Source: Escherichia coli (GTDB lineage Bacteria; Pseudomonadota; Gammaproteobacteria; Enterobacterales; Enterobacteriaceae). Taken from it: a stretch of DNA of 64,000 nucleotides. The stretch lies in the NCBI RefSeq assembly GCF_044647545.1, contig NZ_CP172818.1; one strand, 5' to 3'. A program made the translations under genes and the position numbers. The notes beneath the pieces are model-generated. The model was not told where the DNA came from, ran no database searches, and saw nothing but the letters and a program-made list of their open reading frames with translations. Below are positions 1 to 64,000 of the stretch, in pieces; positions within the stretch are counted from its first letter, which is position 1, and each line of letters starts with the position of its first letter.

Positions 1-522
1 GTGATGGCAGCCCAGGAGCAGGATCTCGACGCGATTGCCGCTGAAATTCTCGCGGCGTTGGATGGTACGCTGGACGACTTTATCATCGCACGTGAAACCG
101 AAGGTCAGGCGCTGAAAGCATTGATCGAGCAGCGTCTGGAAGTCGTCAGCGCCGAAGTGGTCAAAGTCCGCGCCCATATGCCGGAAATCCTGCAATGGCA
201 GCGTGAGCGTCTGGTCGCGAAGCTGGAAGATGCTCAGGTGCAACTGGAAAACAACCGTCTGGAGCAGGAGTTGGTTCTGCTGGCACAACGAATTGACGTT
301 GCCGAAGAACTTGACCGCCTCGAAGCGCATGTCAAAGAGACCTACAACATTCTGAAGAAAAAAGAAGCGGTTGGCCGTCGTCTGGACTTTATGATGCAGG
401 AGTTCAACCGCGAGTCGAACACTCTTGCTTCGAAGTCTATCAATGCCGAAGTGACAAACTCCGCGATTGAGCTGAAAGTGTTGATTGAGCAGATGCGCGA
501 GCAGATTCAGAACATTGAATAA
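1..522 (+). CDS. yicC: YicC-family stress-induced protein, C-terminal 173 codons (5' end lies before the window)
   Basis: Frame is open from base 1; translation matches the YicC C-terminal region; lies upstream of dinD as in E. coli K-12. Confidence 0.85.
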   Translation: MMAAQEQDLDAIAAEILAALDGTLDDFIIARETEGQALKALIEQRLEVVSAEVVKVRAHMPEILQWQRERLVAKLEDAQVQLENNRLEQELVLLAQRIDVAEELDRLEAHVKETYNILKKKEAVGRRLDFMMQEFNRESNTLASKSINAEVTNSAIELKVLIEQMREQIQNIE

Positions 523-681
523 CTCGTAACGCCAATTCTTACTTTTCAGCCTTCACAAATGCCGCCCACTCAAACAGAGCGGCATTTTTCTTCCCCGCAA
601 CTTCAATTCTGTTTTGCGTGCCTGCTCCAGATTTTGCGATGTTTTTTTGCCCAGCACACTGAGAACGTGAGATACTCACAA

Positions 682-697
682 CTGTATATAAACACAG
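682..697 (+). promoter_or_regulatory. LexA box (SOS operator) upstream of dinD
   Basis: CTGTATATAAACACAG fits the CTGT-N8-ACAG LexA consensus, about 45 bp upstream of the dinD start. Confidence 0.8.
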
Positions 698-742
698 TTA
701 CAGATTTACTTTCTTTGCAATCGATATCACATGGAGTGGGCA

Positions 743-1567
743 ATGAACGAACATCATCAACCTTTTGAAGAGATACGGCATTATGGCACTGAAGGGCAAG
801 AATTTTGGTCAGCGAGAGAATTGGCACCGTTACTGGATTATCGGGACTGGCGCAATTTTCAAAAGGTACTGGCCCGCGCGACTCAAGCGTGCGAAGCCAG
901 CAATCAAGCTGCATCTGACCATTTCGTTGAAACCACCAAAATGGTTGTATTAGGTTCAGGGGCTCAACGAGAACTTGAAGATGTTCATCTCTCCCGCTAT
1001 GCCTGTTACCTGGTAGTACAAAACGGCGACCCTGCGAAACCGGTTATTGCAGTAGGGCAAACTTATTTTGCTATCCAGACCCGACGGCAGGAGCTGGCTG
1101 ACGATGAAGCTTTCAGGCAACTTCGTGAAGACGAAAAGCGTCTTTTTCTGAGAAATGAGTTGAAAGAACATAACAAACAATTAGTTGAGGCAGCGCAGCA
1201 AGCTGGGGTAGCGACAGCTATCGATTTCGCCATATTTCAGAATCATGGTTACCGGGGACTGTATGGTGGATTAGATCAGAAAGCCATCCATCAGCGGAAG
1301 GGGCTGAAAAAGAGTCAGAAGATCCTGGATCATATGGGTTCAACAGAACTGGCGGCTAATCTCTTTCGAGCTACCCAAACAGAAGAAAAACTCAAGCGGG
1401 ATGGCGTGAATTCAAAACAGCAAGCTAACACCACACACTTTGACGTGGGTCGCAAGGTGAGGCAAACCATTCAGGAACTTGGCGGAACCATGCCTGAGGA
1501 GTTGCCGACCCCGCAGGTCAGCATCAAGCAGTTGGAAAACAGTGTAAAAATTACAGAGAAAAAATAG
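743..1567 (+). CDS. dinD: DNA-damage-inducible protein D
   Basis: 274-codon frame from ATG at 743 (track ORF 731-1567 has a 4-codon upstream extension); length and sequence as recalled for K-12 DinD; LexA box upstream. Confidence 0.9.
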   Translation: MNEHHQPFEEIRHYGTEGQEFWSARELAPLLDYRDWRNFQKVLARATQACEASNQAASDHFVETTKMVVLGSGAQRELEDVHLSRYACYLVVQNGDPAKPVIAVGQTYFAIQTRRQELADDEAFRQLREDEKRLFLRNELKEHNKQLVEAAQQAGVATAIDFAIFQNHGYRGLYGGLDQKAIHQRKGLKKSQKILDHMGSTELAANLFRATQTEEKLKRDGVNSKQQANTTHFDVGRKVRQTIQELGGTMPEELPTPQVSIKQLENSVKITEKK

Positions 1568-1857
1568 CAGAAACTAAAAACTCTTTTTGATGATTGAGAC
1601 ACCCGATGCGTAAGCCAAGGTCCAGGTGCAGTGAACACAATGGCTAACATTGCACCTTTCTTTTCCACCCCTCAGTTTTAACCTACTTTTTCTTATGCAT
1701 TTTCTCAGACAAGAAGTCAGAAGAATGCATCTACGCTACAGAAAACAACGATTTCACATAACTAAAAATTATCAATTTCCTCTCACCTTAAAAAATCTCA
1801 ATCGTGACAATGCGCACAAATCGCTACCCTGCCAGACAGATTTTTAGGGAGAGAGCC

Positions 1858-4246
<2,389 letters not shown>

Positions 4247-4270
4247 GAATCGTCTTTATTGCAGTGAATC

Positions 4271-5035
<765 letters not shown>

Positions 5036-5089
5036 ACCTGATTTCAGTATCATGCCCAGTCATTTCTTCACCTGTGGAGCTTTTTAAGT

Positions 5090-5365
5090 ATGGCACGCGT
5101 AACTGTTCAGGACGCTGTAGAGAAAATTGGTAACCGTTTTGACCTGGTACTGGTCGCCGCGCGTCGCGCTCGTCAGATGCAGGTAGGCGGAAAGGATCCG
5201 CTGGTACCGGAAGAAAACGATAAAACCACTGTAATCGCGCTGCGCGAAATCGAAGAAGGTCTGATCAACAACCAGATCCTCGACGTTCGCGAACGCCAGG
5301 AACAGCAAGAGCAGGAAGCCGCTGAATTACAAGCCGTTACCGCTATTGCTGAAGGTCGTCGTTAA
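5090..5365 (+). CDS. rpoZ: RNA polymerase omega subunit
   Basis: 91-codon [32 protein letters not shown]; immediately upstream of spoT. Confidence 0.95.
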
Positions 5366-5383
5366 TCACAAAGCGGGTCGCCC

Positions 5384-7492
5384 TTGTATCTGTTTGAAAG
5401 CCTGAATCAGCTGATTCAAAACTACCTGCCGGAAGACCAAATCAAGCGTCTGCGGCAGGCGTATCTCGTTGCACGTGATGCTCACGAGGGGCAAACACGT
5501 TCAAGCGGTGAACCCTATATCACGCACCCGGTGGCGGTTGCCTGCATTCTGGCCGAGATGAAACTCGACTATGAAACGCTGATGGCGGCGCTGCTGCATG
5601 ATGTGATTGAAGATACACCCGCCACCTACCAGGACATGGAACAGCTTTTTGGTAAAAGCGTCGCCGAGCTGGTAGAGGGGGTGTCGAAACTTGATAAGCT
5701 CAAGTTCCGCGATAAGAAAGAGGCGCAGGCCGAAAACTTTCGCAAGATGATTATGGCGATGGTGCAGGATATCCGCGTCATTCTCATCAAACTTGCCGAC
5801 CGTACCCACAACATGCGCACGCTGGGCTCACTTCGCCCGGACAAACGTCGCCGCATCGCCCGTGAAACCCTCGAAATTTACAGCCCGCTGGCACACCGTT
5901 TAGGTATCCACCACATTAAAACCGAACTCGAAGAGCTGGGTTTTGAGGCGCTGTATCCCAACCGTTATCGCGTAATCAAAGAAGTGGTGAAAGCCGCGCG
6001 CGGCAACCGTAAAGAGATGATCCAGAAGATTCTTTCTGAAATCGAAGGGCGTTTGCAGGAAGCGGGAATACCGTGCCGCGTCAGTGGTCGCGAGAAGCAT
6101 CTTTATTCGATTTACTGCAAAATGGTGCTCAAAGAGCAGCGTTTTCACTCAATCATGGACATCTACGCCTTCCGCGTGATCGTCAATGATTCCGACACCT
6201 GTTATCGCGTGCTCGGGCAAATGCATAGCCTGTACAAGCCGCGTCCGGGTCGCGTAAAAGATTACATCGCCATTCCAAAAGCGAACGGCTATCAGTCTTT
6301 GCACACCTCGATGATTGGCCCGCACGGCGTGCCGGTTGAGGTCCAGATCCGTACCGAAGATATGGATCAGATGGCAGAGATGGGTGTTGCCGCGCACTGG
6401 GCTTATAAAGAGCACGGCGAAACCAGTACTACCGCACAAATCCGCGCCCAGCGCTGGATGCAAAGCCTGCTGGAGCTGCAACAGAGCGCCGGTAGTTCGT
6501 TTGAATTTATCGAGAGCGTTAAATCCGATCTCTTCCCCGATGAGATTTACGTTTTCACACCGGAAGGGCGCATTGTAGAGCTGCCTGCCGGTGCAACGCC
6601 CGTCGACTTCGCTTATGCGGTGCATACCGATATCGGCCATGCCTGCGTGGGCGCGCGTGTCGACCGTCAGCCTTACCCGCTGTCGCAGCCGCTGACCAGC
6701 GGTCAAACCGTTGAAATCATTACCGCACCGGGCGCTCGCCCGAATGCCGCGTGGCTGAACTTTGTCGTCAGCTCGAAAGCGCGCGCCAAAATTCGTCAGT
6801 TGCTGAAAAACCTCAAGCGTGATGATTCTGTTAGTCTGGGCCGTCGTCTGCTCAACCATGCGTTGGGTGGCAGCCGCAAGCTCAATGAAATCCCGCAGGA
6901 AAATATTCAGCGCGAGCTGGACCGCATGAAGCTGGCAACGCTTGACGATCTGCTGGCTGAAATCGGCCTTGGTAACGCTATGAGCGTGGTGGTCGCGAAA
7001 AATCTGCAACATGGGGACGCCTCCATTCCACCGGCAACCCAAAGTCACGGACATCTGCCCATTAAAGGTGCCGATGGCGTGCTGATCACCTTTGCGAAAT
7101 GCTGCCGCCCTATTCCTGGCGACCCGATTATCGCCCACGTCAGCCCCGGTAAAGGTCTGGTGATCCACCATGAATCCTGCCGTAACATCCGTGGCTACCA
7201 GAAAGAGCCAGAGAAGTTTATGGCTGTGGAATGGGATAAAGAGACGGCGCAGGAGTTCATCACCGAAATCAAGGTGGAGATGTTCAATCATCAGGGCGCG
7301 CTGGCAAACCTGACAGCGGCAATTAACACCACCACCTCGAATATTCAAAGTTTGAATACGGAAGAGAAAGATGGTCGCGTCTACAGCGCCTTTATTCGTC
7401 TGACCGCCCGTGACCGTGTGCATCTGGCGAATATCATGCGCAAAATCCGCGTGATGCCAGACGTGATTAAAGTCACCCGAAACCGAAATTAA
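5384..7492 (+). CDS. spoT: Bifunctional (p)ppGpp synthetase / hydrolase SpoT
   Basis: 702-codon frame with HD, synthetase, TGS and ACT regions; first codon is TTG (non-ATG start). Confidence 0.95.
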   Translation: MYLFESLNQLIQNYLPEDQIKRLRQAYLVARDAHEGQTRSSGEPYITHPVAVACILAEMKLDYETLMAALLHDVIEDTPATYQDMEQLFGKSVAELVEGVSKLDKLKFRDKKEAQAENFRKMIMAMVQDIRVILIKLADRTHNMRTLGSLRPDKRRRIARETLEIYSPLAHRLGIHHIKTELEELGFEALYPNRYRVIKEVVKAARGNRKEMIQKILSEIEGRLQEAGIPCRVSGREKHLYSIYCKMVLKEQRFHSIMDIYAFRVIVNDSDTCYRVLGQMHSLYKPRPGRVKDYIAIPKANGYQSLHTSMIGPHGVPVEVQIRTEDMDQMAEMGVAAHWAYKEHGETSTTAQIRAQRWMQSLLELQQSAGSSFEFIESVKSDLFPDEIYVFTPEGRIVELPAGATPVDFAYAVHTDIGHACVGARVDRQPYPLSQPLTSGQTVEIITAPGARPNAAWLNFVVSSKARAKIRQLLKNLKRDDSVSLGRRLLNHALGGSRKLNEIPQENIQRELDRMKLATLDDLLAEIGLGNAMSVVVAKNLQHGDASIPPATQSHGHLPIKGADGVLITFAKCCRPIPGDPIIAHVSPGKGLVIHHESCRNIRGYQKEPEKFMAVEWDKETAQEFITEIKVEMFNHQGALANLTAAINTTTSNIQSLNTEEKDGRVYSAFIRLTARDRVHLANIMRKIRVMPDVIKVTRNRN

Positions 7493-7498
7493 TGTTTT

Positions 7499-8188
7499 AT
7501 GAACCCAACACGTTATGCACGTATCTGCGAAATGCTCGCCAGGCGGCAGCCTGATCTGACCGTCTGCATGGAGCAGGTCCACAAACCTCATAACGTTTCT
7601 GCGATTATTCGTACCGCAGATGCCGTTGGTGTACATGAAGTTCATGCTGTCTGGCCTGGCAGTCGGATGCGCACCATGGCTTCGGCAGCTGCGGGTAGTA
7701 ACAGCTGGGTACAGGTGAAAACGCACCGCACCATTGGCGATGCCGTCGCTCATCTGAAAGGCCAGGGCATGCAGATTCTGGCAACCCATCTTTCTGATAA
7801 CGCTGTCGATTTCCGCGAAATTGATTACACTCGCCCGACCTGTATTTTGATGGGACAGGAGAAAACAGGCATCACGCAGGAAGCGTTGGCCCTGGCGGAT
7901 CGGGACATCATCATTCCGATGATTGGCATGGTGCAATCGCTGAATGTTTCCGTTGCCTCAGCCCTCATTCTTTACGAAGCCCAGCGCCAGCGGCAAAATG
8001 CGGGCATGTACCTGCGTGAAAACAGCATGTTGCCGGAAGCAGAGCAACAACGCCTGTTGTTTGAAGGCGGCTATCCGGTGCTGGCGAAAGTCGCAAAACG
8101 CAAAGGCCTGCCTTACCCCCACGTCAATCAGCAGGGCGAAATTGAAGCTGATGCCGACTGGTGGGCTACCATGCAGGCTGCAGGATAA
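7499..8188 (+). CDS. trmH: tRNA (Gm18) 2'-O-methyltransferase
   Basis: 229-codon SpoU-family methyltransferase 6 bp downstream of spoT. Confidence 0.9.
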   Translation: MNPTRYARICEMLARRQPDLTVCMEQVHKPHNVSAIIRTADAVGVHEVHAVWPGSRMRTMASAAAGSNSWVQVKTHRTIGDAVAHLKGQGMQILATHLSDNAVDFREIDYTRPTCILMGQEKTGITQEALALADRDIIIPMIGMVQSLNVSVASALILYEAQRQRQNAGMYLRENSMLPEAEQQRLLFEGGYPVLAKVAKRKGLPYPHVNQQGEIEADADWWATMQAAG

Positions 8189-8193
8189 GTGCC

Positions 8194-10275
8194 ATGAAAG
8201 GTCGCCTGTTAGATGCTGTCCCGCTCAGTTCCCTAACGGGCGTTGGCGCAGCGCTTAGTAACAAGCTGGCGAAAATCAACCTGCATACCGTGCAGGATCT
8301 ACTCTTACACCTTCCCCTGCGCTACGAAGATCGCACCCATCTCTACCCCATCGGAGAACTACTACCGGGCGTTTATGCCACGGTGGAAGGCGAAGTGCTG
8401 AACTGCAATATCTCCTTCGGCGGTCGGCGGATGATGACCTGCCAGATCAGCGACGGTTCCGGCATTCTCACCATGCGCTTTTTCAACTTCAACGCGGCAA
8501 TGAAAAATAGCCTGGCGACGGGCCGCCGCGTGCTGGCCTATGGAGAAGCAAAGCGCGGTAAATATGGCGCGGAGATGATCCACCCGGAATACCGCGTGCA
8601 GGGCGATCTCAGTACGCCAGAGTTGCAGGAAACGCTTACGCCGGTTTATCCAACAACCGAAGGCGTAAAGCAGGCCACGCTGCGTAAATTAACCGACCAG
8701 GCGCTTGATCTGCTCGACACCTGCGCCATTGAAGAACTCCTGCCGCCGGAACTGTCACAAGGAATGATGACGCTACCGGAAGCGTTGCGCACTTTGCACC
8801 GCCCGCCGCCGACGCTACAGCTTAGCGATCTGGACACCGGCCAGCATCCGGCACAACGCCGTCTGATTCTGGAAGAACTGCTGGCGCACAACCTCAGCAT
8901 GTTAGCCTTACGTGCCGGAGCACAGCGTTTTCATGCCCAGCCACTGAGCGCCAATGACGCGCTGAAAAATAAACTCCTCGCCGCCTTACCGTTCAAGCCA
9001 ACGGGCGCACAGGCACGCGTAGCGGCGGAGATCGAGCGCGATATGGCGCTGGATGTGCCGATGATGCGCCTGGTACAGGGCGATGTAGGTTCCGGTAAAA
9101 CGCTGGTCGCCGCCCTCGCCGCGCTGCGTGCGATTGCCCACGGCAAACAGGTGGCATTGATGGCACCAACCGAATTACTCGCCGAACAGCACGCCAATAA
9201 CTTCCGTAACTGGTTTGCACCGCTCGGTATCGAAGTGGGCTGGCTCGCCGGTAGGCAGAAAGGTAAAGCGCGGCTGGCACAGCAGGAAGCCATCGCCAGC
9301 GGTCAGGTGCAGATGATTGTCGGAACACACGCCATCTTCCAGGAACAGGTGCAGTTTAACGGTCTGGCGCTGGTGATTATCGACGAACAGCATCGTTTTG
9401 GCGTGCATCAGCGTCTGGCGTTATGGGAGAAAGGCCAGCAGCAGGGCTTCCATCCGCATCAGTTGATCATGACCGCCACGCCCATCCCCCGCACGCTGGC
9501 GATGACTGCGTATGCTGATCTCGATACCTCGGTGATAGATGAGCTGCCGCCAGGCCGCACGCCAGTGACTACGGTCGCTATTCCTGATACCCGCCGTACC
9601 GACATTATTGACCGCGTGCGCCACGCCTGCATAACTGAAGGTCGTCAGGCATACTGGGTTTGTACGTTGATTGAAGAGTCGGAATTGCTGGAAGCGCAGG
9701 CGGCGGAAGCAACCTGGGAAGAGTTGAAACTGGCGTTGCCGGAACTGAACGTCGGCCTGGTACACGGGCGGATGAAACCTGCCGATAAACAGGCGGTGAT
9801 GGCGTCGTTTAAACAAGGTGAACTACACCTGCTGGTTGCCACTACCGTTATTGAAGTCGGTGTTGATGTGCCTAACGCCAGTCTGATGATTATCGAAAAC
9901 CCTGAGCGTCTGGGTCTGGCGCAGTTACACCAGCTTCGCGGGCGTGTAGGTCGTGGTGCGGTGGCTTCTCACTGCGTGCTGCTCTACAAAACGCCGCTCT
10001 CCAAAACCGCGCAAATTCGGCTGCAAGTGCTGCGCGACAGCAACGACGGTTTTGTGATTGCACAGAAAGACTTAGAGATTCGCGGCCCTGGCGAATTGTT
10101 AGGTACGCGTCAGACGGGTAATGCTGAATTTAAAGTGGCGGATTTACTGCGCGATCAGGCGATGATCCCGGAAGTTCAGCGCCTGGCGCGACATATTCAC
10201 GAACGTTACCCACAACAGGCAAAAGCCCTGATAGAACGCTGGATGCCGGAGACGGAACGTTACTCGAATGCGTAA
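8194..10275 (+). CDS. recG: ATP-dependent DNA helicase RecG
   Basis: 693 codons from ATG 8194 (MKGRLLDAVPL); Walker A GDVGSGKT, DEQH box and helicase C-terminal motifs. Confidence 0.95.
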   Translation: MKGRLLDAVPLSSLTGVGAALSNKLAKINLHTVQDLLLHLPLRYEDRTHLYPIGELLPGVYATVEGEVLNCNISFGGRRMMTCQISDGSGILTMRFFNFNAAMKNSLATGRRVLAYGEAKRGKYGAEMIHPEYRVQGDLSTPELQETLTPVYPTTEGVKQATLRKLTDQALDLLDTCAIEELLPPELSQGMMTLPEALRTLHRPPPTLQLSDLDTGQHPAQRRLILEELLAHNLSMLALRAGAQRFHAQPLSANDALKNKLLAALPFKPTGAQARVAAEIERDMALDVPMMRLVQGDVGSGKTLVAALAALRAIAHGKQVALMAPTELLAEQHANNFRNWFAPLGIEVGWLAGRQKGKARLAQQEAIASGQVQMIVGTHAIFQEQVQFNGLALVIIDEQHRFGVHQRLALWEKGQQQGFHPHQLIMTATPIPRTLAMTAYADLDTSVIDELPPGRTPVTTVAIPDTRRTDIIDRVRHACITEGRQAYWVCTLIEESELLEAQAAEATWEELKLALPELNVGLVHGRMKPADKQAVMASFKQGELHLLVATTVIEVGVDVPNASLMIIENPERLGLAQLHQLRGRVGRGAVASHCVLLYKTPLSKTAQIRLQVLRDSNDGFVIAQKDLEIRGPGELLGTRQTGNAEFKVADLLRDQAMIPEVQRLARHIHERYPQQAKALIERWMPETERYSNA

Positions 10276-10277
10276 AA

Positions 10278-10300
10278 GGCGGCGGTGAGAAGACCGCCGC
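10278..10300. terminator. Hairpin between convergent recG and gltS, probable bidirectional terminator
   Basis: GGCGGCGGT-loop-ACCGCCGC inverted repeat in the 33-bp gap between the two stop codons. Confidence 0.5.
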
Positions 10301-10308
10301 TTCATCGG

Positions 10309-11514
10309 TTAACCGGCAAAAATCGGCAACATCAAATACAGCTTAATCACCAGCGCATTGACGATATCGATAAAGAACGCACCGACCATCGGCACGACCA
10401 GGAACGCCATGTGCGACGGGCCAAAGCGTTCAGTGATCGCCTGCATGTTAGCGATTGCCGTTGGTGTCGCGCCAAGGCCAAAGCCACAGTGACCCGCAGC
10501 CAGCACTGCCGCATCGTAGTTTTTGCCCATCATGCGCCAGGTAACGAAGATGGCATACAACGCCATGAAGATGGTCTGTACCACCAGAATCGCCAGCATC
10601 GGCAGCGCCAGCGAAGCCAGCTCCCACAGTTTCAGCCCCATCAGCGCCATCGCCAGGAACAACGACAGGCTTACGTTACCCAGCACGGATACCGCTCGCT
10701 CAAAGACGCGGTAAAAGCCCATCATTGACAGACCGTTGCTCAGAATCACGCCAACAAATAGTACACAGACGAAGGTCGGTAGTTCAAAAGCAGTACCAGC
10801 CAAAAGTTGCGCAACAATTTTCCCCACCGTCAGGCAGATAGCAATCAGCGCGATAGTTTCAATCAGCACCAGCGAGGTGATCATGCGGCCCACATCCGGC
10901 TTTTCGAACGCAGTCGGAACTTCCTGGTCATCCGGAATACCGTTCGGTGTGGTGGAGTGTTTCACCAGATAGCGCGCCACCGGACCGCCAATCAAGCCGC
11001 CCAGCACCAAACCGAACGTTGCACAGGCCATCGCCACTTCTGTCGCATTGGTGAAGCCATAACGTTCAATGAACAATTTACTCCATGCAGCTCCCGTACC
11101 GTGACCGCCGGAAAGCGTAATAGAACCGGCCAACAGCCCCATCAGCGGATCAAGCCCTAACAGGCTAGCCATACCAATGCCAATGGCATTTTGCATCACC
11201 AACAGGCCAACAACCACAATCAAGAAGATGCCAACCACACGCCCACCGGCACGCAAACTGGCAATGTTGGCGTTCAGGCCAATGGTGGCGAAGAAAGCCA
11301 GCATCAACGGATCGCGCAGGGACATATCAAAGTTGACTTCCCAGCCCATGCTTTTTTTCAGTATCAGCAGCGCCAGCGCCACTAATAAACCACCCGCAAC
11401 AGGTTCCGGTATGGTGTATTTCTTCAAAAAGGAGACGGAATGGACCAACTTGCGCCCGAGCAGCAACGTCAGCGTTGCGGCAACAAGCGTTGCTAAAGTA
11501 TCGAGATGAAACAT
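10309..11514 (-). CDS. gltS: Sodium/glutamate symporter
   Basis: 401-codon polytopic membrane protein MFHLDTLATLVAATLTLLLG. Confidence 0.95.
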   Translation of the reverse strand: MFHLDTLATLVAATLTLLLGRKLVHSVSFLKKYTIPEPVAGGLLVALALLILKKSMGWEVNFDMSLRDPLMLAFFATIGLNANIASLRAGGRVVGIFLIVVVGLLVMQNAIGIGMASLLGLDPLMGLLAGSITLSGGHGTGAAWSKLFIERYGFTNATEVAMACATFGLVLGGLIGGPVARYLVKHSTTPNGIPDDQEVPTAFEKPDVGRMITSLVLIETIALIAICLTVGKIVAQLLAGTAFELPTFVCVLFVGVILSNGLSMMGFYRVFERAVSVLGNVSLSLFLAMALMGLKLWELASLALPMLAILVVQTIFMALYAIFVTWRMMGKNYDAAVLAAGHCGFGLGATPTAIANMQAITERFGPSHMAFLVVPMVGAFFIDIVNALVIKLYLMLPIFAG

Positions 11515-11793
11515 AGTTACTCCTTTGTGTCCGCATCACTCTTTCATACTCGTCATACTTCATCGCGCATTTGCAGTAAGGCGAAATATGACGAGTATCG
11601 AGTCATGCTTTCCTGGTTCGAATTCTTCGCTGAAAATAGAAAAATGGCATGGATTTTAAGCAGAAAACAACTAAAAGTTATATAAAAAAGTACATTTATC
11701 TCATTTAAATATTTAGATGAGGATGTGGCAAACGTTTGCTTTTCTCTTTCGGTCAGCTAAAATGCCCGCTTTGCTACCACGGGATTGTTTTCG

Positions 11794-13185
11794 ATGTCTG
11801 TTTCCACCCTCGAGTCAGAAAATGCGCAACCGGTTGCGCAGACTCAAAACAGCGAACTGATTTACCGTCTTGAAGATCGTCCGCCGCTTCCTCAAACCCT
11901 GTTTGCCGCCTGTCAGCATTTGCTGGCGATGTTCGTTGCGGTGATCACGCCAGCGCTATTAATCTGCCAGGCGCTGGGTTTACCGGCACAAGACACGCAA
12001 CACATTATTAGTATGTCGCTGTTTGCCTCCGGTGTGGCATCGATTATTCAAATTAAGGCCTGGGGTCCGGTTGGCTCCGGGTTGTTGTCTATTCAGGGCA
12101 CCAGCTTCAACTTTGTTGCTCCGCTGATTATGGGCGGCACAGCGCTGAAGACCGGTGGTGCTGATGTTCCTACCATGATGGCAGCTTTGTTCGGCACGTT
12201 GATGCTGGCAAGTTGTACCGAGATGGTGATCTCCCGCGTTCTGCATCTGGCGCGCCGCATTATTACGCCGCTGGTTTCTGGCGTTGTGGTGATGATTATC
12301 GGCCTGTCGCTAATTCAGGTTGGGCTGACCTCCATTGGCGGCGGTTACGCAGCCATGAGCGATAACACCTTCGGCGCACCGAAAAATCTGCTGCTGGCAG
12401 GCGTGGTCTTAGCCTTAATTATCCTGCTTAACCGTCAACGTAACCCTTACTTACGCGTGGCCTCACTGGTGATTGCGATGGCGGCCGGATATGCGCTGGC
12501 GTGGTTTATGGGCATGTTGCCAGAAAGCAACGAACCGATGACACAAGAACTGATTATGGTGCCAACGCCGCTCTATTACGGTCTTGGCATTGAATGGAGT
12601 CTGCTGCTGCCGCTGATGCTGGTCTTTATGATCACTTCGCTGGAAACCATTGGCGATATCACGGCGACCTCTGACGTTTCCGAACAGCCAGTGTCCGGTC
12701 CGCTGTACATGAAACGCCTGAAAGGCGGCGTACTGGCAAACGGCCTGAACTCGTTTGTCTCGGCGGTATTTAATACCTTCCCGAACTCCTGCTTCGGGCA
12801 GAACAACGGGGTGATCCAGTTAACCGGTGTTGCCAGCCGCTATGTCGGTTTTGTCGTCGCGCTGATGTTGATCGTGCTGGGTCTGTTCCCGGCAGTGAGC
12901 GGTTTTGTACAACACATTCCAGAACCGGTTCTGGGCGGCGCAACGCTTGTAATGTTTGGCACCATCGCCGCCTCCGGTGTGCGTATCGTTTCTCGTGAGC
13001 CGCTGAACCGCCGGGCGATTCTGATTATCGCGCTGTCGCTGGCGGTCGGTCTGGGCGTGTCTCAGCAGCCGCTGATTTTGCAGTTTGCCCCTGAATGGCT
13101 GAAAAACCTACTCTCCTCCGGGATTGCCGCGGGCGGTATTACTGCCATCGTGCTGAATCTGATTTTCCCACCAGAAAAACAGTAA
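11794..13185 (+). CDS. xanP: Xanthine permease (NCS2 family)
   Basis: 463 codons from ATG 11794; nucleobase:cation symporter-2 family membrane protein. Confidence 0.9.
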
Positions 13186-13281
13186 TTCACTGGCGGCGGT
13201 AAGATAATTACCGCCGCAGTCTCACCTCTTTCACCATTCCCGCCTTGAGGATTGCGCGTAAATCGTGCATAACTCCCTTAT

Positions 13282-15006
13282 GTGCATTTCACGGGATGGA
13301 AGACCATGAAATTTATTGGGAAGCTGCTTCTCTACATTTTCATCGCTCTGTTAGTGGTGATCGCTAGCCTCTATTTTCTTCTGCAAACCCGCTGGGGAGC
13401 AGAACATATCAGCGCATGGGTTTCCGAGAATAGCGACTATCATCTGGCCTTCGGTGCGATGGATCACCGTTTTTCCGCGCCATCTCATATCGTGCTGGAG
13501 AACGTCACGTTTGGCCGTGATGGCCAGCCCGCGACCCTGGTAGCAAAAAGTGTCGACATTGCGCTAAGCAGTCGGCAACTGACCGAACCACGCCATGTCG
13601 ATACCATCCTGCTGGAAAACGGGACGCTGAATCTCACCGACCAGACCGCGCCGCTACCGTTCAAAGCCGATCGTCTGCAACTGCGTGATATGGCGTTTAA
13701 TAGCCCGAATAGCGAATGGAAACTGAGCGCGCAGCGGGTAAATGGCGGCGTGGTTCCGTGGTCACCAGAAGCCGGTAAAGTGCTGGGTACGAAGGCGCAG
13801 ATTCAGTTTAGTGCCGGATCGCTTTCGCTCAATGATGTTCCTGCCACCAATGTACTGATTGAAGGCAGTATTGATAACGATCGCGTTACGCTGACTAACC
13901 TGGGTGCCGACATCGCCCGCGGGACATTAACCGGAAACGCGCAGCGTAACGCCGACGGCAGCTGGCAAGTGGAAAATCTGCGGCTGGCGGATATCCGTCT
14001 ACAAAGCGAAAAATCGCTAACCGACTTCTTTGCGCCATTACGCTCTGTCCCGTCGTTGCAGATTGGTCGCCTGGAAGTCATCGACGCTCGTTTGCAAGGT
14101 CCGGACTGGGCGGTGACCGACCTCGATCTCAGCTTGCGCAACATGACCTTCAGTAAAGATGACTGGCAGACACAGGAAGGTAAACTGTCGATGAACGCCA
14201 GCGAGTTTATTTATGGCTCGCTGCATTTATTTGATCCGATTATAAACGCGGAATTTTCCCCGCAGGGCGTAGCACTGCGCCAGTTCACCAGCCGCTGGGA
14301 AGGGGGCATGGTCAGAACGTCAGGGAACTGGTTGCGTGACGGGAAAATGTTGATCCTTGATGATGCGGCAATTGCCGGACTGGAATATACCTTGCCAAAA
14401 AACTGGCAACAGTTGTGGATGGAAACGACACCCGGTTGGTTAAACAACCTGCAACTGAAGAGATTTAGCGCCAGCCGCAATCTGATCATTGATATCGACC
14501 CTGACTTCCCGTGGCAGCTCACCGCGCTCGATGGTTACGGTGCCAACCTGACGCTGGTTACCGATCATAAATGGGGCGTCTGGAGTGGTTCGGCGAATCT
14601 GAATGCCGCCGCCGCAACGTTTAATCGTGTTGATGTCCGTCGTCCGTCGCTGGCGCTGACCGCCAACAGCAGCACGGTGAATATCAGCGAACTGAGTGCA
14701 TTTACTGAAAAAGGCATTCTGGAAGCCACCGCCAGTGTTTCACAAACGCCACAACGTCAGACCCATATCAGCCTGAATGGACGCGGTGTGCCGGTGAATA
14801 TTTTGCAACAGTGGGGATGGCCTGAATTACCGTTGACTGGCGACGGCAATATTCAGCTTACTGCCAGTGGCGATATTCAGGCCAATGTCCCGCTGAAACC
14901 TACGGTTAGCGGGCAATTGCATGCCGTGAACGCCGCAAAGCAGCAAGTGACTCAAACCATGAATGCGGGCGTAGTTTCCAGTGGTGAAGTTACGTCGACG
15001 GAGTAG
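13282..15006 (+). CDS. yicH: AsmA-family protein YicH
   Basis: About 570-codon ORF with an N-terminal signal-anchor; exact start (13282 or 13306) not resolved. Confidence 0.85.
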   Translation: MHFTGWKTMKFIGKLLLYIFIALLVVIASLYFLLQTRWGAEHISAWVSENSDYHLAFGAMDHRFSAPSHIVLENVTFGRDGQPATLVAKSVDIALSSRQLTEPRHVDTILLENGTLNLTDQTAPLPFKADRLQLRDMAFNSPNSEWKLSAQRVNGGVVPWSPEAGKVLGTKAQIQFSAGSLSLNDVPATNVLIEGSIDNDRVTLTNLGADIARGTLTGNAQRNADGSWQVENLRLADIRLQSEKSLTDFFAPLRSVPSLQIGRLEVIDARLQGPDWAVTDLDLSLRNMTFSKDDWQTQEGKLSMNASEFIYGSLHLFDPIINAEFSPQGVALRQFTSRWEGGMVRTSGNWLRDGKMLILDDAAIAGLEYTLPKNWQQLWMETTPGWLNNLQLKRFSASRNLIIDIDPDFPWQLTALDGYGANLTLVTDHKWGVWSGSANLNAAAATFNRVDVRRPSLALTANSSTVNISELSAFTEKGILEATASVSQTPQRQTHISLNGRGVPVNILQQWGWPELPLTGDGNIQLTASGDIQANVPLKPTVSGQLHAVNAAKQQVTQTMNAGVVSSGEVTSTE

Positions 15007-15577
15007 GTGCAGTAAACATCAATCTCTTCACATTCTGCTCCCAGCAAATGATCAAGATGCAGCAAATCAGCAATATTCTCCGCGCTTAACATCACACCCG
15101 CGCCAGCACGCTTCTCAACATTTATTCTCCATTGCCCCAGCCATTGCTCAAGTAAACGTAAATCACGTTGAATGGTTTTTTCCGAAACATTTAAATAGCC
15201 GCAATCGTAACAATAGTCGTATATTCCCTTCGAGGTAAAAGGAATCGTAATAATCTGTTTTGTCGCGAGGTAATCATTTGCATTTTTACCCTTATCACAG
15301 ATTAAGAAGCCCTATGAGGAAGAGCTTCAGTTGCCATCTCTGAGGGTAAATATAAAGCAGAATAATTTCACAACAATACTCAAAATATGTCCGTAACCCG
15401 GACAGTGATAAAACAAAGCAAGGCGGTTAAGGGATATTTTTCAGCACAGATCACATTTTCGTGATGAATAATCGTGATCATGCTCGCAAATACGATGGAA
15501 GAAATATTTATTACCAGATGTGAGATTATTTACCGGACACGACACAAAACCATTCGTATCCGGCATTCTTCAATAGA

Positions 15578-17896
15578 TTACAACGTAATTGTCAGCGCAT
15601 TCCCTTGAGGCGTCACCACCAGCCCCAGCTCACTTTCAGCCTGCGAACCGCCTTGCAGACCATTTACTTTCACAACATTGCGCAAGCACAGCGTCCAGTT
15701 CTTCGCCACGCCCGCACCATTCACAGTAATTGTGTTGCCAGTACGCGCCGCTTTCAGGGTGAAAAGAACGGAACCATCGGCAGCGGGCACTTCACAGATG
15801 GCTTCATGCCCGTCTTGCAGATTAAAGAGCTGGAATGCCGTGCCTTCGTGCCACGCGTAATCGGGACGTTGCTCGTTGTTGCCCAGCGCCAGTAGGGTGT
15901 TATCACGCACATAAACGGGTAGACTCAGGAAGCCGTGCTGCTGTTTATGCCAGCGACTACCATCGAGTTCATCGTTGTGCCACAGGTGTGTCCAGCGACC
16001 TTCCGGCAAGTAGAACTGCACATCGCCCGCTTCAGTGAACACCGGAGCAACCATCACGTTATCGCCTAACATGTATTGACGGTCAAGGTAATCACAAGCC
16101 GGATCGTCCGGGAACTCCATCATCATGGCCCGCATCATCGGCGTACCCCGGGCGTTTGCACGTGCAGCTTCACGATACAGATACGGCATCATGCGGCATT
16201 TCAGTTGCGTGAAGAAGCGCACCACATCACAGGACTCATCATCATAGGCCCACGGCACACGATAAGATTTGCTGCCGTGTAAACGGCTATGGCTGGAGAG
16301 CAAACCAAACGCGCACCAGCGTTTGTAAACGTGCGCCGGAGCGGTATTCTCAAAGCCGCCGATATCGTGGCTCCAGAAGCCAAAACCAGAAAGGCCAATA
16401 GACAAACCACCGCGCAGGCTTTCCGCCATTGATTCGTAGTTAGCGTAACAGTCGCCACCCCAATGTACCGGGAATTTCTGCGCACCGACGGAGGCCGAGC
16501 GGGCAAACAAGACGGCTTCTTCCTCGCCAACGGTTTCCTTGAGCACGTTCCACACCAGTTCGTTGTAGATGTACGCATAATGGTTATGCATTTTCTGCGG
16601 ATCGGAACCATCAAACCATTGAACATCGGTTGGAATACGTTCGCCAAAGTCGGTCTTAAAGCAATCAACGCCCATCGCGACCAGACCTTTCAGTTTGTCG
16701 GCGTACCATTTGCAGGCATCCGGATTGGTAAAGTCATAAATCGCCAGACCTGGCTGCCATTTATCCCACTGCCACAGCGAACCGTCCGGGCGTTTGAGTA
16801 AATAACCTTTCTCTTGTAACTCTTTAAAGACAGGGGATTTTTGCCCGATATAGGGGTTAATCCAGACGCAGATTTTTAGCCCTTTCGCTTTCAGGCGGCG
16901 GATCATCCCTTCCGGGTCCGGGAAAGTCAGCGGGTCCCACTCAAAATCGCACCACTGGAAGGCTTTCATCCAGAAACAGTCAAAGTGGAAAACATGCAGC
17001 GGCAGATTGCGTTCCGCCATACCATCGATAAAGCTGTTTACCGTCGCTTCGTCGTAGTTGGTGGTAAATGAAGTGGTTAGCCACAGGCCGAAGGACCACG
17101 CGGGCGGCAGCGCCGGACGACCAGTAAAACGGGTATAACTATCAAGTACCGCTTTCGGCGTCGGGCCGTCGATAACAAAGTATTCGAGATATTCACTCTC
17201 AACGCTGAACTGCACTTTGGAGACTTTCTCCGATCCCACTTCAAAAGAGACGCATTGAGGATGATTGACCAGTACCCCATAACCACGGTTAGTCATATAG
17301 AACGGAATATTTTTATACGCCTGTTCAGTACTTGTGCCGCCGTCCCGGTTCCAGGTCTCTACCGTCTGGCCATTGCGCACCAGGGCAGTAAAGCGCTCTC
17401 CCAGACCGTAAACTGTTTCGCCAACGCCAAGATCCAGCCGCTCAAACATATAATTTCGTTGATTATTCGTGTCCTGCACGTAGCCATTATTTTTCACCTG
17501 ACTACCGGTAATACGTTCGCCGTTGCGCAGAAAATCCAGTGACCAGAACTCACCTTTGCTGACACGCGCGCTTAAGTTGCCACTTTTAAACTCAGCGTAA
17601 CGTTCTGTGTTTTCGATTGTGACCTTCACGTCCTGCAAAATATTGAGCGGATAATGAGGACCGTTATTCAGCGCCCCCTGAAAATGCTCAATCCGTACAC
17701 CGACAATACCTTCCTGTGGGGAGAAAAAGCGCAGCGTAAATAAAGGCGTATCAAGCTGCCAGGTACGTTCACGCACATCACGAGGGGCAGCATAGACCAC
17801 CATTTCATTACCCTGCTCTTCAACCTCGAACACCTGAAGCGGGTGAATCAAATTGAGGCCAGGTTGAATCAACCAGTTTCCGTCGCTAATTTTCAT
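15578..17896 (-). CDS. yicI: Alpha-xylosidase (glycoside hydrolase family 31)
   Basis: 772-codon ORF with GH31 catalytic region (WIDMNE-like and KTDFGE motifs). Confidence 0.95.
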
Positions 17897-17905
17897 TGCC
17901 GTTCC

Positions 17906-19288
17906 TTAGTTCTGCACTTCTTGAGAGGTGAATTGTTGCTGGCAACGGCGTTTGCCCTGGGCCAGCTGTTCCATAACGGTTTTCAGATTGTGCGTCGTGA
18001 GCGAGTAGTAGCGTTTAGCGATAATCGCGCTCAGCAAGTAACAGATCGCCGGAACAATCGTGAATAGCGCAATAATGATGCTAATCGTGGCGCTGTTCTG
18101 CGCTTTTTCTGCCGCATCATATCCGCCATAAGCCAGCATCCAGCCGATAAGAGCGCCGCCGAAGGCCAACCCCAGTTTGAGCACAAACAGCGTGCCAGCA
18201 AAACTGATCCCGGTCAGGCGTTTACCATTGCACCACTCGCCGTAATCGACGGTATCGGACATCATTACCCACTGGATAGGTGTCACCAGTTGATGCAACA
18301 CACCAATCACGAAGATGAAGACAAACATGGTGATGCTGGCCTGCATAGGAACAAAGAACATCGCGAGGCTAATCACTGCCAGCAGGGCGTTCGTCCACCA
18401 GAAGATAGTGACTTTACATTTCCAGTCGGTCAGCGGTTTCGCCAGTGCGGAACCAATCAGGTTACCCACGCAATAAGTGGTAAGAAAAGCGACAAACACT
18501 TCCGGCGTACCCAAAATCCATGTGACGTAATACATCATCGCCCCGCCGCGTACGCATACCGCCAGAATATTGAAAATGGTTAGTAAACCGACAATACGCC
18601 ACTGGTCGTTTTGCCAGATATCACGTAAATCTTCCCTCATAGACGTCGTTGTAGGTGGTGCTTCAACGCGTTCTTTAGTGGTGAAGAAACAAAATGCCAG
18701 CATCATGAATGCCACCACGGAAAGGACCGCGATACCGCCCTGGAAACCGAGTGGTTTATTATCACCACCAATTAAATTAACCAGCGGCATCATCAGAACA
18801 GTAGAGAGCATGCCTCCCGCGGTCGCCAGCACAAAACGCCAGGATTGCAGCGAGATACGCTGAGTCGGGTCATTGGTGATTACACCACCCAATGCGCAGT
18901 AAGGGATATTGACGATGGTATAAAGTAAGGTAAGTAGGGTGTAAGTAATTGCTGCATAGATCATTTTGCCGTTCATACTGAGATCTGGCGTGCTATAGGC
19001 CAGTACACAGACGATCCCGAATGGCAGTGCGCCAAACAGTACCCACGGACGAAATTTACCCCAGCGAGAGCGCGTTCGATCGGCCAACAACCCCATGCAA
19101 GGATCGGAAATCGCATCCAGTGCACGAGCGACCAAAAACATGGTTCCGACAAATCCGGCAGGAATGCCAAAAATATCGGTATAAAAGAACATCATATATA
19201 ACATTACGTTATCGAAAATAATGTGGCTGGCGGCGTCTCCCATGCCATAACCAATTTTCTCTTTAACGGACAACACTTCACTCTTCAT
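17906..19288 (-). CDS. yicJ: GPH-family sugar:cation symporter
   Basis: 460 codons from the ATG at 19288 (MKSEVLSVKEK) inside track ORF 17906-19345; co-oriented with yicI. Confidence 0.9.
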   Translation of the reverse strand: MKSEVLSVKEKIGYGMGDAASHIIFDNVMLYMMFFYTDIFGIPAGFVGTMFLVARALDAISDPCMGLLADRTRSRWGKFRPWVLFGALPFGIVCVLAYSTPDLSMNGKMIYAAITYTLLTLLYTIVNIPYCALGGVITNDPTQRISLQSWRFVLATAGGMLSTVLMMPLVNLIGGDNKPLGFQGGIAVLSVVAFMMLAFCFFTTKERVEAPPTTTSMREDLRDIWQNDQWRIVGLLTIFNILAVCVRGGAMMYYVTWILGTPEVFVAFLTTYCVGNLIGSALAKPLTDWKCKVTIFWWTNALLAVISLAMFFVPMQASITMFVFIFVIGVLHQLVTPIQWVMMSDTVDYGEWCNGKRLTGISFAGTLFVLKLGLAFGGALIGWMLAYGGYDAAEKAQNSATISIIIALFTIVPAICYLLSAIIAKRYYSLTTHNLKTVMEQLAQGKRRCQQQFTSQEVQN

Positions 19289-19580
19289 CTGCTTTTCCTT
19301 GATGCTATAGGGGTGCTGAGACCGATAACGCATTTTGTAAACCATCCCTGCGAGAGCGAATATTCCGATATCTGGTTATTAATTTATGATTCTTGTTTTA
19401 TGTGATCGTGGTAGCGTAAATTACGCTCATATATCATTGTAAAATATGGGTTTTATATGAATTATAATGCTTTCGTGATAATACGCTGCGTGTATTAGGC
19501 GGAAAAAACTGATCTGGGGGATGTAGAAACTCAAGGAAGTAGCTATAATGCGCCCCGCCTCCATGTAGCAATCGAGGCGC

Positions 19581-19675
19581 GGAAGATCGTCGTCTCCGGT
19601 GAGGCGGCTGGACTTCAAATCCAGTTGGGGCCGCCAGCGGTCCCGGGCAGGTTCGACTCCTGTGATCTTCCGCCA
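19581..19675 (+). tRNA. selC: tRNA-Sec (selenocysteine tRNA)
   Basis: 95-nt sequence GGAAGATCGTCGTCTCCGGTGAGGCGGCTGGACTTCAAATCCAGTTGGGGCCGCCAGCGGTCCCGGGCAGGTTCGACTCCTGTGATCTTCCGCCA with long variable arm and anticodon-loop ACTTCAAAT (UCA anticodon). Confidence 0.97.
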
Positions 19676-20313
19676 ATTTGCCTCTTCTGACGTTCTCCAA
19701 CCCCTTGTAATACTGTCAATCCAGATATTTTCTACTGCTCAATATTCAATCGGCTTCAGGAATACCTGATCAAAAGTTTTGTGATGGACGATGAGCGACT
19801 GAAGAATCCGCCTGTCGGTTCTTCTGTCCTCGAACGCATCCGCGATATTCGCGCCAGCATGCGCCGTGTTTATTTGCAGGTGATTTGCCCCCCTGCTGAC
19901 TCTCAGCCAACTGTATCGCCATTAAGGTGAAGATGTTGTTTTACACGCCCCAGAACACCCTTTTTTTATACGACGATTCTATTCCTTTAACCGCTGGCGA
20001 AAAAAACTGACCTGTAAACTTCACCAATAATCAGACTGCCATCAAGATTAATTTGTTCATTTAATATATCAAATAAATTTGTTTTATTTTTACTATCAAA
20101 AATAGCTCATTGTCTTACTATAATTAATATATAAATTCGGTGATTAACTCTTAACATGCTTTTGCTAATAATCTCAATTGCTGGCCCTATAATATTGCGC
20201 TAGCATTGCTTTCTGGTTGTATCAGCGATACTCAAAAAATCTTAATACAATACTCATTCGACTGGTACTTATTTGTAACTCAGTTATATTTTGTCGCCCG
20301 GTGATTCAGAAGA

Positions 20314-21498
20314 ATGCAAAAAACGGCTACCACTCCATCAAAAATACTTGATCTCACTGCCGCGGCATTTTTACTTGTCGCCTTTCTGACGGGTATTGCG
20401 GGCGCTCTCCAGACTCCCACCCTAAGTATATTCCTCGCAGATGAACTGAAAGCCCGTCCTATAATGGTAGGTTTTTTCTTCACCGGTAGCGCTATTATGG
20501 GAATTCTGGTCAGTCAATTTCTGGCAAGGCACTCCGATAAACAAGGCGACCGTAAATTACTGATCCTGCTATGTTGCTTATTTGGAGTGTTGGCCTGCAC
20601 TCTTTTTGCGTGGAATCGCAACTACTTCATTCTCCTCTCTACGGGCGTACTTCTGAGTAGTTTTGCTTCCACTGCAAACCCGCAAATGTTCGCCCTCGCC
20701 CGTGAACACGCCGACAGAACAGGCCGTGAGACGGTCATGTTCAGTACATTTTTACGTGCTCAGATCTCGCTTGCCTGGGTTATCGGGCCACCGCTCGCTT
20801 ATGAGCTGGCAATGGGATTTAGTTTTAAAGTGATGTATCTCACCGCAGCCATCGCATTTGTTGTTTGCGGGCTGATAGTCTGGTTGTTTTTGCCATCAAT
20901 ACAAAGAAATATTCCTGTCGTTACCCAACCCGTAGAAATTTTACCCTCCATCCATAGAAAGCGGGATACACGGCTACTTTTTGTGGTCTGTTCAATGATG
21001 TGGGCGGCGAATAATCTCTACATGATAAATATGCCGCTATTTATTATTGATGAACTGCATCTAACCGATAAACTGGCTGGAGAAATGATTGGTATTGCTG
21101 CCGGTCTGGAAATTCCGATGATGTTAATCGCAGGCTATTACATGAAACGTATTGGCAAGCGACTATTAATGCTCATTGCTATCGTGAGTGGTATGTGTTT
21201 TTACGCCAGCGTACTCATGGCGACGACTCCGGCAATTGAGCTGGAATTGCAAATTCTAAATGCCATTTTCCTTGGTATTCTCTGTGGTATCGGCATGCTT
21301 TATTTTCAGGATCTGATGCCTGAAAAAATAGGCTCTGCGACAACGTTATATGCAAATACCTCACGCGTCGGCTGGATTATCGCCGGCTCTGTTGACGGAA
21401 TTATGGTTGAAATCTGGAGCTACCACGCGTTGTTCTGGCTGGCGATAGGGATGTTGGGTATTGCGATGATTTGCCTGCTGTTTATTAAAGATATTTAG
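20314..21498 (+). CDS. setC: MFS sugar efflux transporter
   Basis: 394-codon 12-TM MFS protein directly downstream of selC, as in K-12. Confidence 0.9.
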   Translation: MQKTATTPSKILDLTAAAFLLVAFLTGIAGALQTPTLSIFLADELKARPIMVGFFFTGSAIMGILVSQFLARHSDKQGDRKLLILLCCLFGVLACTLFAWNRNYFILLSTGVLLSSFASTANPQMFALAREHADRTGRETVMFSTFLRAQISLAWVIGPPLAYELAMGFSFKVMYLTAAIAFVVCGLIVWLFLPSIQRNIPVVTQPVEILPSIHRKRDTRLLFVVCSMMWAANNLYMINMPLFIIDELHLTDKLAGEMIGIAAGLEIPMMLIAGYYMKRIGKRLLMLIAIVSGMCFYASVLMATTPAIELELQILNAIFLGILCGIGMLYFQDLMPEKIGSATTLYANTSRVGWIIAGSVDGIMVEIWSYHALFWLAIGMLGIAMICLLFIKDI

Positions 21499-21608
21499 CT
21501 CACCAGTCTGGGCTAAGAAAAATCGGCGTGGCGCAAACAGAGCCATCCTCGCCATTTTTGCTATCATGCCTGCATACATAAACGACAAAACAGTATGCAG
21601 AGGGAAAA

Positions 21609-22532
21609 ATGGGTTCCACCAGAAAGGGGATGCTGAACGTTCTGATTGCCGCCGTGTTGTGGGGAAGTTCAGGGGTCTGCGCGCAATACATCATGGAGCA
21701 AAGCCAGATGTCGTCGCAGTTTTTGACTATGACGCGTTTGATATTCGCCGGTTTGATTCTGCTGACGCTGTCATTTGTTCATGGCGATAAAATCTTTTCT
21801 ATTATTAACAATCACAAAGATGCCATTAGTCTGCTGATTTTTTCCGTGGTTGGCGCGCTAACCGTACAGCTCACTTTTTTGCTAACCATCGAAAAATCGA
21901 ACGCAGCCACGGCAACGGTGCTGCAATTCCTCTCACCGACGATTATCGTCGCCTGGTTCTCACTGGTGCGTAAATCCCGCCCGGGCATTCTGGTTTTTTG
22001 CGCTATTTTGACATCGCTGGTCGGGACTTTTTTATTGGTGACACACGGTAATCCGACGTCATTATCGATCTCTCCTGCCGCGTTATTCTGGGGAATTGCC
22101 TCGGCATTTGCTGCGGCATTCTATACCACCTATCCCTCAACGCTGATTGCCCGCTATGGCACGTTACCGGTCGTCGGCTGGAGTATGCTCATTGGTGGTC
22201 TGATCCTGCTGCCATTTTATGCCAGACAAGGGACAAATTTTGTGGTTAATGGCAGTTTGATTCTGGCGTTTTTTTATTTGGTGGTCATTGGTACGTCCCT
22301 GACATTTAGTCTGTACCTGAAAGGAGCACAATTAATTGGCGGTCCAAAAGCCAGCATTTTAAGCTGTGCAGAACCATTAAGTAGCGCGCTGCTCTCTTTG
22401 CTGTTACTGGGGATCACATTCACATTACCGGACTGGCTGGGAACGCTGCTGATTCTGTCATCAGTGATTTTGATTTCAGTGGATTCCCGTCGCCGCGCCA
22501 GAAAAATAAATCGTCCGGCGCGGGATGAGTGA
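21609..22532 (+). CDS. yicL: EamA/DMT-family inner membrane transporter
   Basis: 307-codon membrane protein with duplicated EamA-type halves. Confidence 0.9.
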
Positions 22533-22535
22533 GAA

Positions 22536-23354
22536 TTACCAGCCAGGCACCGCGCCACCGTTAAAGATGGTTTCTGCCGCTTTAGCGACTTCGGATGATT
22601 GATAAGATTGCAGAAATTCCTTCACGTTTTCTGCATTCTTATTATCTTCCCGTGCTACCAGAATGTTCACATACGGCGAATTTTTATCTTCAATAAATAC
22701 GCTGTCGTGCACCGGAGAAAGTCCGGTCTGCTGAATGTAAGTGGTGCTGATAATCGCCACATCAACTTTGGGATCATCCAGTACGCGCGGGAGCTGCGCC
22801 CCCTCGAGTTCCATAATCTGCAAATGACGAGGATTATCGGTTATATCCAGCGCGGTAGGTAATAACCCTTTTCCCTCTTTCAGAATAATTAGCTTCTCTT
22901 TTTGCAACAGTAAAAGCGCGCGACCAAGGTTGGTCGGGTCGTTGGGGATCGCCACTGTCGCGCCTTCTTTTATTTGCGCCACGGTTTTGATTTTTTTGGA
23001 ATAACCCGCCATAGGGAAGACAAACGTATTTCCCACCGCTACCAGTTTATAACCATGCGCCTGATTATCTTGTTCAAGAAAGGGCCGATGCTGGAAGACA
23101 TTCGCATCAAGCTCGCCATGATTTGTCGCATCGTTCGGTAGCAACGAACCGCTAAATCCTACCAGTTCAACATCGAGGCCATATTTCTCTTTTGCCACCT
23201 TTTTAGCGACTTCCGCGACATCTTGTTCTGCGCCATTTATAACGCCAACTTTAATGTGTTTTGCATCGCTGCTACTCTGGTCGCAACCTGCCAGCAGAAT
23301 TCCTGCCAGCAATAATGCGGCCCCCGCCCGTAGATGATGTGTTGTCAGTTTCAT
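22536..23354 (-). CDS. nlpA: Lipoprotein 28 (methionine-binding NlpA/MetQ family)
   Basis: 272-codon ORF with lipobox LLAGC in the signal peptide. Confidence 0.92.
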   Translation of the reverse strand: MKLTTHHLRAGAALLLAGILLAGCDQSSSDAKHIKVGVINGAEQDVAEVAKKVAKEKYGLDVELVGFSGSLLPNDATNHGELDANVFQHRPFLEQDNQAHGYKLVAVGNTFVFPMAGYSKKIKTVAQIKEGATVAIPNDPTNLGRALLLLQKEKLIILKEGKGLLPTALDITDNPRHLQIMELEGAQLPRVLDDPKVDVAIISTTYIQQTGLSPVHDSVFIEDKNSPYVNILVAREDNKNAENVKEFLQSYQSSEVAKAAETIFNGGAVPGW

Positions 23355-23562
23355 TTTTTATCCTTTTTTTAATCATTAACTGACTATAATGGCAAGAACA
23401 CTACGATTTAAAAAACGAAAAGCTATCGAATAGAAGAAAAAGGTATAAAAAACTGGCACTTCTTACTGACCACGCAAACACCTTTCGTACAGCATGATGA
23501 GAGCGGTAAAAGCAAACTACACTTATGCTTCATTCGATGCACATTTGCAGAAGGTTGCCGCT

Positions 23563-23856
23563 ATGAAGCCAACGATGCTACTCATGATTACCGTATTCCT
23601 GACTTTTCCAGCCATTTCTCAGGCCGAGTCGCCATTCAGCTCGCTACAGTCGGCAAAAGAGAAAACCACGGTATTGCAAGATTTACGTAAAATTTGCACG
23701 CCACAGGCGTCATTATCAGACGAAGCGTGGGAAAAATTAATGTTGTCTGATGAGAGTAACAAACAACATATCCGCGAAGCTATTGTGGCGATGGAGCGTA
23801 ATAATCAGAATAACTACTGGGAAGCGCTGGGTAAGGTGGAATGCCCGGATATGTGA
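23563..23856 (+). CDS. yicS: Small secreted protein YicS
   Basis: 97 codons from ATG 23563 (MKPTMLLMITVFLTFPAISQA signal peptide) inside track ORF 23494-23856. Confidence 0.8.
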   Translation: MKPTMLLMITVFLTFPAISQAESPFSSLQSAKEKTTVLQDLRKICTPQASLSDEAWEKLMLSDESNKQHIREAIVAMERNNQNNYWEALGKVECPDM

Positions 23857-23894
23857 ACCGCTACAACTACTGACCAACGCTTCTTTACCTGATA

Positions 23895-25085
23895 TCAGGA
23901 TTTCTTCATTTTCACCTTTGCGGTGACCAATAACGCCGTCAGCAACATCAATGTGCCGGACAACATCAACGGCGAAGTCAGACCAATATTATCCAGCGCA
24001 TAACCGCCGATTGCCGCGCCACAGGTATTAGCAAGCTGAATAACCGCCACCTGAATAGACCCGGCTTTTTCTGCCTGATCGGCCAGTGAGCGGGTGATCC
24101 ACGTTGACCAGCCGACAGGAACCAATGCAAAAGTTAGCCCCCAGATAATCGCCACGCCGGTAGCAACGATTTTATCGCTTCCCCACAACGTCAGCACCAA
24201 CGCACTCACAGCCAGTATTAACGGCGCGCCTGCTAAGGCCAGTTTTACCGAACGTTTAAGAATGAACGACGAAAGCGACGTACCAATAAAGCTGGCGATA
24301 CCAAAACTCAACAGCACCAGCGTTAAGCCATCCACGCCGAATCCCGCCAGGTTCATATACACCGGGCGAATATACGTGAAGAAAGCAAACTGCCCGGCGA
24401 AAGACATGAAGATGGCGATCATCCCTGCCATCACACCCGGACGTTGTAATAAGCGGAAAGTATTTTGTTTCTGATGCGAGGGTTCGCCTGGCAGCGAAGG
24501 CAATGATTTGATAATCCAGAAAATACACAGCACGCCCATCACCGCCGCCGCATTAAAGACATTGCGCCAACCGATAAGCTCGCCTAAAAAACTGCCCAAC
24601 GGTGCGGCAATCACCAGCGCAATAGAAACCGCGCCGAAGATCACCGACAGCGCCTTCGGCACCGTACGCGGCGGTACCAGACGCATGGTCAGCGACGCCG
24701 ACATCGCCCAGAACCCACCCAGCGCCAGCCCCAGACAGGCACGACCGATTAAAAGCAAACTGAATGAGTTAGCAAAGGAAACCAGCAAGCAGGAGAGCGT
24801 CAGCAAAACGGCAAACAAAATAACAACATAGCGGCGGTCAGTGGCCTGAATGGTCTGGGTAATAAACAAACTGGCAAACATTGCCACAAAGGCGGTCACG
24901 GTCACCGATTGCCCGGCAACCCCTTCCGAAATGCCTAAATCCTGGGCCATTGGCGTCAACAAACTGACGGGCAAAAACTCAACGATAATCAGACAGGCGA
25001 CGCAAAACGCCACCGAGAAAACGGCTGACCAGTTCGGTCGGGTGATGGCATCCGCGCCGCGGTTTTCGGCAATAAATTCACTCAT
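23895..25085 (-). CDS. nepI: MFS purine ribonucleoside efflux pump
   Basis: 396 codons from the ATG at 25085 ([10 protein letters not shown]) inside track ORF 23895-25133. Confidence 0.9.
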
Positions 25086-25339
25086 GGTGTTACCCGTGGC
25101 ATGTTTCAGGGGAAAAGCCGACCACTTTAACATTGAAATGTGTGACGCATTTAACGTTTTTGCAACTTTTACGGTGTTGTGGGAAAAGTTCGAGGCTGCT
25201 CGAAGAAATAAAAATCATAGGGCAAGGTGATATGCATTTTCGCAATGGGGTTGGGAATAAGGGATAAAGTATTCATTGTGATATACTTTAATAACAGGAT
25301 CTCAACGATATACGCGTGTTTAAAACCAAATATTTTGCA

Positions 25340-25985
25340 AGGGAAGCCAGGTCTCAGCAAAAAAGAAAAAAAGTTGCCGGTTTAGAAACGGAACAAGGTA
25401 AAGCTGATGTACTTGGTGGTGGCGTTTTTAAAAAGCGCCTTCACCGAAATCGTGAGCGTGCAATTATTCTGCAAAAGGGGAAAAAAATTGTTTTTACACT
25501 TTTTTATATAAAAAAAAGGATATGTCAAAAATAAATAGCAAGAAACGGCTTGGTTTCCGTAAACTCCAAAACATTTTCCCCTCCCTACCAAAACCCAAAC
25601 AAAAAAAAAGATTAAAACAAAAAAACAAACAGAAATCCCCTAGACCCGAAAAAAAAAAATAAAAAACCCCCGCTTTTGGGCATTCCCAACCCCGCGGCCC
25701 GGGTTTCCCCCCCCCATGCTTTTTCTCCCCAAAAAAAACGTACTTTTACAAAACCCCCCCCACCAGCACGCAAAAACTACAACCCGGTGAAAAAAAAAAA
25801 ACACGGGAAAAAAAAAAAAGGAAGCCACCCCCCTTCGCCCCCATCCCAAAACCAGCGTTTCAACAGCACAAAAAAAGGAAAAGGGGCGCAAACCCCCCAG
25901 GGGTTCTTTAAAAATCCCCAGCATGGTGGAAAAAAAAGGGGGGGGGGGGGGGGAGTAAAAAAAAAAGAAAAAAGTCATACCAGCC
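25340..25985. other. Homopolymer-rich low-complexity block, non-coding; probable artefact or non-native insertion
   Basis: Composition degrades from ordinary sequence into long A, C and G runs (for example G16 at 25938-25953, A-runs of 10-14); no frame resembles a real protein; boundaries approximate. Confidence 0.7.
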
Positions 25986-25987
25986 CC

Positions 25988-26062
25988 AATACCGGATGCG
26001 GCGTGAACGCCTAATCCACCCTACAGGTCAGGCGCGGTCTGTAGGCTGATAAGACGAAGCGG
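25988..26062. repeat. REP (repetitive extragenic palindromic) element, partly degenerate
   Basis: CCGGATGCGGCGTGAACGCC ... GTAGGCTGATAAGACG closely resembles E. coli REP units, with several mismatches in the first unit. Confidence 0.7.
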
Positions 26063-26064
26063 TT

Positions 26065-26517
26065 TTAATGCAGCCAGTGAACGCCCTCGGCAGGCTGAAA
26101 GAACGCGTTATAGCGCATCTGAAAAGCATTAATATCCTGCATTTCAGGTTCGGTTTCGCGCAGAAAACCCAGCGCCAGCCTGACCTGAGCATCAGTAATC
26201 GGCGCGGCAAGGCGGGCTTTTTGTAAAATCCGATGCCATTGCAGCATGTTCTGTTCGCTACCATCGACAATGACAATTTGCCAGATGAGCAACACCTGCG
26301 CGGCGTTTTGCAGGTGCGACTCATCCGGGCGATGCAAATAACGTAAAAATTCGTCACCGGCTGACTTTCCCATTTGATCGACCATCGACTCCACGGGTAC
26401 GACATCGATGTTCAGCCGATCGCTGAGACGGCGAATCGCTTTTCTGGCCCCGGATGTCAGCACCCGAAAACCAATCACAAACACTACCGCCAGCGTGGCG
26501 AGCATTATCCAGATCAT
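26065..26517 (-). CDS. yicN: DUF1198-family protein YicN
   Basis: About 150 codons from the ATG at 26517 inside track ORF 26065-26544; N-terminal TM segment. Confidence 0.8.
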   Translation of the reverse strand: MIWIMLATLAVVFVIGFRVLTSGARKAIRRLSDRLNIDVVPVESMVDQMGKSAGDEFLRYLHRPDESHLQNAAQVLLIWQIVIVDGSEQNMLQWHRILQKARLAAPITDAQVRLALGFLRETEPEMQDINAFQMRYNAFFQPAEGVHWLH

Positions 26518-26569
26518 GAGTTCTCCTGCGTAATCAGAACTCATAATATCTGGAAACCCTCGCCAGTTA

Positions 26570-27904
26570 CTAATCCACCAGAATAATCTTCAGTGCAAAC
26601 AGAGCTGCGACCACCACCACACACAGGTTCAGATCGCGCCAGCGCCCGGTGCACACTTTCATGATGCAGTACGACATAAAGCCGAGTGCAATCCCTTCGG
26701 TGATCGAGAAAGTAAAGGGCATCATCACCGTGGTAATAAATGCGGGCACCGATTCGGTAAAATCATCCCAGTTAACGCGCGCCAGGCTCGAAGTCATCAG
26801 CACGCCAACAAAGATTAACGCTCCGGCGGTTGCGTAAGGAGGAACCATCGCCACCAGCGGTGAGAAGAACATAACCAACAGGAACATAACGCCGACCACA
26901 ACCGCAGTCAGCCCCGTGCGACCACCGACAGCCACACCTGAAGTACTTTCAATATAGGCGGTAACAGACGAGGTACCGATAAACGCACCCGCCACCGAAC
27001 TGACGCTATCAACATACAGCGCCTTATTCATATTGGGGAATTTACCGTTACTATCTATTAAGCCAGCTTTATCAGTTACACCAATTAATGTTCCTGATGA
27101 ATCAAATAAGTTGATCAGCATAAAGGAGAAAATGATACCGGCGAGTTCAAGTGATAACGCGCCGCTCAAATCCACTTCACCAATGACGCCGCTAATATCA
27201 GGCGGAATGGAATAGACGCCGCTAAAATGAACATCACCGAAAAATAATCCACAGCAAGACGTCACCACAATAGAAACAAGCACCGCGGCATGAAAATGAC
27301 GTGATGACAACACGGTTATAATAAAAAACCCTAAAATACCTAACAACACGCCGTGAGAACTTAAATCGCCAATCATCACCAGGGTGTCTTTATTGGCGAC
27401 AATAACGCCAGTATTTTTTAATCCCATTAAGGCGATAAATAATCCGATTCCGCTGGTGATACCAATACGTAAACTTAATGGAATGTTGGAGATCATCCAG
27501 TACCGGATACGAAACAGCGTGAGCAAAAATAGCCCAACTGCGCCCCAGAATATCGCGCCCATCCCGGTCTGCCAGGAGATACCCATCGCCCCCACGACCA
27601 CGAACGCAAAGAAGGCGTTCAGCCCCATTGCCGGAGCCAGCGCCACGGGTAAGTTAGCAAATATCCCCATCGCAATACTGCCGATACCGGCAATCAAACA
27701 GGTGGTAACAAACACCACTTTCGGGTCCATTTGTGCCGCGCCGAGGATTTGCGGGTTCACAAAAACGATGTACACCATGGTTAAAAAAGTGGTCATCCCC
27801 GCAATCAATTCTGTGCGGACGGTGGTCCCATGCTGAGGTAGTTTAAATAATCGCGAAAGCGTCCCTGATTCATTACTCACGTAATCGGTATTGTCATTAT
27901 TCAT
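26570..27904 (-). CDS. adeQ: Adenine permease (NCS2/AzgA family)
   Basis: 444 codons from the ATG at 27904 (MNNDNTDYV) inside track ORF 26570-27982; divergent from ade. Confidence 0.9.
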   Translation of the reverse strand: MNNDNTDYVSNESGTLSRLFKLPQHGTTVRTELIAGMTTFLTMVYIVFVNPQILGAAQMDPKVVFVTTCLIAGIGSIAMGIFANLPVALAPAMGLNAFFAFVVVGAMGISWQTGMGAIFWGAVGLFLLTLFRIRYWMISNIPLSLRIGITSGIGLFIALMGLKNTGVIVANKDTLVMIGDLSSHGVLLGILGFFIITVLSSRHFHAAVLVSIVVTSCCGLFFGDVHFSGVYSIPPDISGVIGEVDLSGALSLELAGIIFSFMLINLFDSSGTLIGVTDKAGLIDSNGKFPNMNKALYVDSVSSVAGAFIGTSSVTAYIESTSGVAVGGRTGLTAVVVGVMFLLVMFFSPLVAMVPPYATAGALIFVGVLMTSSLARVNWDDFTESVPAFITTVMMPFTFSITEGIALGFMSYCIMKVCTGRWRDLNLCVVVVAALFALKIILVD

Positions 27905-28078
27905 TTTTTTGTCCATTGGAGGAGATTTAATCCCTTGCTTTTGTAAAACAAATGACAACAACGGTTCAGTGATAATTATCACATTTCAATTGCACATTAA
28001 TGGATATTCTTTAATAATCTCGCGACGTTTCTTTATGATAAATAATAATCAAATTGATAAAATCAAAATGAGAAAAAT

Positions 28079-29845
28079 ATGAATAATTCTATTAACCATA
28101 AATTTCATCACATTAGCCGGGCTGAATACCAGGAATTGTTAGCCGTTTCCCGTGGAGACGCTGTTGCCGATTATATTATTGATAATGTCTCTATTCTCGA
28201 CCTGATCAATGGCGGAGAAATTTCCGGCCCAATTGTGATTAAAGGACGTTACATTGCCGGTGTTGGCGCAGAATACGCTGATGCTCCGGCGTTGCAGCGG
28301 ATTGATGCCCGCGGCGCAACGGCGGTGCCAGGGTTTATTGATGCTCACCTGCATATTGAATCCAGCATGATGACGCCGGTCACTTTTGAAACCGCGACCC
28401 TGCCGCGCGGCCTGACGACCGTTATTTGCGACCCTCATGAAATCGTCAACGTGATGGGCGAAGCCGGATTCGCCTGGTTTGCCCGCTGTGCCGAACAGGC
28501 AAGGCAAAACCAGTACTTACAGGTCAGCTCTTGCGTACCCGCTCTGGAAGGCTGCGATGTTAACGGTGCCAGTTTTACCCTTGAACAGATGCTCGCCTGG
28601 CGGGACCATCCGCAGGTTACCGGCCTTGCAGAAATGATGGACTACCCTGGCGTAATTAGCGGGCAGAATGCGCTGCTCGATAAACTGGATGCATTTCGCC
28701 ACCTGACGCTGGACGGTCACTGCCCGGGTTTGGGTGGTAAAGAACTTAACGCCTATATTGCTGCGGGTATTGAAAACTGCCACGAAAGTTATCAGCTGGA
28801 AGAAGGACGCCGGAAATTGCAACTCGGCATGTCGTTGATGATCCGTGAAGGGTCCGCAGCCCGCAATCTCAACGCGCTGGCACCGTTGATCAACGAATTT
28901 AACAGCCCGCAATGCATGCTCTGTACCGATGACCGTAACCCGTGGGAGATCGCCCATGAAGGACACATCGATGCCTTAATTCGCCGCCTGATCGAACAAC
29001 ACAATGTACCGCTGCATGTGGCATATCGCGTAGCCAGCTGGTCGACGGCGCGCCATTTTGGTCTGAATCACCTCGGCTTACTGGCACCCGGCAAGCAGGC
29101 CGATATCGTCCTGTTGAGCGATGCGCGTAAGGTCACGGTGCAGCAGGTACTGGTGAAAGGCGAGCCGATCGATGCGCAAACCTTACAGGCGAAAGAGTCG
29201 GCGAGACTGGCACAATCCGCTCCGCCGTATGGCAATACCATTGCCCGCCAGCCTGTTTCCGCCAGCGACTTTGCCCTGCAATTCACGCCCGGAAAACGCT
29301 ATCGGGTCATTGACGTCATCCATAACGAATTGATTACCCACTCCCGCTCCAGCGTCTACAGCGAAAACGGTTTTGATCGCGATGATGTGTGCTTTATTGC
29401 CGTTCTTGAGCGTTACGGACAACGACTGGCTCCGGCCTGTGGTTTACTCGGCGGCTTTGGCCTGAATGAAGGTGCGCTGGCGGCGACGGTCAGCCATGAC
29501 AGCCATAATATTGTGGTGATAGGTCGTAGCGCAGAAGAGATGGCGCTGGCGGTCAATCAGGTGATTCAGGATGGCGGCGGGCTGTGCGTGGTCCGTAACG
29601 GTCAGGTACAAAGTCATCTACCGTTGCCCATTGCCGGGCTAATGAGCACCGACACGGCGCAGTCACTGGCGGAGCAAATTGACGCCTTGAAAGCCGCCGC
29701 CCGTGAATGCGGTCCGTTACCCGATGAGCCGTTTATTCAGATGGCGTTTCTTTCCCTGCCAGTGATCCCCGCGCTGAAACTAACCAGTCAGGGGCTGTTT
29801 GATGGCGAGAAGTTTGCCTTCACTACGCTGGAATTCACGGAATAA
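28079..29845 (+). CDS. ade: Adenine deaminase
   Basis: 588-codon amidohydrolase with metal-binding HxH motif ([10 protein letters not shown]). Confidence 0.95.
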
Positions 29846-29854
29846 TAAAAAAAA

Positions 29855-29873
29855 GCCCGGCGTCATGCCGGGC
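29855..29873 (-). terminator. Rho-independent terminator shared by convergent ade and uhpT
   Basis: GCCCGGC-GTCAT-GCCGGGC hairpin flanked by an A8 run on the + strand (U-run for the minus-strand uhpT transcript). Confidence 0.75.
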
Positions 29874-29891
29874 AAAAGTCACCAGTTACGT

Positions 29892-31283
29892 TTATGCCAC
29901 TGTCAACTGCTGAATTTTTTTCTCGCGGCGGATTTTGCGTTCTTCCATCACCGCCACTATCGCCATCAGGCAGATACAACCAATCGCGGCGATATCCAGC
30001 GCGGCGAAGGTGCCTGCCCAGCCGGTAAGGCCAAATACCGGCGTCCCATCGGCAATCATTCCCAGACCTAACTTGGCAAAGCTGTCACCAATCAGGTAAG
30101 CGAAGGTGCCTTTAATACCATCGGCAGCGCCAATCGCTTTTTTAGGTACAAAGCCAACAGCAGCTACACCAATCAACAATTGCGGGCCAAAGACCAGGAA
30201 ACCCAACGCAAAGAGAGAAGCAAGGTAGATATATTCGTTGCTGGCGTGTTGATACACACCGAGCGTGGCGATAATCAGCGCCAGCGCGATACAGGCCACC
30301 AGGCCACGGCGACCGTTCGCCAGGTCAGAGAGCCAGCCCCACAGCAGCGTACCGACCAGCGCACCAGCTTCAAACAGCGTAAAGCCCTGAATCGCCACCG
30401 CTTTAGAGAGTTTCAGTTCCTGGAACGCATACACGGTTGACCACTGGTCGATACCAATACGCACCACATAGAGGAAAATGTTGGCAAAGCACAGCAGCCA
30501 GATCACTTTGTTTTTCAGCACATACTCAACAAAGATCTGCCACTTGGTCATATCGGTAGATTCTGTCTCTTTATCCTCTTCACTGATCTCCTCGCCAAAC
30601 AGCTCTTCAGCTTTGCCGAGGCCATAAGATTCCGGGGAGTCGCTGCCGTAACGCAGACCGATAAAACCAACAATCAGCGCGATAATCGACGGGAAAATAA
30701 ACATGCCGATGACATGACCATCGAACAGGTAATTTGCGCCGAACAGCGCCACACCTGCTGCGCCTGCACCACCAAGGTTGTGAGAAATGTTCCAGAAACC
30801 GAGGAATGTCCCGCGTTTACGACGCGGCGTCCATTTGGTGATGGTGGAGTAACTGCACGAACCGCCGGTACTCTGGAAAAAGCCGCTTAAGGCGTAGAAG
30901 GCAATCATCAGGAACAGGCTAACCGAGCCGCTGCCCATACTGGCGCTGAAGCCCAGCATACAAATGGCAGACAGGATCAGCATGAACGGCAGGAATTGTT
31001 TGGTGTTTTTGCCGTCGGCGTAGTAAGAAACCAGCGTTTTACCCACGCCATAAGTGATGGAGAAGCCCAGGCCGATCATCCCCAGCTGCGTCATGCTCAA
31101 CCCGTAGGTCGAGATCATGTCGTTCTGCGCGATGTTAAAGTTCTTGCGAATCAGGTACATCGTAAGGTAGCCGATAAAGACCACCAGGTAGGATTGCATG
31201 AACGGTTTGAACCACATTTTGCGCCGCACTTCGAGCGGAAGGTCCAGGGTCGGCTTGCGAACCTGGTTTAAGAAAGCCAGCAT
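29892..31283 (-). CDS. uhpT: Hexose-6-phosphate:phosphate antiporter
   Basis: 463-codon MFS organophosphate:Pi antiporter. Confidence 0.95.
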
Positions 31284-31359
31284 GGGTTACTCCTGAAATG
31301 AATACCTGCGTGAGGCATGCATTGTAAAAATCAGCAGCAAATCAGGCCTGAGATAGCGT

Positions 31360-31374
31360 CCAGGCAAAACCTGG
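31360..31374 (-). promoter_or_regulatory. Inverted repeat in the uhpT promoter region, candidate UhpA binding site
   Basis: CCAGGCAAAACCTGG palindrome about 80 bp upstream of the uhpT start. Confidence 0.4.
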
Positions 31375-31420
31375 AAAATTTCTTAGTTTTGCCGGATATG
31401 AAGTGAAAAGGTGAGATGCA

Positions 31421-32743
31421 TCACGCTTCTCGCGGTGTCTGGGCGTTCAAAAAGGGCAGTAATAGCAGTGCGGAAATCCCGGCGGCGATGGCGATAACCA
31501 CAAAAAATCCGCTCCAGTGCCAGGTATCGAGTACTTTCGCCAGCGGCCAACCAGCAAGCGACGCACCAAGATAAGCAAACAAGCCGACAAATCCCGTCGC
31601 CGCCCCTGCTGCCTCTTTGTGGGAACACTCTGCCGCCGCCATGCCGATTAACATCTGCGGGCCAAAGACAAAAAAACCAATGGTGAAGAAGCAGGTTGCC
31701 TGCATCACGTAGCTGGCAAATGGCATCAGCCACAGCGAGCCGACTGAAAGCAAAATTCCGGCAGCGAAAATCAAATTCATCGGCCCGCGGTTGCCGTTAA
31801 AGAGTTTGTCCGAGCCCCAACCCGCTACCAGCGCACCGATAAATCCGCCCAGTTCAAACATCGTCACAGCCGTATTCGCCGTGACCAGATCGACGCCCAG
31901 CGTCTCGGACATATACAAATTGCCCCAGTCGTTGATCGCCGCCCGAACCACATAGACCAGCACATAGCAAAACGAAAGTAGCCAGATATACGGATTCAGC
32001 AACACATACTTGGTGAGGATCTCTTTACGCGTCAGCCCTGCCCCTTCTTGTTGTTGAGCAATCTCCAGCGCGTCGTGCCGCCATTCACCAACCGCTGGTA
32101 AACCTAACGCCTGCGGGCGATCGCGCAGCCGCCAGCAGAGAAAAATCCCCACGACGATCGCCATACAACCAGCAATCATCATCCCGGCACGCCAGCCGTA
32201 ATGCAGCGCAGCTGCTGCCATCACAATGGGAATGAGCGCACCGCCAACGTTATGCGCCGTGTTCCATAATGCCCACCAACCGCCGCGCTCGGTACGAGAA
32301 TACCAGGCGGTTAACAGACGCGCACACACCGGTGAACCCCAGCCCTGGAAAAAGGCGTTCAACACCCAGAGCACGGCAAACGCCCATAGCGACGTCGAGA
32401 AGCCAAACAGAATGTTGATAATGCCCGTGGCGATAAGCCCTATCCCCATAAAATAACGGGCATTTGAGCGGTCGCTGACAATGCCGGAGACAAACTTCGA
32501 CACGCCGTAAGTAATGTAAAACAGGGTCGCTAACAGGCCGATATCGCTACGGCTGAGCACGCCGTTAGCAAGGATTTCTGGTACGGCGGCGTTAAAACTT
32601 TTACGCGTGAAGTAAAACAGCGCGTAACCCAGCCAGATGGTCAGCAGAATATGCCGACGCCAGTAGCGATAGCGGGCATCAATTTCATGTTTATCAGTCA
32701 TTAATGGCGCATCGGCAGGCGCTTTCAGAAACGGCAACATCAT
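31421..32743 (-). CDS. uhpC: Membrane sensor protein UhpC (UhpT paralogue)
   Basis: About 440-codon MFS protein paralogous to UhpT, upstream of uhpT and downstream of uhpB. Confidence 0.93.
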   Translation of the reverse strand: MMLPFLKAPADAPLMTDKHEIDARYRYWRRHILLTIWLGYALFYFTRKSFNAAVPEILANGVLSRSDIGLLATLFYITYGVSKFVSGIVSDRSNARYFMGIGLIATGIINILFGFSTSLWAFAVLWVLNAFFQGWGSPVCARLLTAWYSRTERGGWWALWNTAHNVGGALIPIVMAAAALHYGWRAGMMIAGCMAIVVGIFLCWRLRDRPQALGLPAVGEWRHDALEIAQQQEGAGLTRKEILTKYVLLNPYIWLLSFCYVLVYVVRAAINDWGNLYMSETLGVDLVTANTAVTMFELGGFIGALVAGWGSDKLFNGNRGPMNLIFAAGILLSVGSLWLMPFASYVMQATCFFTIGFFVFGPQMLIGMAAAECSHKEAAGAATGFVGLFAYLGASLAGWPLAKVLDTWHWSGFFVVIAIAAGISALLLLPFLNAQTPREA

Positions 32744-32749
32744 CGAACC

Positions 32750-34255
32750 TTAGACATAGCGTTGAGGTAGAGAAACGCTGACACGCGTGCCGTGCAAACA
32801 GGAGATGGTCAAGGTGCCGCCCAGCGCCGTTACGCGCTCGCGCATTCCGGTGAGGCCAAAACCTTGTTGCCCGGAACCCGGCGGCAAACCGCTGCCATCG
32901 TCTTCAATTACCAGCATCAACCGTTCATCCTGCTGCCAGCCTTGCAGGGTGACCGCGCTGGCATCGGCATGTTTCACAATGTTGTTCAACCCTTCCTGGC
33001 AGACGCGAAACAGCGTCACGCGCTGGTTTTCGCTTAACGCTGATTCATCGATTCGCCATTCGAGATGACTGACAATGCCGCGCCCTTCCAGCTCCATTTC
33101 CCGCATCAGTGAGCGGATGGCCTGCTCCAGGGTGAGATCATCCAGCTGGCGCGGACGTAACCGCCCTAACAAACGGCGCACCGCATCGTAAACACCCAGC
33201 GACAGTTGTTCGATGAGCTGCCCGCTCTGCTTCACGCTGGCGTTATCTGCCGCCAGCCGCTGAACAATACCTGCTTGAGTACGAATAGCAGTGATGGTCT
33301 GACCGATATCGTCGTGCAGCTCACGCGCCACATCACGGCGCACGCTCTCTTCAGTTTCTAACAAACGTTCAGCCAGATGCTGATTGCGCGCTAGTTCCTT
33401 TTGCAGCGACTGGTTAAGTTCACGCAACCGCTGGATGCCTGCGCCCAGTAACAACCCTGTCAGACTTTGCACCAGCAGCGAGAGCAATAAATCCACCGAA
33501 TGATCGCGCCAGGTTTGACTGGCGATCAGCGCGATGGCGTTCATCAACGTCGCAATCAGCGCCCCTTGCCAGCCGTAGTGCCAGGCCAGCGCGATAATCG
33601 GCAGCGCCAGGCAGAATGGCGTAAAGCGCGACAGTTCGTCCGGCAATCCCAACTGGAGCCAGAGACTGATAACAAACAGCAGCAAGTACCAGACCAGATG
33701 CCGCCCGCGCCAGTTGATCGGTTGAGAAACTAACGACGGCCCGAGCGGCAGCCAGATGTTATTGGCGAGATAGTGCCAGAACACCAGACATATCGGGGCC
33801 AGCGTCAGGCCGCCAGTTAAAGTCAGCAACAGCGCATTCCACGACTCTTTCCCGTGCCAAAGCCAGGGCAGCGACTGCAACAACGCCGCCGCCGTCAGCG
33901 CCGCACCCTGTAACAGCAAGGTGCGCCAGTCACGTTGATGGCGATAGCGCGAGATCAGCGCCACGGGCAATAACGTCAGTAAACTACCGATCATCAATAA
34001 GGAGAAATGGGTTAAACCGACCGCCTGCATTAGCCAGTAAATCAGCAGCCACTCCGCACCCAGTAGCACCGGCCAGTATCCGCGCGGGCATTGCAGCATT
34101 AGCCCTAGCCGCAGGCCAAACGGAAATAACAGCACCGCCATATCAGGGCGCTCAACAAGGTGCAGGCTGATACTCCACAGGCAAAACCATGCGGCAGAGA
34201 AGATAAAAAAGCAGGCAATAACGGTAATTAAGCGAGAGAAAAACGTCTTCATCAC
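32750..34255 (-). CDS. uhpB: Sensor histidine kinase UhpB
   Basis: About 500-codon protein with N-terminal multi-TM domain and C-terminal HisKA_3/HATPase region (HDDIGQ motif). Confidence 0.93.
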
Positions 34256-34842
34256 CAGCCATCAAACATGCGGCGCGCCAGTTCAACGTCGTTACTGACG
34301 CCCAGTTTTTCCATCAGGTTAGCGCGATGGACGTGTACCGTTTTCGGTGACAAGCCCAGTTCGGCGGCAATCTCTTTCACCGCCATTCCTTGCGCCAGTT
34401 TTTCCGCCACCTGGCGTTCGCGTTTGGTCAGCGGGTCCTGGCGACCGGATGCCAGTTTAATGGCAATATCCGGCGTCAGATAACAGCCGCCCGTGGCAAC
34501 CGTATGCACCGCAGCAATCAGTTCGTCAGGGCTACAACGCTTGGAGAGAAAGCCGCGCGCCCCCGCGTTAAGCGCCTGCTCAACCAGCGCCGGACTGTCA
34601 TGAACAGAGAGCATAATCGTCGCCATACCTTTCGGCAGCTGGCTTAGCAGCTCCAGACCGGAGATATCGGGCATGGAGATATCGCAAATACACACCTGCA
34701 CACCGCGCCCCGGCAGCCCCGCCAACGCCTCGCGCCCCGAACCAAACTCGGCAACTACCTGCAAATCAGGTTCCAGCCCCAGCAGCTGCGCAAAGCCGGA
34801 GCGGACGATGAGGTGATCGTCTATAAGTGCAACGGTGATCAT
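34252..34842 (-). CDS. uhpA: NarL/FixJ-family response regulator UhpA
   Basis: 196 codons from the ATG at 34842 ([10 protein letters not shown]); receiver domain plus LuxR-type HTH; overlaps uhpB by 4 bp. Confidence 0.93.
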
Positions 34843-35149
34843 GATTGGGTCCTGGCGGATAAAAAACGCGCATACCTTAACGATAAGCGCGATGTTGTTC
34901 AAGTTGGATATGGGGTATGTATTCTTAATGATGTTGTCTTATCTCAAAACTTACGAAAGTAACGTTGTAGTTTATTCGAAAAACGAATTATTTGTAGTTC
35001 GATTGCAATATTCCTGAAAAATTTCTCCTCCTTCGAAATCTTTTCAGTAACAAAGATCATCCAAAACCTATAATCTTCACGGAACCTCATTAAGAGATCA
35101 TCCACGAGTCGTTATGAATATAATCCTCACCGTATTCGATAAAAGAAAT

Positions 35150-36737
35150 AAAAAATAAAACTAACAATCTATTGTTTTAAAAAAAAAAGGTTGGGAAAGA
35201 AGGGAAAAACAAGAAAAAAAATTTTTTCCCAAGAAAAAAAAAAACCGGGTAACAACAAACCGGGAAAAAAAAAAAAGGTTCCTGATAAAATACCCCCTAT
35301 CAACCGACAGAAACCTTGAACAACATAATACATTACCTATTCCTGAAATACTGAACAAGAAATAATTTTCGTTTTTTCCAACAATTAAAAATTCCAAAAA
35401 ATAAATCAGCAAAAAAATTCAAAAAAAATTCGGAAATTTTTCCAACCACAAAAAACTTATCCCAAAATCAGATGGCATTAATTTTAACCAAAAAAAGAAA
35501 ATGACCCCCCAATTTCGCCAAAGAAAAAAGGAAAAACCCCAAAAAAAATTTTTAAAATTAAAAAAAAAAAGAAATAATTAAGAATAATGATTTCTATATA
35601 TTAATGGCAACAAACAAATATTAAATTACAACACAACACAAACAAACTTTAAGTAAATTACTATACAAATCAATAACAATAACACCTTAACACACAAAAC
35701 AACCTACATTTCACAGTCATAACGAAAAAAATCATAAAACCACTCAATAAATAAAACACCGAAACAAATATAAAAAACATAAAAAAAAAAAAAAAAAAAA
35801 AACAAGAAAAAAAAAAAAAATAAAATAAAAATAAAAAAAAAAACGAAACGAAAAAATAATAAACAATAAAAGACCCCCACAAACAAACAAATCAAAACTA
35901 CACTCACTCCCCCTGATTGATTAAAAAAACATCTCTCAGATATAAAATACATAAAACAAACAAAAAAATAAATGAAAAAAAACAACAAATAAATAATTTA
36001 ATAATAAAAATAAAAATATTACGCAACAACAACTATCAACAAAAAAAATAAAAAAAAAAAACAAAGATAAGAAACGTAAGAAAAAAAAAAAAAAAAAAAA
36101 AAAAGACGAAAAAAAAAAAAAACTATGAATCCGAACAAGTAAAAAAAAAAAAAAAGAACAAACAATAACCAATCAAAAAAAAAAAAATAAATAAAAAAAA
36201 AAAATTCATTTAAAAAATGAAAAAAACACAAAAAAATAGAAAACAAAAAAAATAAAACAAACGGAAAAAAAAAAAAAAAAAAAAGAAGACTGAAGAAAAA
36301 AAATACTAAAAAAATAATTAATATTAAACCAAAAATAAAAAAAAATAAAAAATAAAAAACTAAAAAAACACAAAAAATCAACAAAAAATAAAAAAAAATA
36401 AACAAACCAAAAAAAAAAAAAAAAAAAAACGAAAACATTAAAATATATAACAAAATAAAAACTAAAAAAACAAAAAACAAACAAAAAAAAAAAAGAAATA
36501 ACAATAAAAAAAAAATTATAAACAACCAAAACAAATATAAAAAAAAAAACGAAAACAAAAAAAAATTAAAAAAAAAAAGAAAAATATAAAAAAAAAGAAA
36601 AAAGAAGAAAAATACAAAAAACAAAAAAATAAAAAAAAAAAAAAACACAAAAAAAAAAAAGAAAAACGAAAACAAGAAAAAAAAGAAAAATGTAAAATCA
36701 GCAAAATTCAGAAAATTTGAAAGAGAAAAAACCAAAA
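35150..36737. other. About 1.6 kb A-rich low-complexity block between uhpA and ilvN, non-coding; probable artefact or non-native insertion
   Basis: Long poly-A runs (up to about 23 nt) with sparse C, G and T; minus-strand track ORFs are poly-Phe/Leu artefacts of the T-rich complement; ends exactly at the ilvN stop codon; start approximate. Confidence 0.75.
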
Positions 36738-37028
36738 TTACTGAAAAAACACCACGATCTTGTTAAACATCGTCGGATTAGACTGATTACGCTGCACTTT
36801 CACCACATCTTCCAGCTTATCGATTTGGCTTATCACCTACTCCAGACGCTGGTCATCCTTGACCAGTAGCCAGATATGGCTTTTGTCGCTGTCCTGAATC
36901 GGCAGGCAGAGAATGCCTTCAACGTTAAAAGCGCGACGGGCAAAAAGCCCACAAACGTGAGTCATTACGCCCGGATGGTTGCGAACGGTGAGTTCGAGAA
37001 TCACGTTGTCATGAGTTGTGTTTTGCAT
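36738..37028 (-). pseudogene. ilvN: Acetolactate synthase I small subunit, reading frame interrupted by an in-frame TAG at codon 64
   Basis: First 63 codons match IlvN; TAG at 36837-36839; the same frame continues [32 protein letters not shown] to the TAA at 36738-36740. Confidence 0.8.
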
Positions 37029-37031
37029 GGC

Positions 37032-38720
37032 TTATTCCCCCACCATTTCAGTATTCGCCGCACCTGGCGGCACCATCGGGTACACTTTTTCTTCGGCATC
37101 AATACGCACATGGATCAGCGCCGGGCCAGGGCGATTGATGATTTCCTGTAATGCAGCCTGCGGATCGGTTTCGTTATTCAAATCACAGGTTTCGAGGCCG
37201 AATCCGGCGGCAATCTGCATAAAGTTGATTTTTCCCGGATAGGTAGCGGCAAAAACGCCCTGCTTGTAGAACAGACTCTGTTGCTGATGTACCAGCCCCA
37301 GCGCTTCGTTGTTCATCAGAATGATTTTGACATCCAGCTGATTTTCACTGGCGGTCGCCATCTCCTGAATATTCATCATCAGGCTGCCGTCGCCGGAGAA
37401 ACACAACACTTTGCGATCCGGGTTCGCCAGCGCTGCGCCAATCGCCGCAGGCAGGCCAAAGCCCATCGTGCCCAGCCCGCCGGAGGTCAGCCACTGGCGC
37501 GGGCGATTGAGCGGATAAGCCTGCGCCGTCCACATCTGATGCTGACCCACGTCGGTGGTGATAATCGCGCTGTCATCGACACAGGCGGCAACAGCGTTGA
37601 TCAGGCCGTAATGCGTTAACGGATCGCACGCTTTCGGGATTGGACACGGGAATTCGCGCTGCAAATCCGCCACCAACTGGTGCCACTCTGCACGCGGTTG
37701 CGCTTCCACCAGCGGGATCAATTGCGCCAGCACGTCATCAACATCCGCCTGAATCGCTACGTGCGGTTGCTTGATTTTGCCCAGCTCTGCACGGTCGATA
37801 TCGACATGAATGATTTTCGCATTCGGGCAGAACTGCTCGGTTTTGCCAATCGCCCGGTCATCAAAACGCGCACCGAGCACAATCAGCAGATCCGCCTCCT
37901 GCAGTATATAGTTGGTGCTGCGCACGCCGTGCATCCCCAGCATACCCAGCGACAGCGGATTCGCTTTTGGCAGCATGCCCAGCGCCATTAAGGTCATGGT
38001 AGTTGGCAATTGCGCTTTCTCTGCCAGTTCACGCACCCGTGCGGGCGCATTGATCACACCGCCGCCCAGATAAAGCACCGGGCGTTTGGCGGCGTTAATC
38101 ATTGCCGCTGCGTCACGAATGCTTTCTTCGCTAAAGGCGGGTGCGGCGGCTTTTTCTGCCATAGCTGGCTGTGCTTCAATCTCAAAAACCGCCGTTTGCA
38201 CATCTTTAGGAATGTCTATCCACACCGGGCCAGGGCGGCCTGATTGCGCAATGCGGAAGGCATCGCTCATGACCTGCGGGAGTTCTTCGATATGTCTGAC
38301 CAGATAGTTGTGTTTGGTGATGGGGATAGAGATGCCGTAGGTGTCCACTTCCTGGAAGGCGTCGGTGCCGATCATCGAGGCAGGAACCTGACCGGTGATG
38401 CAAATCAGCGGGATGGAATCCAGCCGCGCATCGGCAATGGCGGTCACCAGGTTAGTCGCACCCGGTCCGCTACAGGCCATACAGACCGCCGGTTTACCGT
38501 CGGTGCGCGCCATTCCCTGAGCGATAAACCCCGCGCCCTGTTCATGGCGAGCCAGAATATGGCGGATTTGCGTGCTTTGGCTTAAGGCATCGTAAACAGG
38601 CAGGATAGAACCGCCCGGAATGCCCGTCACAATCTTAATGCCCTGCTGTTCCAGGAAATGAACGATAAATTCTGCGCCGGTAAAGCGCTTACGCGTCGAT
38701 GTTGTGCCCGAACTTGCCAT
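37032..38720 (-). CDS. ilvB: Acetolactate synthase I large subunit
   Basis: 562-codon ThDP-dependent enzyme MASSGTTSTRKRFTGAEFIVHFLEQQGIKIV. Confidence 0.95.
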   Translation of the reverse strand: MASSGTTSTRKRFTGAEFIVHFLEQQGIKIVTGIPGGSILPVYDALSQSTQIRHILARHEQGAGFIAQGMARTDGKPAVCMACSGPGATNLVTAIADARLDSIPLICITGQVPASMIGTDAFQEVDTYGISIPITKHNYLVRHIEELPQVMSDAFRIAQSGRPGPVWIDIPKDVQTAVFEIEAQPAMAEKAAAPAFSEESIRDAAAMINAAKRPVLYLGGGVINAPARVRELAEKAQLPTTMTLMALGMLPKANPLSLGMLGMHGVRSTNYILQEADLLIVLGARFDDRAIGKTEQFCPNAKIIHVDIDRAELGKIKQPHVAIQADVDDVLAQLIPLVEAQPRAEWHQLVADLQREFPCPIPKACDPLTHYGLINAVAACVDDSAIITTDVGQHQMWTAQAYPLNRPRQWLTSGGLGTMGFGLPAAIGAALANPDRKVLCFSGDGSLMMNIQEMATASENQLDVKIILMNNEALGLVHQQQSLFYKQGVFAATYPGKINFMQIAAGFGLETCDLNNETDPQAALQEIINRPGPALIHVRIDAEEKVYPMVPPGAANTEMVGE

Positions 38721-38768
38721 GCTCCAGTCCTTTTCTTCTGGGCCGACTTTCCGGGAGGTGCTTAAACG

Positions 38769-38798
38769 AAAAACCCCGCCCGGTTTGCGCCGGCGGGG
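38769..38798 (-). terminator. ilvB attenuator terminator
   Basis: On the minus strand a CCCCGCC ... GGCGGGG hairpin followed by a U-run, between ivbL and ilvB. Confidence 0.75.
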
Positions 38799-38825
38799 TT
38801 TTGGAATCGTGTGTTGTTCCAGTCC

Positions 38826-38924
38826 CTACGGCGCATTGCCGACGACGACCACCACACGCACGACGACCACTGCGGCGGATGGCGCAGTTGGTAGTAGTTT
38901 TGCGTTGAGCATGGAAGTAGTCAT
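38826..38924 (-). CDS. ivbL: ilvB operon leader peptide
   Basis: 32-codon ORF MTTSMLNAKLLPTAPSAAVVVVRVVVVVGNAP rich in Val and Leu, upstream of the attenuator. Confidence 0.9.
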   Translation of the reverse strand: MTTSMLNAKLLPTAPSAAVVVVRVVVVVGNAP

Positions 38925-39049
38925 TGGGGACCTTGTTGGTTTTGTGTTTAACAATATTTATACAAGCACAGCTTTACAGGGGAGACAATGGAAAATTTTT
39001 CAGCAAGGGAAAATTGAGGGGTTGATCACGTTTTGTACTGAATTGCGGG

Positions 39050-39190
39050 TAACAAAAAACCCCGCCGGAGCGAGGTTTCGTCAGTCGCCTGCGGCTGGTA
39101 ACCGCAAAGCACACTGTATTATGTCAACACTGAAAGTATACGTGTTCCGCGCAGAACGCGCAATTTCGGCACGAATTTTGACGTATTTAG
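39050..39190 (-). ncRNA. istR: IstR small RNA region (IstR-1/IstR-2), antitoxin of tisB
   Basis: Minus-strand hairpin plus U-run terminator near 39054-39080; the segment near 39108-39128 is complementary to the tisAB leader near 39370-39390; transcript ends approximate. Confidence 0.55.
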
Positions 39191-39236
39191 TACATAGTTG
39201 AGTATCGTTCACAGTTTTCGTTTTGTCCAAATATTA

Positions 39237-39252
39237 CTGTTTATTTATACAG
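39237..39252. promoter_or_regulatory. LexA box between divergent istR-2 and tisAB
   Basis: CTGTTTATTTATACAG, a CTGT-N8-ACAG palindrome. Confidence 0.8.
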
Positions 39253-39488
39253 TAAACTTCTATAATATCACTGTACGCAATGTGTTATGCGGGGGCCGCA
39301 TCGTTACCCGGCGCACTAAGTCCTGGCTGAAACGGGTGGTGCCGTCAGCGCCTTAACCCCGCGTGAGCACACTGTGTTATGTCAACAAGCACAACGTTTC
39401 TCCTTGAGATACCGCGTGCACAACAGCTGGCAACAGGCAGCGGAAAGGTACGTCAGCTGGCAGTGCTCCTGAACCACAGGAGACGCGT

Positions 39489-39578
39489 ATGAGCCTGGTG
39501 GATATCGCCATTCTTATCCTCAAACTCATTGTTGCAGCACTGCAACTGCTTGATACTGTTCTGAAATACCTGAAGTAA
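39489..39578 (+). CDS. tisB: Type I toxin TisB (SOS-induced membrane peptide)
   Basis: 29-codon ORF MSLVDIAILILKLIVAALQLLDTVLKYLK. Confidence 0.9.
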   Translation: MSLVDIAILILKLIVAALQLLDTVLKYLK

Positions 39579-39857
39579 TTCAGATTCAAGTCGCACCAAA
39601 GGGGAGCGGGTAACCGCTCCCCTTTCATATTTAGCGTGCGGGTTGGTGTCGGATGCAATGCTGATGCATCTTATCCGCCCTACCATCCCTCCCGGCAACA
39701 TTTATTGCCGCTTTTGTTTACATATTCTGCCGCTAAACAATTCCCCATTCCTGGCGTATATCTGGCTAACATTTATCAATGTGATAGATTCCTCTCCCGC
39801 ATTTATGGGAATGCGTAGTGACTTATTCTAATTATTTTTATAAAAGCATCCGTGATA

Positions 39858-41042
39858 ATGAAAAGGCATAGAAACGTCAATTTGTTATTGATGTTGGTAT
39901 TACTCGTGGCCGTCGGTCAGATGGCGCAAACCATATATATTCCAGCTATTGCCGATATGGCGCGCGATCTCAACGTCCGTGAAGGGGCGGTGCAGAGCGT
40001 AATGGGCGCTTATCTGCTGACTTACGGTGTCTCACAGCTGTTTTATGGCCCGATTTCCGACCGTGTGGGTCGCCGACCGGTGATCCTCGTCGGAATGTCC
40101 ATTTTTATGCTGGCAACGCTGGTCGCGGTCACGACCTCCAGTTTGACAGTATTGATTGCCGCCAGCGCGATGCAGGGGATGGGCACCGGCGTTGGCGGCG
40201 TAATGGCGCGTACTTTGCCGCGTGATTTATATGAACGGACACAGTTGCGCCATGCTAATAGCCTGTTAAACATGGGAATTCTTGTCAGTCCGTTGCTCGC
40301 ACCGCTAATCGGCGGTCTGCTGGATACGATGTGGAACTGGCGCGCCTGTTATCTCTTTTTGTTGGTACTTTGTGCCGGTGTGACCTTCAGTATGGCCCGC
40401 TGGATGCCGGAAACGCGTCCGGTCGACGCACCGCGCACGCGCCTGCTTACCAGTTATAAAACGCTTTTCGGTAACAGCGGTTTTAACTGTTATTTGCTGA
40501 TGCTGATTGGCGGTCTGGCCGGGATTGCCGCCTTTGAAGCCTGCTCCGGCGTGCTGATGGGCGCGGTGTTAGGGTTGAGCAGTATGACGGTCAGTATTTT
40601 GTTTATTCTGCCGATTCCGGCGGCATTTTTTGGGGCATGGTTTGCCGGACGTCCTAATAAACGCTTCTCAACGTTGATGTGGCAGTCGGTTATCTGCTGC
40701 CTGCTGGCTGGCTTACTGATGTGGATCCCCGACTGGTTTGGCGTGATGAATGTCTGGACGCTGCTCGTTCCCGCCGCGCTGTTCTTTTTCGGTGCCGGGA
40801 TGCTGTTTCCGCTGGCGACCAGCGGCGCGATGGAGCCGTTCCCTTTCCTGGCGGGCACGGCTGGCGCGCTGGTCGGCGGTCTACAAAACATTGGTTCCGG
40901 CGTGCTGGCGTCGCTCTCTGCGATGTTGCCGCAAACCGGTCAGGGCAGCCTGGGGTTGTTGATGACCTTAATGGGATTGTTGATCGTGCTGTGCTGGCTA
41001 CCGCTGGCGACGCGGATGTCGCATCAGGGGCAGCCTGTTTAA
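39858..41042 (+). CDS. emrD: MFS multidrug efflux transporter EmrD
   Basis: 394 codons from ATG 39858 (MKRHRNVNLLLMLVLLVAVGQ); 12-TM MFS. Confidence 0.93.
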   Translation: MKRHRNVNLLLMLVLLVAVGQMAQTIYIPAIADMARDLNVREGAVQSVMGAYLLTYGVSQLFYGPISDRVGRRPVILVGMSIFMLATLVAVTTSSLTVLIAASAMQGMGTGVGGVMARTLPRDLYERTQLRHANSLLNMGILVSPLLAPLIGGLLDTMWNWRACYLFLLVLCAGVTFSMARWMPETRPVDAPRTRLLTSYKTLFGNSGFNCYLLMLIGGLAGIAAFEACSGVLMGAVLGLSSMTVSILFILPIPAAFFGAWFAGRPNKRFSTLMWQSVICCLLAGLLMWIPDWFGVMNVWTLLVPAALFFFGAGMLFPLATSGAMEPFPFLAGTAGALVGGLQNIGSGVLASLSAMLPQTGQGSLGLLMTLMGLLIVLCWLPLATRMSHQGQPV

Positions 41043-41049
41043 GCTCACG

Positions 41050-41547
41050 TCACCGCAGCATCGTCATCAGCTCCATGGGAGAACGATGCTGCTTTATCAG
41101 ATCACGCATCACCCGCATATGCGGCGCGGAGTAAGAATAAAACGCCTGATAGCCCGCACAAAGCACGTTGTCTGGCGTCTCCTCCCGAGCGTGCGGGCAC
41201 AGGCGATGCCAGTCGCACGCCTGGCAGCCACGACGCGGTTGCGGGTTTTCGCTGCCACACCATTTTTGTAGGGTGGCGTCAAAAAGCTCAATCGAAATAC
41301 GACTGATATCTGCCCGTACCCAACACTCGAACAGGGCAATTAAAAATTTCCCCCACAGCTCTGCTGTCACCGAAGCGGCCGTCAGATCGCCCCGGTCATC
41401 AAATTCAAGATGGGGAATAAGCTGTACGGAGCGGATACCCCGTTGTTTGAAATTGTGATAAAAATCGGCAGGTTGCAGAGCATCCTTGTACTCTACAACC
41501 AGTTTATGCCTGTCCTCTTCAGCATCAATGACCTGACTTCCTGTCAT
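41050..41547 (-). CDS. yidF: Truncated anaerobic-sulfatase-maturase-like protein (Cys-rich C-terminal domain only)
   Basis: 165-codon ORF with clustered Cys (CGSENPQPRRGCQACDWHRLC) but no radical-SAM CxxxCxxC core. Confidence 0.8.
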   Translation of the reverse strand: MTGSQVIDAEEDRHKLVVEYKDALQPADFYHNFKQRGIRSVQLIPHLEFDDRGDLTAASVTAELWGKFLIALFECWVRADISRISIELFDATLQKWCGSENPQPRRGCQACDWHRLCPHAREETPDNVLCAGYQAFYSYSAPHMRVMRDLIKQHRSPMELMTMLR

Positions 41548-41906
41548 GCGACTCTCTCAATAAATACGATAAGTTGATGTATATGCGTTACAGCAAACAG
41601 TATTGCGAGAGATAACACCGCGAGGGAGATCAAAAATTTGTCACGGACTACGTGAAATTGGGAAAAATCGCTATTCGTGACATCCATTAAATTGCGATTA
41701 CGGGTGTAGTGCCAGAGGATCAGCGCCACAATGGCGAGAATGCCAATCGAAATCCAGAATAACATGCCCGCCTGGTGCCAGTTGTGTTTGATAGCCAACG
41801 CCATCAACGCGCCGTAGCCCAGCATGGTACGAAACCACGCCAGTGATGTACGCTCCGGCTGCAGCCCTGGGTCGGCAATGCGTCTGGCTTTGCGGCTATC
41901 CGGCAT
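41544..41906 (-). CDS. yidG: Small inner membrane protein YidG
   Basis: 120-codon ORF with three predicted TM helices; overlaps yidF and yidH. Confidence 0.8.
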   Translation of the reverse strand: MPDSRKARRIADPGLQPERTSLAWFRTMLGYGALMALAIKHNWHQAGMLFWISIGILAIVALILWHYTRNRNLMDVTNSDFSQFHVVRDKFLISLAVLSLAILFAVTHIHQLIVFIERVA

Positions 41907-42243
41907 ACAACACCAGTCCCATAACGATCACCGCCACGACCATCAATATTAAGCTGATGATTAATAAGCTGTTGGTGTAGGGCAGGTCCTCTTTCAGACG
42001 CATCGCTTTTTCATTGCGTAACCAGCGCAGGTAGCCATACATCGCTAACCCGCCGGAAAACAGACACAACAACAACGCCAGCAGTTCGCGAATGACGGGC
42101 GTGGCGAAATCTGGCGCAAGTTGATCAAGCCCAACCCCCGCCGCCAGAAAGCCTAGTGCGGTACGGATCCACGCCAGAAAAGTACGCTCATTAGCCAGCG
42201 AGAAGCGATAATCAGGTGCTTCTCCGAGGCGGGAAATTTTCAT
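41896..42243 (-). CDS. yidH: Small inner membrane protein YidH (DUF202)
   Basis: 115-codon hydrophobic ORF. Confidence 0.8.
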   Translation of the reverse strand: MKISRLGEAPDYRFSLANERTFLAWIRTALGFLAAGVGLDQLAPDFATPVIRELLALLLCLFSGGLAMYGYLRWLRNEKAMRLKEDLPYTNSLLIISLILMVVAVIVMGLVLYAG

Positions 42244-42302
42244 TGTTGCTCCTTAACTGTTCCTCGCCGAAAAAAGTAGGCCAGGAAAACAGCAATAATG
42301 CA

Positions 42303-43796
42303 TCAGAACTTCTGTTTTTTCTCTTCCACCTTCACCCCTTGTGTCGGTAGGCCGGTGTCATAGTCGCGTACCACTGGCGAATAGCCATCTTGTGGGCGTG
42401 GACGAAACGCCCCCATCCAGCGCGGTCGTGCATCTTTACGCCACGGACGCAGACTCCATTGGTAACTGCGGAACGGATCGCGAATTTTGTCCATGTAATC
42501 CAATAAGGCGTCATGCATTTTGCGGCGAACGTCGGCAAAACGGATATCATCGATCAGATTATGCATTTCATTTGAATCATTACGGCGATCGTAAAGTTCA
42601 TCACTGGTGAAGAGGTTGAGTACCAGTTTAAAGTCATCCGTCACCCAGCAACGCACCGGAATAAAACCGCCAAAGCTGTCATGCTCAATCTCGTAGCGGT
42701 TAAATTCCACCATTACACCGCGTGGCTCTTTCACGGCAAGGATATTTTCCCCCGGCAGAATCTCTGGTTTTTCAATATCTGCCAGCGCCATCATTGTCGG
42801 CAGTAAATCGATATGACTGACTGGCGTATCGACCTGTCGCCGCTCCCCTTGCGGCGAACGGATGATCAGCGGAATGCGGGTGATGTCGTCATACATCGCC
42901 GCCCCTTTACTGATCAGCTTATGTGCGCCCATCATTTCGCCGTGATCGGAGGTATAAATAACCCACGTATTTTCACGTTGCTCTGGCGTTAAGGCATTGA
43001 TGACCCGTCCGATTTGGTCATCAACAAAGTCATTGCAGGCAAAATAGAGCGGATGGTGATAAAGCCCGTCATCACCGACTGGCGATGGCATCGCCTGCGC
43101 CCATAAGCGGTGATGTTCCGGTTTGTTCGCCAGGTCATCCTGTGATTTCTCGCCAAGTTCGTAGTAAAAATCAGCGTATTTCTCTAAATACTCCACCGGA
43201 CAGGTGAACGGGTGATGCGGCTCATCATACGAAACCACCATCAGGAAGGGTTCCTCGGCGCGCGCGGGCTGTTGCAGAAAATCTACCGCCCGATTGCTGA
43301 TGCGGTGCGCCCAGGTGAAGGTTTCGTCGATATGGTTCGCCTGTAAATCCTCAACGCTGTTTAGGCCATTGCGCCACAGGCTGATCTCTTTTTCCGTCAG
43401 TTCGCTAAGGTAGTTCGCCCCATCGAACCAGTAATCAGCGTCCCACTCCGGCGGACACTCGCCAGTGCCGAAATAGTCATGACCGTCGAGATGCCATTTG
43501 CCGATGTAACAGGTGTGATAGCCCGCATCCTTAAAGTAGCGTCCCATAGTGGAGATGTTTTTGCCCGGCGCGACGTTGTTGGTCCACGGGCCGGACTGGT
43601 TAGCGTAGATACCGGTAAACAGCCCGGCGCGCGCTGGTGTACAAACCGGTGAACAGGTGTAGGCGGAATTAAAGCGAATACTTTCCGCCGCCAGACTATC
43701 AATATTTTGCGTATTCAGCGGCTTACCGCTATAGCAACCGACCATATTGGTGGCCTGGGTATCGGTCATGATGAACAGAAAATTGGGGCGTTTCAT
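42303..43796 (-). CDS. yidJ: Cys-type sulfatase
   Basis: 497-codon ORF with sulfatase signature CTPARAGLFTG (C-x-P-x-R formylglycine motif). Confidence 0.9.
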   Translation of the reverse strand: MKRPNFLFIMTDTQATNMVGCYSGKPLNTQNIDSLAAESIRFNSAYTCSPVCTPARAGLFTGIYANQSGPWTNNVAPGKNISTMGRYFKDAGYHTCYIGKWHLDGHDYFGTGECPPEWDADYWFDGANYLSELTEKEISLWRNGLNSVEDLQANHIDETFTWAHRISNRAVDFLQQPARAEEPFLMVVSYDEPHHPFTCPVEYLEKYADFYYELGEKSQDDLANKPEHHRLWAQAMPSPVGDDGLYHHPLYFACNDFVDDQIGRVINALTPEQRENTWVIYTSDHGEMMGAHKLISKGAAMYDDITRIPLIIRSPQGERRQVDTPVSHIDLLPTMMALADIEKPEILPGENILAVKEPRGVMVEFNRYEIEHDSFGGFIPVRCWVTDDFKLVLNLFTSDELYDRRNDSNEMHNLIDDIRFADVRRKMHDALLDYMDKIRDPFRSYQWSLRPWRKDARPRWMGAFRPRPQDGYSPVVRDYDTGLPTQGVKVEEKKQKF

Positions 43797-45508
43797 AGGC
43801 TATCCTTCGCGTCGGGAGTAAAGGTTACGGCTGGGTCGTGACGATGCCGCCAGCTGTCAAAAATCAGGTAGACAATCACTACGGCAGCGATGAAATAACT
43901 GATCATCGCTAACCAGCGCGTACCGTAGCCGCCGAATTCAGCCAGCCCGGCATAGACGCCAATCATAGCGAACAGGATGCCAATTGACGCGATCTTGACG
44001 TTTTTCCACGGTTTCATGTCCACCGCAAACGCATCTTTGAAGGTGAACGGCGTGGCGCGCGGTTTGATAAAACCGATCACCAGCATCACGACCACGTTGA
44101 TGCAGAACGTACAGGCCAGCACATAGAGGAAATGGAAGTCGAACTTCACCAGATAGTTGATGGTGATGTAGCTGATTATGCCAATCCCCATCGCCACTTT
44201 TGCCGCCAGCGCTGGAATGCGCGGGAAGAAAAAGCCCATAATGATGATGGTAACCAGCGGCACGTTGTAAATACCGTTGAGCTGTTTCATCCAGCTATAC
44301 AGCCCCTGCGGCGCGTTGGCGATCCACGGCGCGACCAGCACCGAAACGATAGCGATAAAGAAACCAAATTTGCGCCCGACGGTGACCAGCTGCTGCGGCT
44401 CGGCATTCTGGTTAATGATGCGACGGTAAATACCCATACTGAATAACGTACTGGCGCTATTCAGAAAGCCGTTGAAGGTACTGATCACCGCACCAAATAA
44501 CACCGCGCCGAAGAAACCCACCAGTGGCACTGGCAGAACGTTATTGACCAGCGTCGGGTAGGCCATGTCGGCTTTCGGTAGATCCTGATACAGATGAAAC
44601 GCAATCAACCCTGGCAGCACCAGTACCAGCGGGTCGAGCATTTTCAGCACCGCCGTTAACAGCGCCCCCTTTTGCCCTTCCGCCAGGCTTTTTGACGCCA
44701 GCGTGCGTTGCACGATGCCCTGATTTGTACACCAGTAAAAGGTGTTCACCAGAATCAAACCGGTAAATGCCGCGCCAATCGGCAAGGGATCGGTCGGGCC
44801 ACCGACTGAGTTTAATTTCTCGGCGTGAACGGTGGTGAGTTGCTCAATGCCCTGCATAAAGCTGCCCTTGCCCATCGCGATCAGGCCAAATATCGGCACC
44901 ATCAACCCGCCAATAACCAGCCCAATACCGTTGATGGAGTCCGCCACTGCCATTGCGCGCAGTCCGCCGATCACCGCATACAAAATTCCCGCCAGACCAA
45001 GCAAAATTACCAATAGCCAGATAGCCGCACCGTGAGAAATCTGTAGCGATTCCCCGACGTGAAACAGGCTGTTGAGCGCCAACGCGCCGGAGTAGAGAAC
45101 AATCGGCAGAAAGCAGACGCCGGTGGCAATGAGGAAGCAGAAGTCGATGATAATACGCGTCGTTTTATCATAACGTTCCTCCAGAAAATCGGGGATGGTG
45201 GCAATGCCGCGCTTCAGATAGCGTGGTAAAAAGATTAGCGCGAGGAAGATCAGCGTCACCGCTGAAGTCACTTCCCAGCCCATCACCGACATGCCGCTTT
45301 TGTAGGCCTGCCCGGAAAGACCAACCAGTTGTTCCGTGGAAAGGTTGGTTAACATTAACGAAGCGGCAATAACCGGCGCTTTTAGTGAACGTCCGGCAAG
45401 AAAATAGCCTTGTTGCGATCCGGTATCTGTTTTGCGAACCTTCCACCAGGTGATGATCGCCACCAGCAGCGTAAAACCGACAAAACTCAAGATTTGTAAC
45501 GAATTCAT
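43793..45508 (-). CDS. yidK: Sodium:solute symporter (SSS) family transporter
   Basis: 571-codon polytopic membrane protein; start overlaps the yidJ stop. Confidence 0.9.
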   Translation of the reverse strand: MNSLQILSFVGFTLLVAIITWWKVRKTDTGSQQGYFLAGRSLKAPVIAASLMLTNLSTEQLVGLSGQAYKSGMSVMGWEVTSAVTLIFLALIFLPRYLKRGIATIPDFLEERYDKTTRIIIDFCFLIATGVCFLPIVLYSGALALNSLFHVGESLQISHGAAIWLLVILLGLAGILYAVIGGLRAMAVADSINGIGLVIGGLMVPIFGLIAMGKGSFMQGIEQLTTVHAEKLNSVGGPTDPLPIGAAFTGLILVNTFYWCTNQGIVQRTLASKSLAEGQKGALLTAVLKMLDPLVLVLPGLIAFHLYQDLPKADMAYPTLVNNVLPVPLVGFFGAVLFGAVISTFNGFLNSASTLFSMGIYRRIINQNAEPQQLVTVGRKFGFFIAIVSVLVAPWIANAPQGLYSWMKQLNGIYNVPLVTIIIMGFFFPRIPALAAKVAMGIGIISYITINYLVKFDFHFLYVLACTFCINVVVMLVIGFIKPRATPFTFKDAFAVDMKPWKNVKIASIGILFAMIGVYAGLAEFGGYGTRWLAMISYFIAAVVIVYLIFDSWRHRHDPAVTFTPDAKDSL

Positions 45509-45674
45509 CTCATAGCCCTTATTTATGTTTATGTCCCGGACGCATGAATATAGGGAGAGGTAAAATGCGTCGGGTCAGGCAGTCAGATTCTTAAAATACA
45601 AACATCGTATCCCTGAACGGATTGTTTTCTGTTAAGTTCAGGTTGTGAGCATAATTCGCCGGAGGGATATTAAA

Positions 45675-49021
<3,347 letters not shown>

Positions 49022-49316
49022 TTCCACATCCTCTTTTCTCAATTCTGTAAGTAGGAAGCCTGATTGGTTATGCGGCAGGCCTGGAGCGAGGATAGGAAGA
49101 TGCGATCGGCAGAACATGACGACCCAATGGGATTCGTGATCGCTTTCATGCTTTTCGTTGGGCGGTAGAGATCTACGTTTTCGCAAAAAAGTAGACATCT
49201 GTGAGCACTGGTACACAGCAACGAACACATCTTTAAAAAAAAGATGTTTTTTCAATCGATTAAGCAGAACTTGTGGGCGCATTACCCGGGCTTGCAGGCA
49301 AAAAAGAGATCTAGAG

Positions 49317-50033
49317 ATGATCTACAAAAGCATTGCGGAGCGGTTAAGAATTCGACTTAATTCCGCAGATTTCACGCTAAACAGCCTTCTTCCCGGTGAA
49401 AAAAAGCTGGCGGAAGAGTTTGCGGTATCGCGGATGACCATCCGTAAAGCCATTGATCTGCTGGTAGCGTGGGGGCTGGTGGTCCGCCGCCACGGTAGCG
49501 GTACTTACCTGGTGCGCAAAGATGTATTGCATCAAACCGCCAGCCTGACCGGGCTGGTGGAGGTGTTAAAACGCCAGGGAAAAACTGTCACCAGCCAGGT
49601 GCTGATTTTTGAAATCATGCCTGCGCCTCCGGCCATTGCCAGCCAGTTACGGATTCAAATCAACGAGCAGATCTACTTCTCCCGTCGCGTTCGTTTTGTG
49701 GAAGGGAAACCGCTGATGCTGGAAGACAGCTATATGCCGGTAAAACTGTTCCGCAACCTATCGCTGCAACATCTTGAAGGGTCGAAGTTTGAATATATTG
49801 AACAAGAGTGCGGGATTCTGATTGGCGGTAATTATGAAAGCCTGACGCCGGTGCTCGCCGATAGACTACTGGCGCGGCAAATGAAGGTAGCGGAACACAC
49901 GCCACTGCTGCGGATCACCTCGTTGTCATATAGCGAGAGCGGGGAGTTTTTGAATTATTCAGTAATGTTCAGAAATGCCAGTGAATACCAGGTGGAGTAC
50001 CATTTACGGCGACTCCACCCGGAAAAGAGTTAA
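49317..50033 (+). CDS. yidP: GntR/HutC-family transcriptional regulator
   Basis: 238 codons from ATG 49317 ([10 protein letters not shown]); N-terminal GntR HTH, C-terminal UTRA-like domain. Confidence 0.85.
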
Positions 50034-51691
50034 CCGATACTCCAAAAGAGCACCGCCAGTAATTGTGGGGTGATAATGCGCAGGAACATCACCAACGGAT
50101 AGACAGTGGCATAAGAGAGTGCCGCCGCACCGCTGGTTGGATGAAGATTATTAGCAAATGCCAGCGCCGGAGGATCGGTCATGGAGCCAGCCAGCATCCC
50201 GCACATGGTCAGGTAATTCATTTTGGCTAACATCCGCGCCAGAATGCCGACCGTAATCAGCGGAACGGCGGTGATCAGCGCACCATAACCAATCCAGCTT
50301 AGCCCTTCGCCATTGACCAGGGTATTCACAAAATCCCCACCAGATTTCAGACCAACGACCGAGAGGAACAGCACGATCCCCAGCTCCCGCAGCGCGAGGT
50401 TGGCACTTGGCGGCATAAACCAGTACAGCTTGCCGATACTGCCGATACGCCCGAGGATCAACGCCATAATCAGCGGACCGCCCGCCAGCCCCAGTTTCAA
50501 CGCGGCCGGGAATCCCGGCACAAAGACGGGAATAGAACCTAACAATACGCCAAGCCCGATACCAATAAACACCGGCAGCATCTGAACCTGTTGCAGTTTT
50601 TGCTGCGCATTCCCCAGCACATTGGCAACGGCATCAATTGCGGACGGACGCCCCACCAGGTTGAGGATATCGCCGAACTGCAGGCTGATATCGCCACTGG
50701 CGACCAGTTCGACCCCGGCACGGTTCAGGCGCGAGATAACAACGTCATAGCGTTCTTTAAAGTGCAGGTCGCGAATACGTTTACCGAGCACGTTTTCATT
50801 GGTGACCACCACACGCTCGACGCGTAAATCAGTGCCTTTCGTGGACAGCGAGGTATCGACCTCCTGACCAATCACCAGTTGCGCATTATGTAAATCCGCT
50901 GGCTGCCCCACCAGATGCAGCAAATCGCCCAGTTGGATAATGGTATCTGGCGAAGGTACTTTTAGGGTTTCTTCTCGTTTCAGACGCGAGCAGATAATTT
51001 TGTCGCCGTTGAGAATCGGTACATCTTTAATGGCTAAATCATGCAGGTTAGGGTTCTCAACGCGAATATTGATAGTCCTGATCAGCGCGCCGCCATTGGT
51101 GCGAGAAGACTCGTGCTGCTGGGCTTCTGTCTCGACATTGACGCGGAAAATAACCCGCAACATCCACATGGTGAACAAAATCCCGCAAATACCGAATGGA
51201 TACGCCATCGCGTAACTCATCCCCATCTGATCGACCATTTCCATTGGTGTACCCAGGTCGCGCAAGATCTGCTGCCCTGCCCCCAGCGCTGGCGTATTGG
51301 TTACCGCACCGGAGAAAATCCCCAGCACTACCGGCAGTGGAATATCAAACAGTTTATGCAGGATGGCGGTAACCAGACCCCCGATGATGACAATCAGAAC
51401 AGCAAACAGGTTGAGGCGTAATCCGGAGACGCGCAATGAGGCAAAGAAGCCCGGCCCTACCTGAATCCCGATGGTATAAACGAACAGGATCAGGCCAAAT
51501 TCCTGAATAACATGCAGCATATCGCTACTTAATGTCATCCCCGCCTGAGAAACAAAATGGCCGACGATGATCCCACCAAACAGCACGCCGCCAATACCTA
51601 ATCCTATGCCGCGAAATTTGACGTTGCCGATAAACAAACCGACGACTGCCACCAAAGCCAGAATACTGACCGTTAATGCTATATCACTCAT
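50030..51691 (-). CDS. yidE: Putative transporter of the AAE (aspartate:alanine exchanger) family
   Basis: 553 codons from the ATG at 51691; two membrane domains separated by paired TrkA_C-like soluble domains. Confidence 0.88.
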
Positions 51692-51843
51692 CGTCCATTT
51701 CTCTTGAGATAACATTTTAATTGCTACGGATTATGGCTGAATCGGTGAAGCAGATTTGCCTTATAGCGCACATTATCACGGGAAAGAACGTGCCGAAATA
51801 TCTTAAACAGGCGAAATTTAACGCATTGTTGAAGAAGAAAGAC

Positions 51844-51871
51844 AAAAAAAGCCCCACCAGAATGGCGGGGC
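51844..51871 (-). terminator. Rho-independent terminator of the ibpAB operon
   Basis: Minus-strand GCCCCGCC-ATTCTGG-TGGGGC hairpin followed by a U7 run, 16 bp past the ibpB stop. Confidence 0.8.
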
Positions 51872-51886
51872 AAAGAGAATAGCTAG

Positions 51887-52315
51887 TTAGCTATTTAACG
51901 CGGGACGTTCGCTGATAGCGATACGCTGCGCTGCGATGGGTTCAGGCTCATTACGAATTAAATCAATATGCAGTAAACCGTTTACGAAGGTTGCACCAGA
52001 GACTTCCATATTTTCAGCCAGCGTAAAGCTCAGGCTAAATGGCTGATTCATAAGCCCTTGATGCAGCCATTTTTTCTCTTCTTTTGGCTGCTCCGGCGTG
52101 CCTTTTACGCTCAGGCGCGTACCTTCCAGTTGAATCTCTAAATCTTCCTGACGAAAACCTGCCAGCGCAAGGGTAATGCGGTAGTGGTTATCGTCGCTTT
52201 TTTCAATGTTGTACGGCGGGAAGCTCTGGCTTTCACCGGCGTTTTGCAGTGCGTTGGCCAGTTTGTCAAAACCGATCCATTGACGCATCAGTGGGGATAA
52301 ATCGAAGTTACGCAT
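51887..52315 (-). CDS. ibpB: Small heat shock protein IbpB
   Basis: 142 codons from the ATG at 52315 ([12 protein letters not shown]); alpha-crystallin domain. Confidence 0.93.
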
Positions 52316-52426
52316 AGTCATTTCTCCTTCTAAGAAGCGAGTAAGTACCTGCAAATCCGAAGATTCGCATATGCTCCCTGACGGCGAGCATGGAGATGTC
52401 AGGCCGCGCCAGGCGGCCTTAGGGAA

Positions 52427-52840
52427 TTAGTTGATTTCGATACGGCGCGGTTTTTTCGCTTCCGGAATCACGCGTTCAAGATCGATATACAGCAGACCAT
52501 TCACCAGGTTAGCACCACGAACATGAATGTTCTCAGCTAACTGGAATTTGCGTTCAAAGTTGCGTTCAGCGATGCCCTGGTACAGATAGGTGCGCTCTTT
52601 TTGTTCGTCGGCGTGAGCACCTTTCACCACCAGCAGATTATCCTGGGCGGTAATTTCCAGTTCGCTCTCAGCAAAACCAGCCACAGCGATAGCAATGCGG
52701 TAATGGTTTTCGTCTACCAGTTCAACGTTATACGGAGGGTAGCCGCCATTACTCTGGCTCTGGTTGTTTTCTAAGTGGTTAAACAAACGGTCAAATCCAA
52801 TAGCAGAACGGTAAAGCGGGGATAAATCAAAGTTACGCAT
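52427..52840 (-). CDS. ibpA: Small heat shock protein IbpA
   Basis: 137 codons from the ATG at 52840 ([12 protein letters not shown]); alpha-crystallin domain. Confidence 0.93.
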
Positions 52841-52930
52841 AATCAATAGCTCCTGAAATCAGCGAGAATGTAAGACCTTCCACAATGGACAGGTCAGGTA
52901 GCCAGAACACCCATCAGGCGCGTCCTCATC

Positions 52931-52960
52931 GGCTACGATGTAAAAATGGGTCTGGAAATG
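52931..52960 (-). promoter_or_regulatory. Sigma-32 heat-shock promoter of ibpA
   Basis: Minus strand reads CTTGAAA-N14-CCCATTTTT, matching the sigma-32 consensus, about 90 bp upstream of ibpA. Confidence 0.7.
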
Positions 52961-53145
52961 AACTTTTCAAGCCTTATCAGCGGACTTTTTTTTGCAGTTT
53001 ATGGTCTATTGCATAGACTGAGGGGGCAGCACGAAACGTTAAAGTGCGATAGCCGCCACAGTGCGACGTAATGATGATGTTATTTTCAGCAAGGGATCGC
53101 TATAACTCATCAGGCCAACACCCACGATCAACAGATGAATTTATT

Positions 53146-53478
53146 ATGATAAGAAATGTGTTGTTAGCGTTCATGATATGCAGCGGAATGACATTACTCG
53201 GAGGATGCTCCAGCGTGATGTCCCATACCGGGGGGAAAGAAGGAACGTATCCCGGCACCCGCGCCAGCGCCACCATGATTGGCGACGATGAAACCAACTG
53301 GGGCACTAAGTCGCTGGCGATTCTCGATATGCCGTTTACCGCTGTGATGGACACGCTTTTACTGCCGTGGGATGTGTTCCGCAAAGACAGCTCGGTGCGC
53401 TCACGCGTTGAAAAAAGCGAAGCCAACGCGCAAGCCACCAATGCGGTTATTCCACCGGCCAGAATGCCTGATAACTGA
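53146..53478 (+). CDS. yidQ: Small lipoprotein YidQ
   Basis: 110 codons from ATG 53146; lipobox LLGGC. Confidence 0.8.
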   Translation: MIRNVLLAFMICSGMTLLGGCSSVMSHTGGKEGTYPGTRASATMIGDDETNWGTKSLAILDMPFTAVMDTLLLPWDVFRKDSSVRSRVEKSEANAQATNAVIPPARMPDN

Positions 53479-53479
53479 T

Positions 53480-54727
53480 TTAGCGATCAGTTTCGGTGAT
53501 CCACAGCTGGCCGCCTTCCATCCACGCCAGCCATTGACCATCCGGCGAGAAGACCACGGCGTCCGCAGAAGGTGGATTGGCGTGGTTTTCGGTTAAATAC
53601 TCAACCTCGCCGCTTTGCGCATGGGCGCAAGCAATTCGATTATCCAGCACAAAGCCCAACCATTCTCCTGACGGATGCCAGTTAAATGCAGACTGAATAT
53701 CCGTTTTGTTATGGGTTAACTGGCGCGGCTCGCCGCCCTGTGGCGAGATAAGCCACAGTTGCACAATGCCGTTATCATCACGCATTAAAAACGCGATTTG
53801 CGTACCCTGCGGATTACAGCGCACCCAGTGGCGCGGGACGTTGACTAACCCCGGATAAGCCCGATGGTGGGTAAAGGTTAAACGTCGCTGCACGACGCCG
53901 CGCGGTGGCGCAGGCAGGGTTGTTTCCGTTCCACTTAACGGCGCATCACCTGCCGCTTTCCAGCCAGCTTCATCTTGCGGTAACTCAACGATAAATAGCT
54001 CCGGCACTTTCTCGCCCTTTGCCGAAAGTGTGTCGCCAATAAACGCCAGTGCGTGATTTCCTACCCATCCTTCTTCATAAGCACGATTGATTTCATCACT
54101 GCCTGGCTGTGGCGTGGGCGTGGTTTTACTTACCAGCACGCACCAGTGGCTACCGCTGTATTCACGCGGATGCTGCTTTTGTACGTTGACCGGGCCAAAC
54201 GGTGCAGCAACACCGACGTTTCGCAAATCCAGCACCGGATCGAGTTCATGCATTACATGGTCATTATAGGTAAAGCTCACCCTTTCACCGTTTGGGCTAA
54301 AAACATGTACATGACTGCCGCCGCGCAGCGCTCCTGGCGTATATGGCGCGGTAATATCCATTGCATCGAGATTGCTCACCTTGCCGCCTTCAACAATCAC
54401 TCCACGCCGATGATGGAAGTCGTAATACCATGTTTCATCAGGATTTTCCGGGCCGTGGATGAAAACATATTTCTCTGATTTCGGATGAACGGTCACCACG
54501 CCGACGTACGCGCCCTGTGACGCGCGATAGATAACCTCGACCTCGCCGGTATGGATATTCACACGCTCAATGGTCTCGCCGGTAAACGACGCGCCAGAAG
54601 GACGCACGTCAAATACCAGCCACTGGCTGTCGGGCGTCCAGGTATTGGTATTGGTGAGCAGGTGATTACGGGGAGCAAAGGTTATCTGTTTCATGGCGCG
54701 GTCCTGATACAAAACGGGTCCCGCCAT
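53480..54727 (-). CDS. yidR: Beta-propeller (DUF3748) protein YidR
   Basis: About 415-codon ORF; start is 54727 or 54730. Confidence 0.85.
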   Translation of the reverse strand: MAGPVLYQDRAMKQITFAPRNHLLTNTNTWTPDSQWLVFDVRPSGASFTGETIERVNIHTGEVEVIYRASQGAYVGVVTVHPKSEKYVFIHGPENPDETWYYDFHHRRGVIVEGGKVSNLDAMDITAPYTPGALRGGSHVHVFSPNGERVSFTYNDHVMHELDPVLDLRNVGVAAPFGPVNVQKQHPREYSGSHWCVLVSKTTPTPQPGSDEINRAYEEGWVGNHALAFIGDTLSAKGEKVPELFIVELPQDEAGWKAAGDAPLSGTETTLPAPPRGVVQRRLTFTHHRAYPGLVNVPRHWVRCNPQGTQIAFLMRDDNGIVQLWLISPQGGEPRQLTHNKTDIQSAFNWHPSGEWLGFVLDNRIACAHAQSGEVEYLTENHANPPSADAVVFSPDGQWLAWMEGGQLWITETDR

Positions 54728-54794
54728 CATACTTCACAAGGACTTCACTTTCAGACAATAGTCTTTCGCCATCGTGATGAATGTGAGTGAAAAG

Positions 54795-55859
54795 ATGGAA
54801 CATTTCGACGTGGCGATTATTGGCCTCGGCCCGGCAGGGTCGGCGTTGGCACGAAAGTTAGCAGGCAAAATGCAGGTGATCGCGCTGGATAAAAAGCACC
54901 AGTGTGGTACTGAAGGTTTCAGCAAACCCTGCGGCGGTCTGCTGGCACCGGACGCGCAGCGATCTTTTATTCGCGATGGACTGACGCTTCCTGTCGATGT
55001 GATCGCCAATCCACAGATTTTCAGCGTCAAAACTGTCGACGTCGCCGCATCGCTCACGCGTAACTACCAGCGAAGCTATATCAATATTAATCGCCATGCT
55101 TTCGACTTGTGGATGAAATCGCTGATCCCCGCCAGCGTTGAGGTTTACCACGACAGCCTGTGTCGAAAAATCTGGCGTGAGGATGATAAATGGCATGTCA
55201 TTTTTCGTGCAGACGGTTGGGAGCAGCATATTTCTGCCCGCTATCTGGTCGGTGCCGATGGTGCCAACTCGATGGTGCGGCGACATCTCTACCCGGATCA
55301 TCAAATTCGTAAATATGTCGCTATCCAGCAGTGGTTCGCAGAGAAACATCCGGTGCCGTTCTACTCCTGCATCTTTGATAATGCGATAACTGACTGTTAC
55401 TCATGGAGTATCAGCAAAGACGGTTATTTTATCTTTGGCGGTGCCTATCCCATGAAAGACGGTCAGACGCGTTTCACGACGCTGAAAGAGAAAATGAACG
55501 CCTTTCAGTTCCAGTTTGGCAAAGCGGTGAAAAGTGAGAAATGTACCGTGTTGTTTCCCTCACGCTGGCAGGATTTTGTCTGCGGTAAGGACAATGCCTT
55601 TCTGATTGGTGAAGCGGCGGGATTTATCAGCGCCAGCTCGCTGGAGGGGATTAGCTATGCGCTGGATAGCGCAGAGATTCTGCGTTCGGTGTTACTGAAG
55701 CAGCCGGAGAAGATCAACGCCGCCTACTGGCGCGCCACCCGCAAACTGCGTTTAAAGCTCTATGGCAAGATAGTCAAAAGCCGATGCCTGACCGCACCGG
55801 CTTTAAGAAAGTGGATTATGCGCAGTGGTGTGGCGCATATTCCACAGTTGAAAGATTAG
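54795..55859 (+). CDS. cbrA: FAD-dependent oxidoreductase (colicin M resistance protein CbrA)
   Basis: 354 codons from ATG 54795; N-terminal FAD-binding GxGxxG ([11 protein letters not shown]). Confidence 0.88.
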
Positions 55860-57148
55860 CCAACGCGCTTCACATCGCCCACCAGCAGGATGTAAGAGAG
55901 CGCGCCAATCAACGCAACGGCGGAGATATAAACCAGTGCAGGCGCGAAACCGTAACCCTGCGCCAGGTACCCCACCACCAGAGGAACGGTGATGCCGCCC
56001 AGACCACCGACAAAGTTAAACACGCCGCCGGTTAAACCAATCAGGCGCATCGGTGCCAGAGAAGAGACCAGCGACCAGGTAATCGAAGCAAAACCGTTGC
56101 CGAAGAATGCCAGCGCCATCAGGCACATAATCATCATCGGATCGTTAGTGTAGTTAGCGCCCATAATGCAGGTGGAGATCAGCAAGCCGCAGATAATCGG
56201 CGTTTTACGCGCAAAGCCCAGTGAAAAGCCCTTACGTACCAGCAGATCCGCGACCCAGCCAGAGAGCAGGACGCCGACAAACGCCGCGAGGAACGGTACC
56301 GTGGTCATAAAGCCTGCTTTCAGCGCCGTGATTCCTTTTTCCTGGGTTAAATAGTTCGGGAACCAGGTTAAAAAAAACCACAGTGTAGAAGCCACCGCAA
56401 ATTGCCCAAGATAGACACCGATCAGTTTACGATGGAACACCAGTTTCCAGTCTTTGGCTGTTAACGGCTGACGCGCCTCTTTTTTCACCGGCGCATCACC
56501 ATCCACCAGACCGCCGCCATCACGAATGTAATCCAGTTCAGCTTTGCTGATGCCTTTAGTCAGGCGCGGCGGCTGATAAACCTTAAACCAAATCAGCGAC
56601 CAGATAATGCCGATACCACCGGTGACAATGAACACCCAGTGCCAGCTCAACATTTCCTGAATCCAGATCAGCAGCGGAGTCAGAAACGCCAGACCGACAA
56701 ACTGACCAGACGTATAAAAACCAACGGCAGAAGCGCGTTCATGTTCCGGGAACCAGCTGGTCACCATCCGGTTATTGGTCGGGAAAGCGGGCGCTTCGAA
56801 AATACCGGTTATCGCGCGCAGACCAATTAATGACATTAATCCCGTGGCAAAGCCCTGGAATAACGTCGCCACTGACCAGCCAAATATCGCAATAAAATAA
56901 GTCACGCGTGAACCTACGCGATCTAAAAACCAACCGCCGGGGATCTGACATAGCGTATAAAGCCAGGCGAAGGCCGAAAATACATAGCCCATTTCCGCTT
57001 TCGTAATACCGAACTCTTCCTGAATATGGGCGGAAGCCACGGCCAGGTTAGCGCGGTCAACATAACAAATGACCACCGTAATAAAGATCATCACCAGCGT
57101 CAGATAACGCCGACGCCCCGGCTTTGCTGCATTAACGGGAATATCCAT
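55856..57148 (-). CDS. dgoT: D-galactonate:H+ symporter (MFS)
   Basis: 430 codons from the ATG at 57148 ([15 protein letters not shown]). Confidence 0.93.
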
Positions 57149-57267
57149 AGCGAGCTTTCTCCAGATTTTGGGCATAGCGAAGCCGCTCACCATGCCCTGT
57201 AATTTACAGAGGGTTATATTTTTGTATTGCTGTTTTAGTGCCCGATGAGGGGCTTACGTGGCAGGAA

Positions 57268-58416
57268 TTACCACTCTGCTACGCTGTTATCTTCATGACG
57301 CCAGAGCGGATTACGCCAGTCCGGGGCATTTTTACTGAACTCAATAACTTTAGCTTCGTCGATTTCCACGCCTAAGCCCGGTTTCGTTAGCGGTTTAAAG
57401 AAGCCGCCAACCATGCTGAAGTCTTCTTTGTTTTTCACAAAGTCGAGTAACTCCGCGCCTTTGTTGTAATGAATTCCCATACTTTGTTCCTGAAGTACGG
57501 CGTTATAGGAAACAAAGTCGATATGCAGACAAGCTGCCAGTGCAATCGGTCCGAGCGGACAGTGCGGCGCAAGGGTCACGTCATAGGCTTCTGCCATTCC
57601 GGCAATTTTGTAGCATTCGGTAATACCGCCTGCATGAGAGAGATCTGGTTGCAGAATCGAAATACCGCCCGCCTCCAGCACGCGTTTAAAATCGAAACGT
57701 GAGAACATGCGTTCACCCGCCGCCAGAGGAATATGCGTTTGTGCCGCCAGTTTCGGGTAGTATTCGGCCTGTTCCGCCAGCACCGGCTCTTCAATAAACA
57801 GCGGGCGATACGGTTCCAGTTCTTTAATCAGTACTTTCGCCATCGGCGCGCTGACGCGACCGTGGAAATCAAGACCAAACTCAATCTGATTGCCAAAAGC
57901 TTCACGAATTTGTGCCACGGTGTTGACTGCCGCATCTACCGCGCGGGAGTTATCAATTAGCCCCAGTTCTTCACAACCGTTCAGTTTGAAGGTATCGAAG
58001 CCGATTTCGCGCAGGGTTTTAATGCCGTCGATAACATTCGCCGGACGATCGCCGCCGACCCAACTGTAGGCTTTAATTTTGTCACGAACCAGGCCACCCA
58101 TCAGTTGCCAGACCGGCGCATTCAGCACTTTACCTTTGATATCCCATAACGCCTGGTCGATCCCGGCGATGGCGCTCATCAGGATCGGACCGCCACGATA
58201 AAATCCGGCGCGATACATCACTTGCCATAAGTCATTGATGCGCGATGGATCCTGACCAATCAAATAGTCACTCAGCTCGTGAACTGCCGCTTCCACCGTA
58301 CGAGCGCGGCCTTCGATCACGGGCTCGCCCCAACCGACCACGCCTTCATCGGTTTCAATTTTCAGGAACATCCAGCGGGGAGGTAAACGATACGTAGTAA
58401 TTTTGGTGATTTTCAT
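57268..58416 (-). CDS. dgoD: D-galactonate dehydratase (enolase superfamily)
   Basis: 382-codon [35 protein letters not shown]. Confidence 0.95.
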
Positions 58417-59030
58417 TGCACTGCCTCTCGATACGCCTTAACAAATGCTGCTGCCTGCTGCGCGGTGCGTTCTACGGATTGCCCGGCGCGATAGAGATCG
58501 CTGCCTAAGCCCGCCCCTGCACAACCTGCGTCTATCCACTGCGCCAGGTTTTCTGGCGTCACACCGCCAACGGCAAAGACTGCGATGTCCTGCGGTAATA
58601 CCGCTTTTAACGCTTTGATGTATTGCGGACCAAAAGCCGATGACGGGAATATTTTCAGCGCCTGCGCGCCCGCGTCGATCGCGGTAAAGGCTTCAGTCGC
58701 CGTCGCGCAGCCGGGGCAAACGGTCATGCCATAGCCCACCGCGCGGCGGATCACTTCACTATGGATATTGGGCGTAACGATGAGCTGGCAGCCCATCCTG
58801 GCGAGCGTATCGACCTGTTCAGGTTTCAGTACCGTACCTGCGCCAATCAACGCCTTATCGCCGTACGCATCAACGATGGCGGGAATGCTTTTCTCCCATT
58901 GAGGGGAATTCAGCGGGATTTCAACCGCGTCGAACCCGGCGTCAATCACCGCGCCAACATGCGCCAGCGCCTCGTCGGGCGTAATACCGCGCAAAATGGC
59001 GATCAGCGGGAGTTTAGTTTGCCACTGCAT
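58413..59030 (-). CDS. dgoA: 2-dehydro-3-deoxy-6-phosphogalactonate aldolase
   Basis: 205-codon KDPG-aldolase-family ORF; overlaps dgoD and dgoK. Confidence 0.93.
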
Positions 59031-59892
59031 GAGCGATGCTCCTTATACCAGCCTGAAATGCCTTGTCGCCCGCTACCACCGCCACGTCGCAACCCATCGC
59101 CTGAAAGGCTTGCTGGTAGCGCGCGGTCAGCGATGTTCCGGCGACAAGGGTGATGGCGTGTTGATGGGTCACATAGTCGCGCATACTGGCAACCTCTGCG
59201 CCAATCAACAAACCAGAGAGAAATTCGCTGACCTGTTCACGGGGAAGCGTTCCCAGCACATGCGATGCGCGAACTTCAAAAAGCTGCGGCAATATGGCGG
59301 GCGCATTAAGGCCACGCTCAAGGCCAGCCGCGAAGGCATCGGCAGAGTTTTCCTGCGGCGGCAAACCTGCGCCAATCAATGAGTGATTTAACAGTAAATG
59401 ATGTAATTCACCGGTCATTACGGTGCGAAAATCGTTGATTTGCTGGCTATCGGCCTGCACCCATTTGCAATGCGTACCGGGCATGACATAAAGAGAGGAA
59501 GGAGCCAAAGCACGCGCGCCGATCAATTGTGTTTCTTCGCCGCGCATCACATTGTGGTTATCGTCATGAGAAACGCATAATCCGGGAATAATCCAGATAT
59601 TGTCGCCAACAGACGTTAATTGTTCGCCAATAGATGAAAAACGGGCAGGAACAGATAAATACGGTGCAACTTTCCAGCCGACATTGCTGCCGACCATTCC
59701 TGCCATCACCACTGGCGTATTCTCTTCACGCCAGTCGGCCGTGACTTCTGCTAACACCGCAGCCGGAGATTTTCCGTTCAGGCGCGTGACGCCTGCTTCT
59801 GATTGCCTGCTCTCCAGGCAGTGGTCGCCCTGATAAAGCCAGGCGCGCAGATTGGTCGATCCCCAGTCAATTGCGATGTAGCGAGCTGTCAT
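59014..59892 (-). CDS. dgoK: 2-dehydro-3-deoxygalactonokinase
   Basis: 292-codon ORF MTARYIAIDWGSTNLRAWL. Confidence 0.93.
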   Translation of the reverse strand: MTARYIAIDWGSTNLRAWLYQGDHCLESRQSEAGVTRLNGKSPAAVLAEVTADWREENTPVVMAGMVGSNVGWKVAPYLSVPARFSSIGEQLTSVGDNIWIIPGLCVSHDDNHNVMRGEETQLIGARALAPSSLYVMPGTHCKWVQADSQQINDFRTVMTGELHHLLLNHSLIGAGLPPQENSADAFAAGLERGLNAPAILPQLFEVRASHVLGTLPREQVSEFLSGLLIGAEVASMRDYVTHQHAITLVAGTSLTARYQQAFQAMGCDVAVVAGDKAFQAGIRSIAHAVAN

Positions 59893-60578
59893 GTGATTTC
59901 CTTTAACCTTCGTGTCGAGCTGGCGATCATGGTAAGCGCCGCCTGCTCTGCCGCATCGCCGTCCTGATGCCGTATCGCATCAAACAGCGCCTTATGTTCC
60001 TGGAGCGTTTGCGGCATGTTGGCCTCATCACCCATCCAGGTTCGTTCAAATACCGCCCGCTGCAGCGAACTGATCGCAATGCTAAGTTGCTGTAACACCG
60101 GGTTATGCACCGACTGCAGCACCGCCTCGTGGTAGCGAATATCCGCTTCGTTAAACGCTTCGCGGTCCTGATTGTTGGCAATCATCTCGTTCAGCGCTGA
60201 TTCAATCTGCGCCAGATCGCTGGAAGTCGCGCGCTCTGCCGCCCAACGGGCAATCGCCGGTTCCACCAGATTTCGCACTTCGCTCATTGCACTGATAAGC
60301 CGTGGGTCGTAGTCGTTTTCCAGCACCCATTGCAGTACGTCAGTATCGAGGTAATTCCACTGATTACGCGGTGCCACAAACGCCCCGCGATAACGTTTCA
60401 TTTCAATCAGCCGCTTCGCCATCAGCGAACGGAACACCTCACGGATGATGTTGCGCGAGGTTGCAAACTCCTCACAGAGCTCCGCCTCAGCCGGAAGCGG
60501 CGAGCCTGGTACGTATTTGCCGTGAACGATCTGTTTACCCAGCGTAATGACGATGCGATCGGTTTTATTGAGAGTCAT
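59889..60578 (-). CDS. dgoR: GntR/FadR-family repressor of the galactonate operon
   Basis: 229-codon ORF with N-terminal GntR HTH and FCD domain; first gene of the dgo operon. Confidence 0.92.
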   Translation of the reverse strand: MTLNKTDRIVITLGKQIVHGKYVPGSPLPAEAELCEEFATSRNIIREVFRSLMAKRLIEMKRYRGAFVAPRNQWNYLDTDVLQWVLENDYDPRLISAMSEVRNLVEPAIARWAAERATSSDLAQIESALNEMIANNQDREAFNEADIRYHEAVLQSVHNPVLQQLSIAISSLQRAVFERTWMGDEANMPQTLQEHKALFDAIRHQDGDAAEQAALTMIASSTRRLKEIT

Positions 60579-60644
60579 GGAGAGTCCTTGTGCTCTGTAT
60601 GTTCTTCTCTACTTTACCCCGATCGATGCATAACGCGGCAACTT

Positions 60645-60717
60645 TGTAGTACCAGCGTGATGACGTTCGCGTTTTCCGTGTGCGTAATGTAGTACAAGCT
60701 TATATTACTGTACTACA
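60645..60717 (-). promoter_or_regulatory. dgo promoter region with repeated GTAGTACA-type operator half-sites
   Basis: TGTAGTAC at 60645, TGTAGTACA at 60688 and the inverted copy TGTACTACA at 60709, upstream of dgoR. Confidence 0.65.
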
Positions 60718-60855
60718 ATTTAGATCACAAAAAGAACAATGCATAAAAAAATGACATGCGTCGGGCAGAAATCTGAAAAGGGATAACAGGCGCTAAACAG
60801 GAGGGAAAGAAGAGTATGCTTTCAACGACTTAGCTACTCGTTTAAAGGATTAATC

Positions 60856-61512
60856 ATGAAGTTGAATTTTAAGGGATTTTTTAAGGCTGCCGGTTTGTGT
60901 TCTTTGGCATTTGCGTTGACCGGATGTATCACCTGGGGATTGGTTTCCAATACTGCAAGCCGTCCACATGCCGAGCAATGGCGGTCAGACACGATTAAGG
61001 GTTTATCGCTGGCAGAAGATAGTAACGGTACGAAAGGCTATGTTTTTGTTGGTGAATCATTGGACTATCTGTTGACCACCGGCGGCGATGAGGTAGTTAA
61101 AATGCTGAACGATCCGGCAATCCATGGTGAAAGAATCACCGTTTCTGATAACGCGAAATTTATTTTAAGCAGCAGTGATACTAATTTTTCTGGTTCAATA
61201 ACGCTCTATTACGACTGGGATAATGAGGAAGATAAAGCACTGGCGACACAATATGGTTTTATTTGTAATACCCAGCGTTGTACCTGGGCACTTGACGGCC
61301 TGAAAGGCTCTATCCACCAGAAAAATAAAAAAGCGGATTACTCAAACGTGATGGTTTTCCATCAACCCTTTACGGTGGGATTTTATAAGTACAAAGCAAC
61401 TGATGGCGTTCCGCGCGGCCTCGCTAATGCGCTGCTACCAGTCACTCTTACGCTGGATATAGTAACGTCACCACTCCAGTTCCTGATTTTATGCACGACC
61501 AGAAATTGTTAA
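60856..61512 (+). CDS. yidX: Lipoprotein YidX
   Basis: 218-codon ORF with lipobox LTGC. Confidence 0.85.
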
Positions 61513-61555
61513 TCGCTGCGGGCAAACGCATTTATGCAGTTTGCCCGCCCACTGA

Positions 61556-62368
61556 TTAATTCAGCACATACTTCTCAATAGCAAACGCCACGCCATCTTC
61601 CAGGTTGGATTTGGTGACAAAGTTCGCCACTTCTTTCACCGAAGGAATAGCGTTATCCATTGCCACACCAACACCTGCGTATTCAATCATTGCGATGTCG
61701 TTTTCCTGATCGCCAATCGCCATGATTTCTTCCGGTTTAATACCTAACACGTCGGCCAGTGATTTCACACCCGTACCTTTGTTAACGCGTTTATCGAGGA
61801 TTTCGAGGAAGTACGGCGCACTTTTCAGCACGGTGTATTTTTCTTTCACTTCCTGCGGAATACGCGCAATGGCCTGGTCGAGGATGGCGGGTTCATCAAT
61901 CATCATCACTTTCAGGAACTGGGTATTGGGGTCCATTTTCTCCGCTTCGCAGAACACCAGTGGAATGGTGGCAACGAAAGATTCATGCACCGTGTAGTAG
62001 CTGATATCTCGGTTGGCGGTGTACAGCGTGGTGCGGTCCAGGGCGTGGAAATGAGAACCGACTTCGCGAGAGAGTTTTTCCAGGAAACGGTAGTCGTCAT
62101 AGCTGAGAGCGGTTTGCGCCACGGTGCTACCATCAGCGGCCTTCTGTACCAGCGCGCCGTTATAAGTAATGCAGTAGTCGCCCGGCTGTTCCATATGCAG
62201 CTCTTTCAGGTAATTGTGAACACCTGCATAAGGGCGACCCGTCGTCAGCACGACATTCACGCCACGGGCGCGAGCTGCGGCAATCGCATTTTTAACGGCG
62301 GGTGAAATGGTGTGATCGGGCAGCAGAAGGGTGCCATCCATATCGATAGCAATGAGTTTGATAGCCAT
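61556..62368 (-). CDS. yidA: HAD-family (Cof-type) sugar phosphatase
   Basis: 270-codon ORF with HAD motif I DMDGTLL. Confidence 0.93.
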   Translation of the reverse strand: MAIKLIAIDMDGTLLLPDHTISPAVKNAIAAARARGVNVVLTTGRPYAGVHNYLKELHMEQPGDYCITYNGALVQKAADGSTVAQTALSYDDYRFLEKLSREVGSHFHALDRTTLYTANRDISYYTVHESFVATIPLVFCEAEKMDPNTQFLKVMMIDEPAILDQAIARIPQEVKEKYTVLKSAPYFLEILDKRVNKGTGVKSLADVLGIKPEEIMAIGDQENDIAMIEYAGVGVAMDNAIPSVKEVANFVTKSNLEDGVAFAIEKYVLN

Positions 62369-62482
62369 GAGTTCCCCAGGTAGATTGGTTCCTGACCCAT
62401 GCTAACGCGATTCCGCTCAAAAATCAGTACAACACCCGAGGGAAAAGGGGGATGCAATGCGGGTTGCATGCTCCCCATTTGC

Positions 62483-62881
62483 TTAGCGGAAGAGTTTCCC
62501 TTTCAGCAGTTCCATGCCTGCGGAAAGCAGATCGTTATTGGCTTGTGCTGACACTTCACCTTGCGGTGAGAGTGCATCAATAATCTTCGGCAATTGTTCT
62601 GCCAGTAAACTGGAAGCTGTACTGGTATCCACGCCCAGTTTTTGCCCGAGATCGGACACCGCATTTGTGCCGAGCGCTGATTCCAGTTGCTCGCCGCTAA
62701 CTGGTTGGTTGCCCTGTTGATTACTCAGCCAGGTTGAGAGAATGGCACCTAAACCGCCACTTTGCAGTTTTTCCAGCAGCACCTGAATGCCGCCCTGCTC
62801 CTCAACCCAGCTCAAAATCGCCTGATATTTCCCCGCATCGCCTTTCAGAAAGGCACCGACAACGTCATCAAAAAGCCCCAT
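62483..62881 (-). CDS. yidB: UPF0213/DUF937-family protein YidB
   Basis: 132 codons from the ATG at 62881 (MGLFDDVVGAF). Confidence 0.85.
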   Translation of the reverse strand: MGLFDDVVGAFLKGDAGKYQAILSWVEEQGGIQVLLEKLQSGGLGAILSTWLSNQQGNQPVSGEQLESALGTNAVSDLGQKLGVDTSTASSLLAEQLPKIIDALSPQGEVSAQANNDLLSAGMELLKGKLFR

Positions 62882-63015
62882 GATAATCACCTGTAAAGCG
62901 TTACGTGTTGACCCAAAAAGTATAGATCTGCGGGATGATAATTGCGGATTGCAGAAATAAAAAGGGCGGAGATGATCTCCCGCGACTAAGTCATTTTATC
63001 AGCAACAAAAAGCCA

Positions 63016-64000
<985 letters not shown>

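Follow-up and report, generated by a model that had tools for sequence, protein, structure and literature searches.

The yidF gene of Escherichia coli encodes a protein of 165 residues that arose, by in-frame internal deletion, from a 370-aa anaerobic sulfatase-maturating enzyme (anSME), and this short form is held by purifying selection rather than left to neutral decay. The gene belongs to the yid cluster of the window, the whole stretch of E. coli DNA analysed here (64,000 nucleotides). The favored reading, with a probability of about 0.6, is that the yid locus is a module for the import and desulfation of a sulfated solute, in which YidF would be a catalytically dead but selected remnant and YidJ would be matured elsewhere or act with an unmodified cysteine.

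The minus strand of the window carries yidK-yidJ-yidH-yidG-yidF, with yidL divergent (open reading frame list), and E. coli chromosomes on which yidF, yidG, yidH, yidJ, yidK and yidL are annotated match it with 99.8% DNA identity. A preliminary description of this DNA had named the same six genes, and annotation and Pfam matches agree on this make-up. The features are:

41050..41547, minus strand: yidF, 165 aa (open reading frame, RefSeq annotation, partial NCBIfam match)
41053..41157, minus strand: YidF residues 131-165, C-terminal helices with the motif APHMRVMRDLIKQHRSPMELMTMLR, near-invariant across genera
41158..41226, minus strand: YidF C108-x2-C111-x5-C117...C130, four-cysteine site aligned with anSMEcpe C317/C320/C326/C348
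41263..41499, minus strand: YidF residues 17-95, radical-SAM barrel remnant (HMMER alignment to 4K36, anSMEcpe 175-246)
41544..41906, minus strand: yidG, 120-aa DUF202 membrane protein (PF02656)
41896..42243, minus strand: yidH, 115-aa DUF202 membrane protein (PF02656)
42303..43796, minus strand: yidJ, 497-aa predicted cytoplasmic Cys-type S1 sulfatase (Pfam Sulfatase and SGSH_C)
43629..43643, minus strand: YidJ formylglycine signature C52-T-P-A-R56, read from the translation
43793..45508, minus strand: yidK, 571-aa sodium:solute symporter of the SSS type (PF00474; NF007790, 856.6 bits)
45675..46568, plus strand: yidL, divergent AraC-family regulator (HTH_AraC, HTH_18 and AraC_binding matches), given from the RefSeq start; a longer open reading frame starts at GTG 45645

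The yidK and yidJ genes overlap by 4 bp. YidG and YidH are DUF202 family members, scoring 46 and 69.8 bits against PF02656 (cutoff 23.4), and yidG is syntenic in all examined Enterobacteriaceae loci. Other Escherichia have yidI between yidH and yidJ; the window lacks this gene.

Judged from its sequence, YidJ is an intact cytoplasmic S1 sulfatase of the Cys type. It matches the Pfam Sulfatase profile PF00884 with 240.7 bits over residues 4-341, and residues 2-444 align to solved S1 sulfatases, its best solved homologues. The sulfatase-fold profile and the (C/S)xPxR signature together place it in the S1 family. The CTPAR motif, from which the preliminary description had recognized a Cys-type sulfatase, is invariant in 32 of 32 orthologues checked. 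Residue ~25 of the solved homologues aligns to YidJ residue 2, which leaves YidJ no stretch that could serve as a signal peptide. A search of the available literature found no experimental report of sulfate-ester hydrolase activity or formylglycine (FGly) in YidJ.

YidF is labeled "radical SAM protein" in databases, and this label is wrong. A domain search found no Pfam match at E≤0.1, hence none to the SPASM family PF13186, and with the anSME model TIGR03942, whose cutoff is 349.45, the protein scores 75.9 bits, the match covering only profile positions 160-245 of 363 and a second C-terminal stretch. The CxxxCxxC radical-SAM [4Fe-4S] motif, present in full-length orthologues, is absent from the 165-aa protein, as had been noted from the sequence at the outset. 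Barrel strands beta1-beta4, which bind SAM, are likewise missing, and the beta5-alpha6 elements are kept. YidF should thus be unable to perform radical-SAM chemistry or to generate formylglycine alone, a view already taken in the preliminary description and borne out by the missing core. Common descent and a genomic position beside a sulfatase tie YidF to the anSMEs; its motifs, its score and partial alignment, and its lack of ligands for one of the two auxiliary clusters set it outside them.

The SPASM region is also reduced. In anSMEcpe, the Aux I cluster is bound by C255/C261/C276/C330 and the Aux II [4Fe-4S] cluster by C317/C320/C326/C348 (PMC5715301). Of the SPASM domain, YidF keeps the second half alone. 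The first half and its Cx9-15Gx4C hairpin region are deleted, and three Aux I ligands out of four went with them, which places YidF outside PF13186; the CX2CX5CX3C motif is shortened to CX2CX5C. Across the short forms (31 of 31) the CxxC pair and the last cysteine never vary, and each form has the third or the fourth cysteine; in a subset of the C. freundii group the third is replaced by tyrosine and the fourth is kept. These conserved cysteines suggest that YidF possibly binds an Fe-S cluster. The earlier statement that YidF has only the C-terminal, SPASM-like part of a maturase therefore holds for the SPASM-derived cysteine site, but the ancestral start and a barrel remnant are kept as well, the loss took the form of two internal deletions, and the SPASM part is its second half alone.

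An AF2 model of YidF is compact, with beta-alpha-beta-alpha elements (pLDDT 79.9, pTM 0.79), and a Foldseek search with it found that only anSMEcpe resembles it (E = 1e-5). A linker-fused YidH-YidG-YidF model from a paired alignment, built with docking of the YidF tail in view, reached a pLDDT of 60.7 and a pTM of 0.42, and thus lends a complex no support. The motif APHMRVMRDLIKQHRSPMELMTMLR also ends the anSMEs of Vibrio, Marinomonas and Bacteroidota, which have no adjacent DUF202 genes, and this rules out the invariant tail as an interface specific to YidG and YidH. A literature search on yidF found no functional study and no YidF expression, cofactor or phenotype data.

The origin of the short protein is evident from orthologous loci, a comparison that the preliminary description had proposed. 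In about 31 species of Enterobacteriaceae (of 67 species loci), the place of yidF is taken by the gene of a 370-aa anSME that starts with MTGC(Q/H)VMAKPASSRCNLxCRYCFY and overlaps the yidG stop. E. coli YidF retains this ancestral start codon and the first six residues. One deletion removed the barrel core, from reference residues ~7-37 to ~139-158, and the other took away the first SPASM half and the Aux I cysteines in it, from ~239-250 to ~294-302; both are internal and net in-frame. Intermediates of 310-363 aa have a broken CxxxCxxC or GGE, an open reading frame and a conserved tail, and further sizes occur (350/360, 249, 213-220 and 192 aa). YidF aligns end to end with proteins of 162-178 aa in at least seven genera, which might have spoken for a complete family of its own; that group is itself derived from the 370-aa enzyme. 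In a neighbor-joining tree two groups are clear, of which the large one, holding most short forms, may reflect long-branch attraction, which leaves it uncertain how often deletions arose independently; we claim a minimum of two origins, followed by further in-frame trimming.

Throughout this reduction the protein has remained under constraint. The dN/dS of short yidF is 0.154 within Escherichia (dS 0.58), 0.158 within Citrobacter/Salmonella (dS 1.3) and 0.19 between the two groups, and full-length yidF over the same columns gives 0.09-0.12. The tail of the short forms is the most constrained part (0.06-0.08), at a level like that of intact enzymes, and the barrel remnant (residues 17-95) has a value of 0.14. 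Short yidF of Klebsiella, Leclercia and Superficieibacter shows higher values of 0.2-0.3, from few sequences. This maintenance by purifying selection points to a probable residual, non-catalytic role. The neighboring genes are constrained more strongly still, with Escherichia values of 0.05 for yidJ, 0.02 for yidK, 0.02 for yidH and 0.06 for yidG; yidH is extremely conserved (range 0.02-0.05). The proposal that the cluster is a degraded sulfated-sugar utilisation locus finds no support in these values, all of which indicate purifying selection.

The distribution of the genes separates yidHGF from the sulfatase. yidHGF is kept where yidJKL is lost, and Citrobacter, Klebsiella, Silvania and others without yidJKL still carry short YidF, held at a comparable level of constraint; in Escherichia, S. 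enterica arizonae and Superficieibacter it is in an operon with the Cys-type sulfatase. In Enterobacter kobei, yidHG is present and yidF is gone altogether. This indicates that YidF is dispensable in some backgrounds, and it weakens the case for YidF as an obligatory partner of YidG and YidH.

Could yidF instead be a pseudogene remnant that evolves neutrally while a cryptic sulfatase locus decays around it? Its catalytic core is gone, and reduced yidF is enriched where yidJ is absent (24 of 33 yidJ-less loci and 9 of 31 yidJ-containing ones; Fisher P = 0.001). Frameshifts occur at two loci (L018 and L058) and as rare variants among E. coli strains, and the complete loss in E. kobei fits the same idea. 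However, the low dN/dS of the short forms extends over a dS of 0.6-2.1 that was built up entirely in the short state, and a binomial test rejects neutrality with P = 5e-8 to 1e-14. Among 67 species loci, reduced yidF stays in frame in 32, made up of 30 short forms and 2 long-degenerate ones, and is frame-broken in four, one of which is a visibly error-ridden assembly. With the tail and the neighboring genes constrained as described, the neutral reading is largely refuted and is held to be quite improbable. Another reading is retention of the frame for a reason other than the protein: translational coupling could stabilise the yidHG message, or the reading frame could shield against convergent emrD transcription, with the residues irrelevant. 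In agreement with this, the yidF ATG overlaps the yidG stop (ATGA) in every yidF form, and emrD is convergent with yidF, with 7 bp between the stop codons and no terminator-like site found between them; a promoter and terminator scan gave nothing exceeding shuffled expectation. Such retention would keep the frame but not the residues, whereas nonsynonymous change in yidF is depleted about six-fold, reaching a minimum in the C-terminal 35 codons, and specific cysteines are invariant. Moreover, in Citrobacter emrD lies ~5 kb off and the yidF reading frame is still kept. This explanation is therefore very unlikely.

A remaining role in sulfatase maturation is likewise given little credence. YidF could form a split or hetero-oligomeric enzyme that borrows the radical-SAM domain of AslB or YdeM, or could be a component of a third FGly-forming system, which is reported as suspected in E. 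coli beside aslB and ydeM (PMC8379841). The operon with a Cys-type sulfatase and the retention of the Aux II-type site and of the surface-facing end of the enzyme are compatible with this. On the other hand, short forms are similarly constrained in genera without yidJKL, YidF has lost the substrate-binding barrel along with the first SPASM half and the Aux I site, and the open reading frame list holds no N-terminal maturase half near yidF. The constraint on yidJ is indifferent to the state of YidF, with a dN/dS of 0.05 whether YidF is short or intact. YidJ is thus equally constrained with or without a dedicated maturase, which means that it is matured by something else or does not need formylglycine. 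This sharpens the question of how YidJ is matured in E. coli.

The import and desulfation module preferred here would combine these observations as follows. A sulfated solute would be imported by the symporter YidK and desulfated in the cytoplasm by the Cys-type sulfatase YidJ, with YidL as regulator and YidH/YidG as a DUF202 membrane pair, in a module conserved across Enterobacteriaceae. Ancestral YidF would have been its dedicated 370-aa radical-SAM/SPASM maturase. In the lineage of Escherichia, in-frame deletions stripped YidF of its RS-cluster motif, of the barrel strands that bind SAM and of the Aux I half of SPASM, leaving a module of the yidG-coupled start, beta5-alpha6, the Aux II-type four-cysteine site and the C-terminal helices. 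YidF would persist as a small protein, either structural or with a single Fe-S cluster, that is made together with YidH/YidG, and YidJ would probably be matured by AslB, YdeM or a third FGly-forming activity, or be active with an unmodified cysteine. What the data show is the derivation of YidF, its missing motifs, the selection on it and its retention alongside yidHG; cluster binding, any partnership with YidG and YidH and the identity of the system that matures YidJ are what we infer. A more specific version is tentative and on balance unlikely: short YidF would be an exapted, free-standing "second-half SPASM" protein with a single [4Fe-4S] cluster and a redox or adaptor role with YidH/YidG. 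It would hold on to the part of the parent enzyme that relays electrons, made up of Aux II and the C-terminal helices. That this exapted module is a component of the third formylglycine-forming system of E. coli is a far bolder idea and extremely improbable.

Among known systems, the closest is the anSME family (AtsB/AslB/ChuR; anSMEcpe, PDB 4K36-4K39; TIGR03942), to which YidF is homologous over anSMEcpe 175-246 and 314-370. The likeness lies in the best structural match, the operon position of the 370-aa orthologues, the C-terminal motif and the adjacent Cys-type sulfatase; the difference lies in the length of 165 aa and the loss of CxxxCxxC, beta1-beta4 and the Aux I site. YidF resembles SPASM proteins (PF13186) in keeping CX2CX5C and a distal cysteine for the second auxiliary cluster. 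Twitch domains correspond to the first SPASM half; they have a single cluster, located at the Aux I position, and no CX2CX5CX3C (PMC5715301). YidF is their opposite, the second half alone, joined to no radical-SAM domain, and it suggests that the C-terminal, Aux II end of SPASM enzymes has a function that can be parted from catalysis. The forms at this locus make up an unusually full natural series in which one radical-SAM enzyme is trimmed (370, 350/360, ~310, 249, ~215, 192 and 162-178 aa), with a specific sub-module under selection throughout. E. coli has two other pairs, aslA-aslB and ydeN-ydeM, in which a sulfatase gene is linked with a gene of the anSME family, and aslB and ydeM differ from yidF in being full-length putative anSMEs, both points as given in PMC8379841. 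The comparison with the asl and yde loci covers their linked sulfatase and maturase genes; further features of the yid locus are its cytoplasmic sulfatase, its SSS transporter and its DUF202 pair.

The yidF gene lies in a compact run of minus-strand genes, within DNA that is 99.8% identical to many complete E. coli genomes. The divergent yidL (AraC family by domain search) flanks this run, and emrD is convergent with yidF, 7 bp past its stop.

Genes of the yid cluster in the window
43793-45508, minus strand, yidK, sodium:solute symporter (domain search)
42303-43796, minus strand, yidJ, Cys-type sulfatase
41896-42243, minus strand, yidH, DUF202 protein (domain search)
41544-41906, minus strand, yidG, DUF202 protein (domain search)
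41050-41547, minus strand, yidF, partial match to sulfatase maturases

Neighboring genes overlap by 4 bp (yidK/yidJ), 11 bp (yidH/yidG) and an ATGA (yidG/yidF), and a 59-bp gap separates yidJ from yidH. With this spacing (42244-42302), yidI is missing; other Escherichia species carry about 545 bp extra at the same spot (L004 6700-7305; L006 6700-7305), holding a hydrophobic ORF on the opposite strand. Adjoining yidL, a 6-phospho-alpha-glucosidase gene (46565-47405, minus) has lost about 500 bp internally at 46779-46803 compared with the intact gene (1323 bp) in an annotated, otherwise identical strain (L001 10066-11388), and is left as two ORF fragments, one of 265 aa and one of 74 aa. Upstream of emrD, the ivbL leader peptide, the tisB type I toxin and ysdE (38700-39850; L001 2327-3277) were assigned through identity to that strain and have no bearing on yidF.

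YidF has no match in a Pfam profile search and only a partial one, in two stretches, to the anaerobic sulfatase-maturating enzyme (anSME) model TIGR03942 (75.9 bits versus a cutoff of 349.45; best stretch, profile positions 160-245 of 363). Short forms extend beyond E. coli: relatives of 162-178 aa and 41-52% identity occur in Escherichia, Citrobacter, Leclercia, Superficieibacter, Klebsiella-like bacteria and Silvania, nearly all starting MTG(C/S) and ending in a near-invariant APHMRVMRDLIKQHRSPMELMAMLR. At the related locus L002, the order yidL, yidK, yidJ, yidH, yidG is followed by a gene starting MTGCHVMAKPASSRCNLRCRYCFY, which is interrupted by an 'nn' assembly gap and goes on to encode an entire SPASM domain and the tail seen in the short forms. 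Scanning one genome per species yielded 76 loci; Enterobacteriaceae throughout share a conserved order, yidL/yidK-yidJ-yidH-yidG-yidF followed by emrD and ilvB. At 31 species loci, yidF is represented by an intact enzyme of about 370 aa that has CxxxCxxC, 15 cysteines and a start overlapping the yidG stop. E. coli YidF is thus this gene, cut down by internal deletions that keep the frame. Against the C. braakii protein, residues 1-6 are kept, roughly 7-150 (barrel core) lost, about 155-240 kept, about 243-305 (first SPASM half) lost, four further residues lost within CX2CX5CX3C, and everything remaining kept. The preliminary description was right to read YidF as a truncated, non-catalytic maturase.

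HMMER aligned YidF 27-95 and 105-152 to residues 175-246 and 314-370 of anSMEcpe, an anSME of solved structure, placing C108, C111, C117 and C130 opposite C317, C320, C326 and C348. The latter are the Aux II cluster ligands, and C255, C261, C276 and C330 those of Aux I, according to a PqqE paper summarizing the structure, which also notes that Aux II is believed to act as an electron relay connecting the buried site with the surface of the protein (PMC5715301). Placement of the four-residue gap is ambiguous, and C117 might just as well correspond to C330; four cysteines are left under both placements. Across 31 short forms the CxxC and last cysteine are invariant, and the third or fourth cysteine of the motif is always there. 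The AlphaFold2 model is compact (pLDDT 79.9, pTM 0.79), and its sole significant match among solved structures is anSMEcpe (E = 1e-5, TM 0.56-0.58 on the query). The C-terminal motif is shared beyond YidF, also terminating the anSMEs of Vibrio, Marinomonas and several Bacteroidota.

The cluster had also been taken for a degraded, cryptic locus, a reading that is not supported. Nei-Gojobori dN/dS from codon alignments is 0.154 among six Escherichia lineages with the 165-aa architecture (dS 0.58), 0.158 among twelve Citrobacter/Salmonella forms of 176-178 aa (dS 1.3) and 0.19 between the two groups (dS about 2), versus 0.09-0.12 for full-length forms over the same columns; constraint is therefore about halved, yet still clearly there. 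Values are lowest in the tail (0.06-0.08), with 0.14-0.15 in the barrel remnant and 0.20-0.24 in the cysteine region. Neutrality is rejected in three independent Escherichia pairs (P = 5e-8 to 1e-14); the smaller Klebsiella/Raoultella, Leclercia/Silvania and Superficieibacter groups give 0.2-0.3. Frame retention agrees that yidF is not decaying: of the 67 species loci in Enterobacteriaceae, 32 have a gene reduced in frame (30 short, 2 long-degenerate), versus 4 with a broken one, one of these in an assembly full of frameshifts. Two 'complete' assemblies, L068 (Enterobacter sp. EA-1) and L084 (C. koseri LR134204), have many genes of the region (yidG, emrD, ilvB, yidF) split by frameshifts, which looks like sequencing error rather than biology, and were left out as evidence for pseudogenization.

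More intermediates came from searching 1.8 billion representative proteins. Three proteins of 310-315 aa (P0115, P0117, P0123) have CxxxCxxC and GGE ruined and the first SPASM half deleted, with open reading frames and intact tails; P0116 (363 aa) has ruined motifs and an intact SPASM domain, and further forms measure 220, 175, 162, 156 and 154 aa. A 192-aa form, in C. farmeri (L085 5697-6275) and one C. amalonaticus-group genome (L022 8001-8579), keeps CxxxCxxC within its first 25 residues, joined straight to the beta5 region with no barrel. The size series (370, 350/360, about 310, 249, about 215, 192 and finally 162-178 aa) looks like stepwise trimming of dispensable parts with the core module preserved. 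Boundaries of the first deletion vary between lineages (reference residues 33-158 in the 192-aa form, about 37-139 at locus L003, 11-156 in Silvania, 7-156 in Leclercia adecarboxylata). DNA identity of short to nearest full-length alleles is only 71-84%, so the short alleles are old. In a neighbor-joining tree of the shared region, Leclercia/Silvania short forms adjoin a full-length Leclercia, and the remaining short forms all fall in one long-branched group; in the emrD tree, short (yidJKL-less) and intact (yidJKL-containing) haplotypes interleave among very close Citrobacter species. We conclude that short forms arose at least twice and were later trimmed in frame, and that haplotypes persisted for long or were exchanged.

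Reduced YidF is found more often at loci lacking yidJKL (24 of 33) than at those that have it (9 of 31; Fisher P = 0.001, uncorrected for phylogeny), and all three of the approximately 310-aa intermediates lie in loci without yidJKL. Loss of the client sulfatase thus seems to free the catalytic part to go, while yidH, yidG and the YidF core remain. YidJ itself is a Cys-type sulfatase, as first described (Sulfatase profile, 240.7 bits), with its signature C52-T-P-A-R56 invariant in 32 orthologues. It is cytoplasmic and devoid of a signal peptide, since its residue 2 aligns with about residue 25 of solved S1 sulfatases. In Escherichia, yidJ stands alongside short YidF at a dN/dS of 0.05, equal to species with an intact maturase, so YidJ stays useful in the absence of a dedicated one. 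PMC8379841 reports two putative anSMEs in E. coli, aslB and ydeM, and suspects a third formylglycine (FGly)-forming system; a related Cys-type choline sulfatase produced in E. coli is reported to be active without FGly (PMC6189696). Either route would account for YidF catalysis having become dispensable, and the case bears on how Cys-type sulfatases mature in E. coli.

The conserved four-cysteine site and compact predicted fold suggest that the remnant may be a small single-cluster Fe-S or structural protein, and co-retention with translational coupling suggests that it is made along with YidH and YidG. A tight partnership with these was considered; against it count the tail motif, ancestral to anSMEs, and Enterobacter kobei, which has yidHG and no yidF (L083 5338-5710; a convergent PALP-family gene follows 8 bp after yidG). 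A fused-chain AF2 run of YidH-YidG-YidF was uninformative (pTM 0.42, chains linker-fused) and gave no support for a complex. Vibrio litoralis has the same six-gene set in different order, with a sulfatase 75% identical to YidJ; its YidH/YidG pair (L073 8733-9460), like a YidH-like gene of Marinomonas (L071 8860-9186), travels with anSME, sulfatase, symporter and AraC genes. The DUF202 pair is therefore part of the whole sulfatase module. yidH is among the most constrained genes at the locus (dN/dS 0.02-0.05), and the pair (41544-42243) outlasts yidJKL loss and, in E. kobei, yidF loss too. The eukaryotic VTC polyphosphate channel likewise has DUF202 as its membrane domain, so anion (sulfate) export is a candidate role for YidH/YidG.

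The gene yidF was already known and annotated, and the anSME family from which it stems is familiar. Its status as a selected product of in-frame reduction that keeps the Aux II/C-terminal module, along with the many intermediates in nature, appears to be new. This corrects an annotation and provides a clean case of reductive evolution in a radical-SAM enzyme. Among the loci, L050, titled Chryseobacterium sp. 18061, carries a typical Enterobacteriaceae locus with the full yid module and with emrD and ilvB 87% identical to those of E. coli; mislabelling or contamination of this record is probable.

Follow-up and report, generated by a model that had tools for sequence, protein, structure and literature searches.

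The 64,000-nucleotide stretch of Escherichia coli DNA analysed here (the window) carries the yidQ/ibpA-ibpB/yidE locus at 100% identity to many RefSeq chromosomes, and the region is found in 5419 of 5426 complete genomes. RefSeq annotates the features of the locus in the order yidR, yidQ (divergent), a sequence feature termed 'ROSE', ibpA, ibpB and yidE. Read along the minus strand from position 53100 to position 51800 of the window, a non-coding stretch is followed by ibpA, a spacer, ibpB and a terminator. The ibpA coding sequence (52427-52840, minus strand) runs from an ATG at 52840 to a TAA at 52429-52427 and encodes a small heat-shock protein of 137 amino acids (Pfam HSP20, 85.6 bits). The ibpB coding sequence (51887-52315, minus strand), whose ATG is placed at 52315 by RefSeq, likewise encodes a small heat-shock protein, of 142 amino acids (Pfam HSP20, 79.4 bits). 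At 51851-51871 on the same strand the ibpAB operon has an intrinsic terminator, in which GCCCCGCCATTCTGGTGGGGC precedes T7. Several small RNA models (Hrs1, anti-hemB, PrrF, ncS54 and GcvB) match at 51843-51977 with scores far under their gathering scores; we rejected these matches as false positives caused by the stem and U-tract of the ibpB terminator. The start of yidE, also on the minus strand, is ambiguous, as the list of open reading frames places it at 51715 (561 amino acids) and RefSeq places it approximately at 51691, 24 nt downstream (MSDIALTV..., 1662 nt including the stop codon).

To compare this locus among relatives, we used IbpA as a query and retained one genome per species, which yielded 80 Enterobacteriaceae loci with 91-100% protein identity. 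The genera represented include Escherichia, Citrobacter, Salmonella, Klebsiella, Enterobacter, Kluyvera, Cedecea, Buttiauxella and Mangrovibacter. For each locus, 175 nt of upstream sequence and 10 nt of coding sequence were aligned, and all 80 sequences are distinct.

The initial annotation had described a near-consensus sigma-32 promoter of the form CTTGAAA-N14 on the minus strand, about 90 bp upstream of ibpA and followed by a long 5′ untranslated region. An exact CTTGAAA is present as the -35 box (52965-52971, minus strand), and it is separated by exactly 14 nt, AGTTCATTTCCAGA, from a sigma-32 type -10 box, CCCATTTTT, located at 52942-52950 on the minus strand. The motif and spacing are thus as described, and the estimated distance is essentially right, there being 101 nt from the end of the -10 box to the ibpA ATG. 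The interval originally assigned to the feature (52841-52960) encompasses the leader and the -10 box but leaves out the -35 box and the first 4 nt of the promoter spacer. The pattern CTTGAAA-N13-15-CCCATNT occurs once in the window and in none of 100 dinucleotide-preserving shuffles of it. The sigma-32 consensus, as reportedly given by Cowing in 1985 and by Nonaka in 2006, consists of CTTGAAA at -35 and a CCCCATNT-like box at -10, approximately 13-15 nt apart. Both boxes of the ibpA promoter and the distance between them agree with this description, with the -10 box carrying three C residues rather than four.

The promoter is strongly conserved in the 80 species. Within the -35 box, the C, T, T, G, A and final A are invariant, and the remaining A is replaced by T in only three sequences. 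The 14-nt spacing is constant, and variation in the -10 box is limited to CCCAT, CCACAT, CCCTAT or CCTCAT, in each case followed by TTT. Genomic SELEX has placed an RpoH holoenzyme peak in the ibpA/yidQ spacer (PMC5493296), and ibpAB is under sigma-32 control according to several papers (PMC10410725). A scan for sigma-70 promoters between 51700 and 53300 returned no sites, and hence no overlapping housekeeping promoter and no divergent yidQ promoter at the stringency used. A sigma-54 promoter has been reported for ibpB, and a search for TGGCAC-N5-TTGCW with up to three mismatches gave 314 matches where 344 were expected; this search has no power and was set aside. Further upstream, a conserved A8 tract (52986-52993, minus strand) lies approximately 50-58 nt before the probable ibpA transcription start. 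The block surrounding it (52999-52985) has a mean column identity of 0.84 in the 80 species, versus 0.52 for the sequence between the block and the -35 box. The tract resembles an UP element and may serve as one.

The ROSE-like leader of ibpA has been described as 96 nt long in a review (PMC6096418). Because of this published length, we place the transcription start near 52936, 6 nt past the -10 box, so that the 5′ untranslated leader would occupy 52841-52936 on the minus strand. The initial annotation had suggested that this leader contains a ROSE-type RNA thermometer occluding the Shine-Dalgarno (SD) sequence, and had named an Rfam scan for ROSE-like elements as a check. When positions 51700-53300 were scanned against all Rfam families, ROSE_2 (RF01832) was the sole match above threshold. 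The match (52834-52906, minus strand) scores 100.4 bits versus a gathering score of 65, with an E value of 2.4e-23, and extends over model positions 1-73 of 73. It includes hairpins II and III of the leader (see below) and the start codon, ends 7 nt into ibpA, and corresponds to the identical 73-nt interval that RefSeq annotates as ROSE. In the same scanned region, ROSE_3 gave a weak match of 20.8 bits versus a cut-off of 43, and RF00435 (ROSE) gave no match at E ≤ 1.

Minimum-free-energy and centroid folds of the leader concur on a structure of three hairpins, with the SD sequence located in the third. Hairpin I (52899-52935, minus strand) is 5′-terminal, beginning within 1-2 nt of the probable 5′ end of the transcript, and the base pairs of the Rfam model do not extend to it. 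With each hairpin folded in isolation at 37°C, hairpin I has an energy of -15.8 kcal/mol, hairpin II (52874-52895, minus strand) is also stable at -9.0 kcal/mol, and the thermosensing hairpin III (52850-52866, minus strand) is the weakest at -4.1 kcal/mol. In hairpin III, the anti-SD strand CUCGCUG, which includes UCGCU at 52865-52861, pairs with CAGGAG, which includes the SD sequence AGGAG at 52854-52850. This pairing agrees with the Rfam consensus structure, and the G of UCGCU is bulged in both the consensus and the minimum-free-energy fold. The leader therefore displays the sequence and structural features of the ROSE family, namely a covariance-model score above the gathering score, a position in the 5′ untranslated region of an HSP20 gene, three hairpins (ROSE elements have two to four) with the SD in the 3′-proximal one, and a UCGCU motif with a bulged G opposite the SD. 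An Rfam match and an SD-sequestering hairpin, the absence of either of which was to count against a thermometer, were both found; together with the RefSeq annotation and published work they support the original assignment. An 11-codon open reading frame (AUG AGG ... UGA) within hairpin I was considered and attributed to chance, as it is without an SD sequence and its AUG is unconserved in the alignment.

Folding calculations were less instructive. The folding energy of the whole leader has a z score of -1.72, and 12 of 200 shuffled sequences are equally stable. As a control for SD occlusion, the segment from the SD to the start codon was held fixed while the upstream 81 nt were shuffled to give 400 leaders. 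For AGGAG at 30°C, the native leader has a predicted mean pairing of 0.72, the same as the shuffle mean, and 53% of the shuffled leaders reach at least this value. Between 30 and 42°C the predicted pairing declines from 0.72 to 0.65; this drop of 0.076 compares with a mean of 0.009 among shuffles, 7.7% of which match it. Isolated hairpin III has a model melting temperature of about 75°C, far beyond the physiological range. The nearest-neighbour parameters used in such calculations ignore non-canonical pairs that are known in ROSE hairpins. Forcing the SD open costs approximately 1.6-1.9 kcal/mol, and this cost changes with temperature in the opposite sense to that expected, since the coding region offers compensating alternative pairings; the calculation was discarded as uninformative. 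Folding at 20-50°C was likewise rejected as evidence either way, since the change in SD accessibility is small and indistinguishable from that obtained with shuffled upstream sequence. Hence, of the folding comparison at 30 and 42°C that had been proposed as a check, the expected hairpin pairing the SD with UCGCU was recovered, but occlusion of the SD is no better than in shuffled leaders and the comparison does not discriminate. Nearest-neighbour folding neither supports nor refutes thermosensing by the ibpA leader, and as native SD occlusion does not exceed that of shuffled leaders, the case for a thermometer rests on the covariance-model match, on cross-species conservation and on published experiments. 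Temperature-dependent folding that fails to separate a genuine thermometer from shuffled sequences is unfit for accepting or rejecting other thermometer candidates.

Leader identity to the window sequence ranges from 0.49 to 0.99 in the 80 species (median 0.75) and is unevenly distributed. By column identity, hairpin III with its loop scores 0.94, and hairpin II and the inner stem of hairpin I score 0.78 each; the value falls to 0.64 in the spacer between SD and AUG and to 0.13-0.39 in the linkers between hairpins, the two linkers flanking hairpin III standing at 0.39 and 0.64. All 80 leaders carry UYGCU, and AGGAG is present in 79. When the three-hairpin structure is imposed on the alignment, 88.9% of cells hold standard pairs, compared with 83.2% in column shuffles, and none of 500 shuffles reached the native figure; sliding the pairing partners by 1-3 columns reduces paired cells to 51.8% or less. 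The covariation score of 0.230 likewise exceeds the shuffled value of 0.142 (0 of 500).

The three hairpins differ in the kind of evidence they provide. Hairpin I shows the strongest covariation in the leader, although the paired section of the Rfam model does not include it: 92.4% of cells in its inner stem are paired and seven of nine pairs are changed on both sides, one of them being CG in 59 sequences, UA in 17 and UG in 4. Its outer stem is paired in 70% of cells. Hairpin II is paired in 94.7% of cells, with two of eight pairs compensatory, such as one that is AU in 35 sequences, GC in 34 and GU in 11. In hairpin III, 99.8% of core cells are paired and the core is essentially invariant; it therefore provides evidence of conservation and none of covariation. 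Only 61% of cells keep the two outer pairs that the Rfam model assigns to hairpin III. RNAalifold, given the 80-species alignment without a supplied structure, recovers the inner stem of hairpin I and hairpin III, and does not recover hairpin II. Taken as a comparative result, these patterns indicate that all three hairpins are maintained by selection. The SD hairpin has one conspicuous variant: Cedecea neteri NBRC 105707 has CAUGAG (approximately positions 1478-1483 of its locus, L049) where the other 79 leaders have CAGGAG, a change that costs the hairpin one pair. Even so, IbpA from this strain is reported to repress the strain's own 5′ untranslated region (PMC10474464).

Of 20 diverse relatives, 11 have a ROSE_2 match at or above the gathering score upstream of ibpA. 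The nine leaders that fall below threshold (L013, L031, L036, L046, L049, L050, L052, L061 and L071) keep the hairpin III block together with UCGCU, or UUGCU in L046. Because these leaders keep the block, the curated ROSE_2 model is somewhat narrow and under-calls outside the group comprising Escherichia, Citrobacter, Salmonella and Klebsiella.

With its promoter elements, its ROSE_2 match, its three-hairpin architecture, and conservation and covariation in 80 species, the region is almost certainly the native regulatory region of ibpAB, the small heat-shock operon of E. coli, composed of a sigma-32 promoter and a ROSE-like thermometer leader. For sigma-32 dependence, for temperature-dependent melting and translation, and for binding by IbpA, we draw on published experiments. 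The E. coli ibpA thermometer and Bradyrhizobium japonicum ROSE1 are the best-studied ROSE-like elements; in such elements the SD is blocked by U(U/C)GCU, and, in published reporter and probing work on this sequence, induction by the ibpA thermometer is approximately 4-fold between 25 and 42°C (PMC3669281). In addition, IbpA oligomers bind the ibpA leader and repress ibpA translation, with ibpB and rpoH likewise repressed at translation. This repression requires stem-loops SL1-SL3 and R93 of IbpA and is lifted once aggregates recruit IbpA, and the Taguchi laboratory has called it a 'safety catch' on a leaky thermometer (bioRxiv 10.1101/2020.04.20.050740; PMC10410725; PMC10474464).

These observations suggest the following sequence of events. 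RNA polymerase carrying sigma-32 (RpoH) would initiate about 96 nt upstream of ibpA at the near-consensus heat-shock promoter, and accumulation of sigma-32 after heat shock would increase ibpA transcription. At low temperature, hairpin III, in which the SD sequence AGGAG is paired with UCGCU and a G is bulged, would restrict binding of the 30S subunit. As temperature rises, hairpin III would open gradually and translation would increase. Free IbpA oligomers would bind the leader and reduce translation until aggregates titrate IbpA away. Control of ibpA would accordingly present a textbook layered stress response, in which transcription from a sigma-32 promoter is combined with an RNA thermometer and with autoregulation by the encoded chaperone.

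A different weighting of these layers would make the leader mainly a protein-responsive operator, at which IbpA oligomers block translation and induction follows from their loss to aggregates, with melting of minor importance. In a reconstituted system, repression of translation by purified IbpA depends on the ibpA 5′ untranslated region; IbpA also binds the leader RNA, and its effect needs R93 and is lost when the stem-loops are mutated (PMC10410725; PMC10474464; bioRxiv 10.1101/2020.04.20.050740). However, the same authors call the two mechanisms coupled, not alternative. The translated IbpA sequence of the window has both R93 and Y34, the thermal response in silico is weak, and the arms of hairpin II, the apical bases of hairpin I and the loop of hairpin III are more conserved in sequence than pairing requires; the hairpin II arms, CCUGUCC and GGAAGG, are nearly invariant across Enterobacteriaceae. 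Set against this are the presence of every sequence and structural characteristic of the ROSE family and, by the account in PMC3669281, which cites Waldminghaus 2009, the temperature responsiveness of leader reporter fusions. We regard predominance of the operator as possible, with the balance of evidence leaning away from it, and such an operator complements the combination of promoter and thermometer rather than replacing it. Equally tentatively, the conservation pattern could mean that hairpins I and II together provide a platform that IbpA oligomers recognize specifically, the leader then being primarily an aggregation-sensing protein-RNA switch for which the ROSE hairpin is the output module.

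Hairpins I and II might instead serve chiefly to stabilize the mRNA against 5′-end-dependent decay, leaving regulation to hairpin III only. The very stable hairpin I (-15.8 kcal/mol) at the extreme 5′ end, whose pairing is kept by compensatory changes, would suit this role, and the 5′ hairpin of Pseudomonas ibpA leaders has been discussed in such terms, the SD hairpin alone being sufficient for thermoregulation there (PMC3669281). Stem-loop variants studied by the Taguchi group nevertheless indicate that SL1 and SL2 affect the translation controlled by SL3 (bioRxiv 10.1101/2020.04.20.050740). We consider it rather unlikely that stabilization is the chief function of both hairpins, whereas a stabilizing role for the 5′-terminal hairpin I is plausible and is compatible with the thermometer and promoter acting as proposed. 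The notion that the promoter motif and hairpins arose by chance in an ordinary intergenic region and regulate nothing gains something from the folding energy and predicted SD occlusion, neither of which is clearly above shuffled controls. It is refuted, to the point of negligible probability, by the uniqueness of the promoter motif in the window and its absence from the 100 shuffles, by the Rfam E value, by extensive published experiments on this exact sequence, and by patterned conservation with compensatory changes across 80 species.

The E. coli ibpA ROSE-like RNA thermometer was reportedly described by Waldminghaus et al. in 2005 and 2009 (cited in PMC3669281 and PMC6096418). The window element is this same element (RF01832), with an identical sequence, a full-length match and nothing different; it was already known, annotated and experimentally dissected, so that our analysis is a correct re-identification that adds nothing new and opens no new question. 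The 73-nt ROSE_2 model spans only hairpins II and III of the leader, with hairpin I outside its paired region. The founding ROSE element, ROSE1 of B. japonicum hspA (RF00435), shares the principle of a U(U/C)GCU anti-SD in the last hairpin and a small heat-shock gene downstream; ROSE1 is alpha-proteobacterial and has four hairpins, whereas the E. coli ibpA leader has three. Pseudomonas ibpA thermometers share the gene context, the sigma-32 promoter and an SD paired with U(U/C)GCU in the 3′ hairpin, but their leaders are 61-62 nt long with two hairpins, in contrast to 96 nt and three hairpins in E. coli (PMC3669281).

A second thermometer is associated with the same operon. The spacer between ibpA and ibpB (52316-52426, minus strand) comprises 111 nt up to the ibpB ATG at 52315, or 105 nt up to an in-frame ATG upstream at 52321, and not the 70 bp given by the initial annotation. 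Four hairpins are predicted within it. In the last of these, CUCGCUUCUUAGAAGGAG (52324-52341, minus strand), the ibpB SD is predicted to pair with a second UCGCU motif, and among 74 related loci that have ibpB this motif is found in all 74 and the SD in 73. The ibpB SD hairpin gave no match to a Rfam ROSE model at E ≤ 1 in the scan of 51700-53300. That ibpB has its own RNA thermometer has been reported (bioRxiv 10.1101/2020.04.20.050740). The ibpB thermometer thus represents known biology for which an Rfam family appears to be absent. Like its ibpA counterpart, it pairs the SD with UCGCU in a short hairpin, but it has its own sequence and different upstream hairpins, and published accounts do not regard the two thermometers as identical; the one of ibpB is credited to Gaubig et al. 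(2011), cited in PMC6096418 and bioRxiv 10.1101/2020.04.20.050740. The spacer also contains, 7 nt past the ibpA stop codon, a GC-rich hairpin of 7 bp (AGGCCGC/GCGGCCU; 52419-52401, minus strand) that is without a U-tract. This hairpin could act in processing or stabilization, or as a partial terminator, and so yield a monocistronic ibpA transcript.

Follow-up and report, generated by a model that had tools for sequence, protein, structure and literature searches.

Three DgoR-type palindromes upstream of the Escherichia coli D-galactonate operon: two established operators and a predicted auxiliary site at conserved spacing

Results

The dgoR-yidX intergenic region and its genes

The window, by which we mean the whole 64,000-nucleotide stretch of Escherichia coli DNA that was analysed, contains the following genes around the region of interest:

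55856-57193, minus strand: dgoT, MFS transporter
57268-58416, minus strand: dgoD, galactonate dehydratase
58413-59030, minus strand: dgoA, KDPGal aldolase
59014-59892, minus strand: dgoK, 2-keto-3-deoxygalactonokinase
59889-60578, minus strand: dgoR, GntR/FadR-family repressor, gene 1 of dgoRKADT
60579-60855: dgoR-yidX intergenic region, 277 bp between the divergent genes
60856-61512, plus strand: yidX, divergent from dgoR

The minus-strand gene that borders the intergenic region was identified as dgoR, because its product combines an N-terminal GntR winged helix-turn-helix domain with a C-terminal FCD domain (Pfam, 2.9e-14 and 2.1e-27, respectively) and matches the E. coli DgoR structure PDB 7C7E over residues 1-229, that is, over the full length (E 3.7e-149). 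The protein is also 100% identical to WP_000174305.1 of E. coli SMS-3-5. The genes dgoK, dgoA, dgoD and dgoT follow downstream of dgoR and are the structural genes under the control of this region (55856-59892); yidX, yidA, yidB and gyrB are further neighbours of the locus. Expression of dgoRKADT, the D-galactonate operon of E. coli, is controlled from this intergenic region, which aligns without gaps to that of K-12 MG1655, has the same length and differs at 8 of its 277 bp. Among the complete E. coli genomes of our collection there was no exact copy of the whole intergenic region, the best match reaching 98.2%, and in about 8% of the E. coli genomes the match covers less than 80% of the intergenic query.

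Three palindromes within 75 bp

The elements of the control region that are discussed below are listed in their order along the dgoR strand, with distances given from the dgoR ATG:

60714-60729, minus strand: class II CRP site TGTGATCTAAATTGTA, with its right half doubling as the left half of IR1
60708-60718, minus strand: IR1, distal DgoR operator, TTGTAGTACAG, -140..-130
60687-60697, minus strand: IR2, second DgoR operator, TTGTACTACAT, -119..-109, one mismatch
60686-60691, minus strand: -10 hexamer TACATT of P1, the D-galactonate-inducible, CRP-activated promoter
60644-60654, minus strand: S3, third DgoR-type palindrome and predicted auxiliary operator, TGGTACTACAA, -76..-66
60611-60616, minus strand: TAAAGT within GGTAAAGTAG, probable -10 of the basal promoter P2

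The exact 9-mer TGTAGTACA occurs at 60688-60696 on the plus strand and at 60709-60717 on the minus strand, and a copy with one mismatch, TGTAGTACC, is found at 60645-60653 on the plus strand. At the level of 11 positions all three sites follow the consensus TTGTA-s-TACAA (TTGTAnTACAA) with one mismatch each, and they occupy 60644-60718, a total span of 75 bp, which agrees with the three repeats that a preliminary description of this DNA had placed in the 5' region of dgoR. The copies were called half-sites in that description. This wording has to be corrected: apart from its central base, TGTAGTACA is identical to its reverse complement, and therefore each copy is a full operator, a whole 11-bp inverted repeat with the half-site TTGTA. 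The orientation of two direct copies and one inverted copy, which was described as well, can indeed be seen in the letters, but it comes down to a central G or C, and both exact sites match the opposite strand with a single mismatch.

The three sites conform to T[TG]GTA-s-TAC[AC][AGT] and hence contain GT-N3-AC. Operators of the FadR subfamily are A/T-rich palindromes with TKGT/ACMA boxes (TKGT-N3-ACMA) and 3 nt between GT and AC (PMC4494728). In the window all three lie upstream of dgoR, at a distance of 66-140 bp; this first gene of the operon encodes the cognate regulator with its GntR and FCD domains. Given the local base composition, 0.017 sites are expected by chance in the intergenic region (Poisson P ~8e-7 for at least three), and none of 20,000 shuffles of the region gave three sites. 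Elsewhere in the 64-kb window two sites with at most one mismatch were found (at 1011 and 27941), compared with 1.7 expected.

We also scored the window with a position weight matrix (PWM) for which only the IR1 and IR2 sequences of species outside Escherichia had been used. IR1 ranked first with 17.4 bits and IR2 second with 15.2 bits. Such a motif scan had been put forward in the preliminary description as a check, and it recovers these two sites clearly; S3 came only fourth with 6.7 bits, a score equal to that of a coding-region match at 1009-1023. The DgoR-like palindrome TGGTAGTACAA at 1011-1021 carries one mismatch and lies inside an open reading frame with a Bro-N domain (prophage-type, 731-1567, plus strand). 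It was set aside as a DgoR target, since it is located within this reading frame and its occurrence is no more than chance would give in 64 kb.

IR1, IR2 and the inducible promoter P1

The two distal palindromes are well known from K-12. The inverted repeats IR1 and IR2 overlap the galactonate-inducible promoter (Singh et al., 2019, J Bacteriol, summarised in PMC11705089 and PMC12288454); DgoR, which is described as a dimer, binds a K-12 fragment with both repeats and is released by D-galactonate, and IR2 has one mismatch (PMC11705089, PMC12288454). The published IR1 oligonucleotide is CTAAATTGTAGTACAACAATAT (PMC11705089). In Sort-Seq experiments (Belliveau et al., 2018, PNAS; PMC6003448) a de-repression signal was mapped to -140..-110 from the dgoR ATG. 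This signal was lost in a dgoR deletion or with D-galactonate, and affinity chromatography combined with mass spectrometry on the same segment enriched DgoR. The same study located a class II CRP site (TGTGA) at -160..-140, a -10 hexamer, TACATT, that is not optimal and, at -30..-70, a further RNA polymerase site that is active in glucose (PMC6003448). The window has the same locus, the same protein and the operators at the same positions, -140..-110.

All three sites of the window had been predicted by comparative genomics. Suvorova, Korostelev and Gelfand (2015; PMC4494728, S1 file) give three DgoR sites for E. coli b4479, namely CTAAATTGTAGTACAACAATA, TAAGTTTGTACTACATTACAC and CACGCTGGTACTACAAAGTTG, the last of which is S3. 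The reading of the repeats as autoregulated DgoR operators is therefore supported, since the gene is dgoR, IR1 and IR2 match the published sites and all three are present in PMC4494728. It was likewise right to call this known biology: IR1 and IR2 are experimentally proven and S3 has been a published prediction since 2015.

In the window IR1 extends over the -35 region of P1 and also into the CRP site, with whose right half it has the five bases TTGTA in common, and IR2 overlaps the -10 hexamer TACATT. Judging by the position of this hexamer and the class II CRP geometry, transcription from P1 would start near 60679, at about -101 from the ATG. A consensus scan for sigma-70 promoters and terminators over 60500-60950 gave no matches, a result that carries no information, as the published promoters are weak or depend on CRP.

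The IR1 sequence of the window (TTGTAGTACAG) differs from that of K-12, which is the perfect palindrome TTGTAGTACAA, by a G in place of A at position 11, an outer base at window position 60708. It is a rare natural operator variant at the strongest site, and the G at position 11 could slightly weaken repression. The 51-bp sequence with this allele is found at 100% identity in 76 complete-genome records, e.g., in E. coli SMS-3-5, where it belongs to a second, IS-flanked dgoRKADT copy. The next base, at 60707, is different too (window TTGTAGTACAG-T, K-12 TTGTAGTACAA-C).

The terminal T of IR2 is the operator mismatch and at the same time makes for a poorer -10 (TACATT instead of TACAAT), so that one base weakens both elements. 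We considered whether this T is forced by the -10 hexamer and rejected the idea, because a perfect IR2 (TACAA followed by T) would yield the better hexamer TACAAT.

The CRP site contains a GATC (60723-60726) at a distance of 4 bp from IR1, with the dgoR-strand adenine at -147. In Salmonella, a hemimethylated GATC of dgoR has been linked to ON/OFF heterogeneity (PMC7708049), and its position matches that of the -147 adenine in the window. A second GATC is present in the leader at 60621-60624. According to an alignment of ten sequences, the Escherichia sequences have this leader GATC; it is absent in Salmonella, Enterobacter cloacae and Klebsiella oxytoca and shifted in C. youngae.

Conservation of the control region

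A one-genome-per-species scan yielded 80 dgoR loci from the Enterobacteriaceae, the Erwiniaceae and one member of the Pectobacteriaceae. The comparison set was made up of 79 distinct dgoR upstream regions, the window included, from about 78 species. Column conservation rises in discrete peaks above flanks of about 0.5-0.6. The peaks cover the CRP site together with IR1 (TTTTTGTGATCTAAATTGTAGTACAA, 0.9-0.99), IR2 (0.93), S3 (0.86-0.90) and the TAAAGT block GGTAAAGTAG (0.88), i.e., across the orthologous loci the sites have been kept and their flanks have diverged.

The CRP-site element TTTTTGTGATC is 96% conserved, and in 67 of 74 loci TGTGA starts 16 bp ahead of the centre of IR1. IR1 is a perfect palindrome in 72 of the 79 loci. 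IR2 has at most one mismatch in 73 of 79 and exactly one in 72 of 79, the single mismatch being placed at position 10 or 11. For S3, a site with no more than two mismatches is present in 77 of 79 loci, 67 of which have exactly one.

The distances between the elements are conserved as well. The centres of IR1 and IR2 are 21 bp apart in every locus (79/79). In 69 of 77 loci IR2 and S3 are 43 bp apart, with 42 bp in six others and 44 bp in two, across a spacer of unconserved sequence. TAAAGT keeps a distance of exactly 33 bp from the centre of S3 in 72 of the 74 loci compared, whereas the ATG may be anywhere between 65 and 75 bp away from S3. Since S3 is variable in its distance to the ATG and fixed relative to TAAAGT, insertions and deletions are tolerated only downstream of TAAAGT.

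Conservation along S3 is mirror-symmetric position by position (T94 T77 G100 T100 A98 / T93 x C100 A97 A98), which fits the signature of a dimeric regulator and not that of a sigma-70 element. At the same time S3 is never a perfect palindrome: the perfect form, TTGTACTACAA, occurs in none of the 77 loci. The right half is defective (TGCAA or TTCAA) and the left half intact in 56 loci, and the left half is defective (TAGTA or TGGTA, the type found in the window) and the right half intact in 16. Both halves are defective in five loci only, so that in 72 of 77 cases one half is consensus-exact when the other is degraded. On a crude neighbour-joining tree of dgoR the state of the defective half switches at least six times, a count that is only indicative because the tree is noisy, dgoR being highly conserved.

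Among the 79 loci, that of Affinibrenneria lacks S3 and has no more than two sites, and the 2015 data set gives only two for Pectobacterium as well (PMC4494728). By its distribution in these sequences, S3 looks like a feature of the Enterobacteriaceae-Erwiniaceae lineage.

The GGTAAAGTAG block (60607-60616 in the window) is almost invariant in the approximately 78 species. The TAAAGT within it is probably the -10 of the basal promoter that Sort-Seq detected at -30..-70. The candidate -35 that goes with it is poor: E. coli has TTGCCG, separated from the -10 by a 19-bp spacer, and xTG is all that is conserved.

The part of the region that is proximal to yidX behaves differently. This third of the intergenic sequence, 60773-60855, is Escherichia-specific. 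Salmonella, Citrobacter, Klebsiella and Enterobacter have a GC-rich hairpin with a T-run, terminator-like in appearance, directly upstream of the CRP site. Control of the divergent yidX by DgoR is unlikely, given that the yidX side is specific to Escherichia and that other genera keep all three sites.

Discussion

Taken together, the data are best explained by a control region with three palindromic operators, of which IR1 and IR2 sit on P1 and S3 plays an auxiliary part, and we hold this overall explanation with high confidence. Each TTGTA-s-TACAA operator would be expected to take one DgoR dimer. DgoR bound to IR1 and IR2 covers the weak -35 and -10 (TACATT) of P1, as published experiments on K-12 have shown, and since IR1 overlaps the CRP site and the two repeats cover the -35 and -10 elements, the repressor should exclude both RNA polymerase and CRP. 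Binding of D-galactonate to the FCD domain frees DgoR, and CRP then activates P1, which is likewise established for K-12.

The operator centres are at 60713, 60692 and 60649, with spacings of 21, 43 and 64 bp. These distances correspond to approximately 2, 4 and 6 helical turns, and thus all three operators lie on one face of the helix; helical phase and conserved spacing, which are looked for in looping-type systems, are both found here. The centre of S3 would be located at about +31 from the start of P1 and about -45 from the start of P2, both starts being themselves estimates. S3 would therewith fall within the transcribed leader of P1 and directly upstream of the basal promoter P2. From there it may tighten repression, either by contacting the dimers on IR1 and IR2 cooperatively or through a DNA loop, or by acting as a roadblock, and it may additionally or alternatively damp P2, which would amount to negative autoregulation of the basal synthesis of DgoR. 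Looping would call for a contact between dimers across 43-64 bp, and DgoR is known only as a dimer, which speaks against a strong role for S3.

Because S3 is conserved in 77 of 79 loci, is never perfect, is locked in phase and stands between flanks of about 50% conservation, it is most likely a weak auxiliary operator of DgoR, as predicted from these comparisons. We are inclined, by a modest degree, to go further and to suppose that S3 is a functional third operator, deliberately kept sub-optimal and phase-locked (with IR2 43 bp and the -10 of P2 33 bp away), which sets the induction threshold or the basal DgoR level via looping or autoregulation of P2.

One could argue that IR1 and IR2 are the only DgoR operators and that S3 has been preserved as an element of P2 or as a site for another factor, its likeness to the palindrome being incidental. 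There are several facts on the side of this view. S3 is held at a fixed distance of 33 bp from the conserved TAAAGT, and its PWM score is low. The RNA polymerase region found by Sort-Seq, -30..-70, enters the right half of S3, and a repressor signal was not reported there (PMC6003448); in the available part of that report the de-repression signal in glucose is seen only at -140..-110 and P2 is visible with DgoR present. The "DgoR (right site)" was not recovered by Reg-Seq. Also, the experimental model of the Chaba laboratory up to 2025, in the portions of the papers accessible to us, comprises only IR1 and IR2, with an EMSA probe of 55 nt (PMC11705089, PMC12288454), and a literature search for a third DgoR repeat under the name "IR3" returned no papers. 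However, S3 is within one mismatch of the 10-position palindrome in 67 of 79 loci, with both halves symmetric, and a third match of such quality is expected at a rate of only ~0.017 per intergenic region. Additionally, the retention of an exact consensus half where the other half is degraded (72/77) agrees with selection for a DgoR dimer site and not for a -35-like hexamer, and comparative genomics arrived at S3 independently (PMC4494728). Thus we regard a pure promoter element or a foreign site as unlikely, and S3 as a weak DgoR operator remains our preferred reading.

It is more improbable still that S3 is an activating site, from which DgoR, sitting some 45 bp ahead of the P2 start, would stimulate P2 and sustain its own synthesis without galactonate. 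The estimated geometry, with the centre of S3 33 bp before TAAAGT, would allow for it. A dual role of this kind is also familiar in the family, as FadR is both a repressor and an activator and acts at fabA from about -40. Furthermore, P2 is active in glucose while DgoR is bound to DNA (PMC6003448). Against this, DgoR has been published as an auto-repressor and is undetectable in non-inducing medium (PMC11705089, PMC12288454), and a centre at -45, counted from a P2 start that is itself an estimate, is off the usual class II position. Finally, the proposal that the conserved blocks downstream of P1 act as RNA, i.e., as a structured leader or a riboregulator target in the 5' UTR of about 100 nt, was rejected as hardly credible: S3 and GGTAAAGTAG would indeed be transcribed from the estimated P1 start, but an Rfam scan was without a match at E <=1, RNAalifold on 12 diverse leaders predicted zero base pairs and zero covariation, and an 11-nt palindrome with a one-base centre cannot make a hairpin.

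If S3 does serve as an auxiliary DgoR operator, its closest mechanistic analogue would be the O1/O2 pair of LldR in the E. coli lldPRD operon. LldR, which ranks with the best NCBIfam matches near DgoR, is likewise a GntR repressor of the FadR subfamily that deals with a sugar acid or hydroxy acid; one of its operators precedes the promoter and the other lies beyond the transcription start (PMC8689689). Repression by LldR has been proposed to proceed via looping between repressors that share the same angular orientation (PMC8689689). The two systems differ in that the LldR sites flank the promoter, whereas in dgo two sites are on the promoter and one is downstream of it, and in that looping is hypothetical for DgoR. 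NanR at the (GGTATA)3 repeats of E. coli nanATEK offers another comparison. It is the best NCBIfam neighbour of DgoR and a PDB neighbour as well, and this GntR/FadR-type sugar-acid repressor is likewise reported to place three dimers on one control region; its sites are three adjacent direct hexamer repeats, whereas those of DgoR are three separated palindromes.

What the present analysis adds to the published picture is modest. The 2015 regulon has the same three sites as the window, in the form of the family boxes TKGT-N3-ACMA and as a prediction only, and the available parts of that publication carry no remark on the fixed 43-bp phasing or on the imperfect palindrome of S3 (PMC4494728). The published K-12 model has two operators and omits S3. 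Our additions are the rigid 21/43/33-bp architecture over about 78 species, the pattern in which S3 always has one defective half, and the rare IR1 allele of the window. Should the auxiliary role of S3 hold, there would be an element outside the current two-operator experimental model. S3 is left out of the experimental model that underlies quantitative studies of DgoR allostery and of natural dgoR variants, and it could affect the measured repression and the induction thresholds.

The dgo locus is found more than once in some genomes. Matches to the window occupy 4-11 places on plasmids, and the number of matching places exceeds the number of records by about 110-200, both figures depending on the length of the query. 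In some complete E. coli genomes dgoRKADT is present a second time, at a distance from the locus beside gyrB, and this additional copy has remnants of IS200/IS605, IS66 and IS3 in its flanks. An example is E. coli SMS-3-5 (NC_010498.1, about 1109185-1114182; 2151-7148 in the extracted locus L085), where the second copy is 97.8% identical to positions 55840-60772 of the window over 5 kb. This copy holds the whole control region, with the CRP half-site and the three operators, and it carries the same rare IR1 allele as the window.
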